NCBI GenBank assembly: GCA_035328405.1
Contig: DAOLIT010000112.1
Coordinates: 1-15,076 of the forward strand
Length of the DNA stretch: 15,076 nt
DNA from: Pseudomonadota bacterium
GTDB lineage: Bacteria; Myxococcota_A; Polyangia; Palsa-1104; JAEUJZ01
Direction: 5' to 3'
Below the pieces are notes generated by a model. The model was not told where the DNA came from. It searched no databases and saw only the letters and a list, made by a program, of their open reading frames with translations. A program made the position numbers and the translations under genes. Positions within the stretch are counted from its first letter, which is position 1. Every line of letters begins with the position of its first letter. Below, piece by piece: positions 1-15,076 of this stretch.

Positions 1-6741: not shown

Positions 6742-6810
6742 AGGGGTGTGGTATAGGGTGCGATAGGGGTGCGATAGGGGTGTGGTAAGGGGTGCGATAG
6801 GGGGCGCGAT
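6742..6810 (+). repeat. Six imperfect tandem copies of an 11-12-nt G-tract unit (AGGGGTGCGAT / AGGGGTGTGGT). There are six GGG(G) runs spaced ~11 nt apart.
   Basis: Direct reading of 6742-6810: aggggtgtggt atagggtgcgat aggggtgcgat aggggtgtggta aggggtgcgat agggggcgcgat. It is located 70-140 bp upstream of the MVP start. Confidence 0.85.
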
Positions 6811-6838
6811 GATGGAAGAACAGGGATGTATCGGTAGG

Positions 6839-6870
6839 AGCGTTAGAGCGTTAGAGCGTTAGAGCGTTTT
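6839..6870 (+). repeat. GAGCGTTA x3 plus GAGCGTTT: an octamer tandem repeat spanning the stop codon of the upstream lipoprotein gene
   Basis: Direct reading: gagcgtta gagcgtta gagcgtta gagcgttt (6839-6870). The minus-strand TAA stop of the 6859-8694 CDS is the revcomp of the 'tta' at 6859-6861, inside copy 3. Confidence 0.9.
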
Positions 6871-8694
6871 CATGAGGACCGTGCCGCCTGTTCCGACGGC
6901 ATGGAGGGTTCCGCCCTTGAGGTAGAGCTGGAACAAATCGTTGCGGGTGAAGGTGGGAAAAGGCTTCCAGGTGCCATCGCGGTTCTGAAGCACAGACCCC
7001 TGTGCGCCCGCGACCCACACCGCAGAAGCCGATGTGCCGACGACACTCCACAAAGAAATGGTGACGCCCGAGGATTCGGCGACCCATGCGCCGGCTTTGC
7101 GACGCAGCACGGTGCCTTGTTCACCGACGGCAAAGGCATTGTCGGTATCCGCAGCCCAAACACCGAGCAAGTTCGTGTTTTTGGGGGTTGTTTCCGCTTT
7201 CCATTGGCCTGCACTTCGGCGAACGATGCTGCCTGACGTGCCGACGGCATAGACGTTGTTGGCATCGACAACCCACAGTCCGAACAGGTCAGCGGTGGTG
7301 CCGCTGGTTTCGGGGGTCCAGGTGGTTCCGTCCCAGCGCGCGATGCAACCGGCCTGGCCGACCATGTAGATGTTGTTGGCTGCGGTTCCCATGATGCCTC
7401 GCGGAGCGGGAACAGGGGTCGAAGTGGTAGTCCAAGCGGTGCCGTTGTAGCGCAACACTGCGCCGGTCGGTCCAACGGCCCACAGGTCGGTGGGTGAGGC
7501 CCCCCAAATGGCCCACAAGGGGAACTTCATGCCGGATGAAACGGCCTGCCAAGTGGTACCTGTTGCGCGGTAGGTTCCGCCTTTGTCTCCGACGACCCAA
7601 AGGTCCTGACCAGCGGAAAATATGCCGTTGAGGGTTTCTTGATTGCCGGTGCGGTTTGCGAACGTGATTCCGTCGAAGGAAAAGGTGGTTCCGTAGTCTC
7701 CGACGGCCCAAAAATCGGTCGGGGTGGTGGTCAGGGCGCTCAGCCGCGCGTCGGTTTGGGTGGCTTGGAGTTTCCATGTGCCGGATTCGAGTCGATGTGT
7801 GGAGCCAAGAGATGATGTGGTGAGAACGACGCCATTTTTCTCGGCCACAGCGATCAGATCTCGGGTGGTACCTGGGTTGGAGAGACTCCAAGTGCCGTTT
7901 GTGTTCCTCAGAAACGTCCCGCGATGGCCGACGGCATACACGTCACCGGTCGGTGTTGCGTGTACGCCGCGCAAGGTCTCTTGGGTGCCGGTGGGGTGGA
8001 GCGAAAAGGAGGTGCCGTCGTAATGCAGGATGGTTCCTGTGTCCCCGACAAACCACAGGTCTTTGGAAGAACGACCAGACACGGCGTACAGGGGTGCCTC
8101 GGTGGAAGACGAGATTTTTTGGCAGCCGTCATCTGTGAGGTGCAACACGGTTCCCTGATCGCCCGCAATCCAAGCGTCAGATGAGGAAAACGCGACGACA
8201 CCGAATAGGGTTGCGGTGGTGGGGCAGAAGGCACGCGACCACCGGCTTTGCGAAATGCGCAGTACCGTGCCGTTTGCACCGACGGCGATGGCATCGGTTG
8301 GCGATAACGCGGCCACGCCATGCAAATCGTCGGTAATGCCGGTGCGAAAGGATGAAAAACCTTGGGAAGACAGTCTCCAGAGTGCACCTAGTTCTCCGAC
8401 GGCAAAACCGCTTTGCGAAGACAAGACGGACACCCCGAGGAGGGTTTGGCCAGAGGGCTTTGGATTGTTCCAACAGAAATCGCTCTCGGCGCAGGGCAAA
8501 AAGGAACCCTCGGTGTTGGTGGGAGGTTCGGGCGGTTTGGGTTCGCAGATTTCGGTTTCCAGGTTGCAGTGTTCGGTGGGTCCGCAGGCGGAAGGGGTTT
8601 GTACGCAATTTTCAGCAACGCCGTGTTTGAACCCAGACCACAGGCCGTCACAACCCGCGACCACCAAAAACCCGAGCAGACTCCTTTTCAGCAT
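6859..8694 (-). CDS. Secreted lipoprotein. It has a Cys-rich N-terminal region, then ~14 beta-propeller blades of the Ycf48/BNR-like type (WxVG..GT.L....G..W repeats), so probably two 7-bladed propellers.
   Basis: From Met 8694 the protein reads 'MLKRSLLGFLVVAGC', a signal peptide with an LVAGC lipobox. The ORF-track start at 8766 adds 24 non-signal residues and is rejected; GGAGA lies upstream of 8694. There are 8 Cys in the next ~60 aa. Repeats follow, such as 'DLWFVGDTGTILHYDGTSFS', 'DLWAVGPTGAVLRYNGTAWT', 'NVYAVGTSGSIVRRSAGQWK', 'AVGEQGTVLRRKAGAWV'. Confidence 0.7.
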   Translation of the reverse strand: MLKRSLLGFLVVAGCDGLWSGFKHGVAENCVQTPSACGPTEHCNLETEICEPKPPEPPTNTEGSFLPCAESDFCWNNPKPSGQTLLGVSVLSSQSGFAVGELGALWRLSSQGFSSFRTGITDDLHGVAALSPTDAIAVGANGTVLRISQSRWSRAFCPTTATLFGVVAFSSSDAWIAGDQGTVLHLTDDGCQKISSSTEAPLYAVSGRSSKDLWFVGDTGTILHYDGTSFSLHPTGTQETLRGVHATPTGDVYAVGHRGTFLRNTNGTWSLSNPGTTRDLIAVAEKNGVVLTTSSLGSTHRLESGTWKLQATQTDARLSALTTTPTDFWAVGDYGTTFSFDGITFANRTGNQETLNGIFSAGQDLWVVGDKGGTYRATGTTWQAVSSGMKFPLWAIWGASPTDLWAVGPTGAVLRYNGTAWTTTSTPVPAPRGIMGTAANNIYMVGQAGCIARWDGTTWTPETSGTTADLFGLWVVDANNVYAVGTSGSIVRRSAGQWKAETTPKNTNLLGVWAADTDNAFAVGEQGTVLRRKAGAWVAESSGVTISLWSVVGTSASAVWVAGAQGSVLQNRDGTWKPFPTFTRNDLFQLYLKGGTLHAVGTGGTVLMKTL

Positions 8695-8783
8695 GTGGCT
8701 TCTCCGCTCTCCCGCAAACCATGGGCACCAAAGAACAAGTGTCTTCGATCCGCCGTGCGTCGCCAAACAGTTCTCCCAAATCG

Positions 8784-8811
8784 TTCAAAACGTGGGGGTT
8801 TTGTTCCCCTG
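8784..8811 (-). terminator. Weak intrinsic-terminator-like hairpin downstream of the ABC transporter gene (minus strand: aGGGGaacaaaaCCCCc followed by ACGUUUUG)
   Basis: Plus strand 8794-8810 is gggggttttgttcccct. The stem is only 4-5 bp and the U-tract is short and interrupted. It lies in the 190-bp gap between the ABC stop (8888) and the lipoprotein start (8694). Confidence 0.2.
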
Positions 8812-8887
8812 AAAAACCGCACTCGTTCATACATCGCAAAGTCGAACGTAGAGACTTTTCGGCACAGGGGTAGGTTCGGGTGCTTTT

Positions 8888-10693
8888 TTACAGATAGCCT
8901 TTGGCTTGTTTGTGGAACATCGAGGCGTAAAGACCCTCGCGGGCAAGGAGCTCGGCGTGGCTGCCTTGTTCGGCGATGCCGTCTTGTTCCAGGACGATGA
9001 TGTGATCGGCCCTGCGAACGGTGGGAAATCGGTGCGAGATCAGGATCAGGGTGCGGCCTTTTTGCAGCTCGCGAACGCGCTCGAAGACCTCGGCTTCGGC
9101 CTCGACATCGAGGGCAGCGGTGGGTTCGTCGAGGACAACAATGTCTGCGTCGCGCCGCATGAGGGCTCGGGACAACGCGATGCGCTGCCATTGTCCGCCA
9201 GACAAATCGACGCCGTTTTCAAACCAGCGTCCGAGCTGCGTGGACAAACCCTGCGGCAGTTTGTCCACGACGGGTTTGGCCCCGCCTTGCTCGATGGCTT
9301 CGAGCACCCGCGGTTGGTCGTCTTTGCGCTGGGGATCGCCAAGGGCCACGTTGTCAAACGCGGTGAAGTGGTACTGGTTGAAATCCTGAAACACGACGGC
9401 GAGCCGTTTGCGCAGGAGGTCTTGCGGCAGCGTTTGCAAATCCTGACCATCCAGCAGAACGCGCCCCTCCGTTGGTGGATAGAGCCCGGTCAGAAGTTTG
9501 ATGAAGGTGGTTTTTCCGGCACCGTTCGGACCCACGAGCGCCAAACTTTGCCCGGCAGGAATCCACAAATTCAGGTTGCGCAGGACGAAACGGTCTTGGC
9601 CTGGATAGCGGAAGCCCAGGTTCTCAAAACGGATGCCGCGTTCGTTTTGTGCGGACGCACTGTGCGCCGGCAAAAGCTTGGTTTCGGTGCCAGTCGGAAG
9701 GGCCAAAAAGTCGAACAGATTGGACAGATACAGATCGTGTTCGTACAGCGCGCCGATTCCGAACAGGACGGCTTGAAAGGCCTGCTGGCCTCGTTGAAAG
9801 GCAATTGCATACAGCGCCATGTCTCCGAACGGCAACGCGCCGGTGACGGCCCGGTACACGATCACGACATAACAGCCGTAATACGCGAGGGTTCCAAGCT
9901 GCGACAAAAACGTCACGGCCAGAAGTCGGCGCACGGTCAGGCTTTGCTCTTCGTGAAAGAGCGTTTCGCCGAGCGCCTTGTATCGATCGAACAGCGTCGG
10001 CCCCACGCCCAACACGAGGACTTCTTTGGCGTGCTCGTCGCTGGTCAGGATGTATTCCAAGTAACTCAGACGCCGACCCTCTTGCGAGCGACGGTTGCGT
10101 AGCTCGAAAGCGTGGCGTGAATAACGTACCTCGGCGATCGCCGCCGGAAAGGCTGCGAGCACCATCACCAAAAAGGCCAGCGGTTCAAAACTCAACAGCA
10201 GCAGCACCGAGCCGATCAGTGTGATGAGCGCCGCGCCCAGCCCGAGGACCTCCGCCGTGACCATGACGGGACGAAACCCGGACTCCTTTTTGGCGCGGTT
10301 GAGCTGGTCGTAAAACGCGGGGTCTTGAAAGTGCGGAAGCGACAGCGACAGGGTTTTGTTCAAAATGCGCAGGTTGACCTCAAAACCGAGCCGGAAACTC
10401 ATCAAACCGCGCAGGGCGGACGCGCCGCGCATCGTCGCTCCGAGCAAGACCGCAATGCCCAGCTCGCACAGGACGTACAGCAGAGCTTCGCGCGTGTGCC
10501 GGGTGATGGCAGCGTCGAGGATTCGTTTCCCCACCCACGCCATGGCCAGCGGCAGCACCGCCGAAATGCCCAGCAAAAGCATCCACACAAACGCAAGCCT
10601 CGGGGCGCATTCCCACGCAAGCTGCACGGCCTTTGCGCCGCGAACGAGAGGCGCAAACCGCGTCGAAGGTTGGTTTGGTTTTTCAGCAGCCAT
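8888..10693 (-). CDS. ABC exporter, fused permease-ATPase (type I exporter, MdnE/MsbA-like), 601 aa
   Basis: N-terminal half has 6 predicted TM helices. C-terminal NBD has Walker A 'GPNGAGKTT', ABC signature 'LSGGQWQRIALSRAL', Walker B 'IVVLDEPTAALD' and H-loop 'ILISHR'. Its start is 15 nt after the ATP-grasp stop. Confidence 0.9.
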   Translation of the reverse strand: MAAEKPNQPSTRFAPLVRGAKAVQLAWECAPRLAFVWMLLLGISAVLPLAMAWVGKRILDAAITRHTREALLYVLCELGIAVLLGATMRGASALRGLMSFRLGFEVNLRILNKTLSLSLPHFQDPAFYDQLNRAKKESGFRPVMVTAEVLGLGAALITLIGSVLLLLSFEPLAFLVMVLAAFPAAIAEVRYSRHAFELRNRRSQEGRRLSYLEYILTSDEHAKEVLVLGVGPTLFDRYKALGETLFHEEQSLTVRRLLAVTFLSQLGTLAYYGCYVVIVYRAVTGALPFGDMALYAIAFQRGQQAFQAVLFGIGALYEHDLYLSNLFDFLALPTGTETKLLPAHSASAQNERGIRFENLGFRYPGQDRFVLRNLNLWIPAGQSLALVGPNGAGKTTFIKLLTGLYPPTEGRVLLDGQDLQTLPQDLLRKRLAVVFQDFNQYHFTAFDNVALGDPQRKDDQPRVLEAIEQGGAKPVVDKLPQGLSTQLGRWFENGVDLSGGQWQRIALSRALMRRDADIVVLDEPTAALDVEAEAEVFERVRELQKGRTLILISHRFPTVRRADHIIVLEQDGIAEQGSHAELLAREGLYASMFHKQAKGYL

Positions 10694-10708
10694 GGGTCTT
10701 AAACGGTC

Positions 10709-11728
10709 TTAGGAAACCTTGCGTCGGGCACCGGGCACATCCAGCAGCACATCCGCCAGCGCATCGGCCAGCGGAAAGTGAGGTTCGTAATGTTGCAGCC
10801 AAAAGCACTCGCCGACGGGATTCGCTTCCAGAAAGACGTATCGACCGCTCGGTTCGACAATCATGTCGATCGCGCTGTATTGCACGCCCATCACCTGCAT
10901 GTAGGCGCGCAGTTTTTCTTCGATCTCGGCGGGCAACGTGTGTAGCTGCCACGCATTCACCAACGCCAGGCCGCGCTCGCGCCAATCGGTTTCTGCACCT
11001 TCCATCGCTTGCGAATCCACGGCTGCGGTGAAGAACCGCTGGCCGACCACCGTGATGCGCAGCTCCAGTTTTTTGGGGATGTGCTCTTGAAACACCATCG
11101 GGCAAAAACGCAACTGGTCGAGTTTTTCCAAAAGTTCGGGCCGAAACTTCGTCGTGAACACCACCTGTTCCCGGCCCTGTTCGTCATAGATCGCAAACGA
11201 CGCAAGCATCTTGACGACCGCGCCGTTCGAGCAACTTCCCAAAAACGAACGCGCCTCTTCGGGATGGTTGGTCATGATCGTCCGAGGCGTCACCAGGCCG
11301 ACCTTTCGGGCGACGGCTTGTTGATACGGTTTGTTTTCGTTGGTTCGGACCCGTGCGGGTGGGTCCATCACAAAACACGGCGCGGCTTGCAGCACGCCCC
11401 GCGACAGCGCAATCGTTTCATCCAGACTGGCGCGCAGGAATTGCCGGTCCATGCTTTTGGGCAACTTCGCGCCCCACTTCGCGCGTCGATAAAAAATCGC
11501 ATCGTGCGCACCGATCGTGTGTGAAGCGCCTTCCAGCCAAAACCGCAATTGCTCGCCGTGTTCGTCTTGAAAAAACGTGACCTGGTTCTCGACCGGAAAT
11601 TCGTCCGTATTCCATCGCAGCATGCGCCCGCCGCGCGCGTCGATCGCTTTGTCCAGCTCGGACAAAAGGCCCGTGACATCTTCTGTGTGCGTCACGACCA
11701 AGACTTGCTTCAGATCCTGTGTGCCCAT
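10709..11728 (-). CDS. Graspetide (microviridin/marinostatin-class RiPP) macrocyclase: ATP-grasp ligase of the MdnB/MdnC (MvdC/MvdD) family
   Basis: From Met 11728: 'MGTQDLKQVLVVTHTEDVTG...FYRRAKWGAKLPKSMDRQFLRASLDE...QFCPMVFQEHIPKKLELRITVVGQRFFTAAVDSQAMEGAETDWR...AIDMIVEPSGRYVFLEANPVGECFWL'. This matches MdnC-type blocks such as 'WYRRMRYGLKLPDGMDSQFREASL', 'ELRITIVGEQIFTAAINSQ..DWR' and 'AIDMIVTPDERYIFLEINPVGEFFWL'. The ORF-track start at 11800 is a 24-codon upstream extension. Confidence 0.85.
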   Translation of the reverse strand: MGTQDLKQVLVVTHTEDVTGLLSELDKAIDARGGRMLRWNTDEFPVENQVTFFQDEHGEQLRFWLEGASHTIGAHDAIFYRRAKWGAKLPKSMDRQFLRASLDETIALSRGVLQAAPCFVMDPPARVRTNENKPYQQAVARKVGLVTPRTIMTNHPEEARSFLGSCSNGAVVKMLASFAIYDEQGREQVVFTTKFRPELLEKLDQLRFCPMVFQEHIPKKLELRITVVGQRFFTAAVDSQAMEGAETDWRERGLALVNAWQLHTLPAEIEEKLRAYMQVMGVQYSAIDMIVEPSGRYVFLEANPVGECFWLQHYEPHFPLADALADVLLDVPGARRKVS

Positions 11729-11878
11729 GTCGGAAACCCCATTGTGTTTTGCAGGCCTTGCAGACTGGAGCGGCAAGGGCGGAAGCGACACCGCCCCCAC
11801 CGCAGACAGCCTCTGCGCCCCAAACCAGTCGCTTGCTAGCCGCTTGGGCCATTGTCTGGGAGCGCGTTGGGTCTTTGT

Positions 11879-12055
11879 CTAGATGTTGATGGGATCGGCA
11901 TCGTCGTCGCTCGGGTATCGCAACGTCGGAGGCGGATCGGAGTCAGATGGGAATTTCTTGGTTGTGTCGGCTTGCAGATCCGAATCCCTGATTTGTTCCG
12001 ACAACAGGTGGGCAAAGAAAGGCAGGTTTTGGCCGTCGACAATTTTTCTGGACAT
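11879..12055 (-). CDS. Graspetide precursor peptide (58 aa) with a PFFARFL-type leader motif and two tandem marinostatin-like cores
   Basis: Translation from ATG 12055, which has an AGGGGGA SD at 6-nt spacing: 'MSRKIVDGQNLPFFAHLLSEQIRDSDLQADTTKKFPSDSDPPPTLRYPSDDDADPINI*'. The leader 'LPFFAHLL' matches the microviridin leader recognition motif PFFARFL. The cores 'TTKKFPSDSD' and 'TLRYPSDDDAD' match marinostatin 'ATMRYPSDSDE' and the microviridin TxKYPSD(W)EE consensus. It lies 150 bp upstream of the ATP-grasp gene. The stop TAG is at 11879-11881. Confidence 0.7.
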   Translation of the reverse strand: MSRKIVDGQNLPFFAHLLSEQIRDSDLQADTTKKFPSDSDPPPTLRYPSDDDADPINI

Positions 12056-12173
12056 GTTTTTCCCCCTCATGTCCCGCTGGAACACCACCTTGGTGATCCT
12101 TTTGTGGAGGGCGGGACGGTGGTCATGATGAAACAGAAATGTTCAGCCGAGAAGGTCTCCATTGACCCCACTG

Positions 12174-13679
12174 TCAGCTTGGTTTTCCGCGCGCGGACCA
12201 CACCGCTCCTGCCATCCCCGAAAACAGCAGCAGCAGCAGCGCAAAACCGTACCGGGTGTGTCGCTGGTTGCCCCACAGCCAATCGAGCGCCCACACATCC
12301 AGACGCCACCGCGCAAACTCGTCCCCAAGCGGCAGTTTGATCCGCAAGAGCTTCTGCCAAGGCGCATCGCGCTCGACGTTCGGGTCTTTTTGCAGCGTGT
12401 GTTTTAGCACCCAAGCGTGGCCGACGAGCGGCGAAAACTGCGGCACGAAGTAACCGAACGGATGATGGTCTTCGCTCCAGCTTGGGTGCAGCGCGTGCGT
12501 CTTCACTTGCGCCAGCACCCGACAGTAATGATCCCAATACACCGCGCTCCCGAGCACGGCGGACGTGCCTCCCACAAGCGCGCACGACACAAGCGCAATT
12601 CGCGCGGTCGTTTTTCGTTCTTCCCACCACCGCACAAGCAACGGCAAAGCCAGCCACAGCAAGAGCGGCACCGTCGGCACCAAGTAACGCGGCCCAAAAC
12701 AATAACCGCCGTGCCAGACCGGGTATTTGGCGGACACAAAAAGCACTGGCAGGAAAAACGACACCACGACCATCACCACCGCTTGGTGCGTCTGCCAGGC
12801 TTGCCGCAAACCCCACAGCGACAGCACGACCGGCGGAGCAAAAAACAGCAGCCCTTTTCCCGGCGACAGCAAAAGACCAAACAGGCCCGCAGGCAGCTCG
12901 CCCTCGAACAGACCGAGTTGCCCGCTTTGATAGCCCGTTTGCAGAAAGTGCCCCGTCTTCACCGCGTTGTGCTGCACGAACACCCACAAGCCCGGCAGTG
13001 CGCAAAGCCCGGCCAGCGCAAGCCGCCACGCGACGCGCAGCAGTCCATCCCGCCATCGCGCCCACACGAACACGCCCACCGCCGACGGCAGGATCGCCGC
13101 ATACAGCGGTTTGGCGACAAACAGCATCCCGAAGCACAGCCCCAACAGCGCGCACAGCCCGGCCCTGGGCGCTTCGCACGCCGACAGAAGCAGGTCCGCC
13201 ATCCACACGAGCAAAAGCGTTTGCAGCGCCTCTCCGTACGAGCTCCGCGCGTACACCAAACACACCGTTGCAAACGCCAGCACGAGCGACCACGAAAAAC
13301 CCAGCCGCAACGTCGCTCCCATCCGCACCGAGCGCCGCGCAAACAGCGCCACCGCAAGCGCCATGCACAGCGCCGGCACAAGGTGCGAGCACAGCGCCAG
13401 CAGCGGCCCCTGCGCAATCCCCGGCAGCTTCGACAGCCTGCGTTGCAAAAGGACCGCCGGCACCTGCGACAGCGCCGTCCCGAGCGATCCGTACCCGTAC
13501 TTTTTCCCGTTCCGTTCCACAAAAAAGTACGACGGCGCGGCCAGATCAATCGATAGCTCGTGCCGTTCCACCATCGCTTGGGCCGTTTTCCACGCCACGT
13601 TTGCATCGGCCCATGGGGGCTCTCGGCCTCCCACAAGCAGAAACGCGCAGAACAGAAACAGCGTCAGACGAGCAAACAT
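12174..13679 (-). CDS. Polytopic inner-membrane protein (501 aa, >=10 predicted TM helices), probably a GT-C fold glycosyltransferase (ArnT/PMT_2-like)
   Basis: Highly hydrophobic, with regularly spaced helices 'MFARLTLFLFCAFLLVGG...', 'LLLVWMADLLLSA', 'LLSPGKGLLFFAPPVVLSLWGL', 'LLLWLALPLLVRWW'. It has an N-terminal periplasmic-loop-like region 'REPPWADANVAWKTAQAMVERHEL...YGYGSLG'. Family assignment is tentative. The overlapping 441-aa Ala/Arg-rich ORF at 12067-13392(-) is treated as a shadow. Confidence 0.5.
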   Translation of the reverse strand: MFARLTLFLFCAFLLVGGREPPWADANVAWKTAQAMVERHELSIDLAAPSYFFVERNGKKYGYGSLGTALSQVPAVLLQRRLSKLPGIAQGPLLALCSHLVPALCMALAVALFARRSVRMGATLRLGFSWSLVLAFATVCLVYARSSYGEALQTLLLVWMADLLLSACEAPRAGLCALLGLCFGMLFVAKPLYAAILPSAVGVFVWARWRDGLLRVAWRLALAGLCALPGLWVFVQHNAVKTGHFLQTGYQSGQLGLFEGELPAGLFGLLLSPGKGLLFFAPPVVLSLWGLRQAWQTHQAVVMVVVSFFLPVLFVSAKYPVWHGGYCFGPRYLVPTVPLLLWLALPLLVRWWEERKTTARIALVSCALVGGTSAVLGSAVYWDHYCRVLAQVKTHALHPSWSEDHHPFGYFVPQFSPLVGHAWVLKHTLQKDPNVERDAPWQKLLRIKLPLGDEFARWRLDVWALDWLWGNQRHTRYGFALLLLLFSGMAGAVWSARGKPS

Positions 13680-13745
13680 GCGCCAAACGTATCACTTTTG
13701 CGACGGCTGCGGCTTGCGGCATAGTCACGGCATACTGAACCATCC
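13680..13745. promoter_or_regulatory. 66-bp divergent intergenic region between the GT-C gene (-) and the metallophosphoesterase gene (+). A candidate sigma70-like pair is TTGCGA(13698-13703)-N17-ATAGTC reading towards the plus-strand gene.
   Basis: Position between divergent start codons. The hexamers match consensus only weakly. Confidence 0.25.
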
Positions 13746-15026
13746 ATGTTGACGCTCTCTTCGTTTCTCCTTCTGGCTGCGCCTGCTGATTTGTCTGTCG
13801 TTCGGCCCAAACTCGGCCTGTTGCCGTTTGCCGTCGCGGCGATTTTTGCCCTTTGGATCGTGCTTCTGCGCGTCGCGCTGCCCGGTTTTGGCAAGCGCCT
13901 GACCCGCCTGCTGATCGTCCTTTCCGCCCTGACCCTTGTGTTCATGGTGCCCCGCGTCCTGTGGCGGTCCACCGGAGCGCCCGCCGCCTGGATCACCACG
14001 CTCCACGGCCTGTTTCTGGGGCCCGTGACCGTCGTCCAGGTCGCCGCCCTCGCGGGCCTCTTTTCCGCGCCTGTGTGGGTTTCTTTGGGCCTTTTTGTGC
14101 GGCGCAAACTCGCGAGCCCGCCCCCACAAGAGAGACCCGCCGCCGCCCCGGACGCCTCGTCGGAACGCCCTCCCGCCCCCGGTTTGGCCCGCCGACAGGC
14201 GCTTTTGGCCTTGCCCTGGGTGTTGCCCGGCGGCGCGTGGATTGCCGGCACCTACGGCGTTTTTGTCGAGTCCTCGCGCGTCACCCTCCGCCACATCCGC
14301 ATCGCCATTCCCGGTTTGCCCCCCGCGCTACACGGGTTCCGCATCGGCCAAGTCACCGACATTCACATTTCCCGCTTTCAAACCCAGCTTTCCCAACTGG
14401 AACGCGGCCTGGCCCTTTTGGCTGACCAGAAACTCGACCTTGTGTGCCCCACCGGAGATTTGTGCGACGAGCCCCGCCTTCACCTGGACACCTTGCGCCT
14501 CATCAAACAGGTGCCTGCCCGCCTGGGCCATGTCGCCTGCGCCGGCAACCACGAGCTGTACCTGGCCTCGCCCGACGACATCCGCCGCGCCTACGAAAAA
14601 GCCCAGATTCAATTGCTCGAAGAGGCTTCCGTGTCCTTGGGGGGCCTGCGCGTCTGCGGCATCGGTTTTGCCCACACCGGCAAGGTTCCGCGCCTCGACC
14701 GCAGCCTCGTGCCCGGCCAGCTAAAAACCGCCCTTTCCCAGCGCACGCCCGGCGAGCCCACGTTGCTTTTGGCCCACCATCCCCACGTCTTCGAGCAAAT
14801 CGGGGGCCTCGACATCGCCCTCCAACTTTCGGGTCACACCCACGGCGGCCAAGTCGGCCTTGCCGGGTACTCTCTGTTGTCAGCTTTTTATCCTCTTGTG
14901 CGCGGCCACTACCGCCACAGCGATGCCCGGTCCCAACTTTTCGTCTCGGCGGGCCTGGGCCACTGGTTGCCCTTCCGCGTCGGCTGCCCTCCCGAGGTCG
15001 TCGTCATCGAGCTCATCCCCGCCTAG
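13746..15026 (+). CDS. Membrane-anchored calcineurin-like metallophosphoesterase (YkuE-like): N-terminal ~4 TM helices plus a C-terminal phosphoesterase domain
   Basis: Metallophos motifs 'IGQVTDIHIS', 'CPTGDL', 'ACAGNHE', 'LLAHHPH' and 'LSGHTHGGQ' appear in the canonical order. The N-terminal 120 aa are hydrophobic ('LLPFAVAAIFALWIVLLRVAL', 'LLIVLSALTLVFMV', 'VAALAGLFSAPVWVSLGLFV'). Confidence 0.85.
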   Translation: MLTLSSFLLLAAPADLSVVRPKLGLLPFAVAAIFALWIVLLRVALPGFGKRLTRLLIVLSALTLVFMVPRVLWRSTGAPAAWITTLHGLFLGPVTVVQVAALAGLFSAPVWVSLGLFVRRKLASPPPQERPAAAPDASSERPPAPGLARRQALLALPWVLPGGAWIAGTYGVFVESSRVTLRHIRIAIPGLPPALHGFRIGQVTDIHISRFQTQLSQLERGLALLADQKLDLVCPTGDLCDEPRLHLDTLRLIKQVPARLGHVACAGNHELYLASPDDIRRAYEKAQIQLLEEASVSLGGLRVCGIGFAHTGKVPRLDRSLVPGQLKTALSQRTPGEPTLLLAHHPHVFEQIGGLDIALQLSGHTHGGQVGLAGYSLLSAFYPLVRGHYRHSDARSQLFVSAGLGHWLPFRVGCPPEVVVIELIPA

Positions 15027-15076
15027 TACGACTTGCTCACTTCCCGGACTCCTGCGGCCAACCCCAGCGGGCATCT

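Follow-up and report, generated by a model that had tools for sequence, protein, structure and literature searches.

The major vault protein (MVP) has no known role in bacteria (bioRxiv 10.1101/872010), and the locus analyzed here raises the question of whether, and through which of its properties, a tandem repeat located upstream of a bacterial MVP gene influences that gene. The window, i.e., the whole analyzed stretch of 15,076 nt, is a metagenomic contig (Logan SRR26992860). The first-pass annotation had read the repeat as a candidate G-quadruplex (G4) or, alternatively, as an array of binding sites for a transcription factor; in our analysis neither reading is refuted and neither is favoured. 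Our own answer, which stays short of probable and is offered tentatively from the analysis of composition and folding, is that the array is a slippage-born, C-rich spacer that may act as a Rho loading (rut) site or insulator. Among the functional readings this is the most economical one, and it is of a known kind.

Nearly all genes of the window are localized on the minus strand. In the direction of transcription, their order is as follows: a graspetide-type cluster (a 501-aa protein, a 65-aa peptide, an MvdD-like ATP-grasp enzyme, and an ABC transporter), closed by the gene of a beta-propeller protein, then the MVP gene, and FliO, FliP, and FliQ (Table 1). The propeller gene is co-directional with the MVP gene and ends with a TAA stop codon at 6861-6859. 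The minus strand carries the MVP gene as well as its upstream neighbour, so for either of them the G-rich plus strand serves as the template, and the earlier assignment of the G-runs to the non-template strand has to be reversed. The propeller protein has no homologue above 33% identity, which makes it impossible to compare whether the array and the propeller gene travel together. In this Polyangia lineage the MVP gene stands immediately upstream of fliO, fliP, and fliQ (2243-3557); since EF-hand or NADH-dehydrogenase genes are found there in relatives, this adjacency is not conserved. The GC skew of the plus strand, strongly positive as far as about 9 kb, turns negative past about 10 kb, with the genes still on the minus strand.

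The start codon of the MVP gene was also corrected. The ATG at 6637 (MNER...) is used in all homologues and is preceded by a GGGGGG Shine-Dalgarno sequence; the first in-frame ATG, at 6670, is spurious and lies inside a conserved -10 hexamer. A position of the array 70-140 bp upstream of the MVP start, as previously given, holds only for the ATG at 6670, and the distance from the real start is 90-171 bp. Within 6400-7100, TTGACC-N18-GATGAT is the sole promoter-like match. In the alignment of 11 lineages, the block containing the -10 hexamer is invariant and the -35 hexamer is conserved, with the neighbouring columns averaging 44% identity. Given a presumed transcription start near 6659, the array occupies about -68 to -149 and is thus upstream of the promoter, 31 bp separating its end from the -35 hexamer. 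The predicted 5'UTR hairpin pairs CCCACCC, a part of the conserved block just past the -10 hexamer, with the Shine-Dalgarno G-run (6642-6647); with z = 1.0, this fold is no better than that of shuffled sequences and is without statistical support. Such a predicted hairpin could serve translational control of MVP.

Table 1. Repeats, genes, and predicted control elements around the MVP gene of the window.
Feature	Position	Strand	Evidence
Tandem array, seven imperfect units	6727-6808	minus	Sequence reading, TRF, shuffle control, contig comparison
Second array, GAGCGTTA x3.9 (sense TAACGCTC)	6838-6868	minus	TRF; strain comparison
Pyrimidine-rich arrays after the MVP stop codon, sense CCCCTTTCCT, CCCCTTATCT, and TTCCTCTCCTTTTC types	3605-3709	minus	TRF; composition
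Major vault protein homologue, 975 aa	3710-6637	minus	Pfam MVP_shoulder and Vault_3; 100% identical 975-aa protein on record
BNR/Ycf48-like beta-propeller, 611 aa, last gene of the graspetide-type cluster	6859-8694	minus	Pfam match, gene calls
-35 hexamer TTGACC of the predicted MVP promoter	6690-6695	minus	Consensus scan; conserved in the 11-lineage alignment
-10 hexamer GATGAT, within the invariant block CG.GATGATCC	6666-6671	minus	Consensus scan; columns invariant in the alignment
Predicted MVP 5'UTR hairpin, CCCACCCGG-AAUUUCUCA-GGGGGG	6642-6665	minus	Present in MFE and centroid folds

On the plus strand the array is built of units of the ATAGGGGTGCG type, which corresponds to the CGCACCCCTAT type in the sense orientation of the two flanking genes. 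Its seven units, in plus-strand order ATAGGAGGCGCGTT, TAGGGGTGTGGT, ATAGGGTGCG, ATAGGGGTGCG, ATAGGGGTGTGGT, AAGGGGTGCG, and ATAGGGGGCGCG, are 14, 12, 10, 11, 13, 10, and 12 nt long, respectively, and because the degenerate opening unit ATAGGAGGCGCGTT starts at 6727, the array is slightly longer than first noted. The units are imperfect (approximately 84% matches), and an exact 14-mer, GGGTGCGATAGGGG, is present three times. Above the level of the single unit there is a higher-order one of 34-36 nt, repeated in approximately 2.4 copies. TRF reported both levels: the 11-mer repeat was detected at 6756-6803 with a score of 73, and the 34-mer one at 6725-6808 with a score of 115, the highest in the window. 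When the window was shuffled 100 times with its dinucleotides preserved, TRF scores did not exceed 69, and the mean number of TRF rows was 3.5, compared with 24 in the real sequence; the score of 115 against 69 indicates that the repeat is genuine and well outside what chance would produce. The six G-runs start at 6743 (GGGG), 6756 (GGG), 6766, 6777, 6789 (GGGG), and 6800 (GGGGG), i.e., at steps of 13, 10, 11, 12, and 11 nt (mean 11.4 nt), which bears out the periodicity of about 11 nt ascribed to them before. The loops between them measure 9, 7, 7, 8, and 7 nt, so that four of the five fall within the 7-8 nt originally stated and the first one exceeds it. Within the array, only chance small ORFs of 26-31 aa were found on the plus strand, and the region 6500-7000 gave no Rfam match on either strand at E-values up to 1.

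Read as RNA of the flanking genes, the same DNA has a quite particular composition. The sense strand of the array contains 44 C and 7 G residues in 82 nt; it begins 51 nt past the TAA of the propeller gene and lies outside any ORF of that strand. The entire spacer RNA between this stop codon and the -35 hexamer (163 nt) contains 76 C, 15 G, and 49 YC dimers, and little structure is predicted for it (MFE of -5.8 kcal/mol, centroid structure nearly empty). When the minus-strand RNA was analyzed in 78-nt windows, the C/G ratio had a median of 1.18 and a 99th percentile of 5.8, and the two top regions were the flanks of the MVP gene, i.e., 6672-6879 (8.4) and 3555-3771 (40). The latter contains the arrays located after the MVP stop codon, which form the most C-rich and G-poor tract of the window (78-nt C/G up to 40) and differ by one 10-nt unit between strains. 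The skew reaches +0.50 at the propeller/MVP boundary and +0.74 at the MVP/FliO boundary, and the values for junctions inside the upstream operon are 0.0 (501-aa protein/peptide), -0.03 (peptide/ATP-grasp), and -0.08 (ABC transporter/propeller). It should be stressed that coding regions are also richer in C than in G on the sense strand (skew of the MVP gene, +0.18), so a part of this bias is background. No intrinsic terminator was found after the propeller gene or after the MVP gene, and no FliO promoter behind the downstream array passed the consensus scan.

These properties correspond to what is described for rut sites, which are characterized by YC dimers approximately 10 nt apart, a bubble of C over G, and the lack of secondary structure, and whose predicted positions peak about 50 nt beyond transcript 3' ends (PMC13613805). 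The RhoTermPredict tool looks for a pause site behind a 78-nt window in which C/G is above 1 and C residues recur every 11-13 nt (PMC6407284), and a ratio of at least 3 was reached in just 37 of 4494 validated E. coli predictions (PMC6407284). In cryo-EM structures, each Rho subunit accounts for five bound nucleotides together with linkers of 4-5 nt (PMC12360218). In the array, C exceeds G over the 60-80 nt that are expected of a rut site, its C-tracts follow each other at 13, 10, 11, 12, and 11 nt (i.e., within the usual distance of approximately 10-13 nt between C/YC motifs), a chain of seven C residues at steps of 11-13 nt can be drawn through it, and for the spacer as a whole little RNA structure is predicted.

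The within-species comparison was based on seven contigs from seven samples, which share an identical MVP protein, differ by approximately 0.6-1% at the DNA level, and represent three haplotypes. The array is identical in all seven, without any length variation. Over the 15 kb, every indel among the three haplotypes falls in a tandem repeat. The nearest example is the 8-mer array at 6838-6868, which has four copies in the window and two in the other two haplotypes (a 16-nt indel); one of the two-copy haplotypes also carries a SNP there. This second array overlaps the stop codon of the propeller gene, and since its first TAA is the stop codon, the propeller protein is unaffected by the copy number. 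Repeats inside genes vary as well: in contig L003 the in-frame (TCTTTG)11 repeat (773-838) of an approximately 875-aa gene, annotated there as Pkinase, is 24 nt shorter, and the in-frame 9-mer repeat in fliP (2874-2907) is 18 nt longer. As a separate observation, the haplotype of L003, L005, and L006 is devoid of approximately 514 bp (about 11132-11645 of the window, 3413-3926 of L001) comprising most of the MvdD-like ATP-grasp gene, which indicates that the graspetide-type cluster is polymorphic within the species.

Outside this species the array disappears. None of the relatives with 83-87% MVP identity (L008-L010, L014-L016, L018, L028, L030, L031, and L152-L155) has it, and these relatives keep the core promoter together with a C-rich, G-poor tract, mostly without a G4 motif. 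Most of them have another upstream gene, coding for approximately 555 aa and ending with ...NFRCAGGG*, which is followed by the C-rich tract, a CCGTCTC-N2-6-GAGACGG hairpin, and the conserved promoter. This hairpin, whose loop is variable and which is clearer than the predicted 5'UTR hairpin of the window, lies approximately 25 nt upstream of the -35 hexamer of MVP (L152, about 3425-3445; also L154, L155, L008, L009, L014, and L016); in the window it is missing, and only CGTCTCC remains of it. In the close relatives, the region 90-214 nt upstream of the MVP ATG ranks at the 98.6-100th percentile of the C/G ratio of the locus without any similarity to the array, which means that the composition is conserved where the sequence and the G4 motifs are not. 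On the sequence comparison, the array is a derived feature of one species, localized at a gene-order breakpoint, and the G-tract repeat is not a conserved control element of the MVP gene. Two further differences were noted: four-tract motifs of C-runs occur at 0.67 per kb in this species and at 0-0.3 per kb in relatives, and contig L010 has upstream of its MVP gene (1-860) approximately 1 kb of non-coding DNA with two direct repeats of about 470 bp and many GGAAAACC-GCAG-GGTTTTCC hairpins, in which there was no convincing ORF and no significant Rfam match.

Based on the above, the following course of events can be proposed. Replication slippage most likely acted twice, first making three copies of an approximately 11-mer, which diverged, and later doubling the 34-36-nt block so formed. 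The array fills the spacer between the propeller stop codon and the MVP core promoter. The functional feature is probably the composition of the array rather than the G-runs themselves. Its RNA, 82 nt that are C-rich, G-poor, and predicted to be unstructured, with CCCC tracts every 11 nt or so, would have the anatomy of a rut site, and read-through transcripts of the propeller gene, which we assume to exist, would expose it 51 nt past the stop codon. Rho would then load on this RNA and terminate transcription within or just beyond the MVP promoter region, where the predicted 5'UTR hairpin, approximately 60 nt downstream of the array, is a possible candidate for a pause hairpin, leaving MVP to be driven by its own promoter alone. 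The pyrimidine-rich array located after the MVP stop codon may do likewise for MVP transcripts. Three elements of this scheme are inferred: that the array is transcribed, that the organism possesses Rho, and that termination takes place. A stronger version, in which a rut site arose de novo from tandem duplication and, together with the array after the MVP stop codon, insulates the MVP gene transcriptionally, is rather doubtful; in that version the seven CCCC tracts, spaced by approximately 11 nt over 82 nt, would make an almost ideal periodic platform for Rho, with roughly one tract per Rho subunit.

Three other specific functions of the array have to be weighed, all of them less likely. A G4 on the plus (template) strand, or an i-motif on the C-strand, might modulate the MVP promoter or block the polymerases of the upstream gene, which we regard as very unlikely. 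The six G-runs speak for it, and so does the G4Hunter scoring that had been proposed as a check and was performed here, with a mean of 1.41 over 6753-6816 (64 nt) and a peak 25-nt window of 1.84 in the MVP upstream region of the same-species contig L002; moreover, the isolated strand folded into a four-tetrad G4 in the G-quadruplex model of ViennaRNA (with RNA parameters, -22.9 versus -8.7 kcal/mol without the G4), so that both score and predicted fold speak for a G4 propensity. With loops of 7-9 nt, however, there is no set of four successive runs in which each loop is 7 nt or shorter, hence the canonical G3+N1-7 rule fails and a match is obtained only at N1-9, while the same strand of the window offers six canonical (N1-7) and 12 relaxed (N1-12) candidates, several of them much stronger (e.g., 1606-1636, at -38.2 kcal/mol). 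Furthermore, a four-tract motif upstream of MVP occurs in only three of the 11 close lineages, whereas the C over G bias is conserved also in the other eight; the G-rich strand is never present in the RNA of either flanking gene, and a G4 would have to compete with a duplex of 60% GC. The earlier statement that a G4 could form is thus partly supported: the array has a G4 potential that is plausible in silico, but this potential is weak, does not stand out within the window, and is not conserved. An operator array for a factor binding direct repeats (an OmpR/PhoB-type winged-helix protein arranged head-to-tail on units of about 11 bp), from which the factor would activate or repress the downstream MVP promoter, is likewise unlikely. 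The seven direct repeats with the conserved core TAGGGGTG(C/T)G, their mean spacing of 11.4 bp, their position upstream of a plausible promoter, and the lack of variation among the seven contigs speak for such an operator, but the actual spacing (13, 10, 11, 12, and 11 nt, in units of 10-14 nt) is ill-suited to cooperative head-to-tail binding, as only two adjacent pairs of cores are exactly 11 nt apart and a constant register of about 11 bp is not kept. At 10.5 bp per turn, the six G-runs accumulate a shift in helical phase of 154 degrees, which leaves the claim that they share one helical face approximately correct at best. The array also ends 31 bp short of the -35 hexamer and extends as far as about -149, and there is no regulator gene adjacent to it. 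The unit is not enriched elsewhere in the window (nine matches with at most two mismatches, four of them in the array, against 3.1 expected); it was absent from the additional 6 kb or so of L002 and L003 and from the other fetched loci, i.e., from the other upstream regions within 21 kb of this genome, and from the orthologous promoters of the 11 lineages, in which the core is invariant. Within these 21 kb, the suggested search for the unit upstream of other genes therefore gave no sign of a regulon, and of the likeness to arrays bound by a repeated-site factor just the mean period of about 11 nt was retained, given the irregular register and the lack of other copies in the 21 kb and at orthologous promoters. 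A metagenome-wide search with the pattern AGGGGTG-N3-6-AGGGGTG-N3-6-AGGGG proved too generic, with at least 120 matches, those listed being unrelated tandem repeats. The FruA-type site, GGGYR-N4-6-YGGG, was also considered and rejected, as a purine precedes each G-run of the array and the motif does not fit. Finally, the CCCCU motifs of the array might pair with the MVP Shine-Dalgarno sequence (AGGGGGGA) in read-through RNA and silence the translation of foreign transcripts, a kind of effect that recalls the CT-rich insulation reported for sigma-54 promoters (bioRxiv 10.1101/086108). Direct reading of the sequence shows that the units are complementary to the Shine-Dalgarno G-run, but in the fold of the 249-nt read-through RNA, both MFE and centroid, this G-run pairs with the local CCCACCC of the 5'UTR and the array is unpaired, and more than 80 nt separate the array from the Shine-Dalgarno sequence; this fold gives no support to such insulation, which is extremely improbable.

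The remaining alternative is that the array has no function at all, being a neutral slippage product in the non-essential spacer of a repeat-prone genome, where it would serve as spacing only; this is possible, although somewhat unlikely, and has to be taken seriously as a competitor of the rut reading. The array occurs in this species alone and relatives with 83-87% MVP identity differ at this place, the window is rich in tandem repeats (24 TRF rows versus 3.5), some of them inside genes, and the strain indels all fall within such repeats, as expected of slippage. The spacer must also be young, as the order of the genes upstream of MVP is a derived one in this species. Against neutrality speak the strand-specific C/G ratio of up to 8.4, well above the 99th percentile of the window (5.8), the recurrence of this bias at the corresponding position of relatives whose sequence there is dissimilar, and a second array of the same polarity after the MVP stop codon. 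The copy number of the array is, moreover, constant in seven contigs while neighbouring arrays vary, an argument that weighs little because these contigs represent three haplotypes only. The rut reading, in turn, has its own difficulties. A C over G tract, although a weaker one (2.0-2.1), is also found in L026, L028, and L030, where the gene upstream of MVP is oriented divergently and cannot be terminated by it; the hairpin that stands between tract and promoter in relatives is missing in the window; and a functionless repeat accounts equally well for the non-conservation of the array.

The significance of these results is modest, and specialists in transcription termination or in G4 biology will find no surprise in them. 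What was gained directly is a corrected gene model, in which the MVP start is moved, the strand is fixed, and the promoter of a bacterial MVP gene is placed. If the rut reading holds, the locus would be a neat natural case of tandem duplication building a terminator where the gene order was recently broken, and the MVP gene of this clade may be insulated on both sides. Should the de novo origin also be true, the locus would illustrate that slippage following a gene rearrangement can create and tune Rho-dependent terminators, and the array would offer a natural, repeat-built rut site for mechanistic work.

Among known systems, the array can be compared with rut sites, e.g., lambda tR1 and E. 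coli trp t', with which it shares a length of about 80 nt, a C-rich, G-poor, and unstructured RNA, regular C/YC motifs at about 10-13 nt, and, as predicted here, a position soon after a stop codon in untranslated RNA and a downstream hairpin. Natural rut sites are degenerate and not tandem repeats, whereas the array is an overt repeat of seven units with a C/G ratio of about 6-8. The operators of the OmpR/PhoB family, such as pho boxes or the 11-nt direct repeat units of Streptomyces PhoP, resemble it in having direct repeats with a period of about 11 bp and a conserved core of 7-10 nt upstream of a promoter, but the array has an irregular register (10-14 nt), stands at a long distance from the -35 hexamer, and is not found at orthologous promoters. 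Bacterial promoter-proximal G4s are exemplified by the pilE G4 of Neisseria and by candidates in promoters of Deinococcus and Mycobacterium. The array shares with them at least four runs of G3-5 in an intergenic position near a promoter, and differs in its long loops (7-9 nt), its location upstream of the presumed start of transcription and on the template strand, and a motif that is neither conserved nor distinctive within the window. With intergenic repeats of the VNTR or contingency type it has in common a slippage-like look, species-specificity, and neighbours that change their copy number between strains, but it is imperfect (approximately 84% matches) and of one length in the seven contigs.

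Follow-up and report, generated by a model that had tools for sequence, protein, structure and literature searches.

Marinostatin and marinostatin E (Alteromonas, Algicola) are bicyclic 12-15-mer inhibitors of serine proteases. Marinostatin E, ATMRYPSDSDEDGFN, is bicyclic, carries Met at P1 and inhibits chymotrypsin and subtilisin (PMC10125368). Specificity is set by P1, with Arg or Lys favouring trypsin and subtilisin, and Leu favouring elastase and subtilisin (PMC7823629). The PFFARFL-type leader helix is bound by MdnC-type ligases (PMC7823629, PMC5934393). [quoted passage not shown] MdnB is commonly missing, which results in marinostatin-type products that derive from microviridins (PMC7823629).

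Precursors with more than one core have been published as well, including class II precursors with up to five cores, the action of AMdnC on three cores, and the ester-only multicore chryseoviridin (PMC7823629, PMC5934393, PMC10125368). With the three-core AMdnA, AMdnC was shown to process the cores independently, closing the larger ring first and forming two lactones in each (PMC5934393). An N-terminal His tag on the precursor was found to block this enzyme. Chryseoviridin is active against several serine proteases (PMC10125368). In the classes of Ahmed et al. 2017, as these are recounted in PMC7823629 and PMC13039773, double-glycine motifs and a C39 transporter are usual for class II microviridin precursors but not obligatory.

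The window analysed here is the whole 15,076-nucleotide stretch of contig DAOLIT010000112.1. It contains a compact three-gene cassette of a 58-aa precursor, one ligase and one exporter. Judged from its sequence and surroundings, the short ORF is likely a functional group 1 graspetide precursor of class II layout with marinostatin-type, ester-only chemistry. The cassette is predicted to yield two ester-stapled protease-inhibitor units with different specificities, and leaves the current understanding of graspetide biosynthesis unchanged.

Precursor, ligase and exporter

The features of the locus are collected in Table 1. A preliminary description had proposed a 58-aa ORF with a strong Shine-Dalgarno site, a PFFARFL-type leader LPFFAHLL, two cores fitting the Thr...Asp / Ser...Asp pattern of marinostatin, and a single ligase at 10709-11728. 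All of these features were recovered. The ORF occupies exactly 11879-12055 on the minus strand (the strand had been left unstated) and translates, from 12055 to 11879 with the stop included, as MSRKIVDGQNLPFFAHLLSEQIRDSDLQADTTKKFPSDSDPPPTLRYPSDDDADPINI; translation of the same interval on the plus strand is meaningless. The site GAGGGGG at 12068..12062 is kept in both allele groups. The leader is present as quoted, both cores carry all four ester positions, and the gene at 10709-11728 codes for an ester-type ATP-grasp enzyme. The further statements that the ORF was unannotated, and of a kind routinely missed by gene callers, did not hold. The identical GenBank protein HMU41239.1 is already named 'microviridin/marinostatin family tricyclic proteinase inhibitor', and the ORF was annotated by gene callers on 26/26 contigs, some of them from activated-sludge metagenomes such as SRR2308827; the longest related contig spans 53.9 kb. 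The term 'tricyclic' in that name is probably inaccurate; it was taken from the family model and not from this sequence.

Table 1. Positions of the features of the graspetide locus and of the export-apparatus genes in the window
Feature	Coordinates	Strand	Basis or remark
Precursor peptide gene, 58 codons plus stop	11879..12055	minus	translation; NCBIfam NF033738; identity to HMU41239.1
Shine-Dalgarno-like GAGGGGG	12062..12068	minus	read from sequence; 6 bases 5' of ATG
Leader recognition motif PFFAHLL, residues 12-18	12002..12022	minus	PFFARFL-type helix
Core 1, T32-K-K-F-P-S37-D38-S-D40	11936..11962	minus	predicted esters T32-D38, S37-D40; P1 K33
Pro-Pro-Pro linker between cores	11927..11935	minus	translation
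Core 2, T44-L-R-Y-P-S49-D50-D-D52	11900..11926	minus	predicted esters T44-D50, S49-D52; P1 L45
C-terminal tail (follower), A-D-P-I-N-I	11882..11899	minus	translation; N57D variant in second allele group
13-bp G+C-rich hairpin in precursor-ligase gap (150 nt)	11770..11803	minus	fold; whole region z = -1.7, not significant
MdnC/MvdD-type (omega-ester-forming) ATP-grasp ligase, 339 aa	10709..11728	minus	TIGR04184; 5IG9 match
ABC exporter (MdnE-like), 601 aa	8888..10693	minus	Pfam ABC_membrane and ABC_tran only
FliO-like	3557..3144	minus	
FliP/SctR	3204..2494	minus	
Bac_export_3/SctS	2497..2243	minus	

Comparison of the ORF with models of microviridin precursors and with Pfam Inhibitor_I10, as had been suggested in that description, gave a divided result. 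The precursor scored 33 bits against NF033738, the NCBIfam microviridin/marinostatin RiPP model (cutoff 26, E = 7.9e-8), and 16.8 bits against Inhibitor_I10, below the Pfam gathering threshold of 21; the former was taken as the decisive family model. In 300 dinucleotide-preserving shuffles of the window the combination of leader and core in one segment was obtained 0 times, as was the strict core T..[YFW]PSD.[DE], which occurs twice in the real sequence. The window holds only 284 stop-to-stop segments of >=20 aa. Chance origin of the precursor motifs is excluded. Another PFF..FL match, near 3649, is in a coreless segment of 57 aa and was set aside as a chance match.

GC3 in the precursor frame is 0.66 (0.70-0.76 in the neighbouring genes), the GC profile by codon position fits a coding sequence, and ORFs on the opposite strand or in other frames over the locus gave no family matches. 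The ORF has an in-frame alternative start, GTG at 12088, upstream of the ATG; the ATG is favoured, since the precursors of relatives also start with MSKK. A promoter scan found no sigma-70-like promoter, and the only terminator-like matches in the terminator scan were on the other strand. Two allele groups, drawn from several metagenomes, both retain an intact ORF. These differ within it only by N57D and by a 6-nt in-frame duplication, the sole indel, which adds Asp-Thr immediately before core 1; both core motifs are identical between the groups while the flanks vary. Divergence is too low for dN/dS.

LPFFAHLL (residues 11-18) matches the leaders that are paired with the closest ligase clade. 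It is followed by two tandem occurrences of T-x-[KR]-[YF]-P-S-D-x-[DE], TKKFPSDSD and TLRYPSDDD, so that the layout is that of class II, a single leader and then tandem cores. Both occurrences carry the marinostatin positions Thr(i)-Asp(i+6) and Ser(i+5)-Asp(i+8). All of the ester-forming Thr, Ser and Asp residues are thus kept, and the lactam positions are replaced. In core 1 Lys is retained at position 3, with Pro rather than an acid at position 10, which leaves it without a lactam partner; in core 2 Arg replaces Lys at position 3 and Ala stands at position 10, making a lactam impossible. The linker is the shortest, and the sole all-proline one, among the multi-core relatives compared, and no GG occurs anywhere in the precursor. 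An Asp-Pro bond follows both cores (DSD|PPP at 11935-11937 and DAD|PINI at 11893-11895, minus strand). The Asp-Pro bond is the most acid-labile peptide bond.

The ligase gene lies on the strand of the precursor and begins 150 nt downstream. Its product scored 371 bits with TIGR04184 (MvdD), vs 239 for MvdC; the 371 bits fall under the NCBIfam equivalog cutoff of 475. It also matches PF21068. The best solved relative in the PDB is MdnC (5IG9; 278 bits, E = 9e-82), followed by CdnC (7MGV, 209 bits), 5IG8 (179) and AMdnB (7M4S, 162). K173 and D288 do not vary in the family alignment, and they lie in conserved blocks that align with MdnC. Scanning of all ORFs with the family HMM identified a single ATP-grasp gene in the window and in every strain variant, and no MdnB/MvdC-type amide ligase was detected in the 15-kb window or the variants with the ligase-family HMM. 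The specificity of the enzyme, which scores below the equivalog cutoff and is placed on a long branch (see below), could have shifted.

No C39 peptidase domain was found in the ABC exporter with Pfam, and the cluster contains no protease gene. The exporter gene follows directly on that of the ligase. Of all genes in the window it alone is conserved beside related ligases, as seen in 19 loci from outside the lineage of the window. The other neighbours (BNR/Ycf48-like, MVP-like, glycosyltransferase-like membrane protein and metallophosphoesterase) were rejected as cluster members, none being conserved beside related ligases. The hairpin in the gap between precursor and ligase folds well, but its fold does not stand out statistically from shuffles; it has no U-tract after it and was unreported by the terminator scan. 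It may, on weak grounds, act as an mRNA-stabilising or attenuating element, or set the ratio of precursor to enzyme transcript. The ligase has an alternative GTG start (11800), which is located within the hairpin.

Elsewhere in the window, the 986-aa protein encoded at 3710-6670 (minus strand) matches Pfam MVP_shoulder, Vault_3 and Vault_4, and about 520 of its residues can be aligned with rat/human major vault protein (query 390-910, MVP 274-777, E = 1.6e-20). Homologues of MVP in bacteria are already on record (bioRxiv 10.1101/872010). The gene shows no link to the graspetide cluster in other genomes. Directly downstream of it, at 2243-3557 (minus strand), is a type III secretion or flagellar export-apparatus trio, which in related contigs is followed by a Ser/Thr kinase gene.

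Ligase number and core type among relatives

Relatives of the ligase number in the hundreds at 53-61% identity, the named ones belonging to Nannocystaceae or Polyangia. The comparison set consisted of 78 genomic loci together with seven metagenomic loci (for four ligase relatives), all of which were scanned for precursors. In the Nannocystaceae/Polyangia type (ligase identity 54-61%) a PFFAHLL leader precedes one core, ...PTYHCLDSxCTKKYPSDDDE, and two ligases are followed by an ABC exporter; PFFAHLL was common to all precursors of this type that were found. Archangiaceae (Archangium, Cystobacter, Hyalangium and Vitiosangium; ligase identity 43-47%) have a PFFARLL leader, a GG motif, two ligases, and between one and three cores (in most cases two or three) of the form TxKYPSDxD[ED]. 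Locus L093 (55%) also has two ligases, and a precursor with two cores, ...PFFAHFLSEQ...TWKYPSDNDE-LI-TKKYPSDGDE-IRY. One ligase was found in five Archangium MAG loci (L042, L044-L046 and L050; 39-41%), together with 5-9 TMRYPSDNE cores.

In the two-ligase loci the additional enzyme scores best as MvdC-type, the amide former. A microviridin lactam requires Lys at core position 3 together with an acid, Glu or Asp, at position 10. Lactam-capable cores in this sense, one or more per precursor, were present in 41/41 precursors from two-ligase loci, and none was present in single-ligase loci. L038 looked like an exception to the rule, but only because its pair of ligases had been read as a single fused ORF. 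The presence of an amide ligase thus tracks perfectly with Lys3/acid10 cores across the comparison loci, which are mostly myxobacterial, and the correlation provides a simple rule for predicting a bicyclic or a tricyclic product from sequence. This comparative result is perhaps more useful than the ORF itself.

In a neighbour-joining tree the window ligase has a long branch and takes a basal position in the PFFAH[LF]L clade, beside L093. The arrangement in the window looks to be derived from a two-ligase ancestor making tricyclic products. The Archangium single-ligase group (L042/44/45/46/50) was placed elsewhere in the tree, apart from the window lineage, which indicates that the ester-only state arose at least twice.

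Precursors with two to nine cores were common in the comparison loci. When 1.84 billion representatives were searched exhaustively with phmmer, 16 non-self matches were obtained, all of the TxKYPSDxDE precursor type and all (16/16) with two to five cores; multi-core precursors are thus common in the family.

Several of the related loci have features of their own. In the Nannocystaceae-type precursors (L001-L017, L022 and L087-L091; the ORFs lie roughly 1 kb upstream from the ligase gene that was matched) an invariant PTYHCLDSxC stands directly before the core. This stretch holds a TxxxxD motif resembling the extra N-terminal lactone of 'class 2' microviridins (PMC12848669), and its two cysteines could form a disulfide; the window precursor is without it. 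Some precursors are very long, among them those of the five Archangium MAG loci with 5-9 marinostatin-like TMRYPSDNE cores (4915-5991 in L042). A Xenobia MAG (L048 1-1014) has at least 15 TxKYPSDGE cores in a precursor cut by the contig end, and a Burkholderiales-labelled MAG (L051 357-1004) has 6 cores behind an unusual PFWWQFL leader.

The MAG that contains the window is labelled 'Pseudomonadota bacterium' in GenBank, while the named close ligase relatives and the ABC exporter context are those of Myxococcota (Polyangia/Nannocystaceae). The sole exception among the close ligase relatives is L022, from a MAG also labelled 'Pseudomonadota'. The label is probably too coarse or wrong.

Predicted product and competing explanations

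The neighbouring ligase probably ties the precursor into two ester-bridged bicyclic units. The PFFAHLL helix would dock on and activate the ligase (11728..10709), as shown for MdnA/MdnC. Each core would then be handled independently, with the larger lactone (T32-D38 and T44-D50) closed first, as for AMdnC, and the smaller one (S37-D40 and S49-D52) second. Four esters in total would give a mass change of -72 Da. No lactam is expected, as the cluster has no amide-forming ligase and neither core has the Lys3/acid10 pair. The product would be exported by the ABC transporter, and the leader removed by an unlinked protease. The residue after each ring Thr would be P1 and sit in the S1 pocket of the protease. 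With Lys as P1 in core 1 and Leu in core 2, different protease targets are predicted, trypsin-like enzymes for the former and elastase-, subtilisin- or chymotrypsin-like enzymes for the latter. Genes for an amide ligase or a tailoring enzyme could lie outside the 15-kb window.

It is possible, and is put forward tentatively, that the two units are never separated, and that the mature product is an uncleaved tetracyclic 'double-headed' peptide made by one ligase, with a Lys-P1 and a Leu-P1 head on a rigid Pro-Pro-Pro spacer. The absence of a double-glycine site, of a C39 domain and of a protease in the cluster, taken with the linker, suggests that the product may stay in one piece: the linker is only three residues long and all Pro, and X-Pro bonds are poor endopeptidase substrates. 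There are also precedents, as chryseoviridin, a multicore product with esters only, is described as active in its entirety (PMC10125368) and plesiocin, going by the reference list of PMC8939145, has four bicyclic repeats per peptide. Such a product, about 25-30 residues long, would be a minimal inhibitor with two heads, one molecule of which could bind two different proteases, and would resemble a ribosomal, ester-stapled miniature of the Bowman-Birk inhibitors. However, the two to four linker residues of multi-core relatives could be the N-terminal overhang of the next core, marinostatin requires its two N-terminal residues for activity (PMC13039773), and the Asp-Pro after each core could be a shared processing site.

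It is unlikely that only one motif is a true core and the other a decaying duplicate or spacer, uncyclised or inactive. The 'quasi core' of AMdnA is only partly processed (PMC5934393), and core 1 runs straight into prolines and has Phe where most relatives have Tyr. Phe at this position is nevertheless common in relatives, neither motif has lost any of the four ester-forming residues or the Pro-Ser-Asp spacing, and both are identical in two allele groups the flanks of which are variable.

The locus might instead be what is left of a two-ligase microviridin cluster, silent or decaying and without a product, as the loss of one ligase and of the lactam residues, the long branch of the remaining ligase and the negative promoter scan would allow. 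This is distinctly improbable, given that the precursor, ligase and transporter ORFs are intact with the family-invariant residues present, that the ORF is kept across strains from several samples, and that an independent single-ligase, lactam-free lineage has expanded to 5-9 cores, which shows the state to be viable. A tricyclic product with a lactam from an amide ligase encoded elsewhere in the genome, of which 15 kb were examined, agrees with the PGAP family name and with the Lys kept at position 3 of core 1, but is highly improbable, as the acid position is Pro in core 1 and Ala in core 2, core 2 has Arg for Lys, and the related loci have an MvdC-type ligase between the precursor and the MvdD-type ligase where the window has the 150-nt gap. 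Two ester-bridged bicyclic units on one precursor remain the preferred prediction.

Comparison with described graspetide systems

The preliminary description had implied that the processing of several cores by one ligase was new. This was contradicted by published precedents (PMC7823629, PMC5934393, PMC10125368) and by the two- to nine-core relatives, which are common. The window is a further example of a well-described family in which multi-core and single-ligase ester-only clusters are already known. Its local peculiarities are the Pro-Pro-Pro linker, the lack of a double-glycine motif and the lack of a cluster protease.

Marinostatin shares with the window the core pattern T-x-R/K-[YF]-P-S-D-x-D (TMRYPSDSD, compared with TLRYPSDDD and TKKFPSDSD), an ester-only chemistry with no lactam (predicted in the window), one ATP-grasp ligase, and a leader of the PFFARFL type (PMC7823629, PMC10125368). 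The window differs in having two cores per precursor rather than one, in Lys and Leu rather than Met at P1, and in an apparently myxobacterial host, the hosts of marinostatin being gammaproteobacterial. No marinostatin cluster was present among the comparison loci; the Alteromonas locus (L075) was rejected as an authentic one, having a distant ATP-grasp enzyme (29% identity) and no marinostatin-like precursor.

The arrangement of one leader and several tandem cores is shared with AMdnA/AMdnC of Anabaena PCC 7120, also class II (PMC5934393, PMC7823629). Unlike the window, AMdn-type clusters have an amide ligase and lactam-capable cores, and usually double-glycine sites and a C39-peptidase transporter. 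Chryseoviridin (CdnA3/CdnC, Chryseobacterium) is likewise multicore and ester-only with no lactam (PMC10125368), but has a microviridin-type bicyclic core with extra single-ring motifs, whereas the window has two equivalent cores, both predicted to be bicyclic. The myxobacterial two-ligase clusters have the closest ligases (43-61% identity), PFFAH[LF]L or PFFARLL leaders and the same gene order, and those of the Nannocystaceae type also share the ABC exporter. What sets them apart is the MvdC-type ligase and the one or more Lys3/acid10 cores that they all carry, both being absent from the window.
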